A stretch of DNA of 64,000 bases, taken from positions 32,001 to 96,000 of the forward strand of contig JAZDJN010000095.1 of assembly GCA_043803945.1 (NCBI GenBank), read 5' to 3'. Numbering within the stretch: position 1 is the first letter of the stretch; each line of letters starts with the position of its first letter. The notes under the pieces are model-generated. The model saw only the letters and a list, made by a program, of their open reading frames with translations, had not been told where the DNA came from and did no database searches. This DNA comes from a bacterium (GTDB taxonomy: Bacteria > Bacteroidota > Ignavibacteria > UBA10030). Both the position numbers and the translations under genes were made by a program. Shown one piece after another: positions 1 through 64,000 of this stretch.

Positions 1-356
1 TAGGATAAAATGATTCGCTGGTTCACCGAGGAAAATACCAGCCTGCGAAGCTCATGAAGCAGTTCGCTCTCTGTCTTGATGTTGATAGACTCTATCGTCT
101 TGAAATACCCTTCAAACACTACCCAGCGGCCTGTCCCATCGCGCCTGAATAAATCCGCAATAGCATCATAAGCAAAATCGGAAATATCCAGTCCAAATTG
201 CACCGTTTGGAAGGAGGTTACCCTGGTCTTCATTTTTAAACAGGCAATTGCCATTTTGTGGCATGCGTTGACAAGCCGGGTCAGCCTGGCAGGAGAACAG
301 TTTCCCTGGAGGATCTCTATGAGAATAACACGCAAATCATCAACGAATGGTTGCAT
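1..356 (-). CDS. Hypothetical protein, truncated by window edge; weakly sigma-70 region-2-like
   Basis: Hand translation from ATG at 356 gives MQPFVDDLRVILIEILQGNCSPARLTRLVNACHKMAIACLK...DISDFAYDAIADLFRRD..., open to base 1. It starts 4 nt after the toxin stop. Not in the ORF track. Confidence 0.7.
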   Translation of the reverse strand, partial: MQPFVDDLRVILIEILQGNCSPARLTRLVNACHKMAIACLKMKTRVTSFQTVQFGLDISDFAYDAIADLFRRDGTGRWVVFEGYFKTIESINIKTESELLHELRRLVFSSVNQRIILS

Positions 357-360
357 AAAT

Positions 361-645
361 CTACAACTCCAAGTTTCGGTAGATTTCTTTGCGGTGTGCG
401 ATCCGTCGTAGGAAGATCGTGTCGTTATCGAACGAGAAGATGATTCGATACTCGTTTGCTACAATAACCCTGTAGTATCCCTTAAGCCCAGTCATAGGGC
501 GAACGTCCAACTCGGGGTGAAAGACATCCACACAGAGCTTCTGTGCTGTCTCGAAGGCTTTCGCTTTAACCTCCTCTGGCAGCGGTCTAAGATCACGCGC
601 AAATCGATTGGTGCGCTGGAGAATCTTGTTACGCGACGAAGTCAT
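361..645 (-). CDS. RelE/ParE-family type II toxin
   Basis: About 94 aa with RTNRFARDLR ... GYYRVIVANEYRIIFSF ... LRRIAHRKEIYR, a RelE-like pattern. Start chosen at MTSSR. Confidence 0.85.
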   Translation of the reverse strand: MTSSRNKILQRTNRFARDLRPLPEEVKAKAFETAQKLCVDVFHPELDVRPMTGLKGYYRVIVANEYRIIFSFDNDTIFLRRIAHRKEIYRNLEL

Positions 646-835
646 CGTACGAAGTGACAATGTTTATTTTATTTTCCCGAACATCTTCATCGGACTCGCG
701 GAGTCCCGTTAGAAATTCCTCACGATACAATTCGTTTGGAGGGAACGCGGAGGTGAGAAACTCTTGAATGGTTTTATACGCTTCGATGAGTTTCGCAAAC
801 TGTTCGCCAGAAAGCGTAACGGTAACGGTAGCCAT
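629..835 (-). CDS. Putative antitoxin
   Basis: 68 aa with acidic C-terminus (YREEFLTGLRESDEDVRE); lies upstream of and overlaps the toxin. Confidence 0.75.
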   Translation of the reverse strand: MATVTVTLSGEQFAKLIEAYKTIQEFLTSAFPPNELYREEFLTGLRESDEDVRENKINIVTSYDDFVA

Positions 836-936
836 CTGTATTCCTTTTGATTGATTTGAATAAAGTTATATGATTCTGCTTATAAAAACAAATACAACTA
901 TAATAGAACTCGCTTGGTTATTTTTCTTCACTCCTG

Positions 937-965
937 TTGCAACTGACGTCGTGATGTTTTATATT
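937..965 (+). promoter_or_regulatory. Sigma70-like promoter for the tRNA
   Basis: TTGCAA-17 nt-TATATT, about 20 nt upstream of the tRNA. Confidence 0.6.
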
Positions 966-986
966 CGCTCGTGCATAAAAAGTTTT

Positions 987-1059
<73 letters not shown>

Positions 1060-1089
1060 CATTCATTTTGTGATATCATTAAATGTTAG

Positions 1090-1152
1090 ATGTCGCGGGT
1101 TCTGAGCCGTAGGCTCATGCGCCTCTGGCGCAGAGTCTCGTCGCCCGCTCCA
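1090..1152 (+). pseudogene. Duplicated 3' end of tRNA-Gly (att-like scar), interrupted by a 30-bp palindromic insert
   Basis: ATGTCGCGGGTTC[1103-1132]GAGTCTCGTCGCCCGCTCCA matches 1030-1060 with 2 mismatches once the insert is removed. Confidence 0.85.
1103..1132. mobile_element. Twin-hairpin mini-element (family B)
   Basis: TGAGCC-GTA-GGCTCA + TGCGCC-TCT-GGCGCA inserted at TTC^G. Confidence 0.7.
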
Positions 1153-1160
1153 CGATGCTA

Positions 1161-1210
1161 AGAAGTCCGTCTTTTTACTACGCTCAAGCTTAGGTAAAAG
1201 ACGGACTTCT
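1161..1210. terminator. Stem-loop after the tRNA locus
   Basis: AGAAGTCCGTCTTTT / AAAAGACGGACTTCT inverted repeat. Confidence 0.6.
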
Positions 1211-1244
1211 ACCAACCGCCCGAACGGTTAATTCAATATCTCCC

Positions 1245-1580
1245 ATGATCACTTCAATAAATCTTTTCAACACCTCCTTTCCTCCAACGAACAAAGAGCG
1301 CATTGACCTGCTCTTTCAATGCAATACGGTAACAATCGAGCGGATTTGTTCCTCCGGCAGCAGTTCTCCCGAAGGATTCTGGTACGATCAACCAACCGAT
1401 GAGTGGGTTGTCGTCCTTCAGGGAAGTGCAGGACTCTCCATAGAAGGAGAACCGGAAACAAGAACGCTCAAGCCCGGAGAGGCGATATTTCTTCCCGCCC
1501 ACCATCGGCACCGCGTTGAGTGGACGGAGGCGCAAACTCTTTGGCTAGCGGTTCATATCAAGATAGAGAATAATTCTTGA
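1245..1580 (+). CDS. Cupin domain protein
   Basis: IERICSSG..SPEGFWYDQPTDEWVVVLQG and LPAHHRHRVEWT cupin motifs. Confidence 0.88.
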   Translation: MITSINLFNTSFPPTNKERIDLLFQCNTVTIERICSSGSSSPEGFWYDQPTDEWVVVLQGSAGLSIEGEPETRTLKPGEAIFLPAHHRHRVEWTEAQTLWLAVHIKIENNS

Positions 1581-1614
1581 TTGATACGGTAACCCTTCCC
1601 ATTTTACCTCCACA

Positions 1615-2017
1615 TTCGGGGAACACCGAGGAGCGCCTAGTATCCAAAAGAAGGACGGTGTTTCCAGCATGCCTCTGGCTGGAATCTGTATAACAGAACT
1701 GGTTTTTCTATAAAGCAGATCCCCGACGGAAGCCTTCGGGGAACAATGAGAGGTACAGGGCACCAAAAAGAAGGATAGTGTTTCCAGCATGCTTCAGGCT
1801 GCCTGCCTACGTGTCCGCCGTAGCGGACAGGCAGGGAATCTGTATAACGGAACCGGATTTTCTATAGAACAGATCCCCGATAAAAACATTCGGGGAACAC
1901 TGAGGGGTCCCCAGTGTCTAAAATAAGGACAGTGTTTCCGGTATGCTTCAGGCCGGAATCTGGAAATCGGGTTCAGATCCCTTTAGTAGATCCCCGACAG
2001 AAGCATTCGGGGAACAC
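1615..2017. repeat. Tandem array of about 120-bp REP-doublet (REPIN/BIME-like) units, about 3.3 copies
   Basis: TTCGGGGAACA recurs at 1615, 1735, 1889 and 2006. Each unit has a GTGTTTCCAGC..GCTGGAATCT hairpin and an inverted AGATCCCCGA..TCGGGGAACAC hairpin. Confidence 0.9.
1802..1835. mobile_element. CCTGCC...GGCAGG mini-element (family A)
   Basis: 34-bp extra segment present only in unit 2 of the array. Confidence 0.75.
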
Positions 2018-2180
2018 TGGCTTTAGTTATCCCTTAGCGTTTCTCGACGGCATGCTTCTTCGTATAGAATCATCAACGCATTATTGTTTTTCTGAACAAT
2101 TTTCAACAAATTTTACACGTCAAGGGAACGCAATGTTCCCTTTGTTCGTCTTATAGATTGCCTGTTCATGAGAAGGATTT

Positions 2181-2330
2181 GCCGCCAAGTGCGCCAAGAA
2201 TTGTTTATTGAGTTATTTTTCAAAAGTCTATGAAAATCTATCATATTCATATCTTGGTGTTTTGCCTGCTTGCCCGCCACGGCGGGCCTGTGCTGCCAGC
2301 CTGCTGCAGGCAGGGCGTTCTTGGCGGTTA
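2181..2330. repeat. Inverted 9-mer-repeat shell with a family A insert at 2265-2314
   Basis: Left arm CCGCCAAGTGCGCCAAGA. The right arm TCTTGGTGTTTTG|GCGTTCTTGGCGG is restored on removing CCTGC...GCAGG. Confidence 0.7.
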
Positions 2331-2388
2331 GCTCTTTTGCCAATTAGTTAGAGAATTATAAGCGTTTTTCTCATTTTCTGGAGGTACT

Positions 2389-3372
2389 GTGGATATCAGA
2401 ACAATCAACGAAATGATTCAACGCGAAAGCGCATTCGTCGACACACTCACAACCGAAGTCAGCAAGGTCATTGTCGGCCAGAAACAAATGGTCGACCGGT
2501 TATTAATCGGATTGCTTTGTAACGGACATATCCTGCTTGAGGGTGTGCCTGGCCTTGCAAAGACCCTGACAATCAAGACCCTTGCCTCTGCCATCAGCGC
2601 CAAGTTCCAGCGCATTCAGTTTACACCCGACCTTCTTCCTGCCGACCTTGTTGGTACAATGATTTACAACCAGAAGGAGGGAAAGTTCTTTACGCGGCGC
2701 GGGCCTATCTTTGCAAATTTCATTCTTGCTGATGAGATCAATCGTGCTCCCGCGAAAGTGCAAAGCGCCCTCCTGGAGGCCATGCAGGAACGACAGGTGA
2801 CAATCGGAGAAGAGACCTTCAAACTCGATGAACCGTTTCTTGTTCTGGCCACACAAAACCCTATCGAGCAGGAAGGAACCTATCCCCTGCCTGAAGCACA
2901 GGTCGACCGGTTCATGCTAAAGGTGAAGATTGACTACCCCTCGCGCGATGAAGAACTCTTAATTATGCGCCAGAACGTGTTCGGCGAACAGAAAGAGATT
3001 AAACCGGTTGTTTCACCAAAGAACATTCTTGCTGCGAGAGATGTTGTAAAAAATGTGTATATGGATGAGAAGATTGAACGTTACATCCTCGATATCGTGT
3101 TCGCAACACGGCAACCGGCTAAGTTCAAGCTGGAGAAGCTTGCACCGATGATCAGCTACGGTGCCTCTCCCCGTGCAAGCATTAACCTGGCACTTGCCTC
3201 GAAGGCCCATGCATTTATTAAGCGTCGTGGATATGTCATTCCAGAGGATGTCCGGTCGATAAGCTTTGATGTCTTGCGGCATCGTGTTGCCATAACCTAC
3301 GAAGCAGAGGCGGAGGAGATGACCTCTGAGAATATCGTGCAGGAAATTCTTAATACTGTGGAAGTGCCTTAG
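2389..3372 (+). CDS. moxR: MoxR-family AAA+ ATPase
   Basis: GHILLEGVPGLAKT Walker A, RIQFTPDLLPAD, ILADEINRAPAKVQSALLEAMQE, ATQNPIEQEGTYPLPEAQ. Confidence 0.95.
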   Translation: MDIRTINEMIQRESAFVDTLTTEVSKVIVGQKQMVDRLLIGLLCNGHILLEGVPGLAKTLTIKTLASAISAKFQRIQFTPDLLPADLVGTMIYNQKEGKFFTRRGPIFANFILADEINRAPAKVQSALLEAMQERQVTIGEETFKLDEPFLVLATQNPIEQEGTYPLPEAQVDRFMLKVKIDYPSRDEELLIMRQNVFGEQKEIKPVVSPKNILAARDVVKNVYMDEKIERYILDIVFATRQPAKFKLEKLAPMISYGASPRASINLALASKAHAFIKRRGYVIPEDVRSISFDVLRHRVAITYEAEAEEMTSENIVQEILNTVEVP

Positions 3373-3400
3373 ATATACTGCGAAAAGCGGAAAAAATAAT

Positions 3401-3570
3401 TAACCACAAGGACACAAAGGAAAAGCTATTAATAGTAATATTTTCAAATTCTTTTTGTGTAAGCTTTATTCTGTGTGTTCTTCGTGTCCTTCTCAGCCAG
3501 AGGCTGATCCGCCAAACAGACGCCTGCCTGCCGCAGGCAGGGCGGACAGGTGCGCCTGGCGCAGTGGTTA
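3401..3570. repeat. Inverted-repeat shell with nested palindromic inserts at 3493-3563
   Basis: TAACCACAAGGACACAAAG ... CTTCGTGTCCTTC|GTGGTTA. The insert begins TCAGCCAGAGGCTGATCCGCC and contains CCTGCCTGCCGCAGGCAGG. Confidence 0.75.
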
Positions 3571-3616
3571 GGCTTTTCGTCAAAGTTTCACGGAGCATGC
3601 TATAGACTGATTCATC

Positions 3617-4498
3617 ATGGAAACCAAAGAGCTTCTCAAAAAAGTACGGCAGCTTGAAATTCGCACACGCGGACTTGTAAACCAGGTATTCTCCGGTGAG
3701 TATCACTCGGTGTTTAAGGGGCGCGGCATGGCCTTCTCAGAGGTCCGCGAATATCAGATCGGCGACGACATTCGAACCATCGATTGGAATGTCACGGCCC
3801 GTTTCGACCATCCGTACATCAAAATCTATGAGGAGGAACGCGAGTTAACCGTGATGCTTGTTGTCGACTTAAGCGGCTCGCAATTTTTCGGCTCTCACGG
3901 ACAACTGAAACGGGATATTGCCGTCGAACTCAGCGCTATTCTCGCTTTCTCGGCGATGAAGAATAGCGACAAGGTCGGGGCGATTTTGTTTTCCGATCAA
4001 ATCGAGAAATCGATTCCGCCGCGCAAAGGGCGCTCGCATGCATTGAGAATTGTCCGCGAATTAATCTCCTACGAACCTAGACGTACAAAGACCAGCCTCA
4101 AATCGGCGTTGGAATATCTGAACCACGTCTTAAAGAAACGCAGCATCGTTTTTGTCATCTCCGATTTTATTGATACAGGATATGAGACTGCCCTCCGCAT
4201 CGCCGGGAAGCGTCATGATTTAATCGGCATTACACTGCTCGCTCCGCTGGAACGTGATCTGAGAAAGGTCGGACTTGTAACGTTTCGTGATGCTGAAACC
4301 GGGCTGCAGCGCTGGGTTGATACTTCCGATAAGAACGTTCGATCGGCGTATACTCTGTACCGCGAGGCTTTCGACAAAGCGCGGCGCTCCGTTTTCCTCA
4401 AGGCAACACTCGATGAAATTGAGATTGAAGTACGAAACGACCAGTCGTACATGAAGCCGCTTATAGATTTCTTTAGATTGCGGGAGCGTCGATGGTAA
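3617..4498 (+). CDS. DUF58 domain protein (VWA-like, MoxR-associated)
   Basis: GEYHSVFKGRGMAFSEVREYQIGDDIRTIDWNVTAR motif. Confidence 0.95.
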   Translation: METKELLKKVRQLEIRTRGLVNQVFSGEYHSVFKGRGMAFSEVREYQIGDDIRTIDWNVTARFDHPYIKIYEEERELTVMLVVDLSGSQFFGSHGQLKRDIAVELSAILAFSAMKNSDKVGAILFSDQIEKSIPPRKGRSHALRIVRELISYEPRRTKTSLKSALEYLNHVLKKRSIVFVISDFIDTGYETALRIAGKRHDLIGITLLAPLERDLRKVGLVTFRDAETGLQRWVDTSDKNVRSAYTLYREAFDKARRSVFLKATLDEIEIEVRNDQSYMKPLIDFFRLRERRW

Positions 4499-5481
4499 CG
4501 GCTTTTCCTCTATACCGTTCGCTTCGCATTGTTGCTATTGTCGGCGCTGTTCTTCTGACGTCTCTCGTTTGCGTTGCACAGGAACCGGTATTAACGGCAC
4601 GGCTGGATTCCACGTCCTATAGAATTGGATCCTGGATTACCGTTCATATCGACGCAAAGTTTTCGGAAACCATTCCATCCATTTTTCCCGCAATGAAAGA
4701 CAGCCTTGGATCGTTTGAAATTCTAAAAATCGATTCTTTGTTATCAGCCCTGGATCAGGGGGTGCGGCGGCAGGAATGGATAATTCGCATGATGACCTTC
4801 GATTCCGGAACCGTGGCTGTTCCTCCGATTCCCTTTGCTTACAGAACTGCAAATGATTCTACAATACGAATCGCAAGTTCCAATCCCCTCGTGCTTACTA
4901 CAACGGGCATCGAGATCGATCCCAGGGGTGATATCAGAGACATTAAACCTCCGATGGATGCTCCATGGGCCTTTGAAGATTTTATCCCATACATTGTAGC
5001 ATTGCTGATCATTGGTATCTCCGCGTATGGCTATCACTATTACCGGAAGAGAAAAATTAAGAATGAGGCAGATCTGCTGCCGCCCAAACCTGCCATTCCC
5101 CCGGCTTACATTGCTCTCGCTGCACTGCGGGAGCTTGAAGAGAAGAGGCTCTGGCAACAGGGATACATAAAACAGTTTTACTCCGAAGTCACGGAAATTA
5201 TCCGGCGTTTTCTTGAACATCAGTTTGGGTTCCTTGCCCTGGAATCGACCTCGGATGAAATCATGCAACAATTAAAACGGATACCGGAAGCACGGGTGCT
5301 CATCAAACAGTTTCAATCGTTTTTTACCACGGCTGACCTGGTAAAGTTTGCAAAATACGAACCTGCTCCTGTCGACCATGACGATGAGTTGCGGTGTGCT
5401 TATGAGGTTGTCCGCGCAATGATGCCGAGAATAACAGAAGAAGCAAAAATCGAGCAGGCGGAGGTTGGCAATGTTCGGTGA
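4492..5481 (+). CDS. Bat-operon associated membrane protein
   Basis: Signal peptide, IRDIKPP then one TM segment, KQFYSEVTEIIRRFLE, ADLVKFAK; lies between DUF58 and batA. Confidence 0.8.
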   Translation: MVTAFPLYRSLRIVAIVGAVLLTSLVCVAQEPVLTARLDSTSYRIGSWITVHIDAKFSETIPSIFPAMKDSLGSFEILKIDSLLSALDQGVRRQEWIIRMMTFDSGTVAVPPIPFAYRTANDSTIRIASSNPLVLTTTGIEIDPRGDIRDIKPPMDAPWAFEDFIPYIVALLIIGISAYGYHYYRKRKIKNEADLLPPKPAIPPAYIALAALRELEEKRLWQQGYIKQFYSEVTEIIRRFLEHQFGFLALESTSDEIMQQLKRIPEARVLIKQFQSFFTTADLVKFAKYEPAPVDHDDELRCAYEVVRAMMPRITEEAKIEQAEVGNVR

Positions 5482-6463
5482 TCTCTTTGCAAATCCATGG
5501 ATCCTTTGGTTCCTGTTGCTGATTCCCCTGCTTGCCGTATGGCAGTGGCGGCACCGGCAGAAGATTGTTTCTGAATTAACGTTCTCCTCGCTCAAGCCCT
5601 TCGGTACCATCCGCCCGTCGCTTCGTGAGCGCTTGAGAGATGTCCCTGCCGGTTTTCGTCTGCTCGCCTTGGCCTGTTTCATCATTGCGTTGGCAAGGCC
5701 GCAGTCTGTCACAAGCAGAGAGAATATCACTACCGAAGGCATTGATATTGTTCTCGTACTCGACATCTCGGGCAGTATGCTCGCAGAAGATTTTTCACCC
5801 AACCGTCTTGTTGCTGCCAAGCAGGTTGCCGAAGATTTTGTCGACGGTCGAATGAATGACCGTATCGGCCTTGTGATTTTTTCCGCGGAGAGTTTCACCC
5901 AGTGCCCGCTGACCATGGATTATGGTGTGTTGAAATCGCTTCTCCGCGAAGTGAAGAAGGGCATGATTGAAGATGGTACGGCTATCGGGCTTGCGCTTGC
6001 CAACGGCGTAAACCGCCTCAAGGATAGCAAAGCAAAGAGCAAGGTCATGATCCTGCTCACAGACGGCGTGAACAACCGGGGAGAGATCGATCCGTTGACC
6101 GCGGCGAAGATCGCTGTTACCTATGGTATTCGGGTTTATACTGTCGGCGTTGGCGCACAGGGGCAAGCCCCGTATCCGGTGCAGACACCATTTGGAATCC
6201 AGCGGCAGCTTGTTCCTGTTGATCTGGACGAAAAATCTCTGTCGACAATTGCCGAGATGACCGGCGGACGATACTATCGTGCGACCGATAACCGGAAGCT
6301 CAAAGCCATTTATAAAGAGATTGATCAACTTGAACGAACAAAAATTGAAGTAACCGCCTATAAGCGCTACACTGAATTGTTTTATCGCTGGCTGACCGGA
6401 GGGCTTATTGCCCTTTTGCTGGAAATCGGATTGGCTTCAACGGTTTTAAGAAAAATTCCATAA
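5471..6463 (+). CDS. batA: BatA VWA domain protein
   Basis: N-terminal double TM, ALARPQ, MIDAS DISGSM, DGTAIG, LLTDG. Confidence 0.92.
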   Translation: MFGDLFANPWILWFLLLIPLLAVWQWRHRQKIVSELTFSSLKPFGTIRPSLRERLRDVPAGFRLLALACFIIALARPQSVTSRENITTEGIDIVLVLDISGSMLAEDFSPNRLVAAKQVAEDFVDGRMNDRIGLVIFSAESFTQCPLTMDYGVLKSLLREVKKGMIEDGTAIGLALANGVNRLKDSKAKSKVMILLTDGVNNRGEIDPLTAAKIAVTYGIRVYTVGVGAQGQAPYPVQTPFGIQRQLVPVDLDEKSLSTIAEMTGGRYYRATDNRKLKAIYKEIDQLERTKIEVTAYKRYTELFYRWLTGGLIALLLEIGLASTVLRKIP

Positions 6464-6481
6464 GCTGTTATTGCCTGGTGC

Positions 6482-6551
6482 TGTTCACTATTTAATGTTT
6501 AGCGTTTAATGTTCACTGTTCACGGTTCCCTATTTACGATTTACTATTTAC
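6482..6551. repeat. Degenerate heptamer tandem repeat, 10 units
   Basis: TGTTCAC TATTTAA TGTTTAG CGTTTAA TGTTCAC TGTTCAC GGTTCCC TATTTAC GATTTAC TATTTAC. Confidence 0.8.
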
Positions 6552-6557
6552 CACCCT

Positions 6558-8309
6558 ATGCTGAGATTTTTACATCCTGAATACCTTTGGCTGCTGCTCG
6601 CTGTTCCGCTGTTTGCTGCAGGATTTTTCTTCCTCAACCGGTGGCGACGACAACTCTTGCATCGATTTATTGATGCCTATCTTGTCGCTCAGCTTGCGCC
6701 CGACTTTAGCCTGGCAAAACGTATCGTGAAGCAATCGATACTGTTATTCGCCCTGGCTTCCCTCATTCTTGCTCTGGCTAATCCCCAGGTAGGCACGCGC
6801 CTTGAAGAGGTAAAGCGCGAGGGCATCGATCTTTTTGTTGTTCTCGATGTCTCGTTAAGCATGAAGGCGGAGGATATTCGTCCGAATCGGCTGGAGAAGG
6901 CCAAGCGCGATGTTTCCAGCCTTCTTAAAAAGCTCGAAGGCGACCGGGTTGGCCTCATTGTTTTTGCAGGCGATGCGTTTGTGCAATTTCCTCTTACCGC
7001 CGATTATTCTGCTGCTGATCTCTTCATCGGTGCAGTCGATGTTGATGCTGTTCCTGTTCCGGGCACAACGATCGGACGCGCTATTGAAAAGGCGCTCGAA
7101 TCGTTCAGGAAAGATCTGCCAACACAAAAAGCAATCATCATTGTGAGTGACGGAGAGAATACTGAGGGCGATGTCGAAAGTGCCGTGGGCGAAGCAAAAA
7201 AAGCCGGCGTCCGCATTTATACTGTCGGCATGGGAACGCTTGAAGGAGCGCCGATTCCGTTGTATAATGCAGGGGTCCGTGTTGATTTCAAGAAAGATCA
7301 GGCAGGAAGTATCGTGCTTTCAAAGCTGGACGAGATAATTCTTCAGAAGCTTTCATTGCCCACCAATGGCAACTATAGAAGAGCTTCGAGCGGCGGCAAT
7401 GAGATTGACGAAATCTTCAATGAGCTCGCTTCACTGGAAAAGACAGAGATGGGTACAATGCAGGTAACGGGGTTTGAAGATCAGTATCAATACCCGCTGG
7501 CGTTAGCTGCAATCTTGCTGCTGCTTGAGTTCATACTCTCAGAGAAGAAAGGAAAACTCTTTGCACGGATCCGCCGGTGGATTCCTCTTGCCCGGGGATT
7601 ATCCGTTCTCTTCCTTTTGTCTCTCGCAGGCAGCCTGAGCGCTCAAACCGTCCGATCCCATATCAAGAGCGGGAACAATTCGTACGAAGATGCCAAGTAC
7701 CCGGATGCCGAGATTTCGTATAAGAAAGCTCTCGAAAAACAGACCGATTCGAAAGAGGCGACTTTCAACCTGGGGAATGCTTATTATAAGCAACAGAGGT
7801 TTGACGAATCGCTGCGATCATATAACCAAACGATTGCCTCCACCAAGGATGCCGGAGAACAATCGAAAGCCATGTACAACCTTGGCAATTCGCTGTTCAA
7901 ATCCAACAAGGTGCAGGAGAGTCTCGAAGCCTACAAGCACGCTCTTCGGCTCAATCCTTCAGACGAAGACGCTCTTTATAATTACCTCCTTGCAAGGGAA
8001 CGATTAAAACAGGAACAACAGCAGAAGAAAGATAACAAAGACAATAAGGATCAGAAAAATCAGCAACAACAGCAACAGAACCAAAAGCAAAACGACCAAC
8101 AGAAAAAACAGGATCAGCAGAAACAGCAGCAAAACAACCAACAGCAGCAAGCAAAACAAGATCAGGTGAATCAGCAACAAAAGAAAAATCAAATGCCGAA
8201 GGATCAGGCAGAGCGCATTCTTGAAGCAATGCGAAACAACGAAAAGGATGTTCAAAAGCAGATCCGGAAGCGTGAAGCTGTCAATGTCCGAATCGAGAAG
8301 GATTGGTAA
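6558..8309 (+). CDS. BatB-BatC fusion (VWA + TPR + Gln-rich tail)
   Basis: VWA (DVSLSM, IIVSDGE), then TM segments, TPR repeats (FNLGNAYYKQ, YNLGNSLFK), a poly-Q/K linker and an IEKDW end typical of BatC. Confidence 0.88.
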   Translation: MLRFLHPEYLWLLLAVPLFAAGFFFLNRWRRQLLHRFIDAYLVAQLAPDFSLAKRIVKQSILLFALASLILALANPQVGTRLEEVKREGIDLFVVLDVSLSMKAEDIRPNRLEKAKRDVSSLLKKLEGDRVGLIVFAGDAFVQFPLTADYSAADLFIGAVDVDAVPVPGTTIGRAIEKALESFRKDLPTQKAIIIVSDGENTEGDVESAVGEAKKAGVRIYTVGMGTLEGAPIPLYNAGVRVDFKKDQAGSIVLSKLDEIILQKLSLPTNGNYRRASSGGNEIDEIFNELASLEKTEMGTMQVTGFEDQYQYPLALAAILLLLEFILSEKKGKLFARIRRWIPLARGLSVLFLLSLAGSLSAQTVRSHIKSGNNSYEDAKYPDAEISYKKALEKQTDSKEATFNLGNAYYKQQRFDESLRSYNQTIASTKDAGEQSKAMYNLGNSLFKSNKVQESLEAYKHALRLNPSDEDALYNYLLARERLKQEQQQKKDNKDNKDQKNQQQQQQNQKQNDQQKKQDQQKQQQNNQQQQAKQDQVNQQQKKNQMPKDQAERILEAMRNNEKDVQKQIRKREAVNVRIEKDW

Positions 8310-10120
8310 TGAAGAGTTTTATTTTTCCTTTCCTGCTGCTCATTCTTCTTTCCCGATCGGCATTCGCCCAGGATGCTTCATTCGAGGCTTCGGTTGCACA
8401 AACAACCGTTGCGACGGGCGAGCAGTTTGCGCTTTCCTTTACATGCTCCGGAACAGAAATGAACAGCATGAAAAACTTCCGGGCTCCCGATTTCAACCAG
8501 TTTGTTGTTCTCAGCGGTCCTAACCAATCGACAAATATGCAGATCGTCAACAATTCGGTTTCGGCGACAATTATCTATACCTATTATCTCTCTGCCCGCC
8601 AACCCGGAAAATTTAGCATCGGTTCTGCATCAATTGAATACAAAGGTAAAACGCTCAAAACAAAAGCTCTCCAGATCGAGGTCGTTCTGGGAAAACCGAA
8701 ACCCAAGGAGGCACAGGCTCAGCCCGCAAGTCAGGAGATCGGGGATAATCTGTTCATCCGGGCAACGACCGACAAACAGCGTGTGAGGCAGGGCGAACAG
8801 TTGGTGGTTACCTACAAACTCTATACCCGCCTCGGTGTTTCCGGTTATGACATTGCCCGGGCACCTGTGTATCAGGGGTTCTGGTCCGAAGAGGTAGAAC
8901 AACCGCGGCAGCCTGTGGTAACAACAGAGGTTATCGACGGCAAGCAGTTTCGTGTTGCCACAATGCGCAAGACCGCGCTCTTCCCAACACAAAGCGGCAA
9001 GTTAACTGTTTCTCCACTGGAAGTTCGCTGCATGGTGCAGGTACAGACCCGCCAACGTAGTAATGATCCATTCGAGTTGTTGCTGAACGATTTCTCTCGC
9101 GTGCAAACTGTCGAACACGAGATCAAATCGAACCCCCTTACCATTACTGTCGACCCGCTCCCCGGAACAGCACCGGTTTCATACACCGGAGCGGTGGGTA
9201 AATTTTCTTTCTCGGCAACCGTTGATAAAAAATCTGTGAAGACCGGCGATCCCGTTACACTTCGTCTTTCCGTAAGCGGCACCGGGGTGATCAAACTTCT
9301 CTCGCTGCCGAAACCGGCGCTTCCCTCTGACTTTGAAGCCTATGAACCAAAAATTTCTGAAGAGTCGAAGGTCGAGGGCGGCCTTGTCAGGGGCAAGAAG
9401 ACGGCAGAATATCTTGTTATTCCGCGCAACGCCGGCGAGCGGACAATTGAACCGATTCCTTTTTCCTACTTCGACCTTGAGAGCGGCGGATATCGGACAC
9501 TCACCTCTCAACGATTCGATCTCTCTGTCGCTCCTGGAAAAGAATTTGCCACCGGCACAAACATTGCGGCAAAAAGCGATGTCCGGTTACTCGGCGAGGA
9601 TATTCGCTTCCTTAAGCTCGATCTCGGCCAGACGCATCAGCTTGACGAATCGCCATTTAATTCGGGGTGGTTTTTAGCAGTCCTCATTTTGCCGCCCCTA
9701 TTTTTTATAGGGGCATTCCTCTATCGCCGCCGCACCGACAAATTGACCGGCAACATCTGGAGGTTGAGAGCAGAGAAAGCCGGCAAAGAGGCTGCGCGGC
9801 GGCTGAAGTCTGCCCGAAAAATTCTTGCCCAGGGCAACAGCGAGAGCTTTTACGCAGAAGTCTCTAAAGCGCTCACCGGTTACCTTGAAGACAAGCTTCG
9901 CATTCCGCGGGCATCGTTCTCTCTAGATGATGCTCTTGTGCATTTGAAGGAGGGCGGGGTGCACGAAGAAATCTGTTCCAAAGTCAAATCCTGTTTTGAG
10001 CAGGCCGAGTTTGTGCGGTTTGCCCCGGCATCGGATACGCAGGAAGGCCGAACAGAGCTTCTCAACACGGCGGCAGATGTTATCAACACTGTGGAAAAAT
10101 TGTATACAGAACAATCATGA
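8309..10120 (+). CDS. batD: BatD family protein
   Basis: Signal peptide, repeated beta domains, YTGAVGKF, C-terminal TM, VRFAP; TAATG overlap with the upstream stop. Confidence 0.9.
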   Translation: MKSFIFPFLLLILLSRSAFAQDASFEASVAQTTVATGEQFALSFTCSGTEMNSMKNFRAPDFNQFVVLSGPNQSTNMQIVNNSVSATIIYTYYLSARQPGKFSIGSASIEYKGKTLKTKALQIEVVLGKPKPKEAQAQPASQEIGDNLFIRATTDKQRVRQGEQLVVTYKLYTRLGVSGYDIARAPVYQGFWSEEVEQPRQPVVTTEVIDGKQFRVATMRKTALFPTQSGKLTVSPLEVRCMVQVQTRQRSNDPFELLLNDFSRVQTVEHEIKSNPLTITVDPLPGTAPVSYTGAVGKFSFSATVDKKSVKTGDPVTLRLSVSGTGVIKLLSLPKPALPSDFEAYEPKISEESKVEGGLVRGKKTAEYLVIPRNAGERTIEPIPFSYFDLESGGYRTLTSQRFDLSVAPGKEFATGTNIAAKSDVRLLGEDIRFLKLDLGQTHQLDESPFNSGWFLAVLILPPLFFIGAFLYRRRTDKLTGNIWRLRAEKAGKEAARRLKSARKILAQGNSESFYAEVSKALTGYLEDKLRIPRASFSLDDALVHLKEGGVHEEICSKVKSCFEQAEFVRFAPASDTQEGRTELLNTAADVINTVEKLYTEQS

Positions 10121-10884
10121 ACCGTCTGCCTCTTCTCTTTATTCTTGTTATTCTGCTTGCCGGCTCTATCGCCCCGGTTTATTCACAAACAGCACCGGAT
10201 GAATTTGAACGGGCTAACGCGTTGTACCGAGAGGGTAAATTCGAAGAAGCTGTTATGCATTTCGAAGCTATTATCCGGCAGGGCGTTGTCAGCGCACCAT
10301 TATATTTCAATCTTGGTAATTCCTATTACCGCCTCGGCCGTATAGCTCCAGCAATCCTCAACTATGAACGCGCACGACGTCTCGAGCCAGGCGATCCTGA
10401 CCTTCAGCATAATCTTTCACTTGCCAACTATAAAATCATCGATCGTATTGAGCCTCTTCCGGAATTATTCTTCATTCAATGGGCGAGGTCGGTTGCTTCG
10501 CTTGTCTCGCTCCATGGAATAACCCGCATCCTGATCGTTCTCTGGGTACTCTTCTTTGGCACGCTGACCCTCGTCTATCTTTTTCCGGGCAGCACTATGG
10601 TACGAATCGCCCGATGGCTTTTAGCTGGATCGGGAACATTGCTGCTGCTTGTCGGACTCCTGCTCGCCATCCAATTGTTTGCCAATCAATCCGGTAATGA
10701 TGCTATTATCATAGCTTCGACGGTGACCGCAAAAACTTCCCCCGATGAACAAAGTGTCGATGCCTTTGTCGTGCATGAAGGATTAAGGGTAACGATGAGC
10801 GATTCCCTCTCCGGCTGGGTAAAAATTATTCTCGCCGATGGGAAGGTTGGCTGGATTCGCTCGACACAATGCGAACGAATATAA
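10117..10884 (+). CDS. batE: BatE (TPR + SH3)
   Basis: FERANALY, LYFNLGNSYY, NYERA; C-terminal VHEG...WVKIILADGKVGWI. Confidence 0.9.
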   Translation: MNRLPLLFILVILLAGSIAPVYSQTAPDEFERANALYREGKFEEAVMHFEAIIRQGVVSAPLYFNLGNSYYRLGRIAPAILNYERARRLEPGDPDLQHNLSLANYKIIDRIEPLPELFFIQWARSVASLVSLHGITRILIVLWVLFFGTLTLVYLFPGSTMVRIARWLLAGSGTLLLLVGLLLAIQLFANQSGNDAIIIASTVTAKTSPDEQSVDAFVVHEGLRVTMSDSLSGWVKIILADGKVGWIRSTQCERI

Positions 10885-10947
10885 CGCCAGGATTTCCACC
10901 TCCTTCGATTACTGCATTCTCCTCTATTGCGCTTTATCATGCCACAC

Positions 10948-10976
10948 TTGACTTCTTTTCGCGCCGGAAGTACCTT
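10948..10976 (+). promoter_or_regulatory. Sigma70-like promoter
   Basis: TTGACT-17 nt-TACCTT upstream of 11026. Confidence 0.5.
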
Positions 10977-11025
10977 GTATTGCAATGCGTAAATACCCCT
11001 CTTACTTCCTGGAAGAGAAAGCATT

Positions 11026-12861
11026 ATGAACTCACATACTAAAAGGTATTTTATCGCTGTAATGATTGCTTTCACCATGCCGCTGTATGCACAGTACTAT
11101 GGAGAACAGGTGCTGGAGAAATCATTTGAGGTGACCGATTTTTTCTTCCGGCCGTTTAATTTGAATCCCTACGGGCTTGGAGCATTTAAGACTTCTGCCC
11201 CGGGGTTGATCGATGACCCGCTGTTGAATCTCACTCTCAATCCTGCAGCGCTTTCTTCCGACGCCATTCAAGACTATTATCTCTACATCGATTTCAGGAG
11301 CGCAAAAGAAGTTCAAAGCGGAGCTTCTTCCAGATATTACCCTCTTGAGGGTTCAACAAAGATGGTCTCCGACGCAATGTATTTTCCCAGGTACTACTAC
11401 AACGTCCGAAAAGAGATCGAGCCTGTCTTCTCGGGAGCTTTCCTTTCCCGCCCGTTCCCTTCTGCCATGCCCCGGCTTACACTCGGCCTCGCCTATCAAG
11501 CAATGATGCAGGATGAGCGGTATTATGCGATACCACAAGATGTGTATCGTTCATCAGAAGGGAAAGACTATCTCGGACGAGCAACGAGCAACGAGACCGT
11601 CCCAATTATTGACCGGTACAGCGGAACAGACAAGATGAACCAGCGAGGCCATTTATTTGCGCTTTATGCCGCATATCAATGGAGCAACAACCTGCACCTT
11701 GGGGTGAAACTTGGAAGGGGTTTGTTTGATCGCGATGGATCTGTTGGATCGAGCAATCTCTGGGGATACGGCCAGGCACAGAATTATAACTCTCTCTGGT
11801 CGAACTCAGAACATCGCGAACAGAATTACCGGCACTGGGAAACTGCCGCGGGTGCTACCTATCAGATAAACGATTTGTCGTCTCTTGGTGCGAGCCTTGG
11901 AACAATCTGGGGCGATGCTGTTCAAGAACTGCAGCGGTCCGATACCTCATTCTATGGAAGCGGGACGATCGGCGTTGGCACGAACTGGAGCTACAATACG
12001 CATTCCGGCCGCACGCTGCAATCCTGGAATCATGATAATTCGTCGCTCTATGGCTCACTGTACTATAACCGACGTTTCAGCGAAAAGCTTGTGATGTCCA
12101 TTCAATACCAATTCCTCAGCCAGGATGACGATCTTTCTCTGTTCTCTTCCTTGCGCGATAGTTCGTATTCTAACTACTATTACACATCGACAAATTATGA
12201 GAGCAAATCGAAATCCGATTACACCGTTCTCGACCGCCGTACGGGAAGCGGTACAAAAACCCTCAGAGAACATAACCTCCTTCTGGCTTCACGCTGGAAG
12301 ATCGGGGAAGAGACCACTGTCGACGTCGGGCTGGGGATTTCCTTTCATAATACAACAACGACAACCTCAGAGCCGGTGTTTGCCGACCGGCACTCTCGCT
12401 ATGAGTCGTACTATAAAAGCGGCAACATCAGCGGCGAAGGCAAATACTACGACGCCGCGACCGAAGAGAAATCCCTGCTGTGGGAATTCTCTTCGAACAT
12501 CACGACGTATCACATTCCTGTGATGGTGAAGCATCGGGTGAGTGAATCCATTACAATTTTCTTCGGCGTGGACCGTAAACTATCGAGCTGGGAAATTAAC
12601 GACATGACGCTGGCTGTGTTCGCATACCGCTATCTCAATTCCAACGGCACAGAGAATCGGACCACGAATTTCGGGGAGCGTTATACTCAACCGAAGGAAG
12701 TTGTGACTGATGTGCGCACAACGGTGCTTGGAGGCGTTGAGGTTTCTCTCGCATCAATGTTGAACCTCCGGCTTCTCGCTGTTCCAAACTTTACGGACAG
12801 CTACGAGGGATCGAAGTTCAGCCAGTTGCAATGGTGGATTAGTGTGACGTTGCATCCGTAA
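11026..12861 (+). CDS. Secreted, probable outer-membrane beta-barrel protein
   Basis: Signal peptide ending LYA-Q, NPAAL motif, alternating aromatic/polar strands, terminal WWISVTLHP. Confidence 0.65.
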   Translation: MNSHTKRYFIAVMIAFTMPLYAQYYGEQVLEKSFEVTDFFFRPFNLNPYGLGAFKTSAPGLIDDPLLNLTLNPAALSSDAIQDYYLYIDFRSAKEVQSGASSRYYPLEGSTKMVSDAMYFPRYYYNVRKEIEPVFSGAFLSRPFPSAMPRLTLGLAYQAMMQDERYYAIPQDVYRSSEGKDYLGRATSNETVPIIDRYSGTDKMNQRGHLFALYAAYQWSNNLHLGVKLGRGLFDRDGSVGSSNLWGYGQAQNYNSLWSNSEHREQNYRHWETAAGATYQINDLSSLGASLGTIWGDAVQELQRSDTSFYGSGTIGVGTNWSYNTHSGRTLQSWNHDNSSLYGSLYYNRRFSEKLVMSIQYQFLSQDDDLSLFSSLRDSSYSNYYYTSTNYESKSKSDYTVLDRRTGSGTKTLREHNLLLASRWKIGEETTVDVGLGISFHNTTTTTSEPVFADRHSRYESYYKSGNISGEGKYYDAATEEKSLLWEFSSNITTYHIPVMVKHRVSESITIFFGVDRKLSSWEINDMTLAVFAYRYLNSNGTENRTTNFGERYTQPKEVVTDVRTTVLGGVEVSLASMLNLRLLAVPNFTDSYEGSKFSQLQWWISVTLHP

Positions 12862-15702
12862 TCATTGTGTTGCTTTCACCACAACAACCGTTTGATCGTC
12901 GTTTTGATCATTCCCCTGCATGAACACCCTCACTTCGCTGATAATATAATCACGGATCTCTTCGGCCGGACGAGCTGCCGCGGCATGGAGTGTACTCACG
13001 AGCTGCTCTTCACCGAATTGCGCTCCATCGCTTCGCTCTGCATCGGTAACACCATCGCTCACCAGAAGAAACACATCGTTTGGTCGATACGGCACGATCC
13101 TCTCTTCCAGTTCTTCCGCAAACAACCGGTCCGATTCAAGGCCGAGGCCAAGGCCTTTTGGAATAATTTTTTCAATCCGCTGGGTCGCAGCAGAATAATG
13201 GTACACAGGCAAATGGCCGGCCCGGGTGAGGATAACTTCTTTTTTATCAAGATGGAAAAAGCCGCCAACGGCCGTTATGAACGAGTTCTTTTCAAGATCG
13301 TTGCAGAGAAGTTTGTTTGTGCGGATAAATAATTCCTTGGGAGACAAATTGAAGGCATAGAGGGAACGGAAAATTCCCTGCACCTTTGAGAGGTACAACG
13401 CTGCCGATGTCCCTTTTCCGCTGACATCGCCAACGATTACGGTGAAGCGGTCGGGAATGCCGTTCAGGTAATCGAAATAATCGCCGCCGACCTCCATTGC
13501 CGGCGCTGAAATTCCGGAAATATCCAGCCCCTGGATTTTCGGAGTGTTCTGCGGCAGCGATGCCATTTGAATTCTTCGGGCCAGGGCAAGTTCATGTTTC
13601 ATGCGTTCCTGTTCGGCAAGCTCTTCGTACAGAAATGCATTTTCGATAGCAACCGAAGCCTGCTTGGCTACAGCGCTGAGGAATTCCAGGTCTTCATGGG
13701 TGTACGTTGCCTCCGACCGCTTCTCGCCGACAACAACTGCTCCAATGAGATGGTTCTTCGATTGGATCGGCAGGATGTAGTGGAATCCAAACCGCTTCAT
13801 CTCCTCTTTCCACTCTGCCGGCAGATACTCGGTACTTACACCGCCATGAAACGGCTGAAGCTGTTTCGCAAGATCCGCTCCTTTGGCGACACAGTATTCT
13901 TTCCATGCGTTTGCCGAAAATCCATGAACTTCCTGGCAACAACAGACTTTCTCATCGCGGAAAAACAGAACTCCCACACTCTTCAACTGCAGAAGCTGAG
14001 CAATCTTTTCGCCCATGCCGCGCGCAAGATCGACCATGCTAAGTTTTGTCGCCATTACTTCCGCCAACTCGTTCGCCGCACGACGATAATCGTACCTCAC
14101 ATGATAGAACATTGTATCAATGCTTCGCTGACCCAGCTTCCACACTCTCCACGCCGACACCATCACCAGGACAGCGGCAAGCATGAGAACCCCTTTTTCA
14201 AACCAGATCTTCCGTTCGGGGGTTATGGGAGCATCCAGAAGCTCAATCGAGGTAAGGGAAATCTGGATGTTCGGGATCTGGAATTGGCGGTCCTGGAGCC
14301 AAGCAAGCAAAACGATGCTCGCGACCAGCAAGACAATACTCCAGCAGAACGAAACAATGACATATTGAATGTTGCGGCGAACCCGAAGCTCCATGTCCAA
14401 CAACCGATAGCGGCCAATTGTGTACATAAAAGAGAGCGGAATGAATATCAGGAGCACTCCAAGGTAGCCGAGAAACCGTTGGCCGTTTACGAGGATCATT
14501 AAGATCACTATGAGGATGGCTGCAGCGCTTACAAGTATCGATGTATTCTTTGGGATTGCGTTGAGTCTTCGATATTCCTCCGATGCCTGTTTCCTAAAAT
14601 TCACCCAGATGAAGATTTGATAGCCGGACAGAATGACGATACACAGCAAGATTAGAAGAATTATCAAGCCTTGTACCACCAGCGGCCGCGTGGCTATTGC
14701 TGCAGATACTGTAATCAGGAACAGTACAGCCGAAAGCAGATATGCGTTGCGGAGCACCCAGCGTTTTCCAATCAACTCCGGACGTTCCTTGGGAAAGTAA
14801 TGCCCAGCATGAATGTTGAGAGGGAAGAACAGGTAAAGTGCTGCAACGGTTAGAATCGTGAGCAGGTTTTCGAAGAGGTCGGGGAGAACGCCCCTTCTCA
14901 CGAAAAAGAGCATCATGAAAAATCCGGTTGTGAGAAATGTATTGCTCAGTATTCTTGCCCCGATCAAATTTGGCCGGGCGACTCCCAGAAAGACCCCGGT
15001 ACCAAAGAAGATCAGGCCTGAAAGAATAAAAAGTATAACGCCCGTTGGCATCCCGAGTGCGGCGAGAACAAGATTGAGAGATTGTGTTTCTCCTCCGCGC
15101 ACAATTTCATACGTGCTTGTTCTGCCGCTCTGTGTTTCACGCATCACAAGATCTGCTTCGGCCGAACCGTTAAACGACTTTCCGTTAATTCGGATAATAA
15201 CATCTCCCACTTTCAGTCCGGCGCGATCGGAGGCACCGCCGGGAGTTACGGCTGTTACTCCAACGCCGCGACCGAAGTTCTGTACAAACGGTTTCGGGAT
15301 CGTCTGCCGCGGCACCAGATAGTCCTTCAACTGTTGTCCATCGATGGAAAAGACCCGGAGTTCAACGTCCGCCCCGTTTGCATTGCTAAGCATAACGTGT
15401 GCGGAGTCGACAGAGTACACCCGTTTTCCATCTATTCTCATCAGATAATCGCCGACGTGTATTTTGCCTGGTGTCGTTTCTCCTTTTTTCTGTTTGAGCA
15501 CTCCCTCTGTCTCGGCAACAATATAGAGCTCCGTTACATCGGCTCCTGCGGCGTTTCGTATGCCAATATCGATAAACACGTTCTCGTCTGTAGACGTGCT
15601 GGCATAACGATAAATCCCTGTAAACGAGAGAACGAGAGAAGCTGCCGTTAGCAGGATAAAGAGTGCCCGAAAGCGATTAGGATGTTTGTCAAAATATCTC
15701 AT
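12862..15702 (-). CDS. Membrane SpoIIE/RsbU-type PP2C phosphatase with PDZ and GAF domains
   Basis: PDZ (VTPGGASDRAGLKVGDVIIRING), multiple TMs, GAF (DLEFLSAVAKQASVAIENA), PP2C motifs VGGDYFD, GDVSGKG, RAGH, SDGV, DDQT. Confidence 0.9.
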   Translation of the reverse strand: MRYFDKHPNRFRALFILLTAASLVLSFTGIYRYASTSTDENVFIDIGIRNAAGADVTELYIVAETEGVLKQKKGETTPGKIHVGDYLMRIDGKRVYSVDSAHVMLSNANGADVELRVFSIDGQQLKDYLVPRQTIPKPFVQNFGRGVGVTAVTPGGASDRAGLKVGDVIIRINGKSFNGSAEADLVMRETQSGRTSTYEIVRGGETQSLNLVLAALGMPTGVILFILSGLIFFGTGVFLGVARPNLIGARILSNTFLTTGFFMMLFFVRRGVLPDLFENLLTILTVAALYLFFPLNIHAGHYFPKERPELIGKRWVLRNAYLLSAVLFLITVSAAIATRPLVVQGLIILLILLCIVILSGYQIFIWVNFRKQASEEYRRLNAIPKNTSILVSAAAILIVILMILVNGQRFLGYLGVLLIFIPLSFMYTIGRYRLLDMELRVRRNIQYVIVSFCWSIVLLVASIVLLAWLQDRQFQIPNIQISLTSIELLDAPITPERKIWFEKGVLMLAAVLVMVSAWRVWKLGQRSIDTMFYHVRYDYRRAANELAEVMATKLSMVDLARGMGEKIAQLLQLKSVGVLFFRDEKVCCCQEVHGFSANAWKEYCVAKGADLAKQLQPFHGGVSTEYLPAEWKEEMKRFGFHYILPIQSKNHLIGAVVVGEKRSEATYTHEDLEFLSAVAKQASVAIENAFLYEELAEQERMKHELALARRIQMASLPQNTPKIQGLDISGISAPAMEVGGDYFDYLNGIPDRFTVIVGDVSGKGTSAALYLSKVQGIFRSLYAFNLSPKELFIRTNKLLCNDLEKNSFITAVGGFFHLDKKEVILTRAGHLPVYHYSAATQRIEKIIPKGLGLGLESDRLFAEELEERIVPYRPNDVFLLVSDGVTDAERSDGAQFGEEQLVSTLHAAAARPAEEIRDYIISEVRVFMQGNDQNDDQTVVVVKATQ

Positions 15703-16003
15703 AGGATCAAAATGCTCCGCTTGTTATTCCCTACGAAAAATCGAAGAGGATGTTGCCGATGTGAGAGCCGGGAAACCAATTAATTCCTTTCCTCGTTAGA
15801 ATAAATCGCTTATTAATGATATCTTCATTTTTCAATTAAGATACTTATTCTTTAACAAAAATATCCCGTTACTGGCGTACCTTGAATTTGCTTTTACACT
15901 ATTTACCGATAAGCCTTCACGTTTCGCCGAATATTTCGTAACTTCGTAATGGAAAGGAAGTATCTTAGCTCAACGGTTCGGCCATAGTTCAACACGGAAT
16001 ATC

Positions 16004-17194
16004 ATGGAATCTAAAAATACCGATTTATCAGCGTTAAGAATCAACCGGGCAAACGACACATTCGGAGCTCCTCCCAAACGGAAGGTCTGGGTTGTTCTCG
16101 TATTTATTGTTTGTGTCGCCCTTTTGGCCTACGGTGCTTTTTCTCTTTATAACCGCGTTATGACGCCAGCACTCGAGGTTCGGCTCTCTTCTGCCGCTTG
16201 GAGCTCCCCCTCCCAATCAAATGCTGTTCTGACCGCAAGCGGGTATGTCGTTGCACAGAGAAAGGCTTCGGTTGCTTCAAAGGCAACTGGACGTCTTGAA
16301 TTTCTTGGAGTGGTTGAGGGAGACCGCGTGATGCAGGGCGAGATTATTGCCCGCATTGAAGATGCTGATCTCAAGGCATCGCTCAATCAGGCCCGCGCCA
16401 ACCTCCGGGTATACGAAGCTGAACTGAAGGACGCCCGGCAATCCCTCGGACGCCAGAAGGCTCTTTTAGAGAAAGCTCTTACCACTCAGGCCGAATATGA
16501 CGCGGCAGAAGCACGCTACGACCGGACGCTGGCTTCCATCGAAGCGGCAAAAGCCGCCGTTACGGGTGCTGAAGTTGCGCTGGAAAATACGCTGATCCGC
16601 GCTCCCTTTGATGGTACTGTGCTAACCAAAAATGCCGACATCGGCGAAATGGTTGTTCCCATGGCGGCAAGCGTCGGATCGCGAGCGGCGGTGGTGACAC
16701 TTGCCGATATGAGCTCTCTTCAGGTTGAAGCAGATGTTTCTGAATCCAACATTGAGCGCGTGATTATTAATCAGCCATGCGAAATTACACTCGACGCCTA
16801 TCCCGATTTTCGGTATCAAGGGTATGTGAAAAAAATTGTGCCCACCGCAGATCGCGCAAAAGCAACCGTCATGGTGAAGGTAGCGTTTAAATCGTACGAC
16901 AGCAGGGTGCTGCCCGAAATGAGCGCAAAAGTATTATTCCTCGGGCAGGGATCATCTGCCGCTCAGCAACAGGCTAAATCACTGCTCACCATCCCTGCAA
17001 GTGCAGTAGCGAAGAGAAATGGTAATGCTGTTGTGTATATCGTCCGCGAAAATAAAGCCGTCGAAGTTCCTGTTGTTCTCGGTAAAGAACTCGGGTTGCT
17101 TATAGAGGTCAAAGGGGGGGTGACAGCAGGAGACAAGGTAATCTCGACCATTACAGCGCAACTCGTGAACGGTGTCGCGGTAAAGGTACAATAA
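16004..17194 (+). CDS. Efflux periplasmic adaptor (MacA/HlyD-like)
   Basis: N-terminal TM, LTASGYVVAQR, IRAPFDGTV, VPTADRAKATV. Confidence 0.9.
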   Translation: MESKNTDLSALRINRANDTFGAPPKRKVWVVLVFIVCVALLAYGAFSLYNRVMTPALEVRLSSAAWSSPSQSNAVLTASGYVVAQRKASVASKATGRLEFLGVVEGDRVMQGEIIARIEDADLKASLNQARANLRVYEAELKDARQSLGRQKALLEKALTTQAEYDAAEARYDRTLASIEAAKAAVTGAEVALENTLIRAPFDGTVLTKNADIGEMVVPMAASVGSRAAVVTLADMSSLQVEADVSESNIERVIINQPCEITLDAYPDFRYQGYVKKIVPTADRAKATVMVKVAFKSYDSRVLPEMSAKVLFLGQGSSAAQQQAKSLLTIPASAVAKRNGNAVVYIVRENKAVEVPVVLGKELGLLIEVKGGVTAGDKVISTITAQLVNGVAVKVQ

Positions 17195-17242
17195 TCGTAA
17201 CTCCTGCTCATCTAAATAGATAACAAACCATTTTTAACCACC

Positions 17243-17277
17243 CCTGCCCTCCTTCGTCGGGCAAAGCGGCAGGCAGG
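17243..17277. mobile_element. CCTGCC...GGCAGG mini-element (family A)
   Basis: CCTGCCCTCCTTCGTCGGGCAAAGCGGCAGGCAGG in an intra-operon gap. Confidence 0.6.
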
Positions 17278-17366
17278 CGTGGAGAACTTACTGAGCGGTT
17301 ACCAATAATCGTAGCATGCAGTACTATATTTGGGGGATCATTACTTTACTAACAGATGGAGATTCC

Positions 17367-18038
17367 ATGTCGACACTTGTAGAAGTTCAGAACGTATCAA
17401 AATCGTACTGGCGGGATAGTTTTGAAATTCCCGTGCTTAACAATGTTTCTCTTTTTATTCCCGAGGGAGAGTTTCTCGCACTTATGGGCCCTTCGGGTTC
17501 GGGCAAAACAACTCTGCTCAATCTCATCGCAGGAATCGACCGCCCTACTAAGGGTGATATCTCGGTTGCCGGAGTCGATATTGCGAAGCTCGGCGAGTCT
17601 GCCCTGGCAACATGGCGGGCAAACCATGTCGGGTTTGTTTTTCAATTTTATAATCTCATTCCCGTTCTGACTGCATTTGAAAATGTTGAACTCCCTCTTC
17701 TGCTTACATCGTTATCGAAGGCCGATCGAAAGAAGCATGTGGAGGCTGCGCTTCAGGTGGTCGGGCTGGAAGATCGGATTCATCATTACCCCAAACAACT
17801 TTCCGGCGGCCAGGAGCAACGGGTTGCCATTGCCCGGGCAATTGTCACAGACCCGACACTGTTGGTTGCCGACGAACCGACCGGCGACCTCGACAAGCAT
17901 TCTGCCGAAGAAATTCTCACACTCCTCGAGCGGCTAAACAAGGAGTTTAAGAAGACAATAATTGTTGTCACCCATGATCCTCGAGCAGCGGAGAAAGCCA
18001 ACATTGTCCGCCACCTCGACAAGGGCGACCTGCACTAG
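17367..18038 (+). CDS. ABC transporter ATP-binding protein (LolD/MacB-like)
   Basis: [32 protein letters not shown]. Confidence 0.95.
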
Positions 18039-18047
18039 GAGGATGAT

Positions 18048-19208
18048 ATGAAAATACTAAAGCTTGTGTTTAAGAATGCTTTTCGCCACAAATTAAGGAC
18101 ATTCCTCACTGTTATAGGAATGGCAATCGCCGTGATGGCCTTTGGCTTGCTGCGCACTGTCGTTGCTATGTGGTATGTCGGCGTGGAGACTTCCGCTCCC
18201 AACCGGTTAATTACACGTCAGGCTGTTTCGTTCATCTTTCCGGTCCCCTACGCCTATCGCGAACAAATTGCAAAGATTCCGGGAATCGAGACGATAACGT
18301 ACGCCAACTGGTTTCAGGGCGTCTTTATCGACAAGAGCCAGTTCTTTGCACGACTCGCGGTTGATGCTGAGACAATTTTTGATGTCTACCCGGAGTTACT
18401 CCTTAAATTGGACGAATTGGAAGCATTTAAGCGGGAACGTAATTCCTGTATAGTCGGCAGTTCTCTTGCCAAGCAATACAACTTCAAGGTTGGTGATATT
18501 ATTCCCATTGAGGGCGACATTTATCCCGGTAAATGGGAGTTTGTTATCCGCGGAATCTATCAGCCGCGCGATAAAAACACCGACGCATCTCAAATGCTCT
18601 TTCACTGGAATTATCTTAATGAACGATTAAAGCAGGACTCCCCAGGTCGTGCCGGCGACGTGGGATGGTACATCATCAAGATTAAAGATCCATCACAGGC
18701 GGCAGCTATTTCTGAACAAGTGGATGCCCTCTTTAAAAACTCCCGCGCCGAAACAAAGACCGAAACCGAGCGGGCGTTCCAGCAGGGTTTTGTTTCGGGC
18801 TCCAGCTCAATCATCGCAGCAATGAACTTCATGGCATTCGTCATTATCGGCATTATAATGCTTGTGGTTGGCAACACCATGATTATGTCGGCACGCGAAC
18901 GCATCCGCGAATATGCTGTTTTCAAAACGCTTGGTTTCTCCGGCGGCCACCTCGCCGGGTTAATTCTGGGTGAATCGCTTGTTATCTCTTCACTCGGCGG
19001 CGGGCTGGGAATTTTATTGACCTACCCATTTGTTGCAGGTTTTGCTGCCGGTTTACCGAAAGGATTTTTTCCGATTTTTAACGTAACCCCGGAGACGGTT
19101 ATCCTTGCGGGGGCTTCCGCTCTTACCGTTGGTGTGCTGGCATCGCTCTTTCCTATTCAGCGCGCTCTCAGCACTAGAATTGTCGATGGGTTGCGGCACA
19201 TCGGGTAA
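18048..19208 (+). CDS. ABC transporter permease (FtsX/MacB-like)
   Basis: RHKLRTFLT, periplasmic domain, RERIREYAVFKTLGF. Confidence 0.92.
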   Translation: MKILKLVFKNAFRHKLRTFLTVIGMAIAVMAFGLLRTVVAMWYVGVETSAPNRLITRQAVSFIFPVPYAYREQIAKIPGIETITYANWFQGVFIDKSQFFARLAVDAETIFDVYPELLLKLDELEAFKRERNSCIVGSSLAKQYNFKVGDIIPIEGDIYPGKWEFVIRGIYQPRDKNTDASQMLFHWNYLNERLKQDSPGRAGDVGWYIIKIKDPSQAAAISEQVDALFKNSRAETKTETERAFQQGFVSGSSSIIAAMNFMAFVIIGIIMLVVGNTMIMSARERIREYAVFKTLGFSGGHLAGLILGESLVISSLGGGLGILLTYPFVAGFAAGLPKGFFPIFNVTPETVILAGASALTVGVLASLFPIQRALSTRIVDGLRHIG

Positions 19209-19284
19209 CAAATCATGAACACTCAACGAACAGTTGTTCAACATCCTTGTTTGTTTCTCAAGACCATTTGAATATACGAATCCT

Positions 19285-20454
19285 ATGAAGATCCCATTAA
19301 AATATTCCTTCAGAAATTTTCTAACCCGGCGATTAACCAACGCTGTAACGGTTATCGGTATCGCTCTTGTCGTTTTTGTCTTTGCGGCCGTACTTATGAT
19401 GGCCTATGGCATCAGGAAAACTCTGGTGGCAACCGGTTCGGCCGATAATGTTCTCATCGCACGAAAAGCTGCCAATGGTGAAATATCGAGCATTGTCAGC
19501 CGTGATGATTTCAACACAATCCTGACATTGCCACACGTTGCACGCACGGCAGAGGGCAAACCCCTTGTCACCAGTGATGTCGTTGTGATTATCAACCAGA
19601 ATAAATTCAGTGGGGGTATCAGCAACCTTACGGTTCGCGGTGTATCACCCGAGGCCTTTGCCGTTCGCTCCCAGGTTATTATGGCCGAGGGAAGAGCGTA
19701 CAACGCGGGGGCACGCGAAATCATCGTTGGTTCTGCGGTGCGAAAAACATTTTTAGGCACAAACCTTGGAGATGAGGTCACCCTGGGCGGAGACCGGTGG
19801 AAAATCGTCGGTGTATTTGATGCAGGCGGAAGCGGTTTCGACTCAGAGATGTGGTGCGATGTTGACCAACTCGCCGATGCGTTTAACCGACAGGGAGCTT
19901 ATTCAACAATAACGTTCAAGCTGGATCGGCCTGATTCCTTTGATGAACTGAAACGCGCGTTTGACAACGAACAACGCCTTCAACAATACGAGCCCAAGAT
20001 CGAACAACGATTCTTTGAAGAACAGTCAGAAGCAATGTCGCTCTTTATCTCCGCACTCGGGCTTTTCATCACCGTGATTTTTAGTGTGGGCGCTACGATA
20101 GGAGCAATGATTACGATGTATGCCGCTGTCGCCAACAGGACTGTAGAGATCGGGACATTACGTGCCCTTGGATTCCGGCGACGCAGCGTGCTTGCTTCAT
20201 TCCTGATGGAGTCTGTTCTCCTTGGGCTCATTGGCGGTTTGCTGGGTCTTGGGCTAGCTTCGTTCCTGCAATTTGTTTCTTTTTCAACGCTGAATTTTGG
20301 ATCGTTTTCGGAGCTCTCGTTTTCCTTCGCGCTCTCTCCGGCGATTATTCTTATTACCCTCTCTTTCGCACTCGCAATGGGTTTCTTCGGGGGCTTTCTG
20401 CCTGCGGTGAGAGCTGCACGTTTAAATATTGTTAACGCCTTGCGGTCATCGTAA
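19285..20454 (+). CDS. ABC transporter permease (FtsX/MacB-like)
   Basis: NRTVEIGTLRALGF, PAVRAARLNIVNALR. Confidence 0.92.
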   Translation: MKIPLKYSFRNFLTRRLTNAVTVIGIALVVFVFAAVLMMAYGIRKTLVATGSADNVLIARKAANGEISSIVSRDDFNTILTLPHVARTAEGKPLVTSDVVVIINQNKFSGGISNLTVRGVSPEAFAVRSQVIMAEGRAYNAGAREIIVGSAVRKTFLGTNLGDEVTLGGDRWKIVGVFDAGGSGFDSEMWCDVDQLADAFNRQGAYSTITFKLDRPDSFDELKRAFDNEQRLQQYEPKIEQRFFEEQSEAMSLFISALGLFITVIFSVGATIGAMITMYAAVANRTVEIGTLRALGFRRRSVLASFLMESVLLGLIGGLLGLGLASFLQFVSFSTLNFGSFSELSFSFALSPAIILITLSFALAMGFFGGFLPAVRAARLNIVNALRSS

Positions 20455-20491
20455 CCGGTTGCTTCACCAGGTTGCCCCTTGTATCAAAATA

Positions 20492-20540
20492 GAAAGTCCG
20501 GCATTGCATATCATACAACCTGACACCATGCCGGACTTTC
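20492..20540. terminator. Terminator between convergent genes
   Basis: GAAAGTCCGGCAT / ATGCCGGACTTTC followed by a T-rich tract. Confidence 0.7.
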
Positions 20541-20609
20541 GTTTTACTTTATCGAGGCTTGAAGAAGATGCCTATCGCCTTCTACAGGAACAATAGAGGG
20601 TTTGCTGGA

Positions 20610-20966
20610 TTATTTCGCTGATACCGCAATCCAGCCGCCGCCAATTGCATAAATCTTGGTGTCGCCCCAGGTTTTTACCTGTACCAGAAATCCGTCTCTC
20701 GAAACACTGATCGTCTTTACCTCATAGCGGAGGTTTTTTTCCTTATCGCAGTCGAGATAGTTGACTGCAACGATTACTTCTGGTTTCTGCTCAAAGGCTT
20801 TCGGGAATGTTACTTCGAGCTGAACTACGCGATCGCCGCTCTCCTTGTCGAGCGTATAATCCTTCAGGTTTTTATCAAACATATACCTGCCGCTTTGGAC
20901 TTGTTGTCCCAGGGCAACCATGGAGAATAAGACCGTCAACACTAGCACTACTGAAAATGTACGCAT
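20610..20966 (-). CDS. Secreted H-type lectin domain protein
   Basis: Signal peptide; VTFPKAFEQKPEVIVAVNYLD..NLR..VSRDGF..KTWGDTKIY..WIA matches the H-lectin pattern. Confidence 0.8.
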   Translation of the reverse strand: MRTFSVVLVLTVLFSMVALGQQVQSGRYMFDKNLKDYTLDKESGDRVVQLEVTFPKAFEQKPEVIVAVNYLDCDKEKNLRYEVKTISVSRDGFLVQVKTWGDTKIYAIGGGWIAVSAK

Positions 20967-21255
20967 AGAGACCCCCTTCTTATAGGTTAGGTGATGGTAG
21001 AATTCCAACATCTATGGTACATTTAAGATGTCAGATCCTTTTGCGAGAATATGAATTGTTTTCCTGTAAATCAAGTAACCTTGCATGGTATTTTGGAAAC
21101 GTACCGCCCAGACCCCTCCTCCCTGGCTAAATTTACCCATTAATGCTTACTCGACATTTCAGGTGCTGTAATTTCTGCAATCCCGCTCTTGTATCAATTT
21201 TCTGCTCTGCGTATCTTGCCTATAACTTGAAAATAATGGAAGAGTGCTCTGTCCT

Positions 21256-21476
21256 ATGTTCTGGCTCAAAATTATTAAAGATTTCATCAAGATTTTACGT
21301 GCCGGGCAAACACCCGCTCAAATTGCCGGCGGTTTTGCACTCGGTGCCATCGTCGGACTCTCACCAATGTTTACGCTCCAGGGGCTTGTCTTATTGAACA
21401 AGAAAAGAAAAAACAGACTGATTCGGAAAAGAAAAAGCTGGAAGACGCACTGAAGGGTTTATTCAAGAAGCAGTAG
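21256..21476 (+). pseudogene. Chimeric remnant: 5' end of a TIGR03546-like gene joined to the 3' end of a TIGR03545-like gene
   Basis: MFWLKIIKDFIKILRAGQTPAQIAGGFALGAIVGLSP up to about 21390, then in another frame LIEQEKKKQTDSEKKKLEDALKGLFKKQ*. Confidence 0.7.
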
Positions 21477-21492
21477 TACACATGGAGAATTC

Positions 21493-22065
21493 ATGGCAAA
21501 GAAAAAACAACACGTTCCGCCTGCAGGGCAGAATGCCCCCGGAGGGAAAAAAACCATTGTGTTTATCGGCATTGTGGTTGTTCTCGCCGTGGTGGTTGCC
21601 CTCGTCCTGTTTCGCCCGACACAACCATCTACAACAACCACATCAACAACCGGCCAAACTGCTGTGAAGCCCGATCACTCCTTCAAAAAACAGGGTGAGG
21701 TTCGCTTCGTCAACTCAAAAAAGGAGTTTATTACCGCCATCGATGTTGAGCTTGCCGAGACATCGGATAAGCGGCAACTGGGATTGATGTTTCGTGAATC
21801 GCTCGCAGAGAACCAGGGAATGTTGTTTGTTTTTGACCTTGAAGAAGTTCAATCGTTCTGGATGAAAAACACGCTTCTTTCGCTCGACATCATCTATGTC
21901 AATGCGGATTATGAGATCGTCTCTATTCACAAGAACACTGTCCCTCAATCGGAAGAGGCTTATGAGTCCGGGCGGCCGGCGCTCTATGTTGTTGAAGTGA
22001 ATGCCGGTTTCACCGACCGTCATGGAATCAAGGTTGGCGATTCAATGCGGTGGAGCAAGTTGTAG
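21493..22065 (+). CDS. DUF192 domain protein
   Basis: GLMFR, GMLFVF, FWMKNT, LDIIY, YVVEVNAG. Confidence 0.93.
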   Translation: MAKKKQHVPPAGQNAPGGKKTIVFIGIVVVLAVVVALVLFRPTQPSTTTTSTTGQTAVKPDHSFKKQGEVRFVNSKKEFITAIDVELAETSDKRQLGLMFRESLAENQGMLFVFDLEEVQSFWMKNTLLSLDIIYVNADYEIVSIHKNTVPQSEEAYESGRPALYVVEVNAGFTDRHGIKVGDSMRWSKL

Positions 22066-22105
22066 TCTGGTCTATTGGTATTTATTCGGGTTGGTCCATG
22101 CAGAA

Positions 22106-22141
22106 AAAAACCGGTCAAGCAAAAACGTTTGACCGGTTTTT
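22106..22141. terminator. Bidirectional terminator
   Basis: AAAAACCGGTCAA / TTGACCGGTTTTT between convergent genes. Confidence 0.85.
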
Positions 22142-22149
22142 CTTGGTGC

Positions 22150-24735
22150 TTATTTCTTTTTACTGCGTTTCTCTTTCTTGCTTTTCTCGTCCGTGTTCTT
22201 CTTGTTTTCCCTGGCCGCTGGTGGTGGCTGAGGCTCTTTTCCGTTTTTCAATCCATTTGATTTATTGTTGACCTCTTTATCTTTTTCGGCGAGCCGTTTA
22301 TCCTCTTCGTCCTCGGCAATAACAATGGCGATGTCGGCGACAATATCTTCTGTGTCAAGCCTGATCAATCGCACACCCTGGGTGTTCCTGCCTGCAACAC
22401 GAATATCGGAGGCATGCTGGCGGATAACCATTCCGCCTGTCGTCACCACAACAACGTCGTCCGTTTCAACGACCTCCTTGATGGCAACCATATTGCCCGT
22501 CTTGTCAGAAGTTTTGACGGTAATGATCCCTTTGCCGCCGCGATGACTAACCCGATACTCGTCCCCATCACTACGCTTTCCGTACCCTCGCTCTGTTGCG
22601 ACAAGAATTGATGTTCCTTTTCTCCGGAGCGTTACAACCCCCAATACTTTATCGTTTTTACCAAGCTTAATTCCGCGTACGCCGGCGGCTGTGCGCCCCA
22701 TCGGCCGTACTTCTTCTTCCTGGAAACGGATCGCAATTCCATTTTTCGTTCCCATGATAATGTCCTGGGTGCCATCGGTTAAGCGCGCCTCTTTCAGGCT
22801 GTCACCCTTCTTCAACGTCGTGGCAACAATACCCGACTTGCGGGGATTGCTGAACTCCGACAGCAGTACTTTCTTTACCAGGCCATGTTCTGTGACCATC
22901 AGGATGTAGTGTTTGTCGTCGAATTCTTTGACCGCCATAAACGCACTGATGTTCTCGTCCGGTGTTTTTCCGATTAGCGAGTTTATCGACTTGCCTTTTG
23001 CCGTCCGCCCGCTTTCAGGAATTTCGAAGACCTTCAGCCAGTAGCATCGGCCTGCATCGGTGAAGAACATAATGTAGTTGTGCGTACTGGCTATGAACAT
23101 GTGCTCCATGAAATCGTCTTCTTTGGTCGCCGCACCTGTTACTCCTTTTCCACCCCTCGATTGCCGTCTGTATCCGGAAACCGGGAATCGTTTGATATAT
23201 CCCTGATGGCTGATGGTAATGACGACTTCCTCTTCTGCGATCATGTCTTCTATTCTGAACTCTTCCGCTTTATACACTATTTCTGTCCGCCGTTCATCGC
23301 CATACTTCTTCTTCTGTTCAACAAGCTCTTCTTCGATGATTCTCATTTGCAGTTGCTTGCTCTTCAGGATCGCCTTCATCTTCTCGATAAACTTTATGGT
23401 GTCGCGGTATTCATCCTCTACCTTCTTCCGCTCAAGGCCTGTAAGTTTCTGCAGGCGCATGTCGAGGATGGCTTTCGCCTGAATTTCAGACAACTTGAAT
23501 TTCTTCATCAATCCAAGTTTCGCCGACTCAACATCCTTTGACTGTTTGATGAGTTTAATAATGGCGTCGATATTATCCAGCGCGATAATGTAGCCTTCGA
23601 GGATATGTGCACGTTTCTCGGCTTCATCGAGTTCATGCTTCGTTCGACGGACAACAACCTTGTTGCGGTGAGAGATAAAGTTCTGGATAATTTCCCTCAG
23701 CGTTAGAACCCGCGGCCTGCCGTCAACAAGTGCAAGCATAATGATGCCGAAGGTTGTCTGCATCTGAGTGTGCTTGTAGAGGTTGTTGAGTACAACTTCC
23801 GCGTTTGCATCGCGTTTTAGTTCCACAACAACACGAAGGCCGTCACGGTCGGACTCATCCCGCACATCGGAAATGTCTTCGATCTTCTTTTCATTGACAA
23901 GGTCGGCAATTTTCTCAATGAGTCCCGCTTTGTTGACCATGTAAGGCAATTCGGAAACGATGATGCGCTGCCGGTCACTTTTTGTTGTTTCAATATTCGC
24001 TCTGGCCCGAACAAGAATTCTTCCCCTTCCTGTCGTATAGGCCTCTTTGACGCCTTCGTAGCCATAGATAATGCCGCCGGTGGGAAAATCGGGGGCAAGA
24101 ATATGCTTCATCAATTTTTCGTTGGTGATCTCTTCGTCCTTAATGTAGGCGAGGCAACCGTCAATGACTTCGTTCAAATTATGCGGCGGGATGTTTGTTG
24201 CCATGCCCACGGCGATTCCGCTGGCGCCGTTACAGAGAAGGTTGGGAAAGCGCGCGGGTAAAACTGATGGTTCTTTAAGCGTATCGTCGAAGTTCGGAAG
24301 AAAATCCACCGTATTTTTTTCGAGATCGCGAAGCATTTCCTCCGCAATACGAGAAAGCCGTGCCTCGGTATAACGCATTGCTGCTGGTGAATCGCCATCG
24401 ACCGATCCGAAGTTCCCCTGCCCATCAACAAGCGGATACCGCAAAGAAAAATCCTGCACCATGCGCACCATGCTGTCATACACGGCTGCATCACCATGGG
24501 GGTGGTATTTACCGAGCACCTCTCCAACGATGCGGGCGCTTTTCTTGTAGGACCTGCTGCTGGCAAGCCCAAGGTCCTGCATGCCAAACAGTACGCGGCG
24601 ATGGACGGGCTTCAATCCATCGCGGACATCGGGAAGCGCCCGTGCAACAATAACCGACATCGAGTAATCGATGTAGGAACCCTTCATCTCGTCTTCGATA
24701 TCAACAGGAATTATTTTTTCGTTTACCGTAGCCAT
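22150..24735 (-). CDS. gyrA: DNA gyrase subunit A
   Basis: [28 protein letters not shown], GyrA box QSRGGKG, C-terminal pinwheel repeats. Confidence 0.99.
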
Positions 24736-24776
24736 CTTTTTCTTTCTGTTGTTGACAGGCTTAATCGACTATTGTG

Positions 24777-26849
<2,073 letters not shown>

Positions 26850-26866
26850 GCTTCTGCTTTCTCTTT

Positions 26867-27151
26867 CTATTGAAACCGAATGTCTTTTACAACTTCTTCA
26901 TGCAGATGATTGTTTATTTTTTCGATGATTTCCTTTTTCCTCATCACAAGCTCGTTGCGCCATACACTATTTGATACGGCAATGTAGAGCACTCCTTTAA
27001 CAATTTTTGTGGCCGTGGTGACGGCTGCTATATTCTGTCCAACAATATGCTCCCATTGGATAACGGCATCATACTCCTGGAGTTTCTTTTGTATTCCAAG
27101 TGTTTGTGCCAGATCCTGAATAACGGCGCCAATAGGTCTAATGTGCGACAT
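26867..27151 (-). CDS. DUF721 / DciA family protein
   Basis: [26 protein letters not shown]; position between recF and gyrB. Confidence 0.88.
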
Positions 27152-28286
27152 CGCTGCAAACCTTTCCGACCGATCCTCCCGAGACAACGATGCGCTTGTT
27201 ATGGTTTTTTCCATCAAAATGATTATTCAGAAAACTGTCTGTCGTCGAGGTAATAAACGATTGTCCAAGAGATTCTACAACTTCGAGCAATCGATACGAC
27301 CGTTGAGGGTCGAGTTCACTGAAGACGTCATCGAGCAGCAAGATAGGCGCTTCCCGGCACTTTTCCTGAAGGAAATAAAACTCTGCTATTTTCAGTGCAA
27401 CCAACAGCGTTTTGTGCTGGCCCTGCGAGGCAAACTTTCTCATCGGTTTTTCATTGATAGCAAACTCAACGTCGTCACGATGTGGCCCGACAAGTGTCAG
27501 ACCGAGTTTATATTCGCGTGCGGATGCAACTTCCAGTTGTCTTAGAATCTGTTCTTGCATGACCTTTTGCGACTCTGTTTCGATTCCCGTTACCGATGGC
27601 AAATATGTTAACGACGGCTTTTCTTCTTTGCCGGCTATTCTGTTGTACGCGTGTACGACGTGCGGTTTAAATTCGATGAGAAAATCTCTTCTCCGCAGGA
27701 TGAGCGTCGCACCGCTTACAGCAAGTGCTTCATTCCAGGGTTCGATCAACTCTCTATTTCTCGTTCCTTTCTGTTTTTCATCAAAGAGGATTCTGTTCCG
27801 TTGTTTTAGAATCCGCCTATATTCAATAAGGTTTTCTAAATACAGTTTGCTTGACTGACAAATCACAAAATCCAGAAAACTTCTACGCTCAGCAGGCCCT
27901 CCCATTGTTATGGATATCATTTCAGGAGAACTGGCAACAACGGGAAACCGGCCTACAATTTCGGAAGCTTTCTTAAGAATAATATTGTTAATGGAAATTG
28001 TTTTCTCGTGAGCATCGTTGTTATACAAGGCAATGATCTTATAAGAAACCGATCCATCTCTTTCCGCTCTTCCTTCGACGGAGAAACTACTTTTCCCATA
28101 CTGTACTATTGTTTCATCACTGCTCGATAAAAAACTTTTTGTCAGGCAGAGATAGGAAATAGATTCCAGAATACTTGTTTTTCCCTCACCGTTTCCACCG
28201 ACAAATAAATTGAGATGTTCAGAACATTCAATATGTGTCAACGTATGATTGCGAAAATTTTGTAGTGCTAACGTATGGATTTTCAT
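27138..28286 (-). CDS. recF: DNA replication/repair protein RecF
   Basis: NFRN, GGNGEGKT, GPHRDD, ASQGQ, LLLDDVFSELD. Confidence 0.97.
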   Translation of the reverse strand: MKIHTLALQNFRNHTLTHIECSEHLNLFVGGNGEGKTSILESISYLCLTKSFLSSSDETIVQYGKSSFSVEGRAERDGSVSYKIIALYNNDAHEKTISINNIILKKASEIVGRFPVVASSPEMISITMGGPAERRSFLDFVICQSSKLYLENLIEYRRILKQRNRILFDEKQKGTRNRELIEPWNEALAVSGATLILRRRDFLIEFKPHVVHAYNRIAGKEEKPSLTYLPSVTGIETESQKVMQEQILRQLEVASAREYKLGLTLVGPHRDDVEFAINEKPMRKFASQGQHKTLLVALKIAEFYFLQEKCREAPILLLDDVFSELDPQRSYRLLEVVESLGQSFITSTTDSFLNNHFDGKNHNKRIVVSGGSVGKVCSDVAH

Positions 28287-28310
28287 AGCAGAGAGACTTA
28301 TTTACAAAGC

Positions 28311-28336
28311 GATAGCCCCGCAGAGCCGGGGCTATC
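28311..28336. terminator. Stem-loop between dnaN and recF
   Basis: GATAGCCCCG / CGGGGCTATC. Confidence 0.55.
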
Positions 28337-28370
28337 TCGAAAGATTCATTCATTCCCATGCGAACAACTA

Positions 28371-29486
28371 TTATGTATTAAGCCTCATCGGCATAACCAA
28401 CATGAGAATATCTTCTCCCTGTCTCTGTTGCTCAGGGGAGATAATTGCCGCACGAATTGCGCTGCTCAGATTAAATCTTACCTCATCAGAATCGATGTGT
28501 GAGAGTATGTCGATTATATAGGTTGAATTGAACCCTATATCAACATCCTCATTATCATATCGGCAGCCGATCTTCTCCTTTGCTTCTCCTCCAAAATCTA
28601 TGTCTTCTGCAGAAACTCTCAACTCATTTTTCTTGATCGAACATCGTATCTGGTGTGTGGTTGAACTTGAATACAGGGAAACACGCCGAATAGACGAAAG
28701 AAGAAGTTCCCGGTCGACTATTAATACTTTTTCGTTATCGAGCGGGATGACCGATTCATAGTTTGGATAGGCTTCTTCTATGAGCCGCGTTGTCAGTGTC
28801 GTTGTCCCAAACGCAAACTGGATGTTTGAAGCCCCCATGGCAATGGTGATTTCTCCTTCGTCAATCGATTTCATAACCAAGATCATTGCTTTTGATGGAA
28901 TAACAACATCTTTTGTAAAAAGGGCATTCTTAATAGATGAATGCTGAAACCGGACAAGGCGGTGGCCATCTGTACCTACAACCCTAAATTCACCTTCCTT
29001 TATTTGAAGAAGAATACCCGTCATTGCTGGCCGTAATTCATCGGTGCTGACAGAGAAAATTGTTTTTCCAATGATGCGTCGTAAAACATCCCCCTTGATA
29101 GAAAGAGTTTCTTCCGGCTTGAATTGTGGAATAGCCGGAAATTCCGAACTCGATTCCCCCATGAGAATATACTCACCTGTCTCAGTCATCATCTTAATCT
29201 TGTTTGTCGAAGACTCTGTAGCCACGTGGAGCTGCACATCAGGAAGAGCTCGTATCGTATCAATAAGCCTCTTAGCGGGGATTGCGATCGATCCATCCTC
29301 CGCACCCTTTACATCAATTGAGGTTGTAATGGATGCTTCTAAATCTGTTGCAGTAAGATGAAGGGTATTTTTAGAGAGTGTAAAAAGAATATTTTCGAGA
29401 ATAGGAAGCGTCGATTTTGAAGGTACAACAGCTGTTATTTTTGAGAGTACCCGCTGGAGTTCACTACACAAAACAGAAAATTTCAT
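28371..29486 (-). CDS. dnaN: DNA polymerase III beta clamp
   Basis: ATDLE, TDGHRL, YPNYESVIP, IGFN, LVMPMRL. Confidence 0.98.
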   Translation of the reverse strand: MKFSVLCSELQRVLSKITAVVPSKSTLPILENILFTLSKNTLHLTATDLEASITTSIDVKGAEDGSIAIPAKRLIDTIRALPDVQLHVATESSTNKIKMMTETGEYILMGESSSEFPAIPQFKPEETLSIKGDVLRRIIGKTIFSVSTDELRPAMTGILLQIKEGEFRVVGTDGHRLVRFQHSSIKNALFTKDVVIPSKAMILVMKSIDEGEITIAMGASNIQFAFGTTTLTTRLIEEAYPNYESVIPLDNEKVLIVDRELLLSSIRRVSLYSSSTTHQIRCSIKKNELRVSAEDIDFGGEAKEKIGCRYDNEDVDIGFNSTYIIDILSHIDSDEVRFNLSSAIRAAIISPEQQRQGEDILMLVMPMRLNT

Positions 29487-29559
29487 TTATTTCTCCTTCT
29501 TCAAGAGGAAACTTTTCGCTGGAGGGTTATCTGTAAGATATTAAAACTTTGAGAGAGAA

Positions 29560-29826
29560 ACAATTCTGGTATAAGTGATATATAATAGTATTTATATATC
29601 ATGAATTAAGAAAAAGATAGTAATTATAATAATAATGTTGATATGTTAATTTCTTTTGAAAAGAAAAGAAAAGATAATACAATTTTCATTTTTATTTTGT
29701 GAACTGACTGTTGATAAACATCTTCTAACTCTTTCTAATATTTTTGAAGGATGAGAACTTTACTATAAGGAGCAGTTAAGAACAGTCTATCAACAATTGT
29801 TCACAACATAATAAACAAGTTATTCC
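29560..29826. promoter_or_regulatory. oriC, dnaA-dnaN part: AT-rich unwinding element and DnaA boxes
   Basis: Very AT-rich 29575-29700; TAG/TAA trinucleotide run abutting TGTTGATAT (29636); TGTTGATAA 29709, CTATCAACA 29787, TTGTTCACA 29797. Confidence 0.75.
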
Positions 29827-31281
29827 CTAGCGACCATTTATCGATAATCGGCGACGAAGCAATTCTATGTTTTGTTTGAATGACTGGTCCGTTTTAGCTC
29901 GTTCGTCGACTGATTGAATAGAATGGATAACAGTACTGTGATCTCTGCCTCCAAAATGGAGTCCAACAGTTTTTAGAGAGGAATGGGTCAATTCCTTTGC
30001 AAGATACATGGCAACCTGGCGAGCCGTAACGACCTCCTGTTTTCTGGTCTTAGCCCGCAGAAGATCTTCAGGGATATCGAAAAATTCACACACTGTCTTC
30101 TGAATCAGGTCAATTGTAACGGGGGATCTTTTATCGCTTACGACAACGCGGAGCACATCCTTTGCCAAATCGAGGTTTATTTCCCTGTTGTCAAGAGAAG
30201 AATGGGCTATAAGACTTATTAAGCATCCTTCCAACTCTCGCACATTGCTTGTGACATTCGTGGCAATAAAATCAATAACGTCCTGAGGGAGTTCGACACC
30301 GCTGTCGGTACTTTTTTTCTGGAGGATAGCGAGGCGTGTTTCAAAATCAGGAGGCTGAATATCTGCCGTCAAGCCGCTCTGAAAACGGGATATCAGACGT
30401 TCATCAAGCCCCTTGAGTTCTTTTGGAGGGACATCAGACGAGAGTACAATTTGTTTGCCGAGTTGATACAGGGTATTAAATGTATGAAAAAAATTATCCT
30501 GGGTCTTTTCTTTTCCTGCAAAGAACTGAATATCATCGAGGATAAGAAGATCCATGCCACGATAAAAATGAGAAAATTCATTCACCTTGTCTGACTGAAT
30601 AGACTCAACAAATTCAATTGTGAATTTCTCGCTTGAGACGTAAATACCTTTTTTTACCGAACCAAGTTTTAACGACTGGTTTCCAAGGGCATGCATAAGG
30701 TGTGTTTTTCCCAAACCGGTACCGCCATAAATTACCAAAGGATTAAAAGATGTTCCCCCCGGGTTATTCGCTACCGCCATTGCCGCTGCCCGAGCAAGTT
30801 GATTGCTATCGCCTTTAATGAAATTTTCAAAGGTATATTTCGAATTTAAATTACTGTGTGCAATTGAAAATTCGGATTGTCGTGAAGAAATTGATGGCGG
30901 GGAAAAACCGTTGTAATTTGAAAAAGGAGCACCGCCGGAATGCATCCGTTGCGGATTGGGAGAAAAGGGTAAACTCCTTTGAGCCTCTTCCTCAGGCTCT
31001 TCTGCCGAAACGGCATAGAACAACTTGGCCTCAGGTCCAAGGACAGAGGTAATAACATCCCTAATCAGCGAGTTATAATGCTGGTCAATCCAATCGTAAA
31101 AGAATTGATTGGGAACTTGCACGGTAAGTTCTTGATCAATCAGCTTCAAAGGAACCATGGGTTGAAACCATGTCTTAAAGCTAAGACTTGTAACTTTTGT
31201 CTGAATGACAGAAAGGCATTGGTTCCAGACCTCGTTTGCCGGGCTATTCAGATTAGGATGTTGTTGAGTATCTCTCTTCAT
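29827..31281 (-). CDS. dnaA: Chromosomal replication initiator DnaA
   Basis: NPLVIYGGTGLGKTH, DDIQF, RLISRF, NVRELEG, FGGRDHSTVIH. Confidence 0.99.
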   Translation of the reverse strand: MKRDTQQHPNLNSPANEVWNQCLSVIQTKVTSLSFKTWFQPMVPLKLIDQELTVQVPNQFFYDWIDQHYNSLIRDVITSVLGPEAKLFYAVSAEEPEEEAQRSLPFSPNPQRMHSGGAPFSNYNGFSPPSISSRQSEFSIAHSNLNSKYTFENFIKGDSNQLARAAAMAVANNPGGTSFNPLVIYGGTGLGKTHLMHALGNQSLKLGSVKKGIYVSSEKFTIEFVESIQSDKVNEFSHFYRGMDLLILDDIQFFAGKEKTQDNFFHTFNTLYQLGKQIVLSSDVPPKELKGLDERLISRFQSGLTADIQPPDFETRLAILQKKSTDSGVELPQDVIDFIATNVTSNVRELEGCLISLIAHSSLDNREINLDLAKDVLRVVVSDKRSPVTIDLIQKTVCEFFDIPEDLLRAKTRKQEVVTARQVAMYLAKELTHSSLKTVGLHFGGRDHSTVIHSIQSVDERAKTDQSFKQNIELLRRRLSINGR

Positions 31282-31328
31282 TGAAATTCATATCATATTA
31301 GCAGGGATAACCGCAAGAAACAGACAAC

Positions 31329-31596
31329 TTATCAACAGAGATGTCTACATTGTGCGAAGCGCCACAAAAAATCAAGGCTCTAAAAATGTGACAGCAAAAA
31401 ACATTATCAACATAAAAACCGCAGTAAATTGATAGTATTAATAACAGAGAGAAAAGATAATAACAGTATTATCAACAACGGTCCCGTTGCTCATAGGAGA
31501 AGTGCAACCACCTCTCTAAAGTTTATTAACATCTTGTCAACAAGAAATTATGTGATTTAACACTAAGGAATAATAGCATGTCAACCCTGTGGATGC
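31329..31596. promoter_or_regulatory. DnaA-box cluster upstream of dnaA
   Basis: TTATCAACA at 31329, 31404 and 31469; TTATTAACA 31523; TTGTCAACA 31534. Confidence 0.8.
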
Positions 31597-31810
31597 AATA
31601 GAAAAAGTCACAAAATAAGTTTTTAGGTATTCATTGATTTGTAACGTAACCTGTATCTATGAATGGTAAGACACAAATAAGTGAGAGCAAGATCACAATA
31701 GAATGGTCATGAGAGAAAAATATAACGACATGGAGTTAAACAAGAAAGGTTCTTGTAAGTGCGATGCTATTTTTGTAATTTTGTATAGAAAAACACATAA
31801 AGGAGAACTA

Positions 31811-31957
31811 ATGAAAAGAACATTTCAACCACACAATCGCAAAAGAAAAAACAGCCACGGATTTCGGGCTCGCATGGCTACGAAAAACGGAAGAAAAGTC
31901 CTCAGTCGACGCCGAGCCAAAGGTCGACACAAACTTACTGTAAGTGACGAACGATAG
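31811..31957 (+). CDS. rpmH: 50S ribosomal protein L34
   Basis: [22 protein letters not shown]; AGGAG RBS before 31811. Confidence 0.98.
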
Positions 31958-32384
31958 CAGTCAAATACCAATCGCTAAGCCGCGTCGATATCTCCTGAAG
32001 AAAAGCGAAATGGTGCGCGGCTATAGAACCTTTTCTAGTATAATCTCAGAAGGTTGTTTATTAAAAGAAAAGCAGTTCCAGTGCTATTTTCTGCATCGGC
32101 CCGCTGGAGAAAGAACGGTATTTGTTGGATTCGCAGTTGGTAAAAGTAAAGGTTCTGCAGTTCTACGGAATAGAGCCCGCCGCAAGTTGCGAGAAGCGTA
32201 TAGGCTATGCAAACACCACCTCCTGACTGAGAGTCCTCTGTGGTCGGGAGAGTTACGAGTTATTTTCATGCTGACAAAGAGCCTCGATCGACACCCTGAA
32301 TCTTTTCTTGAAATGCAGCATGGAATGTCGAGGATCCTTACTAAATTGAATATGAGGCTGGCAACAACAGGCACGGTACAATGA
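31944..32384 (+). CDS. rnpA: Ribonuclease P protein component
   Basis: [22 protein letters not shown] (RNR motif); synteny. Confidence 0.9.
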
Positions 32385-32623
32385 AAACACTAGCAATCAT
32401 TCTTATAGAAATATATCAACGGTTTCTTTCTCCTATAATCCCTATTAACCACTGTCGGTACTACCCGTCATGTTCTGAGTATACCAAAGAGGCTGTTCAG
32501 CTCTATGGGCCGCTTCGAGGGATAGGATATGGAATTATGAGGCTCTCCCGCTGCCACCCACTCAGTAAGCGCAACAGATTTGACCCGGTTCCACCGCTAA
32601 ACGATTTGAAAAACAAGGTCTAA
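32381..32623 (+). CDS. yidD: Membrane protein insertion efficiency factor YidD
   Basis: CRYYPSCSEY, RCHP, FDPVP. Confidence 0.95.
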   Translation: MKTLAIILIEIYQRFLSPIIPINHCRYYPSCSEYTKEAVQLYGPLRGIGYGIMRLSRCHPLSKRNRFDPVPPLNDLKNKV

Positions 32624-32629
32624 AAAATT

Positions 32630-34411
32630 ATGGATAAGCAAGCAACCCTAGGGTACATACTTATTTTCTTATTGTTCATTGGCTGGTTGTGGTATTCGGC
32701 GCCGAAACAACAAGAACAGGTCTTAACAAGAACCCCGGCAACAGCCGTGACAACCAAAAAGGACTCTGTTCAACCTCCGGTCAAGCAGGAACAGAAAGAT
32801 CAACAAAACCCACTGGGCCGATTCTTCTCCTTTGATAGCACGAAGAATGAAAAGCTTGTTACGGTCGAAACCGATCTTTTCATTGCAGAACTTACATCGA
32901 GGGGAGGAATGATTAAGAGGTGGGAACTCAAGAAGTTTAATAAATGGAGCGGTAAACCCGTACAACTTATCGACTACAAACAGAAGGGAGATTATAGCCT
33001 TCTCTTCACAACATCAGACGGCCGTCTGATCAACACAAAGGAGCTTCAATTTGAGTTTGTGGGAATACCCCCTACCCACAGAACCCTGGAAGGGAAAGAA
33101 GAAGCAACAATTGAGGCGGTTCTCTCGACAACCACGGGCGGGAAAATTTATAAGAAGTTTACGTTCAGAAACGAAGAGTACGGATTCGACTCTGAAATAA
33201 AGCTCATCCGGATGGGAAGCATTGTTTCTAATTTCGAATATCAGGTTGTCTGGGAAAGCGGACTTCAGTACGCAGAGCATAATAGTGTCGACGAATCTGG
33301 ATTCGCAGGAGCTTACGTATATTCAGGGAAAGAATTGACATCGCTTGAGACGCTTCCTCTCGAGCAAAAAGTTGATACCGTCGTGTCGGGTTCCGTGGAG
33401 TGGGTTGCCATGCGAACGAAATATTTTTGCCTGGCAATTATTCCAAAGTCAACGCCAAGCGAGGGAGCGTACCTTGAAGGAATCATGGACAAAGCACCAG
33501 ACAATGGTACTGTTGAACGCTACGGTATCGCCGTGAAAATGCCTTACAGGGGAACAATGGAAGAGACGTCGTCGTTCAAGGTGTTTTTTGGGCCGGTCGA
33601 CCTGAAGATTTTGAAATCGTACAACACTAACCTAGATCAGATCATCAGTCTGGGATGGACTTGGTTGATACGACCCATCTCAGAATACGTGATGATCCCG
33701 CTGATGAGTTTCTTACGATTCCTCATTCCGAATTGGGGAGTTGTTATTATTGTCTTTGCCTTCATAATCTTTTTTGCCTTGCGACCCCTTACAAAGAGCA
33801 GCATGAAGTCAATGAAAAAGATGCAATCACTCCAGCCGATGATCAAGGAGTTGCAGGAGAAGTACAAAGAAGACCCACAAAAAATGAATCAGCAGGTGAT
33901 GAACCTGTACAAAGAGTATGGCGTCAATCCTGCCGGAAGTTGTCTCCCAATGCTTCTGCAATTTCCTGTGCTCATTGCGCTCTATAACGTTTTTCGCTCA
34001 ACCATTGAACTCCGCCAAGCTTCATTTGTTTGGTGGATCAACGATCTCTCTGTTCCGGACGCGATATTCACATTGCCATTCACCATACCATTTTTCGGTG
34101 TGAAAGTTGTGAGCGGACTTGCATTAATGATGGGCCTCACCATGTTTGTACAGCAAAAAATGACCGTGAAAGATCCGCGGCAAAAAGCAATGGTCTATGT
34201 TATGCCGATCCTCATGACGATGCTGTTCAACAGTTTTCCTTCCGGCCTTAACCTCTATTATTTCGTCTTTAATTTACTCTCCATCGGCAGCCAGTACCTC
34301 ATGAATAGAAAAGCGGATGAAGAGCCGCTGAGAAAAGTTGAGAAGAAGAAATCGAAAGCCATGGGAATTATTGGACGCCTCGGCAAAGACATGCCGAAGT
34401 TTAAAAAATAG
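32630..34411 (+). CDS. yidC: Membrane protein insertase YidC
   Basis: NWGVVII, LYKEYGVNP..CLPMLLQ, PSGLNLYY. Confidence 0.97.
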   Translation: MDKQATLGYILIFLLFIGWLWYSAPKQQEQVLTRTPATAVTTKKDSVQPPVKQEQKDQQNPLGRFFSFDSTKNEKLVTVETDLFIAELTSRGGMIKRWELKKFNKWSGKPVQLIDYKQKGDYSLLFTTSDGRLINTKELQFEFVGIPPTHRTLEGKEEATIEAVLSTTTGGKIYKKFTFRNEEYGFDSEIKLIRMGSIVSNFEYQVVWESGLQYAEHNSVDESGFAGAYVYSGKELTSLETLPLEQKVDTVVSGSVEWVAMRTKYFCLAIIPKSTPSEGAYLEGIMDKAPDNGTVERYGIAVKMPYRGTMEETSSFKVFFGPVDLKILKSYNTNLDQIISLGWTWLIRPISEYVMIPLMSFLRFLIPNWGVVIIVFAFIIFFALRPLTKSSMKSMKKMQSLQPMIKELQEKYKEDPQKMNQQVMNLYKEYGVNPAGSCLPMLLQFPVLIALYNVFRSTIELRQASFVWWINDLSVPDAIFTLPFTIPFFGVKVVSGLALMMGLTMFVQQKMTVKDPRQKAMVYVMPILMTMLFNSFPSGLNLYYFVFNLLSIGSQYLMNRKADEEPLRKVEKKKSKAMGIIGRLGKDMPKFKK

Positions 34412-34569
34412 TTTTTCCTCAATCAGGTATTGTTAAGAAGCATCTCTGAGCACCAGAGAGACATTTTCTTTTCTCTAAAATATAGAGAATACACACCAAC
34501 GATAGTTGTAAGTCGCCCTGCAGTTTTGTAAATTTCCAATCCATATTCCAATCAGAGAAGAGAAGAATT

Positions 34570-35982
34570 GTGCCGCTGGCCTCGGAACGAGATACAATAG
34601 CTGCTGTTGCCACACCGACAGGCGAAGGAGGGATCTCCATTATCCGCGTGAGCGGTGAAAAAGCATTCGAAATAATTGACAAAGTATTCAAAGGAAAACA
34701 ACTCCTCGCGCAGGCGCCGCCATACACTGTTCATGTGGGATCCTTATTATCAGATCGGCAACAGAAAATTGACAATGTTCTTGCTACCGTGTTTAAGGCG
34801 CCGAAGTCATACACAGGTGAAGACGTTGTCGAAATCAGCTGCCACGGAGGAATCTACATCACAAACAAAGCCCTCGAAACAGTTCTTCATGCCGGGGCGC
34901 GACTTGCATCACCAGGAGAGTTTACAAGACGAGCATTTCTGAACGGAAAGATAGACCTGGCGCAAGCAGAAGCTGTAGCGGACCTAATTAAATCAAAATC
35001 AGATATTGCACAAAGGGCATCATTACAGCAACTTGAGGGGAGGCTCTCCAAAGAGATTCTTGATATCAGAGCGCAGATTATCGAAACAGCGGGGCTCCTG
35101 GAACTCGAGCTGGATTTCTCAGAGGAGGGATACGAATTTATAGACAGGGAAAAAATTGTTGGGCTCATAGGAGCGTCACTAGAAAAAATTCATCTCCTAG
35201 CGACATCATACCATAAAGGTGTATTGTTTCGAGAAGGGGCAAGAATTGTTCTTGCGGGCGCACCAAACGTTGGGAAGTCAAGCTTACTCAACGCTCTTCT
35301 AAAGAAGGATCGAGCGATAGTTACAGAAATCGCTGGAACTACAAGGGATGTTATTGAAGAGTCCATCTATCTTGATGACATTTTGGCCGTAGTTTCTGAC
35401 ACTGCCGGCATAAGAGACACCGATGAACCGGTTGAGCGGGAGGGAGTAAAAAGGGCCAGGAAGCAGGTCGAGGATAGCCACCTTATGATTATCATTATTG
35501 ACTCCTCAAACCCTCATCCCGACAGCGAGCATAAAACTTATGAGAAGATGATCCAGCAGAAGCTAGATGGTGGAAATAAAGCAGTAACCGTATTCAACAA
35601 AATTGACCTTGTTTCAACCAAGAGATTAAACGAAGTAAAAACAGATTATTTTTTCAATGGGTGTCCTTCTGTGGATGTCTCTGCTCTAGAAGGTATAGGC
35701 ATGGACGAATTAAGAAAAACAATGAGGAGAGAAATCCTTTTTGGTGCTTTCGGGGGAGACGAAGGCTCAGCAATGATTACAAATACACGTCATTATGAGG
35801 CTCTGAACAAGGCAGAAGTCTATTTAAAGGATTCTCTAGAATCAGTCGAAAATAAACTCAGCGGAGAATTTATTACAGTGGATCTGAGGGGGGCATCGGA
35901 GGCGATCGGAGAGATTGTTGGGATTACAACTTCCGAAGACATCCTGGATTACATTTTTTCTAAGTTTTGTATAGGGAAGTGA
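34570..35982 (+). CDS. mnmE: tRNA modification GTPase MnmE
   Basis: DTIAAVATP, GAPNVGKS, GTTRD, DTAG, NKID, FSKFCIGK. Confidence 0.98.
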   Translation: MPLASERDTIAAVATPTGEGGISIIRVSGEKAFEIIDKVFKGKQLLAQAPPYTVHVGSLLSDRQQKIDNVLATVFKAPKSYTGEDVVEISCHGGIYITNKALETVLHAGARLASPGEFTRRAFLNGKIDLAQAEAVADLIKSKSDIAQRASLQQLEGRLSKEILDIRAQIIETAGLLELELDFSEEGYEFIDREKIVGLIGASLEKIHLLATSYHKGVLFREGARIVLAGAPNVGKSSLLNALLKKDRAIVTEIAGTTRDVIEESIYLDDILAVVSDTAGIRDTDEPVEREGVKRARKQVEDSHLMIIIIDSSNPHPDSEHKTYEKMIQQKLDGGNKAVTVFNKIDLVSTKRLNEVKTDYFFNGCPSVDVSALEGIGMDELRKTMRREILFGAFGGDEGSAMITNTRHYEALNKAEVYLKDSLESVENKLSGEFITVDLRGASEAIGEIVGITTSEDILDYIFSKFCIGK

Positions 35983-35992
35983 ACAAAATGAT

Positions 35993-36008
35993 TGTTTCAC
36001 GTGAAACA
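35993..36008. promoter_or_regulatory. parS site
   Basis: TGTTTCACGTGAAACA, perfect consensus palindrome. Confidence 0.92.
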
Positions 36009-36016
36009 GAACCGAG

Positions 36017-37939
36017 ATGGTTGAAAAACTACTAAGGGAAAAATATGACGTTATCGTTGCCGGTGGTGGACACGCCGGAATCGAAGCCTCTCTAGCTGCT
36101 GCCCGATTGGGGTGTTCGGTTCTAATGATTACCATGGAAGCCAGTGCTATAGGAAGGATGTCTTGTAATCCCGCTATAGGCGGAACTGCAAAGGGGCACC
36201 TTGTAAGAGAAATAGACGCCCTGGGTGGCGAAATGGCAAAGATAGCCGATACAACAGGTATTCAATTTCGGATGCTCAACAAGTCTAAGGGTCCGGCTGT
36301 CTGGTCTCCGAGATGTCAAAACGATAGAGAATGGTATTCAAGGGAGGCAAGAGATAGAGTAGAGCGGCAAGAAGGAATAGAAATAGTTGAAGATCGGGTT
36401 CTGCAAATTTACACTGACGAATCCCGCGACTCAAAAAAAAAACAGGTAAAGGGCATTACCACTTGTTCAGGAAGAAAATTCTCCTGCGATGCTTTCATCC
36501 TTAGTGCCGGTACATTTATGAGGGGATTAATGTATACCGGCCTTGAACAGAAAATCGGAGGTAGATATGGCGAACAGGCCTCTACAGGCCTTACAGAAAA
36601 CCTCGAGAACCTCGGGTTTGTAAGCGGGAGGCTAAAAACAGGAACACCTCCCAGGGCGGATCTTACAAGTATCGATTTTTCAAAAGTAGAAACCCAGCAC
36701 AGCGATCTGCCTCCACAGCCATTTTCATTTTCCACGGAACAAATAACAAACAAGCTCATCCCGATGTACCTCACAAGGACTAACCCCGAGACCCATAAAG
36801 CGTTGCGAAAGGGTTTCGATCGGTCGCCCCTTTTCACCGGGGTTATTAAGGGAGTTGGGCCGAGATATTGCCCCTCTATTGAAGATAAGGTTGTCAGGTT
36901 TGCCGAAAAGGAAAGCCACCACATTTTTCTTGAACCCGAGGGATATGAGACAAGAGTTGCCTATGTGAACGGCTTTTCTACAAGCCTCCCGGCAGAGGTT
37001 CAGCTTGAGGGGTTGCGGACAATTGAAGGACTTGAACAAGTGATAATGCTCAGGCCTGGTTATGCTGTGGAATATGATTATTTTCCACCACACCAGGTTT
37101 GGCTAACCTTGGAGACAAAATACGTCGAGGGCCTATATTTTGCCGGACAGATAAACGGCACTTCTGGTTATGAAGAAGCCGCCGCACAAGGATTGGTAGC
37201 GGGAATAAATGCCGCTCAGAAAATTCACAACAAAGAGCAGCTATACCTGAAAAGGTCAGACGCGTATATTGGCGTCTTGTTGGACGATCTGATTAATAAA
37301 AGCACCGATGAGCCTTATCGGATGTTTACATCACGGGCCGAGCATCGGCTGATCCTCAGGCAAGACAATGCCGACAGAAGGTTGATGAGACAAGGTGCTT
37401 CGATTGGCCTGATAACCCCGAGCACCCTTGCTCGATTGGAAGAAAAAGAGAATCTTATAGCCCAAACAATTGAGAGCTTTGTCACAGTATCATTAACCCC
37501 CGACGAGATTAATCCTTACCTTGAAGCAATAGGATCGGATCGGTTGAAAGAAAGAGAAAAAATATCGAAAATCCTCAAACGTCCAGGAACATCAATATGG
37601 GGACTGATGAACACGGAGACAATGAGGTTAAGTGGTATAGCTGCGAAACTCTTTGATACTAAAGATAAAAAGGTTGTCCAAGAGGTTGTTGAGCAGGTAG
37701 AGATAGAGTTGAAATATGAAGGATATATCCAAAGACAATTTGAGCAGGTTGAGAGGTTTGATCGGATGGAATCACAACGCATTCCTGCTGATTTTGATTT
37801 TAAAAAAGTGAAGGCACTTTCAACAGAGGGAAGGGAGAAACTGGCAAAGGTCAGGCCCGAATCGATTGGACAAGCCTCGAGAATAGGCGGTGTCACACCC
37901 TCGGATGTGTCTGTACTCATGGTCTATCTTCGCGGCTAA
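36017..37939 (+). CDS. mnmG: tRNA modification enzyme MnmG (GidA)
   Basis: [49 protein letters not shown]. Confidence 0.99.
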
Positions 37940-37941
37940 AA

Positions 37942-37957
37942 CGTTTCACGTGAAACA
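37942..37957. promoter_or_regulatory. parS site
   Basis: CGTTTCACGTGAAACA, one mismatch to consensus. Confidence 0.88.
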
Positions 37958-37978
37958 GCAAAGGGGAGAAGAGGTTAG

Positions 37979-38716
37979 ATGAAAGCAAACCCAGAAAGGG
38001 ATTGGTTTCAGTTTATTTGTCAAAAGAATGGAATTATCCTTGGACCCGGAGAAATGGAGGCACTTGACCGCTATGTCTCGTATCTACTCGAATGGAATTC
38101 AAAAGTCAACCTGATTTCCAGGAAAGACGAAGATAAGATTTGGAAGCATCATATTTTACACTCTGTCTCTTTGCTTCTAAAGGTGCACCTTCCAATGCCG
38201 AGTAATATTATCGATATAGGAACTGGAGGAGGCTTTCCGGGAATTCCTCTGAGCATTCTGCTGCCGACATGCGAGTTTACACTTTTGGATTCAATACAGA
38301 AAAAGATCGAAGCTGTTGGATCAATGGTTAAACAGCTTGGACTTTCCAATGTAAACGTTGTTTGTGGGAGAGCCGAACAGGTTGCACGAGACAACCAATA
38401 TCAAAGCAAATTTGATTTTGCAGTAACCCGTTCCGTGGCACCCCTTGGCGATCTTCTTAAATGGTCTAAGGGCTTTTTTAAAAAGGTGAACACTGCCGAC
38501 ATTAAGATTAATCCAGAAGAGTGGCAGAAAAAACTTCTTGAACCTATCCCCCCCGCATTGCTTGCATTTAAAGGGGGGGACCTGCGCGAGGAAGTAGAAA
38601 AAGTAAATCGCTTCAAGGTGGTAAGATCGGTACACACCCTGAAACTCGCCGTTGATGGCTATCCAGAGCTTGAAGCATCAGAAAAAAAAATTGTTATCTT
38701 GGAACTGACCCCATAA
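37979..38716 (+). CDS. rsmG: 16S rRNA m7G527 methyltransferase RsmG
   Basis: WNSKVNLIS, HILHS, DIGTGGGFPGIP, GRAE. Confidence 0.96.
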   Translation: MKANPERDWFQFICQKNGIILGPGEMEALDRYVSYLLEWNSKVNLISRKDEDKIWKHHILHSVSLLLKVHLPMPSNIIDIGTGGGFPGIPLSILLPTCEFTLLDSIQKKIEAVGSMVKQLGLSNVNVVCGRAEQVARDNQYQSKFDFAVTRSVAPLGDLLKWSKGFFKKVNTADIKINPEEWQKKLLEPIPPALLAFKGGDLREEVEKVNRFKVVRSVHTLKLAVDGYPELEASEKKIVILELTP

Positions 38717-38740
38717 CGTTACCCAGGAGAGAATAAACCC

Positions 38741-39694
38741 TTGCCGGATCAAAGAGAGTTATTTGAACAACTGAAGCGGCTAAGCACAGAGCAACGCAAC
38801 CCCGTCAGCATGGATATCGATGCTCGATCAGTAACAGAGATATTGAAAATCATGAATGACGAGGACAAAAAGGTTGCTATGGTCATCGAGAAAGAGCTTC
38901 CTTATATCGGGCAGGCGGTAGAAATTGTCGTGACCGCACTGAAAAACGGAGGAAGGCTGATCTACGTTGGGGCAGGAACAAGTGGAAGGTTGGGAATTCT
39001 CGATGCTGCAGAATGCCCCCCAACATTTGGTACAGATCCGGAAATTATTCAGGGCATTATTGCCGGAGGCGAGAAAGCCATGTTTCGGTCCCAGGAGGGA
39101 GCCGAAGACAAGGAAGAGTACGGAGCGAAAGACATAGAGCTGAAAAACATCTGCTCTAACGATGTGGTGTGCGGTATTGCAGCAAGCCTCCGAACGCCCT
39201 ATGTTGTCGGTGCAGTGAAAAAGGCGAAAGAGCTGCAGGCAAAAACGCTTTATGTAACCACAAATCCGAGAAGTAAATTATATTCGCCCGAATTTGCGGA
39301 AATCGCCACGGCGATTGATGTAGCCATCTGCCCCGAGGTTGGCCCGGAGATCATCATGGGCTCAACGAGAATGAAGTCCGGGACAGCACAAAAACTGGTT
39401 CTCAACATGATTACAACGACAGCAATGATACGCATGGGTAAGGTGTACGAAAACATGATGATCGACCTTCAGATGACAAACTTGAAACTGAAAGAACGCG
39501 CAAAACGAATTGTCATGACTATTACCGGATTGCAGTATGAAGAAGCCGCGCTCTATCTTGAGCAGGCAGAAGGGCATGTGAAAACAGCCCTTGTCATGAT
39601 AAAGGCAAAGGTCTCCCGTGAAGAGGCGAAGGAACGATTATTAAATGCAGAAAGTTTTGTACGCAAAGCAATTGAAAGAACGAACAACACATAA
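38741..39694 (+). CDS. murQ: N-acetylmuramic acid 6-phosphate etherase
   Basis: TEQRN, GAGTSGRLGILDAAECPPTFG, GSTRMKSGTAQKLVLNM. Confidence 0.97.
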   Translation: MPDQRELFEQLKRLSTEQRNPVSMDIDARSVTEILKIMNDEDKKVAMVIEKELPYIGQAVEIVVTALKNGGRLIYVGAGTSGRLGILDAAECPPTFGTDPEIIQGIIAGGEKAMFRSQEGAEDKEEYGAKDIELKNICSNDVVCGIAASLRTPYVVGAVKKAKELQAKTLYVTTNPRSKLYSPEFAEIATAIDVAICPEVGPEIIMGSTRMKSGTAQKLVLNMITTTAMIRMGKVYENMMIDLQMTNLKLKERAKRIVMTITGLQYEEAALYLEQAEGHVKTALVMIKAKVSREEAKERLLNAESFVRKAIERTNNT

Positions 39695-39706
39695 GAGCGA
39701 GACACC

Positions 39707-40435
39707 ATGAAAACCCTTCCTCCAGACAACCTGCAGTTTTTTCCACCCTTTGAAGGATTTCCCATCCAGGGAATTCGTTTTCTCAAAAAGCTTAAGCAAA
39801 ACAATAATCGAACATGGTTTGAACAACATAAGGCCGAGTACGAAGAACAGGTCAAACTGCCAATACAGTCTCTCGTTGCCGCTCTGCAACCGATCGTTGA
39901 AAAGTTTGCGCCGGAGTATGATTTGAATCCCCGGAAAGCTCTATTCAGAATCTATCGGGACGTTCGATTTTCTAAAGATAAAACACCGTATAAAATACAC
40001 GCCGCTGCTCATTTTGTCATTCGGGGAAAAGCCAAAGGAACCGAAGGATCCGGTTTCTATCTTCACATTGAACCGGGCAACGTCTTTCTGGGTGCCGGCA
40101 TCTATATGCCAACAGCGGAAAAATTAAAAAGGATAAGAAAGGCAATCGAGGAACAGCCAAAAGAATTTCTGGCAATTGTTAAAAGCCGATCATTTGAAAG
40201 AACATTTACAAAACTTGAAGGCGAAAAGGGAAAACGCCCTCCACAAGGGTATCAACAGGATCACCCAATGCTGGAATGGCTAAAGTATAAACAGTTCTAT
40301 GTTTGGCTGGAATGGCCGGAGAAAGAATGTTACGACCCTGGGTTTGTTAAAAAAGTTGCACAGATCTATAAAGAGGCAACGCCATTAGTACGCTTCTTAA
40401 ACGCGGCAATGTTTGAAGTTATCCCCGACGAATAG
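39707..40435 (+). CDS. DUF2461 family protein
   Basis: NNNRTWF, FRIYRDVRFSKDKTPYK. Confidence 0.92.
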   Translation: MKTLPPDNLQFFPPFEGFPIQGIRFLKKLKQNNNRTWFEQHKAEYEEQVKLPIQSLVAALQPIVEKFAPEYDLNPRKALFRIYRDVRFSKDKTPYKIHAAAHFVIRGKAKGTEGSGFYLHIEPGNVFLGAGIYMPTAEKLKRIRKAIEEQPKEFLAIVKSRSFERTFTKLEGEKGKRPPQGYQQDHPMLEWLKYKQFYVWLEWPEKECYDPGFVKKVAQIYKEATPLVRFLNAAMFEVIPDE

Positions 40436-41183
40436 AGCACCCGATTTCCGCAAGGGCCCCCCTAATTTCTTGAATAGCCTGTAAGGCTCCCGGAGTATCC
40501 CCATGAATGCAAAGCGTCTGAGCATGGATGGTTAACAACGAACCATCGATGGCTCGAATAAGGCCTTCCGCTACAATTGTTCTCGCTTGGAGGGCCGCAC
40601 GATGAGGATCTGTAATTAAAGAATCCAGATGGATACGCGGTCGGAGAGAACCGTCCGGTTCGTAAATCCGATCTGCAAAAGCTTCGCCGATGACGCGAAA
40701 ACCGCGATCATTCCAAACCTCAAGCATTAACGAATCCGCCAATCCTACCAGTGTAAGGGAGCAACCTAGTCTCTCTACCCCTCTAGCAATCGCGGCGGCA
40801 ACGGCAGCGTCTTTTGCGGCGGTATTATAGAGCGCTCCATGCGGCTTTACATGGACAACGCTCTGACCGCATGAAGCCGCGATATTCAAGAGTTCGCCAA
40901 CCTGCTCAAAGACACACTGCTCGATCTGTTCAACCGGTAACGCTATAGCAATCCTGCCGAAGCCATCTTTGTCCGGATATCCTGGATGAGCCCCGATAGA
41001 AACTTGATAGCTTGCGCAGAGCTGGACGACCTTGCGCATCGAGTTCGGATCACCGGCATGGCCTCCGCATGCGATGTTTGCCGATGAGATTAATTTGATA
41101 AGAGCTTCCTCCGAACCATCTGCCAGCGCTTCCGGCCTCTCGCCGACATCGGCATTAAGATCGATATGGGTGTGGAATATCAT
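40419..41183 (-). CDS. pxpA: 5-oxoprolinase subunit A (LamB/YcsF)
   Basis: DLNADVGE, ANIACGGHAGD, HVKPHGALYN, EAFADR, CIHGD. Confidence 0.95.
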   Translation of the reverse strand: MIFHTHIDLNADVGERPEALADGSEEALIKLISSANIACGGHAGDPNSMRKVVQLCASYQVSIGAHPGYPDKDGFGRIAIALPVEQIEQCVFEQVGELLNIAASCGQSVVHVKPHGALYNTAAKDAAVAAAIARGVERLGCSLTLVGLADSLMLEVWNDRGFRVIGEAFADRIYEPDGSLRPRIHLDSLITDPHRAALQARTIVAEGLIRAIDGSLLTIHAQTLCIHGDTPGALQAIQEIRGALAEIGCSIRRG

Positions 41184-41201
41184 TCCTGCCTCAACGAGAA
41201 A

Positions 41202-42443
41202 TTATTTTAATTCCATTCCTTTTGTTTCTGGGAGTAAGAACATGAGGAGCGCTCCCGCCAGAAAGAAAGCAGACGTTAAAGCAAGCGCACTGCCAAGGCC
41301 ATGCTGATCGGCGAGCGCTCCAATCGTATAAGGTGCTGCGGCGCTGATCCCTCTGCCGATATTGTAAGTGAGGCCCTGTGCCGTACCGCGAATATGAGTG
41401 GGGAAGAGTTCGGCTAACATCGCACCGAATACACTGAAATATCCATGCCCGAAGAAACCGATAAAGGGACCAAGCAAAAGAAGCAGAACTTCGTAGCGCG
41501 CCATCTGGCCGTACACCGGAACGAGGAGCCCGGCGATAAATAAAAAGAAAACAAAAACAGGCCTCCGTCCGAACCGATCCGCAAGAAAACCAAACAGGAC
41601 ATATCCGAAAAACGCCCCAATTTGCATGGGAATAATCCACGATGAGCTTTTCACAATGCCAAGACCAGCGCCGCCCTGGCTAAGAGGCTGGGCAAGAAAT
41701 GAGGGCATCCATGTGAACAATCCCCAGTAGGCGAATAGTACGCATGTTGTAATTGCAGATGCAAGAAGCGTCGTTTTGATCATTGGAGATTTGAACGCTT
41801 CCCTGAAAGGAGAAAGCAGGGAAACGGCATGAGATTTCTGTTGCCGTCTCCACAGCTCCGGCTCGGGAATGTTTTTTCGAATCCAGAGAGTGAAAAAGGC
41901 GGGAAGAATACCAAAGAGGAACAGAGCTCTCCAGCCAAATAGTGGAAGAGTCAACGCGGCAAGAACGGCGGCAGCAATGTACCCAAGAGCCCAGCCGGAC
42001 TGCATAAATCCAATAGCCTTGCCTCTGTGTTGTGCCGGCCAGGTCTCTGAGACGAGTACAGATCCCGCGGACCACTCACCCCCCATGCCTATACCAACAA
42101 GCAAGCGCCACAGGATAAGTTCTGCCACCGAAGAAGCTGTTGCCGTCAACGCTGTAAACAAAGAATAAAATAAAATAGAAAGCATCAAAGTGCGTGCCCG
42201 CCCAATTCGATCGGCAAGAATCCCCATCAGCACACCGCCAAGAGCGGAAGAAACAAGAGTAATTGAAGCAAGCGCTCCAGCCTCAGCAGAAGATAATCCA
42301 AACTCCGCCTGAATAGCATTCAGGGCAAAAGCATAAAACATTACATCCATGGCATCCAGCATCCAGCCGCATTGCGCAGCAAAGAGCACCCGCCACTGTA
42401 ACGGAGAAATCGTTGAGTACCAGCGATGTGAAGGACTATCCAT
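41202..42443 (-). CDS. MFS transporter
   Basis: GWMLDAMD, GILADRIGR, GIGMGGEW, ELFPT, LPET; about 12 TMs. Start chosen at MDSPS. Confidence 0.92.
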   Translation of the reverse strand: MDSPSHRWYSTISPLQWRVLFAAQCGWMLDAMDVMFYAFALNAIQAEFGLSSAEAGALASITLVSSALGGVLMGILADRIGRARTLMLSILFYSLFTALTATASSVAELILWRLLVGIGMGGEWSAGSVLVSETWPAQHRGKAIGFMQSGWALGYIAAAVLAALTLPLFGWRALFLFGILPAFFTLWIRKNIPEPELWRRQQKSHAVSLLSPFREAFKSPMIKTTLLASAITTCVLFAYWGLFTWMPSFLAQPLSQGGAGLGIVKSSSWIIPMQIGAFFGYVLFGFLADRFGRRPVFVFFLFIAGLLVPVYGQMARYEVLLLLLGPFIGFFGHGYFSVFGAMLAELFPTHIRGTAQGLTYNIGRGISAAAPYTIGALADQHGLGSALALTSAFFLAGALLMFLLPETKGMELK

Positions 42444-43383
42444 GGTAAGGGATGAGAGAGAGTGGATTGATGAGAGAATGAAGTTCCTTTGCAAGGCGCA
42501 CCGCTGTCTCGATCTCTACAAATTCAAACGAGACACAGTCTCGCGGGCGCAGTTGTCCGATGGCATGAAAATCTGCTGAAATCACATTGGCGATTTTTGG
42601 ATATCCGCCGGTGGTTTGATGCTCTACGAAGAGGATTATTGGTTGGCCGCCATGCGGAATCTGAACAGCACCAAGCGGAACACCCTCGGTGATAATTTCT
42701 TTCTTGTTTGCTTGAACGAGAGGCTCGCCAATAAGCCGAATTCCCATGCGGTTTGATTCTTCAGAAACCTCATACTCCGAATCGCATAGCATGGAAAACG
42801 ATGATTTCGGGAAGAGGTTTGCATGAGAAGAACGAGTGAGGCGAACGACATCTCTCTTCAGCGAAAGGAGTAAATTTTCTGACACTCGTTTGGGTAAAAA
42901 TGCTTCGTTCGGGACGGGCATAAGAGTAAGAACATCTCCTTTTCTCAGTGAACGTCCCCAATAACCGCCGAGACCAGTTGTCAGGTGTGTCGATACGCTT
43001 CCAAGGACGAGGGGCACCTCGATCCCCCCACGAATTGAAAGGTAACACCGCGCACCCGAACGCGTGGCTTTAAATGATAACAATTGACCGGCACGTACTT
43101 CAAGGGAAGTCCACAAAGGAACAGCAACTCCATCAAGGTCAGGTTGAAAATCAGATCCCGTAATGGCAACGATCGAGTTTCCTTCAAAGCGCAAGATTGT
43201 TCCAACAAGCGTCATCTCCAAAGCCGGAGTCTGCTCTGGGTTTCCAACGAGGAGGTTACCCAACCGAAGCGAGACAGCATCTGCAGCTCCGCTTGCGGAA
43301 ACACCGAGATGTGCATATCCATACCTGCCGAGATCCTGCACGGTTGTTTGAAATCCTGGCGATATCACATGAAGAAGAGGCAT
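42436..43383 (-). CDS. pxpC: 5-oxoprolinase subunit C
   Basis: TTVQDLGR, SNRMGIRL, GAVQIP..GQPIIL..QTTGGYP. Confidence 0.93.
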   Translation of the reverse strand: MPLLHVISPGFQTTVQDLGRYGYAHLGVSASGAADAVSLRLGNLLVGNPEQTPALEMTLVGTILRFEGNSIVAITGSDFQPDLDGVAVPLWTSLEVRAGQLLSFKATRSGARCYLSIRGGIEVPLVLGSVSTHLTTGLGGYWGRSLRKGDVLTLMPVPNEAFLPKRVSENLLLSLKRDVVRLTRSSHANLFPKSSFSMLCDSEYEVSEESNRMGIRLIGEPLVQANKKEIITEGVPLGAVQIPHGGQPIILFVEHQTTGGYPKIANVISADFHAIGQLRPRDCVSFEFVEIETAVRLAKELHSLINPLSLIPYHG

Positions 43384-43392
43384 CAGGAAGTT

Positions 43393-44097
43393 TTATTGAG
43401 AATGTTGTTGGAGAACTAGAAACTCATCTTTCGAGATGGGTCGAAATGTTACAAGGTCACCCATTTCCAAGAATGTCGGAGGTGTATGCTCGGGATTGAA
43501 CAGCGGTAATGGTGTACGACCGATAATTCTCCAACCCCCGGGAGACGAACAAGGGTAAATGCCTGTTTGCGATCCCCCAATGGCAACACTTCCTGCCGGC
43601 ACCTTCAATCGCGGTGATGATAAGCGGGGCACAAATAATTGTTGCGGCATTTCACCGAGGTACGGAAAGCCTGGTGAAAAACCAAGGAAATAGACTAAAT
43701 ACTCAACCGAAGTATGAATCCGAACGACCTCCTCAATGGTCAGTCCAGTATAAGCCAAAACATCATCCAGATCGGGACCGAACTCTTTACCATAGCAAAC
43801 AGGAATCTCTTTCCGCGGTTGAACCGTTGTTGCGGAGTGTTCGATGTCATGAAAAATTGTATAAACATGATGGAGTAATTTTTGGGCAGAGATTATTATG
43901 GGATCGAAAGAGAGAAGGACAGCATTGTACGATGGATGCACATTCTGGACGCCCGTTATCTTACGAGATGAGACTTCGCGGCAAAACGCAGCCACACGGG
44001 AATGAAGTTCACGGGTAATATCGGTGCCGAAGGATATCCGGAGCGAAGAATCACTCGATCGTGAAACACTTGGATGGTATAATCTTTTCGATTGCAT
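43393..44097 (-). CDS. pxpB: 5-oxoprolinase subunit B
   Basis: IPVCYG..FGPDL, GFSPGFPYL, PAGSVAIGG.QTGIYP..SPGGW. Confidence 0.95.
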   Translation of the reverse strand: MQSKRLYHPSVSRSSDSSLRISFGTDITRELHSRVAAFCREVSSRKITGVQNVHPSYNAVLLSFDPIIISAQKLLHHVYTIFHDIEHSATTVQPRKEIPVCYGKEFGPDLDDVLAYTGLTIEEVVRIHTSVEYLVYFLGFSPGFPYLGEMPQQLFVPRLSSPRLKVPAGSVAIGGSQTGIYPCSSPGGWRIIGRTPLPLFNPEHTPPTFLEMGDLVTFRPISKDEFLVLQQHSQ

Positions 44098-44191
44098 GGA
44101 GGAGCAGCGCCTCGCTCGACAATAAGGTTTTTTAGTCGGGGAATCAATAAGAAGGACTTGTTAACGGTAAAGGGGAACAGTTTTCCCCGCC

Positions 44192-44220
44192 TTGCTTCTC
44201 CTGCCATTTGTGCCTATATT
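44192..44220 (+). promoter_or_regulatory. Sigma70-like promoter for lon
   Basis: TTGCTT-17 nt-TATATT. Confidence 0.6.
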
Positions 44221-44234
44221 GACATCGAAATTCG

Positions 44235-44274
44235 GTGGGTGTGTCTCCAGCAAGACACGCCCGCTTTTTGTTTT
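44235..44274 (+). terminator. Terminator-like hairpin in the lon leader
   Basis: GTGGGTGTGTCT-CCAGCA-AGACACGCCCGC then TTTTTGTTTT. Confidence 0.55.
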
Positions 44275-44301
44275 GGTGAATAACGAAGCATTCAAACGAC
44301 C

Positions 44302-46683
44302 ATGAGCGAAGAAAACATTAAACCGGCTGAAAGCCATATCGAAACACTGGACACCATCCCGACTGTATTGCCCGTCCTTGCACTACGCGACGTTGTTGTC
44401 TTTCCTTATATGATTTTTCCGGTGCTTGTCGGCAGGGAGAGCTCGCTGCGCGCCGCCAACGAGGCGATAGAACGCGGGAAGAACATCTTCCTTGTCGCCC
44501 AGAAGAATCCTGCCGTTGATGAACCAACACAGGAAGACGTGTACCACCAGGGGACAGTGGCAAAGATTATTCAGATGCTGAAGCTGCCGAACGGCCTCAT
44601 GAAAATTCTCGTTGATGGCACAGTGCAAGCAAGCGTGAAACGGTTTCTACCGACACAGGCTTATCTTGAGGCGGAAATTATCATTCATCGAACCGATCCA
44701 TTGCCCGGCCATGAAATCGATGCGCTGTTGCGACATACCTCGACGCTCTTTATAGAATATGTGAAACTTAACAGGAATGTGCCCCCTGAAGTCATCATGT
44801 CGTTCGACGGCATAAAGGAGCCTCAGCGAAAACTCTATTATATGGCGTCGAACCTTGTGCAAAGCGTAGACGTCAAACAAAGAATAATACAAACCGTGCA
44901 TTTGCGGGAACAGCTCTACGAACTTTCAAAGATTCTGAACACCGAAATCGACATTCTTAAGATAGAGCGGGAAATCGACACAAAAGTACAGGACAACATT
45001 CAGAAGTCCCAGCGTAAGTATTTCATTCAGGAACAGATCCGGGTTCTCCAGGATGAGCTGGGCGACGACGAAGCATCGCCCGAGCTGACTAAATTGAAAG
45101 AGGAAATTGAACAGGCAAAAATGTCGAAGGAAGCGGAAACCAAAGCGATGGAGGAGTTCAACAAGCTGAGGAAGACTCCACCGATGTCACCGGAGTTTAC
45201 CGTCATTCGCAATTACCTCGATTGGATGACCCATGTGCCCTGGACAAAACGCACGAAGGACAACCTGGATGTCGAGCACGTCAAGACCATTCTTGATGAG
45301 GACCATTTTGGCCTGGAGAAGCCGAAGGATCGGATTCTTGAGCACATTGCCGTTCTCAACCTTGTGAAGGAAATGAAGGGACAAATTCTTTGCTTTGTTG
45401 GCCCGCCGGGTGTTGGAAAGACGTCGCTGGCAAAATCAATTTCCCGCGCCCTGGGCAGAAAATTTGTGCGCATTTCTCTTGGCGGCGTGCGCGATGAGGC
45501 TGAAATTCGGGGGCATCGGCGGACCTATATCGGATCGATGCCGGGGAAAATCATACAATCCATGAAGAGGGCGGGCGTCGTCAATCCTGTGATGCTCATG
45601 GACGAAGTCGATAAGATGAGCATGGATTTTCGCGGCGATCCTTCTGCGGCATTGCTCGAGGTACTCGACCCGGAGCAAAACTGCACCTTCAGTGATCATT
45701 ATCTTGATATCGATTATGACCTTTCGAAGGTGATGTTTATTACCACAGCGAATATCCGCTACGCGATTCCACTTCCGCTCCAGGATCGCATGGAGATCAT
45801 AGAACTCTCGGGCTATCTTGATCATGACAAGAGAGAAATAGCAAAGCGGCACATCATCTCGAAACAGCTCGGCGAGCATGGATTAAATGGGAAAATGCTT
45901 CGCTTTCAGGATGAGGCGATTGACAGGATCATCAATGAATACACCCGTGAAGCGGGCGTCAGAAACCTTGAACGGGAAATTGCTTCTGTATGCCGTAAAG
46001 CCGCAAAGGAGATCGTTACACAGAAACGCGCAAAACGAATCAAGAGCACGCGATCAATCGAGGTGACAAAAGAAAAAATTGAGCAGTATCTTGGTGTGCC
46101 GAAGTTTAGGAAGAAATCGGCGGAGAAAGAACGCCGCGTGGGATCGGTTGTTGGTCTGGCATGGACAAGTGTCGGCGGCGAAATCCTCAATGTCGATGTG
46201 ACCATGATGCGCGGCTCAGAAAAACTGACACTGACCGGACAACTGGGTGACGTCATGAAAGAGTCTGCCCAGGCGGCATTGAGCTACATTCGTTCTAACG
46301 CGAAAAAATTTAAGATCGATCCGGATTTTTCAAAAGGGAAAGAAATTCATATTCATCTTCCTGAAGGAGCGATTCCAAAAGACGGGCCCTCGGCAGGCAT
46401 CACCATGGCGATGGCGATTATTTCTGTTGCCAGCGCACGGTCCGCCCGCAACGATGTTGCCATGACGGGAGAAATTACCCTGCGGGGAAGCGTTCTTCCC
46501 ATTGGAGGACTTAACGAAAAACTTCTCGCGGCGCAGCGAAGCGGTATTAAAACGGTCATTATCCCGAAGGAGAATGTTAAAGACCTTGCAGAGATCCCGG
46601 CACGGGTTAAGGAAGGGCTGAACATTGTTCCGGTAGAGACGATAGAAGAAGCGGCGAACCATGTTTTCGATAAAAGAAAATAA
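44302..46683 (+). CDS. lon: ATP-dependent protease Lon
   Basis: GPPGVGKTS, GHRRTYIG, PKDGPSAG (catalytic Ser), IGGLNEK. Confidence 0.99.
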   Translation: MSEENIKPAESHIETLDTIPTVLPVLALRDVVVFPYMIFPVLVGRESSLRAANEAIERGKNIFLVAQKNPAVDEPTQEDVYHQGTVAKIIQMLKLPNGLMKILVDGTVQASVKRFLPTQAYLEAEIIIHRTDPLPGHEIDALLRHTSTLFIEYVKLNRNVPPEVIMSFDGIKEPQRKLYYMASNLVQSVDVKQRIIQTVHLREQLYELSKILNTEIDILKIEREIDTKVQDNIQKSQRKYFIQEQIRVLQDELGDDEASPELTKLKEEIEQAKMSKEAETKAMEEFNKLRKTPPMSPEFTVIRNYLDWMTHVPWTKRTKDNLDVEHVKTILDEDHFGLEKPKDRILEHIAVLNLVKEMKGQILCFVGPPGVGKTSLAKSISRALGRKFVRISLGGVRDEAEIRGHRRTYIGSMPGKIIQSMKRAGVVNPVMLMDEVDKMSMDFRGDPSAALLEVLDPEQNCTFSDHYLDIDYDLSKVMFITTANIRYAIPLPLQDRMEIIELSGYLDHDKREIAKRHIISKQLGEHGLNGKMLRFQDEAIDRIINEYTREAGVRNLEREIASVCRKAAKEIVTQKRAKRIKSTRSIEVTKEKIEQYLGVPKFRKKSAEKERRVGSVVGLAWTSVGGEILNVDVTMMRGSEKLTLTGQLGDVMKESAQAALSYIRSNAKKFKIDPDFSKGKEIHIHLPEGAIPKDGPSAGITMAMAIISVASARSARNDVAMTGEITLRGSVLPIGGLNEKLLAAQRSGIKTVIIPKENVKDLAEIPARVKEGLNIVPVETIEEAANHVFDKRK

Positions 46684-46929
46684 CCGCGTGGCCGAAGTGC
46701 ACCGAGAACATGTGTTAACAGTAACGGAGAAAGAGTAACATTTCAGGTTTATTTTTCACAGCGTTTCGATTCTTGTTCCTGCGTAAGATGAGTAAACAAC
46801 CAATGAACCCTCGTGTTCCTGGCGCGCTTGGCGGTTCAGATTTTATTCAGAGAGCTTCAATCGTTTCTTTTGTGTAGCACAAGTTATTAACTTTTATCTT
46901 TCCAATTTCCTTGTTACTTTCATAATAGC

Positions 46930-48783
46930 ATGTCCTATCAGGTTACAGCACGAAAATGGCGACCGACAATCTTTGAAGAAGTTGTCGGTCAAACGCATGT
47001 CACAAGCACGCTCCGTAACGCGATTGCCTCCAATCGCCTTGCCCATGCGTACATCTTCAGCGGTGCACGCGGCTGCGGAAAGACAACAACAGCCCGCATC
47101 CTGGCAAAGGCCATCAACTGTCTCTCGCCAAAAGAATTCAATCCCGACAATACATGTGAAATTTGCCAGGAGATCACCGCAGGCAGAAACCTCGATGTGA
47201 TCGAAATTGACGGAGCCTCCAACAGAGGTGTGGAAGAAATTCGGAATCTTCGCGAGTCGGTCCGGTATACGCCGACACGCGGAACCTACAAAGTCTACAT
47301 CATCGACGAAGTGCACATGTTAACAAAGGAAGCCTTCAACGCACTTCTCAAAACGCTCGAAGAACCCCCCGCCCACGTCATCTTTATTTTTGCGACAACA
47401 GAAGTTCACAAGATACCAATGACCATTTTGTCGAGATGTCAACGCTTCGACTTCCGCCGCATCTCCATAGAAGAAATTATTGCCCGCCTGCGGTTTATTG
47501 CCAAGGAAGAGCAGGTAACCATCGACGATAACGCACTGGTCATTATTGCGAAGAAGGGGGACGGATCACTCCGCGACGCGCAGAGCATTTTCGACCAGAT
47601 TCGTTCATTCTGTGGTAACACTATCGCCGCTGCCGATGTGTTGAAAGTGTTGAATGTTGTTGATCAGGAATTGTTCTTCCGTGTCACAGAGATGATTCGC
47701 TCGGGCAATGTAAGGGGCGGCATCGAACTGGTCGATGAACTTGTCCGGCATGGGTACGATCTGCGGGAATTTCTCAGCGGACTCTCGGAACACTTGAGAA
47801 ATATTCTTGTCGTCATGACGACAGAATCGACACAGCTTGTTGAGGCATCGGAGGTGTACCGGAAGAGATACAGCGATGAATCGAAACAGTTTCAGCAAAG
47901 CGATGTTCTCCGGCTTATAAAACTGGTGAATGACCTGGAACAAGCAATTCGCTGGGCTCCACAGCCGCGCTTTAAGTTGGAAGTGGGCATTCTCCAAATG
48001 ATTAAACTCGATCGGGCTGTGCAACTAGATCGGTTGATCAAACAAATTGAGGAGATGAAAAAGAAACTTGACGGAGCACCAGTCGGGTCCGCAATACATC
48101 AACCCACCATGGCACCACCTCTTCCCGAGAAAACGAAAAAACCAGACGTGCCGCCGCCGATCCTTTCCGGAAGCAGCGAACAGCAAAACGACAACGGCAC
48201 AAGGGAGATCAAGGTTCTTGGGAAAGTCAGTGCGGGAACCCTCAGTAGCACTGCCGCTATTCGGTTATCAGCAAAAAGCGAGACACCTTCCCCTGTAATC
48301 GAAAAAGAGATGGTAAAACTATCGTTACTTGCAGGCGGAGCAGGAGAAATTCAGAGCAGTCGCGAGAATGGCAGGCCGATATCACCCGAACAGGCCAATG
48401 AACAGTGGAGCGAATGGATTGGAGAGGTGCGAAGATCAAAAATCGGTGTCGGGACAATTTTGAGCGAAAGCCATTTGCTGGAGGTCCGTGACGGAGCATT
48501 ACACATCGGCTGCCCCGATGACTTCCACTATTCGTCGCTTAAGCGGAACAAGGATTTTCTCGTCGATGCGTTTGAGCGTGTTACCGGATTTAAGGTTCGC
48601 ATTGAGCCGGTGATGCATAAGATCGAGAAGAGCGGTAAGAGGCAAACCTCCAACCTGCGGGAGAACGCAACCCCAGCCCCTGGTGGCAGGGGAGAAGATA
48701 CCAGGACAACAGGGGTCTCCTCAGAGGATCACCCCGTTATTACAGCACTCAAGCGTGAGTTTGGCGCAGATCTGATACGATAG
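46930..48783 (+). CDS. dnaX: DNA polymerase III subunit gamma/tau
   Basis: ARKWRP, GARGCGKTT, EIDGASN, IIDEVHML, FNALLKTLEEPP, SRCQ. Confidence 0.98.
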   Translation: MSYQVTARKWRPTIFEEVVGQTHVTSTLRNAIASNRLAHAYIFSGARGCGKTTTARILAKAINCLSPKEFNPDNTCEICQEITAGRNLDVIEIDGASNRGVEEIRNLRESVRYTPTRGTYKVYIIDEVHMLTKEAFNALLKTLEEPPAHVIFIFATTEVHKIPMTILSRCQRFDFRRISIEEIIARLRFIAKEEQVTIDDNALVIIAKKGDGSLRDAQSIFDQIRSFCGNTIAAADVLKVLNVVDQELFFRVTEMIRSGNVRGGIELVDELVRHGYDLREFLSGLSEHLRNILVVMTTESTQLVEASEVYRKRYSDESKQFQQSDVLRLIKLVNDLEQAIRWAPQPRFKLEVGILQMIKLDRAVQLDRLIKQIEEMKKKLDGAPVGSAIHQPTMAPPLPEKTKKPDVPPPILSGSSEQQNDNGTREIKVLGKVSAGTLSSTAAIRLSAKSETPSPVIEKEMVKLSLLAGGAGEIQSSRENGRPISPEQANEQWSEWIGEVRRSKIGVGTILSESHLLEVRDGALHIGCPDDFHYSSLKRNKDFLVDAFERVTGFKVRIEPVMHKIEKSGKRQTSNLRENATPAPGGRGEDTRTTGVSSEDHPVITALKREFGADLIR

Positions 48784-48959
48784 AACACAGCAGCAACAAA
48801 ACACAATCTCAACTCCTCCCGCAGCAATTCATAGTGATCGGACGCCAGACACAAAGCAATAAGAGTATTGTACTATCCTCCAATCCTTTTTACTCGTGAA
48901 CAACAAAAAATCTTCCTTTGCATTTTTACTAAAAAGGAGCGAATCTCTTCTTAGATGCT

Positions 48960-49619
48960 ATGGTAAAAATCTCAGACGATCGACATACAGAACCTTTCCC
49001 ACCTGGGTTTAAGAAGAAGACACTCTTTGCACTACTGCTCTTAGCGGCAGCAATCGTTTCAACGATTATTCATGAACTCGGACACTGTGTCGCCTACTGG
49101 GCGCAGAATATTCCCGCCGCTTTGTCCCTCACTAAAGAATTTCCTCTCCAAAACATCACAGTGCGAGAATTTGCAATCGGTTCAGCCGGCGGACCAGCAG
49201 TAACGATTATCATTACCATCGTCAGCTTCCGGCTCTATGCAAGAGCAAAGAAAAAAAACAACGGTAAGCAAGTCTTCGCCGCCCTGGTGCTGGCGAATAT
49301 TTTTTATTTTTTTCTCCGGTCATTGATTGCAGTCAGAAAAAAGTCTGGCGGAGAGCTCGAACGAGCGGCAAATCTTTTCGGTCAGGACTACCTCTTTACC
49401 GTCCTTCTTTTCCTGGGTTTTGCGCTGGTAATTCTTATACTCTGCATTGGAAAGGAGAGAATCAAACTGTCCTTTATCAATATCGCATTCTTTCTTATAC
49501 TGTTTATTATCTATGGGATTGGAATGGCCGGGCTTGAGGCTGTCGACCGGACATTGTTCTGGGAGAAATTTCCAACCATCCAGGTCGACAATGGTTACAA
49601 GTATAATGAGCACAAGTAA
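48960..49619 (+). CDS. Membrane protein with HExxH motif (M50-like metallopeptidase)
   Basis: IIHELGH at the end of a TM segment, SAGGPA, 5-6 TMs. Confidence 0.6.
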   Translation: MVKISDDRHTEPFPPGFKKKTLFALLLLAAAIVSTIIHELGHCVAYWAQNIPAALSLTKEFPLQNITVREFAIGSAGGPAVTIIITIVSFRLYARAKKKNNGKQVFAALVLANIFYFFLRSLIAVRKKSGGELERAANLFGQDYLFTVLLFLGFALVILILCIGKERIKLSFINIAFFLILFIIYGIGMAGLEAVDRTLFWEKFPTIQVDNGYKYNEHK

Positions 49620-49718
49620 ACAACCGGTGTCACCAATAGTATTCCGATGCAGGACTTGACTCCATGGTGTCTTGAAGACAACAGTAAGCAATCAACATAC
49701 ATTCAGCAAGGAACAATT

Positions 49719-51023
49719 ATGAAACAGGCCGTTGTAATAGGAACATGTCTGATACTCGTGTCGTGGGGAATGCTCTCTGCGCAAACGCGAAAAGCAAGTA
49801 CGCTCTCCGAGGAAGATCTGGCCGCACTTGCCAAAAAAATTCATGAAAGAATTATCACCATTGATACCCACGATGATATTTCTCAGGAATTTGCCACAGA
49901 AAGAAACGATCCGGGCAGTCCCGAAAACCGCCGGCAGGTTTCCTTGCCAAAGATGCGCAGCGGAGGACTTGACGCGGAATTTTTTGCTGTCTTCACCGGC
50001 AACGGACAGCGTACGCCGGCTGCATGGGATACAGCCTATGCCCGCGCGATACGTGCCTTTGAAGCGATTCACCGGCTTCCCACCATGAGACCGTCTGAAA
50101 TTGAGATTGCGTATTCACCGGCGGATGTTATCCGCATCCATAACGGAGGGAAACTTATTGCGTGCATTGGGGTGGAAAACGGTTACCCGCTTGGCATGGA
50201 GATATCGCGCGTCAAAGAATTTTATAATCGCGGAGCACGCTACATAACGCTGACACACAGCGGCCACAATCAGATCTGTGACTCGTCGACTCCACGGCCC
50301 GACGAACTACCGGAGGAGCATCATGGATTAAGCGAGTATGGGCGCCTGGTGGTGGCAGAAATGAATCGGCTTGGTATCATGGTCGATATTTCTCATGCAT
50401 CGAAAAAAGCAGCTCTTGATGTTTTAAAATTTTCCAAGGCGCCCATCATTGCCTCTCACTCTGGCGCAGATGCCGTTAACGCAAGCCCGAGAAATGTTGA
50501 CGATGAAACCTTGCTTGCGATAAAGAACAATGGCGGCGTTGTCCAGTGTGTGGCCCTCGCCAGCTATATTAAAACAGTAACAGAGACCCCGGAACGGCAT
50601 GCGGCAATTGCCGAGCTGAGAAAAGAACTCGGATTGCCAGCGGGACGCGATGGCTCCGGGCGCCGGCAAGCACAGCAAATGACCGAGGAGCAGCGGAGGC
50701 AGAATCAGGAGCAGATGGCAAAATTCCGTGAACGAATGCCGGAGATTGATAAAACATACCCACCGCAAAAAATTTCTGTGCAGGACATGGTAAACCACAT
50801 CGACTACATGGTGAATGTTATGGGGATCGACCATGTAGGCATTGGCACCGACTTTGACGGTGGTGGCGGTTTAACGGGATTCAAAGATGCAAGCGAAAGC
50901 CTTAATGTTACACTTGAGCTCGTACGGCGTGGTTACACCGAAGAGGAAATCGGAAAAATATGGGGCGGCAACCTCCTCAGAGTCTGGAGAGCCGTGGAGA
51001 AGACGGCGAAGGAGATGAACTAG
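49719..51023 (+). CDS. Dipeptidase (peptidase M19), secreted
   Basis: IDTHDD, GVEN, YITLTH, MVDISH, IASHS, DHVGIGTDFDGG, WGGNLLRV. Confidence 0.95.
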   Translation: MKQAVVIGTCLILVSWGMLSAQTRKASTLSEEDLAALAKKIHERIITIDTHDDISQEFATERNDPGSPENRRQVSLPKMRSGGLDAEFFAVFTGNGQRTPAAWDTAYARAIRAFEAIHRLPTMRPSEIEIAYSPADVIRIHNGGKLIACIGVENGYPLGMEISRVKEFYNRGARYITLTHSGHNQICDSSTPRPDELPEEHHGLSEYGRLVVAEMNRLGIMVDISHASKKAALDVLKFSKAPIIASHSGADAVNASPRNVDDETLLAIKNNGGVVQCVALASYIKTVTETPERHAAIAELRKELGLPAGRDGSGRRQAQQMTEEQRRQNQEQMAKFRERMPEIDKTYPPQKISVQDMVNHIDYMVNVMGIDHVGIGTDFDGGGGLTGFKDASESLNVTLELVRRGYTEEEIGKIWGGNLLRVWRAVEKTAKEMN

Positions 51024-51074
51024 TCTGTCGGTTCTCCGACCGGGGATTAAGGTAAAGAGAAGGATCAAACAATT

Positions 51075-51857
51075 ATGCTTGTTGGAGTGGTTCAAACAAA
51101 ACCGGAGTTTGGATCTGTTCGCACGAACATCAACAATGCGATTGAGTTGATGAATTCTGCAAGGGCAGATCTCTATGTGTTGCCGGAGTTGTTCAACACC
51201 GGCTACAACTTCATCGATGAAGCCGAAGCAGCAACACTCTCCGAGGAGGTGACAGGATTAACGTATCAAGCACTTTGTACCTTTGCTGCAAAGAACTCAT
51301 GTTGTATTGTCTATGGATTTGCAGAGAGAGAGCAGCACCGCTACAATTCCTCGGCACTGGTCGGCCCGGAAGGCATTATAGGACTTTATCGGAAGGTACA
51401 TCTCTTCGACCGCGAGAAGCTATTCTTTGCGCCTGGAAATCTCGGCTTTCCGGTGTTTACCCTTCCGTTTGGAACCCTGGGGATGATGATTTGCTATGAC
51501 TGGATTTATCCGGAAGCGGCACGGACACTGATGCTGAAGGGAGCACAGATTATTGCCCACCCCGCGAATCTTGTCCTGCCCTTCTGTCCCGACGCCATGA
51601 TTACACGCTGCCTCGAAAACCGCGTGTTTGCGATAACAGCCGATCGTGTTGGAAAAGAGGAGAGAGGCGGAGTATATTTACAATTTATAGGGAAGAGCGA
51701 AATAGTCTCTCCTCGCGGTGAAATTCTTTGTCGCCTTGGTACGGATGATTCCGGAATTGCAATAACGGAGATCGACATTGCTCTCGCGACAAATAAACAG
51801 GTCACGCAACGCAACAACTTGCTGGAAGACCGTTTCAAAGAGTACTATCTCATGTAA
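51075..51857 (+). CDS. Nitrilase-related carbon-nitrogen hydrolase
   Basis: LPELFNTGY (E), YRKVHL (K), MICYDW.YPE (C) catalytic triad. Confidence 0.93.
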   Translation: MLVGVVQTKPEFGSVRTNINNAIELMNSARADLYVLPELFNTGYNFIDEAEAATLSEEVTGLTYQALCTFAAKNSCCIVYGFAEREQHRYNSSALVGPEGIIGLYRKVHLFDREKLFFAPGNLGFPVFTLPFGTLGMMICYDWIYPEAARTLMLKGAQIIAHPANLVLPFCPDAMITRCLENRVFAITADRVGKEERGGVYLQFIGKSEIVSPRGEILCRLGTDDSGIAITEIDIALATNKQVTQRNNLLEDRFKEYYLM

Positions 51858-51869
51858 GGTGAAACAACC

Positions 51870-52625
51870 ATGCAGCACTACACCATTCTCATTTCTCTCA
51901 TTATCACAAGGCTTGCTTTGTCTAGCTGCAGCCCTGTAATACAAACGACACGGACACCGGAAGAAAACCGCAGGGTCATTATCGTCTACCAGCCATCCCA
52001 CCAGATGGATACGGGCCGGGAGTTTAATGAAGCCATGGTCTGTAATGCAATTATCGAATCGGCCATTGCCTCCTCAACGGGGTCCGTAGAAGTGCATAAG
52101 GTATGGAGCCATGATCAGGAAGGGCTTCACCATGCACGGCAGGGAAGCAACACAAAGATAGAACACACATCAATGATTGACAGCCTGGGAAGAATCTCAG
52201 GGTACGCATATGAACTTCGGGCGTCGAACAAACTCAAGCCCGATGTGTTTATTGGAGTTCATAATAACGGCGCAACAAACAAAAACGCTTGCTGGGGATT
52301 TGTACACGAAGGGGATCGTCATGAACAGGACTGCCGTGAGTTGGCAAAGGTCCTGGTTGACGAAATCTGTGCAGCCACAGGAATGGAGAACGGTGGTATT
52401 CTGGGTGACAGTTCTCCCAATAGAAATGATTACCGCTGCAAGACAACAGGAAAACTTTCCTTTTACAGTTTGGATGAAAATGTTAACACAGCGCCGATTC
52501 GTGTGCTGCTCGAAATTGGCGACAATGAACTGAGCCGGGAGTTATTGCACAATCCGGCTGCTCAACAAACGATGGGACGCGTTATTCAAAGTGTTATCGA
52601 ACGGCGCTATGGAAGCGAGAAGTAA
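51870..52625 (+). CDS. Lipoprotein with amidase_3-like fold
   Basis: LALSSC lipobox; YQPSH, NEA, FIGVHNN, VLLEIG match the H/E/H/E pattern of N-acetylmuramoyl-L-alanine amidases. Confidence 0.65.
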   Translation: MQHYTILISLIITRLALSSCSPVIQTTRTPEENRRVIIVYQPSHQMDTGREFNEAMVCNAIIESAIASSTGSVEVHKVWSHDQEGLHHARQGSNTKIEHTSMIDSLGRISGYAYELRASNKLKPDVFIGVHNNGATNKNACWGFVHEGDRHEQDCRELAKVLVDEICAATGMENGGILGDSSPNRNDYRCKTTGKLSFYSLDENVNTAPIRVLLEIGDNELSRELLHNPAAQQTMGRVIQSVIERRYGSEK

Positions 52626-52729
52626 TCTACCGGCATGGTTCCCTCTTCCTGAATGAAGAAAATTAGGAGTAAGCCCTACTCTTCGAGGGCGAACCCAACC
52701 CTGATTGATACCCGCGCGGTCTTTTCACC

Positions 52730-53035
52730 CTATCTGATTTTTAAAATCCAGTCGGCAGGGTTAAACTTCTTAATTTCAATTTCTGGCACCAGCGTCTTTA
52801 CGATAAGATGGGTATCCTCAATGACTCTAACATGGGTTGGCATGAAATCCTTGGAGCACTTATCACAATGGAGCGAAAGAACACTGTCGGGTGCGGCAAT
52901 GTTGAGTTTTTTGGTCCACAGAACGAGGTCTTCTTTCGAGGAAATCCGATAATCCACGCGCTCAATATAGTGACCGCACTGTTGATGCCGCGCCGAATAT
53001 AAGAGAAAGATATGTGATTGTTGTGAGTCAGTCAT
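52730..53035 (-). CDS. Small hypothetical protein, possibly Zn-binding
   Basis: 101 aa with HQQCGH and CDKC; GGGGA upstream of the start. Confidence 0.65.
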   Translation of the reverse strand: MTDSQQSHIFLLYSARHQQCGHYIERVDYRISSKEDLVLWTKKLNIAAPDSVLSLHCDKCSKDFMPTHVRVIEDTHLIVKTLVPEIEIKKFNPADWILKIR

Positions 53036-53272
53036 AAGTTGAATCCCCGTTATGCTGTGAGAATGAATCTCCTAAACAAAAGACTATAAAAAAAAACGAT
53101 AACATACAAGGGTGAACAACAAAATATCCTTTGGGTGTGATCGTGCTCAACGGTTTTAGTGTGAGCCCGCTCACAACATCGGGTTCAGTAAGGGAGAAAG
53201 GGATCTTCGGGACTCGTTGAATCTCATTCCCTTTTTGCGTACTCTCTACAAGAGACCTCAACACAAATCAAC

Positions 53273-54085
53273 ATGATCGCATCCTCCTTTATCCTTCTCT
53301 TTCTTGGCGGCATTGCAACCGGAACCCTTGGCTCATTGCTCGGAATCGGTGGCGGTATTTTTCTTGTCCCCTTTCTTACGCTGGTGATTGGCGTTCCAGC
53401 TAAACAGGCAATCGCCACAAGCATTATTGCTGTGATTGCAACTTCGAGTGCCGGGGCGTCGGTGAATTTGAAACGTAACACGGTGAACGTGCGGCTCGGG
53501 TTTCTCCTGGAATCCGTAACGGTTCTTGGTGCGATTGGGGGAAGCTTTACCGCTTCCCTGCTCAGCGGCGAAACGTTAATCAAGCTTTTTGCCACACTGT
53601 TGCTTGTTGTTGCTATCTTGATGATCCACAAGACGCGGCAAAAAAAATCGATGGATGCACCTTCATCACAAGGAATTCTCCATGGGCAATTCACCGATGA
53701 AGCAAACGGAACGGTTGTCTCCTATGCGGTTCACCGCATTCCGGCGGTCATGGGTGTTTCGTTTCTCGCCGGCAACGTGTCGGGGCTTCTTGGTATCGGG
53801 GGAGGAATTTTCAAAGTCCCTGCGATGCATATTCTTGGCGGCGTTCCAATGAAGATTGCGACAGCAACAAGTAATTTTACGATCGGGGTAACGGCTGCGG
53901 CGTCTGCATTTATCTATTTTTCTCATGGCCATGTAAATCCATGGATTGCCTCGTCCTCGGCGCTTGGCGTGCTGGGCGGATCACTCCTTGGCACGGTCAT
54001 CAATAGAAAAATTGAGAGCACGGTTCTAACCTGGATTTTTGTCGTCGTTCTGTTATTTGTTTCGATCCAAATGTATTTGAAGTAA
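53273..54085 (+). CDS. TauE/SafE (TSUP) family transporter
   Basis: Duplicated LLGIGGG.F.VP and A.ATS motifs; about 8 TMs. Confidence 0.93.
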   Translation: MIASSFILLFLGGIATGTLGSLLGIGGGIFLVPFLTLVIGVPAKQAIATSIIAVIATSSAGASVNLKRNTVNVRLGFLLESVTVLGAIGGSFTASLLSGETLIKLFATLLLVVAILMIHKTRQKKSMDAPSSQGILHGQFTDEANGTVVSYAVHRIPAVMGVSFLAGNVSGLLGIGGGIFKVPAMHILGGVPMKIATATSNFTIGVTAAASAFIYFSHGHVNPWIASSSALGVLGGSLLGTVINRKIESTVLTWIFVVVLLFVSIQMYLK

Positions 54086-54089
54086 ACCT

Positions 54090-54464
54090 ATGCCCCCCAC
54101 GGAAGAACAGAATATAAAAGTCGTAGAGCGCTGGTCGGCACGAACATTGCAGGTTGGCATTTGGACAAGCGCTATTCTGATCGCCCTCGGCCTTGTGCTC
54201 TCGTTCGTTCCTGGCGATGCCAGCCAGGGATCAGCTCAACAGCAAATGGTGTATGACGGATTATCTTCGATAAAACAGAATGCAGGCAGCCCCGTAGTTC
54301 TCTTGTACCTCGGGCTCATTCTTTTGATGCTTACACCGGTTCTTCGCGTTGTCACCTCTCTTGTAGGATTTGCTTCGGAAAAGGACAAAACCTACGTGGG
54401 GGTATCGGCGTTTGTTCTTGTGGTTCTGCTTGCCGAATTATGCTATTCCCTGATTATAAGGTAA
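54090..54464 (+). CDS. DUF1634 family membrane protein
   Basis: LGLILLMLTPVLRV..FASEKD..Y; follows the TSUP gene. Confidence 0.88.
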   Translation: MPPTEEQNIKVVERWSARTLQVGIWTSAILIALGLVLSFVPGDASQGSAQQQMVYDGLSSIKQNAGSPVVLLYLGLILLMLTPVLRVVTSLVGFASEKDKTYVGVSAFVLVVLLAELCYSLIIR

Positions 54465-54498
54465 CGCAGTTATTAACCCACAAAAAAAGGAGAGACCT

Positions 54499-55329
54499 AT
54501 GACATTCATGGAAAAACTCGAAGCGATTCAGAAAAAAAGGCAATCGCTGCTCTGTGTCGGTCTTGATGTGGATGAAAAGTTGATACCGACAATTCTCTAC
54601 TCCCGGTATCATGATCCTGTCATGGGATTCATCAAAGAGATCATCAATGCAACACAGGATGTCGTGTGCGCCTACAAACTGAATATCGCATTCTACGAAG
54701 CGATGGGGGATCGAGGCTGGGAACTTCTCCGCGAAGCGCTTAAGCTCATTCCCAAAGATATCGTCACGATCGGAGACGGTAAACGGGGAGACATTGGAAA
54801 TACGTCGGAACGATATGCGACCGCCATGTACACCACCCTTGGTTTTGATGCAACGACAGTCAACCCGTACATGGGTAAGGACTCTATTGAACCGTTTCTT
54901 AAAAGTACGGAGCACTGCGCGTTTGTTCTTGCACTGACATCGAACGCCGGCTCGAAGGATTTCCAACGGCTGCTTGTGAACGAGAAGCCGGTGTACGAAT
55001 ATGTGGTCAAAGCTGCCGCCAAATGGAACGCGAAGAAAAATGTCGGCCTTGTTGTCGGAGCAACACACCCCAATGAACTCGAGCCGATCAGAAAACTTGC
55101 TTCCGATATGCCGATTCTGATTCCCGGTATCGGCAAGCAAGGAGGCGACCTGAAATCGGCAGTACGGTATGGGTGCACAAAAAGGGGATACCTCGCAATT
55201 ATCAATGCCAGCCGAAGCATTCTCTATGCATCATGCAGCATGGATTTTGCAAAAGCAGCACAGATTGAAGCAGTCAGGCTGCACAAACAAATTCAGAAAT
55301 ATCGTAAGCTGTATTTCAAGATCAAGTAA
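54499..55329 (+). CDS. pyrF: Orotidine-5'-phosphate decarboxylase
   Basis: LCVGLD, DGKRGDIGNT, LTSN, GLVVGAT, LIPGIGKQGG, INASRSI. Confidence 0.96.
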   Translation: MTFMEKLEAIQKKRQSLLCVGLDVDEKLIPTILYSRYHDPVMGFIKEIINATQDVVCAYKLNIAFYEAMGDRGWELLREALKLIPKDIVTIGDGKRGDIGNTSERYATAMYTTLGFDATTVNPYMGKDSIEPFLKSTEHCAFVLALTSNAGSKDFQRLLVNEKPVYEYVVKAAAKWNAKKNVGLVVGATHPNELEPIRKLASDMPILIPGIGKQGGDLKSAVRYGCTKRGYLAIINASRSILYASCSMDFAKAAQIEAVRLHKQIQKYRKLYFKIK

Positions 55330-55549
55330 GCTTAAGTCGCGCTTTTGACGGAGGTATCTCTTAGTTGCACCAAGGAATTGGAGAGAGACCGAAATCTCCT
55401 CAAGTAGCAGACATATCGATGTCGAGGTGAGGACGGAGAGGTAGCGCCCCATCCTCAACCGGCGGAGAGGATGCACCGGATAGATTCACAGAAGCACCGA
55501 CGCTGTCTTCAGCACCGTTATAATTGTACAACACAGGAAGGAACACACC

Positions 55550-57058
55550 ATGCACCGCGGCACGCCCTATATTCACGAACGTTTTCTCCGACACATCTGG
55601 AGTCGGCAATATTTATCTCATACCCAATTAACAACAGTTGACGGAAAAGCACTGCAGATCATCGATGCAGGCGAATTAAACCTTGACGGAGGCCCCGATT
55701 TCAAAAATGCAATCATCCAGATTGGGTCAACACGCTTTGCCGGCGAGGTGGAAATCCATCGTAATACCGTCGAATGGCTTCGGCATCTCCACCAGCAAAA
55801 CCCGCGCTACAACAAAGTCGTTCTCCACGTAGTACTGGAAGGATCTGTAAACGATGCCCCAACAATTGCACAAAGCGGGAGAGAGATCCACACCCTCGTT
55901 CTCGAACCGTTTCTTTCAGAATCCATCCGGTCGCTCTGGAAAAAAATAATCCTGGATGAGCACACCCGCGCCCATCAGAGAATCCGGTGTCAGCCATTCA
56001 ATGGTGAGGCAACCATACAGAGTATTGTGGTTTGGGTGCAGCACCTTGCGGTAGAAAGGCTGGAGCTGAAACTCAGAAGATTTGATGAACGCCTTCGGGA
56101 CCTTGCCTATGCCGAACTTCTTGTGGTACGCGAGCCGCGTCAATCATATGGACCAATGCCCGTTCGCGGGAACACCGACGATGTTCCGCCGCCATTCAAA
56201 GAACTCACTATACGAGATCTTTCGAAGAAAGGAATCTGGGAACAAGTACTCTATGAAGGGCTGCTGGAATGTCTCGGGTACAGTAAAAACCAGGAACCGT
56301 TTGTCCGCCTGGCAAGAAATGTTCCTTTGCAGAGCATTCAACCCATGAAGCTTACAGTGGAGCAGCTTGAAGCGGTGTTGTTCGGCTCCGCAGGATTATT
56401 GCCTAAGAGCGGCTCCCTCGTTGAGGCGGAATCGAAGCACTATGTAAAGAGCCTCAGGACAACCTGGAATGCATTAAGAAAACAATTGTTGAAGCCCGTT
56501 CTTCATGCGGCGGACTGGCAATTCTTTCCAACGCGCCCCTCAAATTTCCCAACGATTCGAATTGCTGCCGCCGCTGTTCTGGCTCATCGCTTCATCACGG
56601 AAGATCTATTTCGAACAACGATTCAAATACTGAAATCGGAACTCCCCATTCGCGAAAAACAAGCAAAGCTGATACAGAAACTCACCGTGGAGACTTCGGA
56701 GTTCTGGAAGCAGCATTATCATTTTGATCAAACAACAAGCAGGCCGGTTCGCGCCCTGGGCGTTGAACGCATCAAGGACATGGTTGTCAATTGTATTATT
56801 CCGGTTGCACTGCTGTATGCAAGAACATTCAAGGATAAGGAAGTGAGAGAATCAACCCTGCAACTGTACAACGGCTTTCCGCCGCTCATGCCAAACGCTG
56901 TGACGCTACTTATGGAGAAACAGTTGTTGAACCAGCGCGCTCTAATAAACACGGTTAGCCTGCAACAGGGCATTATCCATCTCTATAAGTATTATTGCAA
57001 AGATGATCGGTGTTCGGAGTGCGAGATTGGCCGGACCCTGCCGTTGGTCTTGAAGTGA
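55550..57058 (+). CDS. DUF2851 family protein
   Basis: GELNLDGGPDF, GEVEIH, H..NPRYNKVVLHVV, RPSNFPTIR, terminal C..C..C.IG. Confidence 0.92.
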   Translation: MHRGTPYIHERFLRHIWSRQYLSHTQLTTVDGKALQIIDAGELNLDGGPDFKNAIIQIGSTRFAGEVEIHRNTVEWLRHLHQQNPRYNKVVLHVVLEGSVNDAPTIAQSGREIHTLVLEPFLSESIRSLWKKIILDEHTRAHQRIRCQPFNGEATIQSIVVWVQHLAVERLELKLRRFDERLRDLAYAELLVVREPRQSYGPMPVRGNTDDVPPPFKELTIRDLSKKGIWEQVLYEGLLECLGYSKNQEPFVRLARNVPLQSIQPMKLTVEQLEAVLFGSAGLLPKSGSLVEAESKHYVKSLRTTWNALRKQLLKPVLHAADWQFFPTRPSNFPTIRIAAAAVLAHRFITEDLFRTTIQILKSELPIREKQAKLIQKLTVETSEFWKQHYHFDQTTSRPVRALGVERIKDMVVNCIIPVALLYARTFKDKEVRESTLQLYNGFPPLMPNAVTLLMEKQLLNQRALINTVSLQQGIIHLYKYYCKDDRCSECEIGRTLPLVLK

Positions 57059-57062
57059 AGAG

Positions 57063-57112
57063 AAAAGTCCGACATCTTCGTTAGGTGAACCGTTGGGAGA
57101 TGTCGGACTTTT
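57063..57112. terminator. Bidirectional terminator
   Basis: AAAAGTCCGACATCT / AGATGTCGGACTTTT between convergent genes. Confidence 0.85.
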
Positions 57113-57116
57113 ACGA

Positions 57117-58478
57117 TCAGGTTTTCTGCTGTTTCTTTTTCGCGGCCGGAAAAAGAACATTATTGAGGATGAGCCGATAACCGGGAGAGTTTTTGTGCAG
57201 CGTTAAATCGGTCGGCGGATCTCCAACGGCATGCTGATAATCTTCAGGGTCATGCCCGGCATACCAGGTAAACGTGCCCTTGCCGAAATTTCCATGTATG
57301 TAACGCACCTCTTCGGTGCCTTCCCGCTCTGCAAGCACGATATCGGTCCGTTTGAGCAAGCTCTTTTTAAATGCTGTGGTTTGTCCCATAAACCCCTTGA
57401 CGAGAGAGACATGGTTCTGTGTCAGCATCGAGGGAACGGGATCGTACTTGGCAGAGAAGTCGAAGAGCGTAAAGTAATCGGTGCTGCCGTCGCGAATGGG
57501 CGGCGGATCGCTGGGTGGAATGTCGATATCCGAGTACTCGTACCGTAGCGGATTCATATCGATCTTGAAGTTTTCGAAAGCAAGTGTTTTGGTGAAATCC
57601 AGCTTCTGCTGTGCATCGGGGTCGGCCGGGTCGCCATCAAACATCGGCTCACAGATATCAACGGTCTCCGTTGCGAGAGCAATATCGTAACTGTCGGTGG
57701 CAGAGCACATGGCAAACATAAATCCGCCGTTGGCAATATAATCCTTGATGGCCCGGACGACAGCTTTCTTGGCTTCGGAAACCTTTTTGAATCCGAGCCG
57801 CCTGGCTTCTTTTTCGTACAACAACTGTTGTTCGATATACCATGATGCATAGCGGTAATTTGAAAAGAACTTGCCGTATTGCCCCGTAAAATCTTCATGA
57901 TGGAGATGAAGCCAATCGTACTCGGCGAGCTTTCCCGAGAGCACCTCTTCGTCCCACACCTTTGTATAAGGAATTTCCGCATACTCCATTGCCATCGTAA
58001 CGGCATCGTCCCAGGGCTTGAAGTTTGGCGGAACATAGACGGCAACCTTCGGCACCTTTTCTAACCGCACCACATCCTTATTGTTGTCCTCACGCTGAAC
58101 CTCGGCATAGACAATCCCTGCCTCGGTGGCGGAGAGCTGCTCAAAGAGAACACCGCGCACCCGGCATTCCCGCGCAGCAACATCGCTGTAGTCTGTCATG
58201 AATGAGCCGCCACGATAGTTCAACAGCCAATCAACCTCACCATTGTGTTGAAGAATCCAAAAAGCAATACCGTACGATTTGAGGTGGTCTGTTTGCTTTA
58301 AGTCCATAGGAATAAAAAGCTTGGCTTGAGCGGATAGTAGAGAAGTAAGAAGTAAGACGAGAGACGTGAGATGGAAGAAACAATTTAAGCGAAAGAGGCA
58401 AGAAAAGAGACGAAAGAAGAGGCGGAAGAAAAAGGGCCAATGAGGAAAACAAGCACATAGCTCTAAATTGATACTCAT
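57117..58478 (-). CDS. Conserved secreted protein, class I glutamine amidotransferase-like (often labelled 'asparagine synthetase B')
   Basis: IPMD..Q.DHLK.YG, WLLNYRGGSF, WLHLHHEDFTGQYG, FAMCSATD, GHDPEDY, NNVLFPAAKKK. Start uncertain. Confidence 0.8.
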   Translation of the reverse strand: MSINLELCACFPHWPFFFRLFFRLFSCLFRLNCFFHLTSLVLLLTSLLSAQAKLFIPMDLKQTDHLKSYGIAFWILQHNGEVDWLLNYRGGSFMTDYSDVAARECRVRGVLFEQLSATEAGIVYAEVQREDNNKDVVRLEKVPKVAVYVPPNFKPWDDAVTMAMEYAEIPYTKVWDEEVLSGKLAEYDWLHLHHEDFTGQYGKFFSNYRYASWYIEQQLLYEKEARRLGFKKVSEAKKAVVRAIKDYIANGGFMFAMCSATDSYDIALATETVDICEPMFDGDPADPDAQQKLDFTKTLAFENFKIDMNPLRYEYSDIDIPPSDPPPIRDGSTDYFTLFDFSAKYDPVPSMLTQNHVSLVKGFMGQTTAFKKSLLKRTDIVLAEREGTEEVRYIHGNFGKGTFTWYAGHDPEDYQHAVGDPPTDLTLHKNSPGYRLILNNVLFPAAKKKQQKT

Positions 58479-58735
58479 TTGTTTATACCGTTGTGTTGTA
58501 CTTTGCCGTCGTTTTGAATGCTGGCGAGTTCTTCTATTGTCTGTTGGATTGGTTCATACCAGATTATTCGATCAATCATTTTTTCGATAACGAATGTTAA
58601 CTCATCGTTATTTAATTTTCTATTGATTGTATCTGTGGCTACCCGCTGAATGTCGTGTCTGGTAACGTAATAAACATGTTTTCTTAAATTCATAAACCTG
58701 CTCCTCATGGCATCTGTTTTGTTTTCACAGATCAA
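58475..58735 (-). CDS. Small hypothetical protein
   Basis: AT-rich ORF (DIQRVA..INRKLNNDEL..IIWYEPI); ATGA overlap with the next gene. Confidence 0.6.
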   Translation of the reverse strand: MICENKTDAMRSRFMNLRKHVYYVTRHDIQRVATDTINRKLNNDELTFVIEKMIDRIIWYEPIQQTIEELASIQNDGKVQHNGINK

Positions 58736-58781
58736 TACACGAAGTGATTAATATTGTCAGCAGTAATTTGGTGATAATCAT

Positions 58782-59717
58782 TTACTTGTGAAAAATATTC
58801 TCGCGATGCCAACAAATGGAATTAATATGTGGGTAAGAAGCGCTTCGTTTGGGTAATCTTATGGTTCTGTTCGATAAAAAGAACCCTCTCATCAAGTCAT
58901 GGTTATCCATTATACCATAGCCGATTGGTAATTCTTTAATTTTCTCACTACCCTGTATAGAATAATTTGATCTAAGTGTGAACCAGCCTACATCGAAAGC
59001 CCAGTGGTGAAAGTGACAAAAAGCTATTCCATTCCAAATGTCATCTTTCCCATAAAAACGATGAGGTACAATATAAGCTGCCTCAACCTCCCATAGAAGT
59101 TTGTCTGGAGATATAATTTTCATACCACAGAATGAACAACAATAATCATAGGCTTCTAATATTGCTTGTCGAAATCCCCTTGTTCGAATTAAAGACTCTC
59201 TAGCGGTTTTAACAATTCGTTTTCGTGTGTCGATCGGATTATAATTTTCAACTCTTTTAGCCTGCTCAAGCTTATTCTTTACTTTTTGCACTTCATGGGT
59301 TCGAACCGGTAATTCAATTTTTCTTTCAAGTGGTATTTGTGATAACCTTAGAGCTTCATCAAGTCCCTTTTCCGTCAACATCCATTCGCGCTTTTGCGTG
59401 AGTATCACAGTTTCTTTAGGGTGAGAAAGCAACCTACATTTTGCGGCGAGATCTGCTGTACGGAATAACAACCGATGCCATGCCGGAAATGTTTTGATAC
59501 GGTTCTCTTTTCTAACTAAAGCCTGCATTAAAAAGGAACGTTGTCTTTCCGACAATCCCAGTCGTTCTGCAATTTCATCTGAGAAATCTTGTTTACCAGC
59601 ACCAAATTCTTTAATGGAACCATTATGTTTTAATAATGAAGTTAGAAGAACAGGAATAACCGTTTCCTTTGTCGGCAGAGCAAGCTCCTTAAAGACCTTT
59701 CTTTCATAACTGGTCAT
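58782..59717 (-). CDS. Mrr_N-like winged helix + HNH endonuclease (type IV restriction-like)
   Basis: N-terminal LP..VIPVLL..IAERLGLS..WMLTEKG; C-terminal R..GFR..ILEAY..CSFCG..EAAYIVP..NGI.FCHFHHWAFD.G. Confidence 0.8.
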   Translation of the reverse strand: MTSYERKVFKELALPTKETVIPVLLTSLLKHNGSIKEFGAGKQDFSDEIAERLGLSERQRSFLMQALVRKENRIKTFPAWHRLLFRTADLAAKCRLLSHPKETVILTQKREWMLTEKGLDEALRLSQIPLERKIELPVRTHEVQKVKNKLEQAKRVENYNPIDTRKRIVKTARESLIRTRGFRQAILEAYDYCCSFCGMKIISPDKLLWEVEAAYIVPHRFYGKDDIWNGIAFCHFHHWAFDVGWFTLRSNYSIQGSEKIKELPIGYGIMDNHDLMRGFFLSNRTIRLPKRSASYPHINSICWHRENIFHK

Positions 59718-59915
59718 AACTGTTATCTCTCTCTTTTTGTTAGTAGGTATTATTCTTTGTCGGATTTAGTCTGGAAACCGGATGATGGTGTATGCAAGAA
59801 CGACCAATACCCTATTCTCACATATTCTCGCTGCCACCTGCAATACGCACCCGCTTCTTACTTCTACCCGCCTGCACACTTCGTGTTCCGGGCAAGCCAT
59901 CTCCCGTTTTCAGTT

Positions 59916-61823
59916 TTACTGTTGCCGATCACCGCGCAGAAGCCGAATTCTCTTCCGCGTTTCCTCGACATAAAGAGATTTTGGGAATTGCGTTAAAAGC
60001 GCTTCGTATGCCGTAATGGCCTTCGGGGTATCGCGGAGAATCCGTTCATAGATTTCCCCGATATGCAACTGGGCAAGATCGCGAAAGATACTCGTATTCA
60101 TCTCCTCGGCCATGTGTCGAAATGTTGCGGTTGCCTCATCAGTTCGATGCAGGAGTAACTGGATCTCGCCAATCTTCAACGTTGCGTCGTCGATAAGCCT
60201 GGCCGTTTTGTGTTCCTTGATGATAGTCTCGAACAGCGAGAGTGCTTCGGAGTATTTCCTCTGTCGCAGCAGCAGATCGGCTCTGGCGAACTGAGTGAGC
60301 GCCGCTACGGTTGGCATCTTGTTTTCTTCTATGAAATAGAGAAGCTTCAACGCATCATTTGCCAGGTCGGTATTGACGTTTGTGGAAATCTGCCGGAGCC
60401 GTGCGGCCGCCGAATCGAACTTTGCCTCAAAGTACAGCAGCTCAGATAACCGGAACGAAATTCGATCGGTGTATTGCTCGAGGTTGTATTGCTGTACGGA
60501 AAGGTATTGATAGTACGATTGCCGAAGATCGCCGCGCATCAGATGAACCTCGGCAAGGGCGAGCCGTGCTTCGGTGGTAATGATAAGGTTGGTCGATCGC
60601 TGTACAATTTGTCCGAAGGCTGAAGCCGCGCCATCAAGATCGAAGAACCGGTTCACCCGTATGGTACCCAGGCGAAAGAATGACTGCAGCATAACGTCGG
60701 AGTTTGGATACTCATGAATGATCCCTTCGTATAATTCGATTGCTCCGCCATGGGTTGGTTGCGATTCCGACACAGGTTTTTCCCGATTGAAGGGTTGTGC
60801 CGGTGTGAGCGCCGGGATCGTGAAACCCGTGAGTGCGGTACTGCTGTCTGTTTCATTGCTGAGTTCTTCGATTGCCCGGGCAAATCCGAATCGGATCCAC
60901 GGAGTCATCTGGTGGGAAGGGTACTGCTCGAGAATTTCCCGGTAGGCGATCGCAGCGGAGCGATAGGCACGCTCTTGCAAAGCCCGCTGGGCAAAGTTAA
61001 ACAGCTCTGTGCCGCTCGATTTGTTAATCCGGTCTACAATACGATACTCTTGAAGGGCAGTGGAAAAATCCTTTCCCTCCATGGCAAGCCATGCCAGAAG
61101 CATACGCAAGGGCGCCTTCTCGGGTGTTTTGCCAATCTCTTCTCCCACAACACGAAGCGCTGCTCTTCTTGCCTCCTCCCGTACTGTATATGATGCGAGG
61201 CGAGCCTGAACATAGAGAAGCTGTTCGGGCTTGAATTGCAGCATCATGAGATATTCGCGCGTCAACCCCTCGTATTGCTGAAGGACACCGTAAAGCATTG
61301 CAACCTCATCCAGAAATAAATCCTGAATACCCGTTGCCTTTCGCGCTGAAAGATAACTCTCAACAGCCTTCTCATACAAACGATGCTCCATGAACTGGGA
61401 TGCGACCAGGCGGTAAAGGTTCTGATTTTTCGGATCGGTGTTAATAATTAGCTTCCAAACAGAGTCTGCCCGCTGCTCTTTTCCGCCGAGGAAATAAATC
61501 CCCCCGAGCATTGAGAGTAGATTAGGATCGTTTGGCTGGAGTAATAATCGTTGCTGCAGAAGGATGACAGCCTTCTCATACTGCTTGAGCTGAATGTAGC
61601 AGCGTCGAAGTCCATCAAAGAAAACATAGTTCTGAGGCTCGGCCTGAAGCAATGACTCGTAAAGTTGTGCCGAACGCTCCCAGTCTCCAGACTGCTCGAA
61701 GCTTTGTGCCAACCTGAGACGTGCTGCATTATCGGGTTGCTGCGCTGGTGCAGCTCGGTAGAGAACGAGGATAAGTACACCGATAATAATTCTGATAGAA
61801 AACCGAGAAAGCAATGGTATCAT
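59916..61823 (-). CDS. Secreted TPR-repeat protein
   Basis: Signal peptide ending APA-QQ and many TPR helices. Start chosen at MIPLL; the longer N-terminus derives from a 9-mer repeat. Confidence 0.88.
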   Translation of the reverse strand: MIPLLSRFSIRIIIGVLILVLYRAAPAQQPDNAARLRLAQSFEQSGDWERSAQLYESLLQAEPQNYVFFDGLRRCYIQLKQYEKAVILLQQRLLLQPNDPNLLSMLGGIYFLGGKEQRADSVWKLIINTDPKNQNLYRLVASQFMEHRLYEKAVESYLSARKATGIQDLFLDEVAMLYGVLQQYEGLTREYLMMLQFKPEQLLYVQARLASYTVREEARRAALRVVGEEIGKTPEKAPLRMLLAWLAMEGKDFSTALQEYRIVDRINKSSGTELFNFAQRALQERAYRSAAIAYREILEQYPSHQMTPWIRFGFARAIEELSNETDSSTALTGFTIPALTPAQPFNREKPVSESQPTHGGAIELYEGIIHEYPNSDVMLQSFFRLGTIRVNRFFDLDGAASAFGQIVQRSTNLIITTEARLALAEVHLMRGDLRQSYYQYLSVQQYNLEQYTDRISFRLSELLYFEAKFDSAAARLRQISTNVNTDLANDALKLLYFIEENKMPTVAALTQFARADLLLRQRKYSEALSLFETIIKEHKTARLIDDATLKIGEIQLLLHRTDEATATFRHMAEEMNTSIFRDLAQLHIGEIYERILRDTPKAITAYEALLTQFPKSLYVEETRKRIRLLRGDRQQ

Positions 61824-61907
61824 AGTGCGCTCAATATATAAAAAAATATATTTACTCCTCATACGTTTTGACATGGAACGTAGTCCAAAGAGCATCACGA
61901 CCAGTAG

Positions 61908-62015
61908 AATCATCGCAACCAGCATAATCGAAGCAATCAATGCAATCGGTGTATTCAAAGCAATCTGCACAATCGGTATAATCGAAGCAATCAGTGCAAT
62001 CTGTGTAATCAGCGG
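61908..62015. repeat. Nonamer tandem repeat, 12 units (AATCnnnnn)
   Basis: AATCATCGC AACCAGCAT AATCGAAGC AATCAATGC AATCGGTGT ATTCAAAGC AATCTGCAC AATCGGTAT AATCGAAGC AATCAGTGC AATCTGTGT AATCAGCGG. Confidence 0.88.
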
Positions 62016-62021
62016 TGTTTC

Positions 62022-62050
62022 TTGACATCCCCTCTATTATTGCTTACATT
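62022..62050 (+). promoter_or_regulatory. Sigma70-like promoter for dxr
   Basis: TTGACA-17 nt-TACATT. Confidence 0.65.
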
Positions 62051-62064
62051 TTTAACAGAAAAGC

Positions 62065-63252
62065 GTGAGTTCCCCACCCAAAAATATAGCAATACTAGGA
62101 TCAACAGGGTCAATAGGACAAAACAGCCTGGAGATTATTCGAAATCTTCCACACCTTTTCCGGGCTCACTACCTGACTGCAAATAAAAACATCACCCTGC
62201 TGCAAAAACAAATTGAGGAGTTTAAACCGAAAGCTGTTGTTGTTCGTGATGAACAGAATGCGGCGGTGTTGCGGAACAGAGTCGATCCCTCGCTGGAAGT
62301 ATTATCGGGCGAGGCCGGGCTGGTGGAACTTGTCGCACGCGACGATACCGAAATCGTCATAAGCGCCCTCGTCGGGTTTGCCGGATTAAAACCGACCGTC
62401 GCCGCAATTGAACACCGGAAGATCATCGCTCTGGCCAACAAAGAAACGCTTGTGGTAGCCGGAGAGCTTATGATCGCCTTGGTCAGAGAGTATCGTGTGA
62501 CAATGATTCCGGTTGACAGCGAACACAGCGCGATCTTTCAGTGCCTTGTTGGAGAAGATCGATTAAAAATTGCCAAGCTGATACTCACGGCATCGGGCGG
62601 TCCGTTTCTGAATACACCCAAAGAGGATTTTTCCTCCATTGCGCCTGAGCACGCACTCAATCACCCAAACTGGAAAATGGGGAGTAAGATTACCATCGAT
62701 TCGGCGACCCTGATGAATAAGGGTCTTGAGGTAATTGAAGCGCATTGGTTGTTTGGGCTTCCAGCGGATCAGATAGAAGTTGTTGTTCATCCTCAATCAA
62801 TTATTCATTCCATGGTTGAATTTGTCGATGGTTCGGTCAAAGCACAGCTTGGATTGCCCGATATGAAGATACCCATTCAATATGCGCTGACGTTTCCTCA
62901 TCGCCATCCCATGAACGGATCGCGGGTCGACTTTCCAAAACTTGGGTCGATGACCTTCTTTCACCCGGACAAGGATAAATTCCGCTGCCTCCAGTTAGCT
63001 TACGATGCACTGGGCCTGGGAGGAACAGCCCCGGCAGTATTGAATGCTGCAAATGAAGTTGCCGTCAATGCATTTTTGGAAAAAAAGATTTCCTTTGATA
63101 AAATTCCCGAAATCATTAATCGATCGCTTACCCACCATAAAACCATACACAATCCAGAACTGGAACACATTATAGAAACAGACCGGGCGGTTCGCCGGTT
63201 TGCAGGAACCCTTGTGGAGAATAATGCTGTTATGGGTAGGGCGGAGCGTTGA
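62065..63252 (+). CDS. dxr: 1-deoxy-D-xylulose 5-phosphate reductoisomerase
   Basis: LGSTGSIG, LANKE, PVDSEHSAIFQ, LTASGGPF, HPNWKMG.KITIDSA, NKGLE. Confidence 0.99.
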   Translation: MSSPPKNIAILGSTGSIGQNSLEIIRNLPHLFRAHYLTANKNITLLQKQIEEFKPKAVVVRDEQNAAVLRNRVDPSLEVLSGEAGLVELVARDDTEIVISALVGFAGLKPTVAAIEHRKIIALANKETLVVAGELMIALVREYRVTMIPVDSEHSAIFQCLVGEDRLKIAKLILTASGGPFLNTPKEDFSSIAPEHALNHPNWKMGSKITIDSATLMNKGLEVIEAHWLFGLPADQIEVVVHPQSIIHSMVEFVDGSVKAQLGLPDMKIPIQYALTFPHRHPMNGSRVDFPKLGSMTFFHPDKDKFRCLQLAYDALGLGGTAPAVLNAANEVAVNAFLEKKISFDKIPEIINRSLTHHKTIHNPELEHIIETDRAVRRFAGTLVENNAVMGRAER

Positions 63253-63287
63253 TCATCCCAATTACAATCAGGTAGGAAAAGGATTCT

Positions 63288-64000
63288 ATGGAAGTTCTAA
63301 CAAATATCTTTTACTTCGCGGTCACCATCGGAGTCCTTGTCTTTGTCCATGAGCTCGGGCATTTTCTGGCAGCGAAATTCTTTAAAATGCGTGTCGAGCG
63401 CTTCAGCGTCGGTTTTCCACCGCGCGCATTTGGCAAAACCATTGGTGATACCGATTACTGCGTTTCATGGGTTCCTATCGGCGGCTATGTGAAAATTTCA
63501 GGGATGATCGATGAGAGTTTTGACACGGAATTTGTCGGCAAACCCCCCGAGCCGTGGGAGTTTCGCTCCAAACCAATCTGGCAGCGGATGATCGTAATCT
63601 GTGCCGGTGTGGTCATGAATGTCTTGCTGGCAATTGTGATTTTCTGGGGAATTATTTTCTCTCATGGGAAGACGGTAAAGCCAATTACCGAAGTGGGATT
63701 TGTTGAACAGGGATCTCCGGCTGCCTCAGCGGGATTTCAATCCGGAGATCTGGTTCTTGCTGTTAACAGCAATCCGGTCCTTACCTGGGAAGACGTCGAT
63801 GATCTTGTCTTTAAAGAAGCGCTTTCAGGAACGCTCGCTGTCGAAGTGCAGCGGGCAGGTGCACCGGCAACAATTGCAGTGCCCGATTCATTAACGGCAG
63901 AAATATTGAAGGGCCGCCTTGGCATTTACCCGAACGGATTGCTCCCAACCGTATCGGTGGTAGAAAAGGGGAAACCGGCCGAACAGATAGGTCTTCAACC
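63288..64000 (+). CDS. rseP: RIP metalloprotease RseP, truncated by window edge
   Basis: MEVLTNIFYFAVTIGVLVFVHELGHFLAAK..FSVGF..PIGGYVKISGM..AGVVMN, then a PDZ domain. Confidence 0.95.
   Translation, partial: MEVLTNIFYFAVTIGVLVFVHELGHFLAAKFFKMRVERFSVGFPPRAFGKTIGDTDYCVSWVPIGGYVKISGMIDESFDTEFVGKPPEPWEFRSKPIWQRMIVICAGVVMNVLLAIVIFWGIIFSHGKTVKPITEVGFVEQGSPAASAGFQSGDLVLAVNSNPVLTWEDVDDLVFKEALSGTLAVEVQRAGAPATIAVPDSLTAEILKGRLGIYPNGLLPTVSVVEKGKPAEQIGLQ

Follow-up and report, generated by a model that had tools for sequence, protein, structure and literature searches.

A 30-bp double-hairpin element with precise insertion sites in Ignavibacteria and other uncultured bacteria, and its possible link to small GIY-YIG nucleases

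Two adjoining hairpins, together 30 bp long, form what is very probably a precisely inserted mobile mini-element in the Ignavibacteria genome studied here. Our reading as a whole, which we consider on balance probable, is that this element (the twin) is a non-autonomous double-hairpin mini-element, inserted precisely and without duplication at T-Y^R-A and possibly moved in trans by an Ssn-like nuclease. Two copies lie in the window, the whole stretch of 64,000 nucleotides that was analysed (Table 1). An initial annotation of the window had proposed a second family of mini-elements with its own target, and this was supported by other copies, empty sites, an in-frame insert and a target preference. 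The twin is patchy yet widespread in distant uncultured bacteria. In the phylum, 17 of the 201 genomes sampled have it, and ten genomes of Patescibacteria and other MAGs carry 2–25 copies each. Literature searches on the literal sequence, on GIY-YIG, tRNA and hairpins, on Ssn follow-ups and on Ignavibacteria repeats found no description of it.

The twin has dyad symmetry and consists of T-N-N-GCC-N3-GGC-N-N-A written twice, as two abutting 15-nt hairpins, with the dyad-symmetric core AGGC-NN-AT-NN-GCCT. Stem positions 2 and 3 of the units co-vary, and of the 15 matches to the N-pattern in this genome, 12 are Watson-Crick at each of the four free stem pairs (chance rate 0.4%). A reversed control pattern gave 0 matches in every genome searched. 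The 30-mer of copy 1 folded as single-stranded DNA into two hairpins (-11.9 kcal/mol, z -4.0), and the minimum-energy fold of the twin, at a frequency of 0.80, is two separate hairpins. The units rarely make a perfect 30-bp palindrome: the loops are exactly complementary in 8/123 cases compared with 19 expected by shuffling, and both units have identical stems in 1/123. Genome-wide the 6-bp stems are strongly over-represented (TCAGCC 41, TGAGCC 14 and TGCGCC 12; about 0.3 expected for each). Within the window the word TNNGCCNNNGGCNNATNNGCC occurs at two loci only, those of copies 1 and 2, whereas 100 shuffles gave no match at all. The two copies are genuine and not due to chance. An autonomous full-length element bounded by single units was rejected, single units being almost absent from this genome. 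A conserved dyad-symmetric sequence could also be a cis-acting RNA or DNA signal, such as a terminator, attenuator or protein operator, under selection at each site and not a selfish insert. The frequent position of the twin 9–60 nt upstream of the nuclease start codon and the G-T wobble variants on one strand only would suit a signal, but twins have no T-run, Rfam matched only tRNA and not the twin, twins also lie inside a coding gene, dead tRNA fragments and repeat arms, and their presence or absence among paralogues fits insertion better. We regard a signal of this kind as highly improbable.

The letters and coordinates of copy 1 stand as first read, TGAGCC-GTA-GGCTCA directly followed by TGCGCC-TCT-GGCGCA, and so does its place in a tRNA T-loop, where it splits GGTTC^GAGTC in a 3' fragment of tRNA-Gly(CCC). 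When aligned by eye, positions 1090–1102 differ from 1030–1043 of the intact gene by one A-to-G change, and the encoded CCA of the fragment is absent from the intact gene. Copy 2 had been described as a twin at 3493–3563 with TCCGCC as an arm of its second hairpin. A twin is present there, but that parse missed a 24-nt element that splits the two units, and TCCGCC belongs to this separate element. The flanks CCTTC^GTGGTT, the compensatory stem change (TGA/TCA) between copies 1 and 2 and the absence of target duplication were all confirmed. Family A had been placed later than the twin, which is the right order, but paralogues with the twin only, with the twin and the 24-nt element, and with the twin, the 24-nt element and the 19-nt hairpin indicate three layers, namely the twin, then the 24-nt element, then family A. 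Tandem Repeats Finder gave no repeats at 1500–2400 of the window.

Table 1. Features around the two twin copies of the window
Feature	Position	Strand	Evidence
Intact tRNA-Gly(CCC) gene, whose T-loop (TTC^GAG) shows the site of 1103 without an insert	987..1060	+	ARAGORN; Rfam tRNA 70.1 bits
Short AT-rich spacer from intact tRNA to duplicated 3' fragment, without nuclease gene	1061..1089	+	Sequence, ORF list
tRNA fragment, 5' part: variable region, T-stem 5' strand, T-loop TTC	1090..1102	+	By-eye alignment
Twin copy 1, simple form: unit 1 1103-1117, unit 2 1118-1132	1103..1132	+	Sequence, fold, shuffles
tRNA fragment, 3' part: rest of T-loop, T-stem 3' strand, acceptor 3' strand, encoded CCA	1133..1152	+	Sequence
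Twin-free arm of MITE-like host repeat, reverse complement ..GTGTCCTTGTGGTT..	3402..3420	-	Sequence, host-repeat comparison
Copy-2 left flank: host-repeat arm H1, end ..GTGTCCTTC	3470..3492	+	Host-repeat copies
Copy-2 unit 1, TCAGCC-AGA-GGCTGA	3493..3507	+	Sequence, fold
24-nt hairpin element TCCGCC-AAACAGAC-GGCGGA-CAGG between twin units	3508..3550	+	Paralogues, fold
19-nt family-A hairpin inside 24-nt element	~3522-3540	+	Paralogues, fold
Copy-2 unit 2, shortened, TGCGCC-TG-GCGCA, 5-bp stem	3551..3563	+	Sequence, fold
Copy-2 right flank: arm H1 continued, GTGGTTaggcttttcgtc..	3564..3600	+	Host-repeat copies

The union of two detectors gave 53 elements in this genome, and a genome search with the pattern first proposed gave 39 matches. 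Exact filled/empty pairs without target duplication were found in four unrelated settings: MITE-like arms, tRNA T-loops, a hairpin beside a Y1 gene and an IS91-family gene. Empty sites and an in-frame coding insert, both suggested as checks at the outset, were recovered. Several dozen copies of the host repeat have no twin and read GTGTCCTTyGTGGTT, and its second arm has 7 empty copies. In the relative G013, a Y1 gene is flanked by a hairpin that is empty on one side and filled by a twin on the other. The in-frame insert of 30 bp (10 codons) lies at TATC^G in an IS91-family transposase gene, and homologues without the 30 bp occur as 4 copies in G004 and 1 in G040. The twin might instead be immobile alone and a module of larger repeats (MITE arms, tRNA-nuclease cassettes), its empty sites arising by precise deletion or gene conversion between copies. 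This would agree with the 22 of 53 elements that lie in the two arms of one MITE-like repeat (~190 bp) and the 7 of 53 in one tandem repeat, with the many tRNA-linked copies that follow one cassette plan, and with the deletion-prone nature of small palindromes. We think it quite unlikely in view of the 123 distinct flanks, which include a single-copy coding gene whose homologues lack exactly 30 bp, the same 30-mer in unrelated settings in distant phyla, and the flanks of twin-bearing tRNA copies, which match the local tRNA and not a shared cassette.

The junction consensus over 123 distinct contexts is T-Y^R-A (-2 T in 95, -1 T or C in 110, +1 A or G in 110 and +2 A in 95). TTC^G, the target first proposed, is therefore one form of it; the preference holds, but the target is broader. 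General targeting of hairpin loops was not supported by folding: with the twin removed, the junction fell in a predicted loop in 29/123 contexts compared with 105/505 control T-Y-R-A sites (p 0.54). A subset of twins sits at palindrome centres, with flank stems of at least 7 bp in 4.9% vs 0.5%. Elements of the IS1397/ISKpn1 type insert at the tip of palindromic repeats (REP loops) and are full insertion sequences. Some twins resemble them in targeting palindrome tips, but these elements encode their own transposase, unlike the twin.

Where a tRNA gene has a redundant copy next to the intact one, the T-, D- and anticodon loops of the redundant copy are strongly enriched in twins. In this genome, 4 of 38 sites are within 400 bp of a tRNA gene (0.7% expected), and a tRNA gene was within ~350 bp at 10 of 60 loci of relatives, picked from the match list with their context unseen. 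The xAGCC unit comes first in 20 of the 23 distinct T-loop contexts, a consistent orientation relative to the tRNA strand. The tRNA cassettes that were read through hold an intact tRNA within the same stretch, and three T-loop-like loci are without one. The idea that the twin is an intron in a sole tRNA copy was rejected; in the only case of full length (L073/L245), an intact tRNA-Ser(GGA) lies upstream. Viral contigs gave 14 twin-bearing stretches only, and their 400-bp flanks contained neither tRNA nor nuclease genes.

A recurring cassette combines an intact tRNA with a gene for a small GIY-YIG nuclease and a tRNA fragment that has a twin in a loop. Of five Patescibacteria-type genomes, three have twins at 10–58 bp from a small GIY-YIG gene (4 of 43 twins), and each of the four best phylum-wide homologues of a twin-adjacent nuclease (54–63% identity) is 22–38 bp from a twin. 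The twin-adjacent nucleases of Patescibacteria-type and Ignavibacteria genomes are mutual nearest relatives (51–58% identity). Their nearest solved relatives are UPF0213 proteins, and they form a subfamily distinct from the GIY-YIG gene C112:9366 of this genome, which is flanked by NTS-like repeats. Most twins have no GIY-YIG gene anywhere near them. The tRNA-linked nuclease subfamily has four assessable genes in this genome (C99, C109, C98:6286 and C41), and none of them adjoins a twin; a fifth (C22) is cut by the contig end. The four tRNA-linked twins here have no nuclease gene alongside. G043 has 7 twins but only weak GIY-YIG matches. Family-level counts of GIY-YIG and Y1_Tnp genes in 41 relatives did not separate pattern-bearing from pattern-free genomes. 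The adjacency of twin and nuclease could be indirect, since tRNA genes are where both are concentrated. Ssn nucleases, according to the available text, hydrolyse DNA, and joining is not known for them. That the GIY-YIG nuclease moves the twin is a tentative proposal, to which we give somewhat less than even confidence.

Movement of the twin may also need no dedicated enzyme. The twin would then spread by copy-choice (template switching) during replication or repair at T-Y / R-A microhomology, its own hairpins stalling the polymerase. Precise insertion without duplication, the short palindromic junction word and the fact that no single enzyme family tracks the twin are consistent with this, but copy-choice leaves unexplained the strict conservation of sequence across phyla, the orientation bias in T-loops, the patchy distribution and the tight adjacency to one nuclease subfamily, and we judge it very unlikely.

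In the Ssn system, as far as the available text describes it (Chenal et al. 2025, PMC11893778), a small single-domain GIY-YIG gene (cd10448) lies beside hairpin repeats, NTS/SRM, that are also dispersed in the genome, and the enzyme attaches to the single-stranded form of the hairpin and cleaves a few bases beyond it. Twins may be similar in this respect: some lie next to a small GIY-YIG gene in other genomes, but none adjoins the four assessable genes of this one. The NTS motif as printed, CGTCATTCCCGCGMAVGCGGGAATCYRG, is a single oriented hairpin and shares no core with the T-N-N-GCC-N3-GGC-N-N-A of the twin (PMC11893778). The available text of that paper reports no precise insertion sites and does not contain the word tRNA (PMC11893778), whereas twins have precise insertion sites and a link to tRNA genes. 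This genome also holds a separate NTS-like repeat, located around C112:9366.

Another class of enzyme that acts on single-stranded hairpins is the Y1 HUH transposase, and the twin could be a REP/REPIN-type element moved by RAYT or an IS200-like TnpA, a type that also inserts by a short word without duplication. In the available descriptions, a REPIN is two inverted REPs that form one long hairpin, and it flanks a RAYT gene (PMC3116915, PMC6006769). Twins and REP/REPIN are both short palindromic non-coding repeats, and movement of the latter in trans via single-stranded DNA is thought to occur (PMC3116915, PMC6006769). Y1_Tnp matches number 12 in this genome and are present in 35 of 41 related genomes, a twin lies 65–125 bp from a Y1 gene in two relatives, and HUH enzymes cut and join, whereas GIY-YIG enzymes are not known to do both. 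Against this, twin units come within 1.5 kb of just 1 of the 12 Y1 genes here, and there is no Y1 match in G044 (14 twins) or G031 (a twin). The twin next to a Y1 gene sits at the tip of a different, gene-flanking hairpin, which is empty on the other flank. Unlike REPINs, twins do not surround Y1 genes here and lie inside REP-like hairpins in relatives; their own hairpins stand side by side and not as one long hairpin, and they have no conserved tetranucleotide foot. We consider a Y1 enzyme an unlikely mover.

On the preferred reading of a twin moved in trans, movement or copying would proceed via single-stranded DNA, and the boundaries of the twin would be the places of breakage and joining. 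The cuts may be made by an Ssn-like GIY-YIG nuclease, with host repair or ligation completing the process. In tRNA cassettes, the twin would mark the junction where a small cassette, with or without a nuclease gene, entered a tRNA loop and brought a replacement tRNA end along. Copy 1 of the window might be such a junction, of a ~90-bp cassette without nuclease gene; copy 2 would be a twin that inserted alone in a MITE-like repeat, where two further invasions followed. A wider proposal, which we find doubtful, sees the twin as the functional end of mobile elements that move as single-stranded DNA and belong to a widespread class not described before. A very small GIY-YIG nuclease of hydrolytic type would cut at both twin boundaries and at unfilled T-Y^R-A sites in the loops of tRNA genes, so that the 30-mer alone, or else a cassette made up of nuclease gene and replacement tRNA end, could be pasted in. 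The complete system would have passed between Patescibacteria, Ignavibacteria and further uncultured lineages.

Double-hairpin elements (DHEs) of fungal mitochondria were reportedly described by Paquin and colleagues in 2000. If our reading is true, the twin would be a bacterial counterpart of these elements and would rank with the smallest known mobile DNAs; it would have a defined insertion word and be common to very distant uncultured phyla. According to the available descriptions, mitochondrial DHEs (Allomyces, Schizosaccharomyces) are short and GC-rich with two hairpins, are dispersed between genes and sometimes within them, and have flanks without duplication (PMC2800124, PMC10085805). 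Between species, DHE copies differ little or not at all, and this was taken as a sign of transfer or strong constraint (PMC2800124, PMC10085805). The twin is alike in its two adjacent GC-rich hairpins, its dispersal and its lack of flanking duplication, a likeness of form drawn from description only. DHEs are known from mitochondria and the twin from bacteria, and the link to tRNA loops or GIY-YIG genes is a feature of the twin that the available DHE descriptions do not mention (PMC2800124, PMC10085805).

The present analysis extends the single-window view of the initial annotation to a distribution across phyla and a tie to tRNA-gene copies and small GIY-YIG genes. For one branch of small GIY-YIG nucleases, so far uncharacterised, the twin offers a concrete substrate that can be tested, and it bears on the role of Ssn-like enzymes outside Neisseria and on the multiplication of their hairpin repeats. 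It explains a recurring oddity of annotation, broken tRNA-gene copies beside intact ones. A precise, sequence-defined cut-and-paste module of 30 nt acting on single-stranded DNA could have practical interest.

The cyanobacterial small dispersed repeats (SDR) of Elhai and colleagues (2008) are said to be 21–27 nt long and to insert in each other and in other repeats without target duplication; they reportedly occur in cyanobacteria only, as single units of eight sequence families. By this description, the twin resembles SDR in its tiny size and its insertion without duplication, but it is double and non-cyanobacterial. A classical MITE has terminal inverted repeats, a target-site duplication and a length of ~100 bp or more, whereas the twin is 30 bp long and no filled/empty pair showed a duplication. 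Some twin copies have surely spread passively along with the repeat that hosts them.

The twin, a 30-bp element of two abutting 15-nt hairpins T-N-N-GCC-N3-GGC-N-N-A, is real, and reading it as a second mini-element family with its own target is supported by filled and empty site pairs, by further copies and by the junction word. The initial annotation described copy 1 as two abutting hairpins splitting a tRNA T-loop, and its letters and positions match the sequence exactly. This 30-mer divides GGTTC^GAGTC of a tRNA-Gly 3' fragment, and 29 bases separate the intact tRNA-Gly(CCC) gene from the fragment downstream of it. As single-stranded DNA it is predicted to fold into two hairpins (ensemble frequency 0.80, z -4.0). 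Within the window the word TNNGCCNNNGGCNNATNNGCC has just two occurrences, starting at 1103 and 3493, and it appeared in none of 100 shuffles. Copy 2 had been drawn as 3493-3563; its unit 1 stands, but the remainder was mis-parsed, because a separate 24-nt element carrying a 19-nt hairpin of family A, the other mini-element family, lies ahead of unit 2. Paralogues of copy 2 exist in three states, namely twin alone, twin with the 24-mer, and twin with the 24-mer and family A. The order of events was therefore twin, 24-mer, family A; family A had correctly been placed later than the twin, but the layer between them was missed.

Features of the two twin copies and their surroundings (window positions)
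Feature	Position	Description	Basis
Twin copy 1	1103-1132	TGAGCC-GTA-GGCTCA followed directly by TGCGCC-TCT-GGCGCA	Sequence
tRNA-Gly 3' fragment around copy 1	1090-1102 and 1133-1152	Ends in encoded CCA	Sequence
Intact tRNA-Gly(CCC) gene	987-1060	TTCGAG at the matching point; without encoded CCA	ARAGORN, Rfam
Unit 1 of copy 2	3493-3507		Sequence, fold
24-nt hairpin element in copy 2	3508-3550	TCCGCC-AAACAGAC-GGCGGA-CAGG, holding the 19-nt family A hairpin	Paralogues, fold
Shortened unit 2 of copy 2	3551-3563		Sequence, fold
Empty host-repeat arm	3402-3420		

The 24-nt element, TCCGCC-AAAMAGAC-GGCGGA-CAGG, is a third mini-element, which also occurs in the same genome at C30:33606, at C57:8986 and in a tandem repeat on contigs C60/C102. 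It inserts between the two units of the twin or within the loop of unit 2, and is in turn a host for family A.

Further copies had been proposed as a check, and at least 53 elements were found in the genome (5.54 Mb, 118 contigs, 46.5% G+C) as the union of two detectors, a lower bound since the detectors miss degenerate copies and those at contig ends. Each perfect 6-bp stem with a 3-nt loop would be expected about 0.3 times, but TCAGCC was counted 41 times, TGAGCC 14 times and TGCGCC 12 times. For the architecture T-N-N-GCC-N3-GGC-N-N-A, with N-N complementary, 78 occurrences were counted, compared with 0-34 for 31 control architectures, the highest of which is that of family A. When the four variable pairs of the 30-bp pattern were left free, 15 matches were obtained and none with the reversed control; all pairs were Watson-Crick in 12 of the 15 (chance rate 0.4%). 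The stems TCAGCC, TGAGCC, TGCGCC, TCCGCC, TAAGCC and TTCGCC were found, each with its matching 3' arm. By site, one host repeat holds 8 of the 53 elements in one arm and 14 in the other; 11 occupy tRNA T-loop-like places, seven of these within a single 99-bp tandem repeat on C60/C102, and the remaining 20 lie at other places.

The shape of the element was derived from 123 distinct, oriented copies from this genome, its relatives and other phyla; the constant T, GCC, GGC and A positions were set by the search pattern and are no evidence. Loop 1 ends in A in 114 copies and loop 2 begins with T in 115. The twin is thus dyad-symmetric about a central A|T, with the core AGGC-NN-AT-NN-GCCT. Shuffling would give 19 copies with exactly complementary loops, but only eight of the 123 have them, and identical stems occur in one. 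This avoidance of a perfect 30-bp palindrome fits selection for a pair of small hairpins over a single long hairpin.

The twin is a sequence-defined 30-mer that appears and disappears precisely at T-Y^R-A. Filled and empty sites could be paired in four kinds of setting, and all pairs lack a target duplication, as first noted for the window copies. Copy 2 lies in one arm of a MITE-like element of about 190 bp with CTAGAAACCTGGACGAAAAG-type inverted ends. Filled host arms carry the twin exactly at CCTTy^GTGG or ACTTT^GTGG. At 47 twin-free places a GTGTCCTT-like word, one base and a GTGGTT-like word follow one another, with the host-arm continuation in most, and seven twin-free copies of the other arm contain ggtgaactttGTGGTTtgatt. 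T-loops give TTC-twin-GAG in the fragment and TTCGAG in the intact gene, both here and for tRNA-Leu(TAA) on contig C98. Empty sites in relatives and in-frame 30-bp insertions had also been suggested as checks, and both were found. In the relative G013, a 144-aa Y1 transposase gene lies between two copies of one hairpin, one empty (gccacgactttcaagtcgtggac) and one with a twin at its tip. A gene on contig C65 with Y2_Tnp and Zn_Tnp_IS91 domains contains a twin in frame, at TATC^G by alignment, and its homologues in G004 (four copies, 83% identity) and G040 (one copy, 70%) are exactly 30 bp shorter.

The palindromic MITE-like repeat (window 3395-3600, C57:8830-9060, C38:1-330, C26:98900-99568) is multi-copy and frequently at contig ends, and its two arms are the main twin hosts in this genome. 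The IS91-family gene (C65:25285-26517) is single-copy and open despite its 10-codon insert, and is followed about 1 kb downstream by a Y1_Tnp match.

Over 123 contexts, T was found at -2 in 95, T or C at -1 in 110, A or G at +1 in 110 and A at +2 in 95. Judged from these junction bases, the insertion word is T-Y^R-A; the TTC^G target of the initial annotation is one form of this broader word. A palindrome is centred on some twins: flank stems reach at least 7 bp in 4.9% of twins vs 0.5% of shuffled pairings, and at least 5 bp in 13% vs 5%. Loop targeting was considered as a general rule and dropped, because in folding the junction lay in a hairpin loop in 29 of 123 cases, compared with 105 of 505 other T-Y-R-A sites of the same sequences (p 0.54).

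The link between twins and tRNA genes is strong. Four of 38 twin sites in this genome lie within 400 bp of one of its 47 tRNA genes (Gly-CCC, Leu-TAA, Asn-GTT and Ala-CGC), compared with 0.7% expected, and a tRNA gene lies within about 350 bp in 10 of 60 loci of relatives, drawn blind to context from matches to the originally proposed pattern. Twins mark the junctions of small cassettes in tRNA genes. In the recurring plan, an intact tRNA comes first, a spacer or small gene second, and last a 3' fragment of that tRNA, which has the twin at GGTTC^GARTC; the plan is seen in Gly-TCC, Gly-GCC, Arg-CCT (three genera), Leu-TAG, Leu-CAA (three tandem fragments), Thr-CGT, Pro, Met and Ala. The mirror plan has a 5' fragment with the twin in the D-loop (GTGGTT^GAA, GCAGTT^GG) or anticodon loop (CTC^GAAAA, TTTT^AAGG), then a gene and the intact tRNA. 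Of 23 distinct T-loop contexts read along the tRNA strand, 20 have the unit with A at position 3 ahead of the other, so the twin is functionally asymmetric there. Every cassette examined has an intact tRNA within the fetched stretch. This includes the stretch of one full-length twin-bearing tRNA-Ser(GGA), which ARAGORN recovered only after the twin was removed. The fetched stretches of the T-loop-like loci L167-L169 contain no tRNA gene.

The cassette gene encodes a GIY-YIG protein of 79-100 aa. In five Patescibacteria-type genomes (0.7-1.2 Mb), four of 43 twins, in three genomes, lie 10-58 bp from a small GIY-YIG gene. When the twin-adjacent protein of locus L246 was compared with 201 genomes of the phylum, the best four homologues with listed twin positions (54-63% identity; G014, G151, G155 and G186) were each 22-38 bp from a twin. 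Twin-adjacent proteins of Patescibacteria-type genomes and Ignavibacteria are mutual closest relatives (51-58% identity over about 78 residues), and the C112 nuclease of this genome, with NTS-like repeats on either side, groups apart from them. Several observations speak against a simple pairing of twin and nuclease. Most twins are far from any small GIY-YIG gene. The four assessable nuclease genes of the tRNA-linked subfamily in this genome (C99, C109, C98:6286, C41) have other hairpins or nothing beside them and no twins, and its tRNA-linked twins have no nuclease gene beside them. Genome G043 has seven twins and only weak GIY-YIG matches, and family-level gene counts did not separate genomes with and without the originally proposed pattern. 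Y1 genes track twins no better: a unit is near one of 12 Y1 transposase genes in this genome, and no Y1 match was found in G044 despite its 14 twins.

DNA may be broken and joined at the two boundaries of the twin in single-stranded form. The cassette layouts are consistent with an exchange at a single boundary. At T-loops this would leave the intact tRNA ending in cassette-borne sequence and the displaced original end following the twin; this end is recognisable because the old downstream flank and CCA are kept, here and at locus L161. The D-loop side would be the mirror arrangement, and a solo twin would result from exchange at both boundaries. By analogy with SsnA, an enzyme that binds the single-stranded form of its hairpin DNA and cuts a few bases beyond the hairpin (PMC11893778), the small GIY-YIG nuclease is the best candidate for a putative, unproven cutter, and joining would be left to host functions.

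Ssn/SRM, a hairpin repeat with a small GIY-YIG gene, is the nearest system in association, but its motif differs from the twin and the word tRNA is absent from the text of its paper (PMC11893778). Double-hairpin elements of fungal mitochondria are nearest in form: they are GC-rich, consist of two hairpins, lack a flanking duplication and are nearly identical between species (PMC2800124, PMC10085805). The REPIN/RAYT features tested on twins (Y1 proximity, folding, palindrome form) were not found in them, and literature searches returned no description of the twin. Small dispersed repeats of cyanobacteria resemble it in size and nesting. We rate the twin among the very small non-autonomous hairpin elements.

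Of 41 genomes from this family and order, this one included, 20 contain the originally proposed pattern. Across the phylum, 201 genomes were sampled and 17 have the general pattern (seven of 10 others of the family, six of 12 in other families of the order, two of 26 in the rest of the class and one of 152 in the rest of the phylum), with no control match throughout. A scan of one genome per species gave at least 122 matches, at least 64 of them complete twins, and ten of these genomes hold 2-25 copies each. Among the matches listed, complete twins occur in MAGs labelled Patescibacteria and many of its candidate phyla, Ignavibacteriota, Bacteroidota and Elusimicrobia, with Verrucomicrobiota, Binatia, Thermodesulfobacteriota, Bdellovibrionales and uncultured Proteobacteria as further labels; these are MAG labels of the first 80 loci and can be wrong. 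The incomplete matches listed look like chance, most of them being from G+C-rich genomes (Variovorax and Stenotrophomonas, for example). In viral contigs only 14 copies were found.

Other arrangements of small GIY-YIG genes were also observed. At C99:20400-21200, C109:3000-3900 and C98:6100-6600 and 16600-17200 they lie directly at tRNA genes with duplicated tRNA fragments, whose loops hold other hairpins and no twins. The gene at C112:8900-9900 has GTCATTCCCACGCAAGTGGGAATCCAG-type repeats on both sides, close to the published Neisseria NTS motif, and would be a canonical Ssn/SRM pair in this genome. At L246 (G047:C172:8800-10900), L236 and L237, the GIY-YIG frame enters the 5' end of the downstream tRNA-Ser gene, with its stop codon in the D-arm, and the cassette recurs in tandem. 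In two related genomes, at G016:C2:365000-369200 and G004:C9:1492200-1494300, near-identical small GIY-YIG genes form arrays of 7-14 with a period of about 300 bp. Window 1600-2030 holds three or four loose repeat units of about 125 bp (..ttcggggaacac..gtttccagcatgc..ggaatctg..cagatccccga..), for which Tandem Repeats Finder reported nothing; one is broken by GC-rich hairpins at 1800-1840. Words akin to these units (..gatccccga..tcggggaac..) lie near GIY-YIG genes on C98 and C101.
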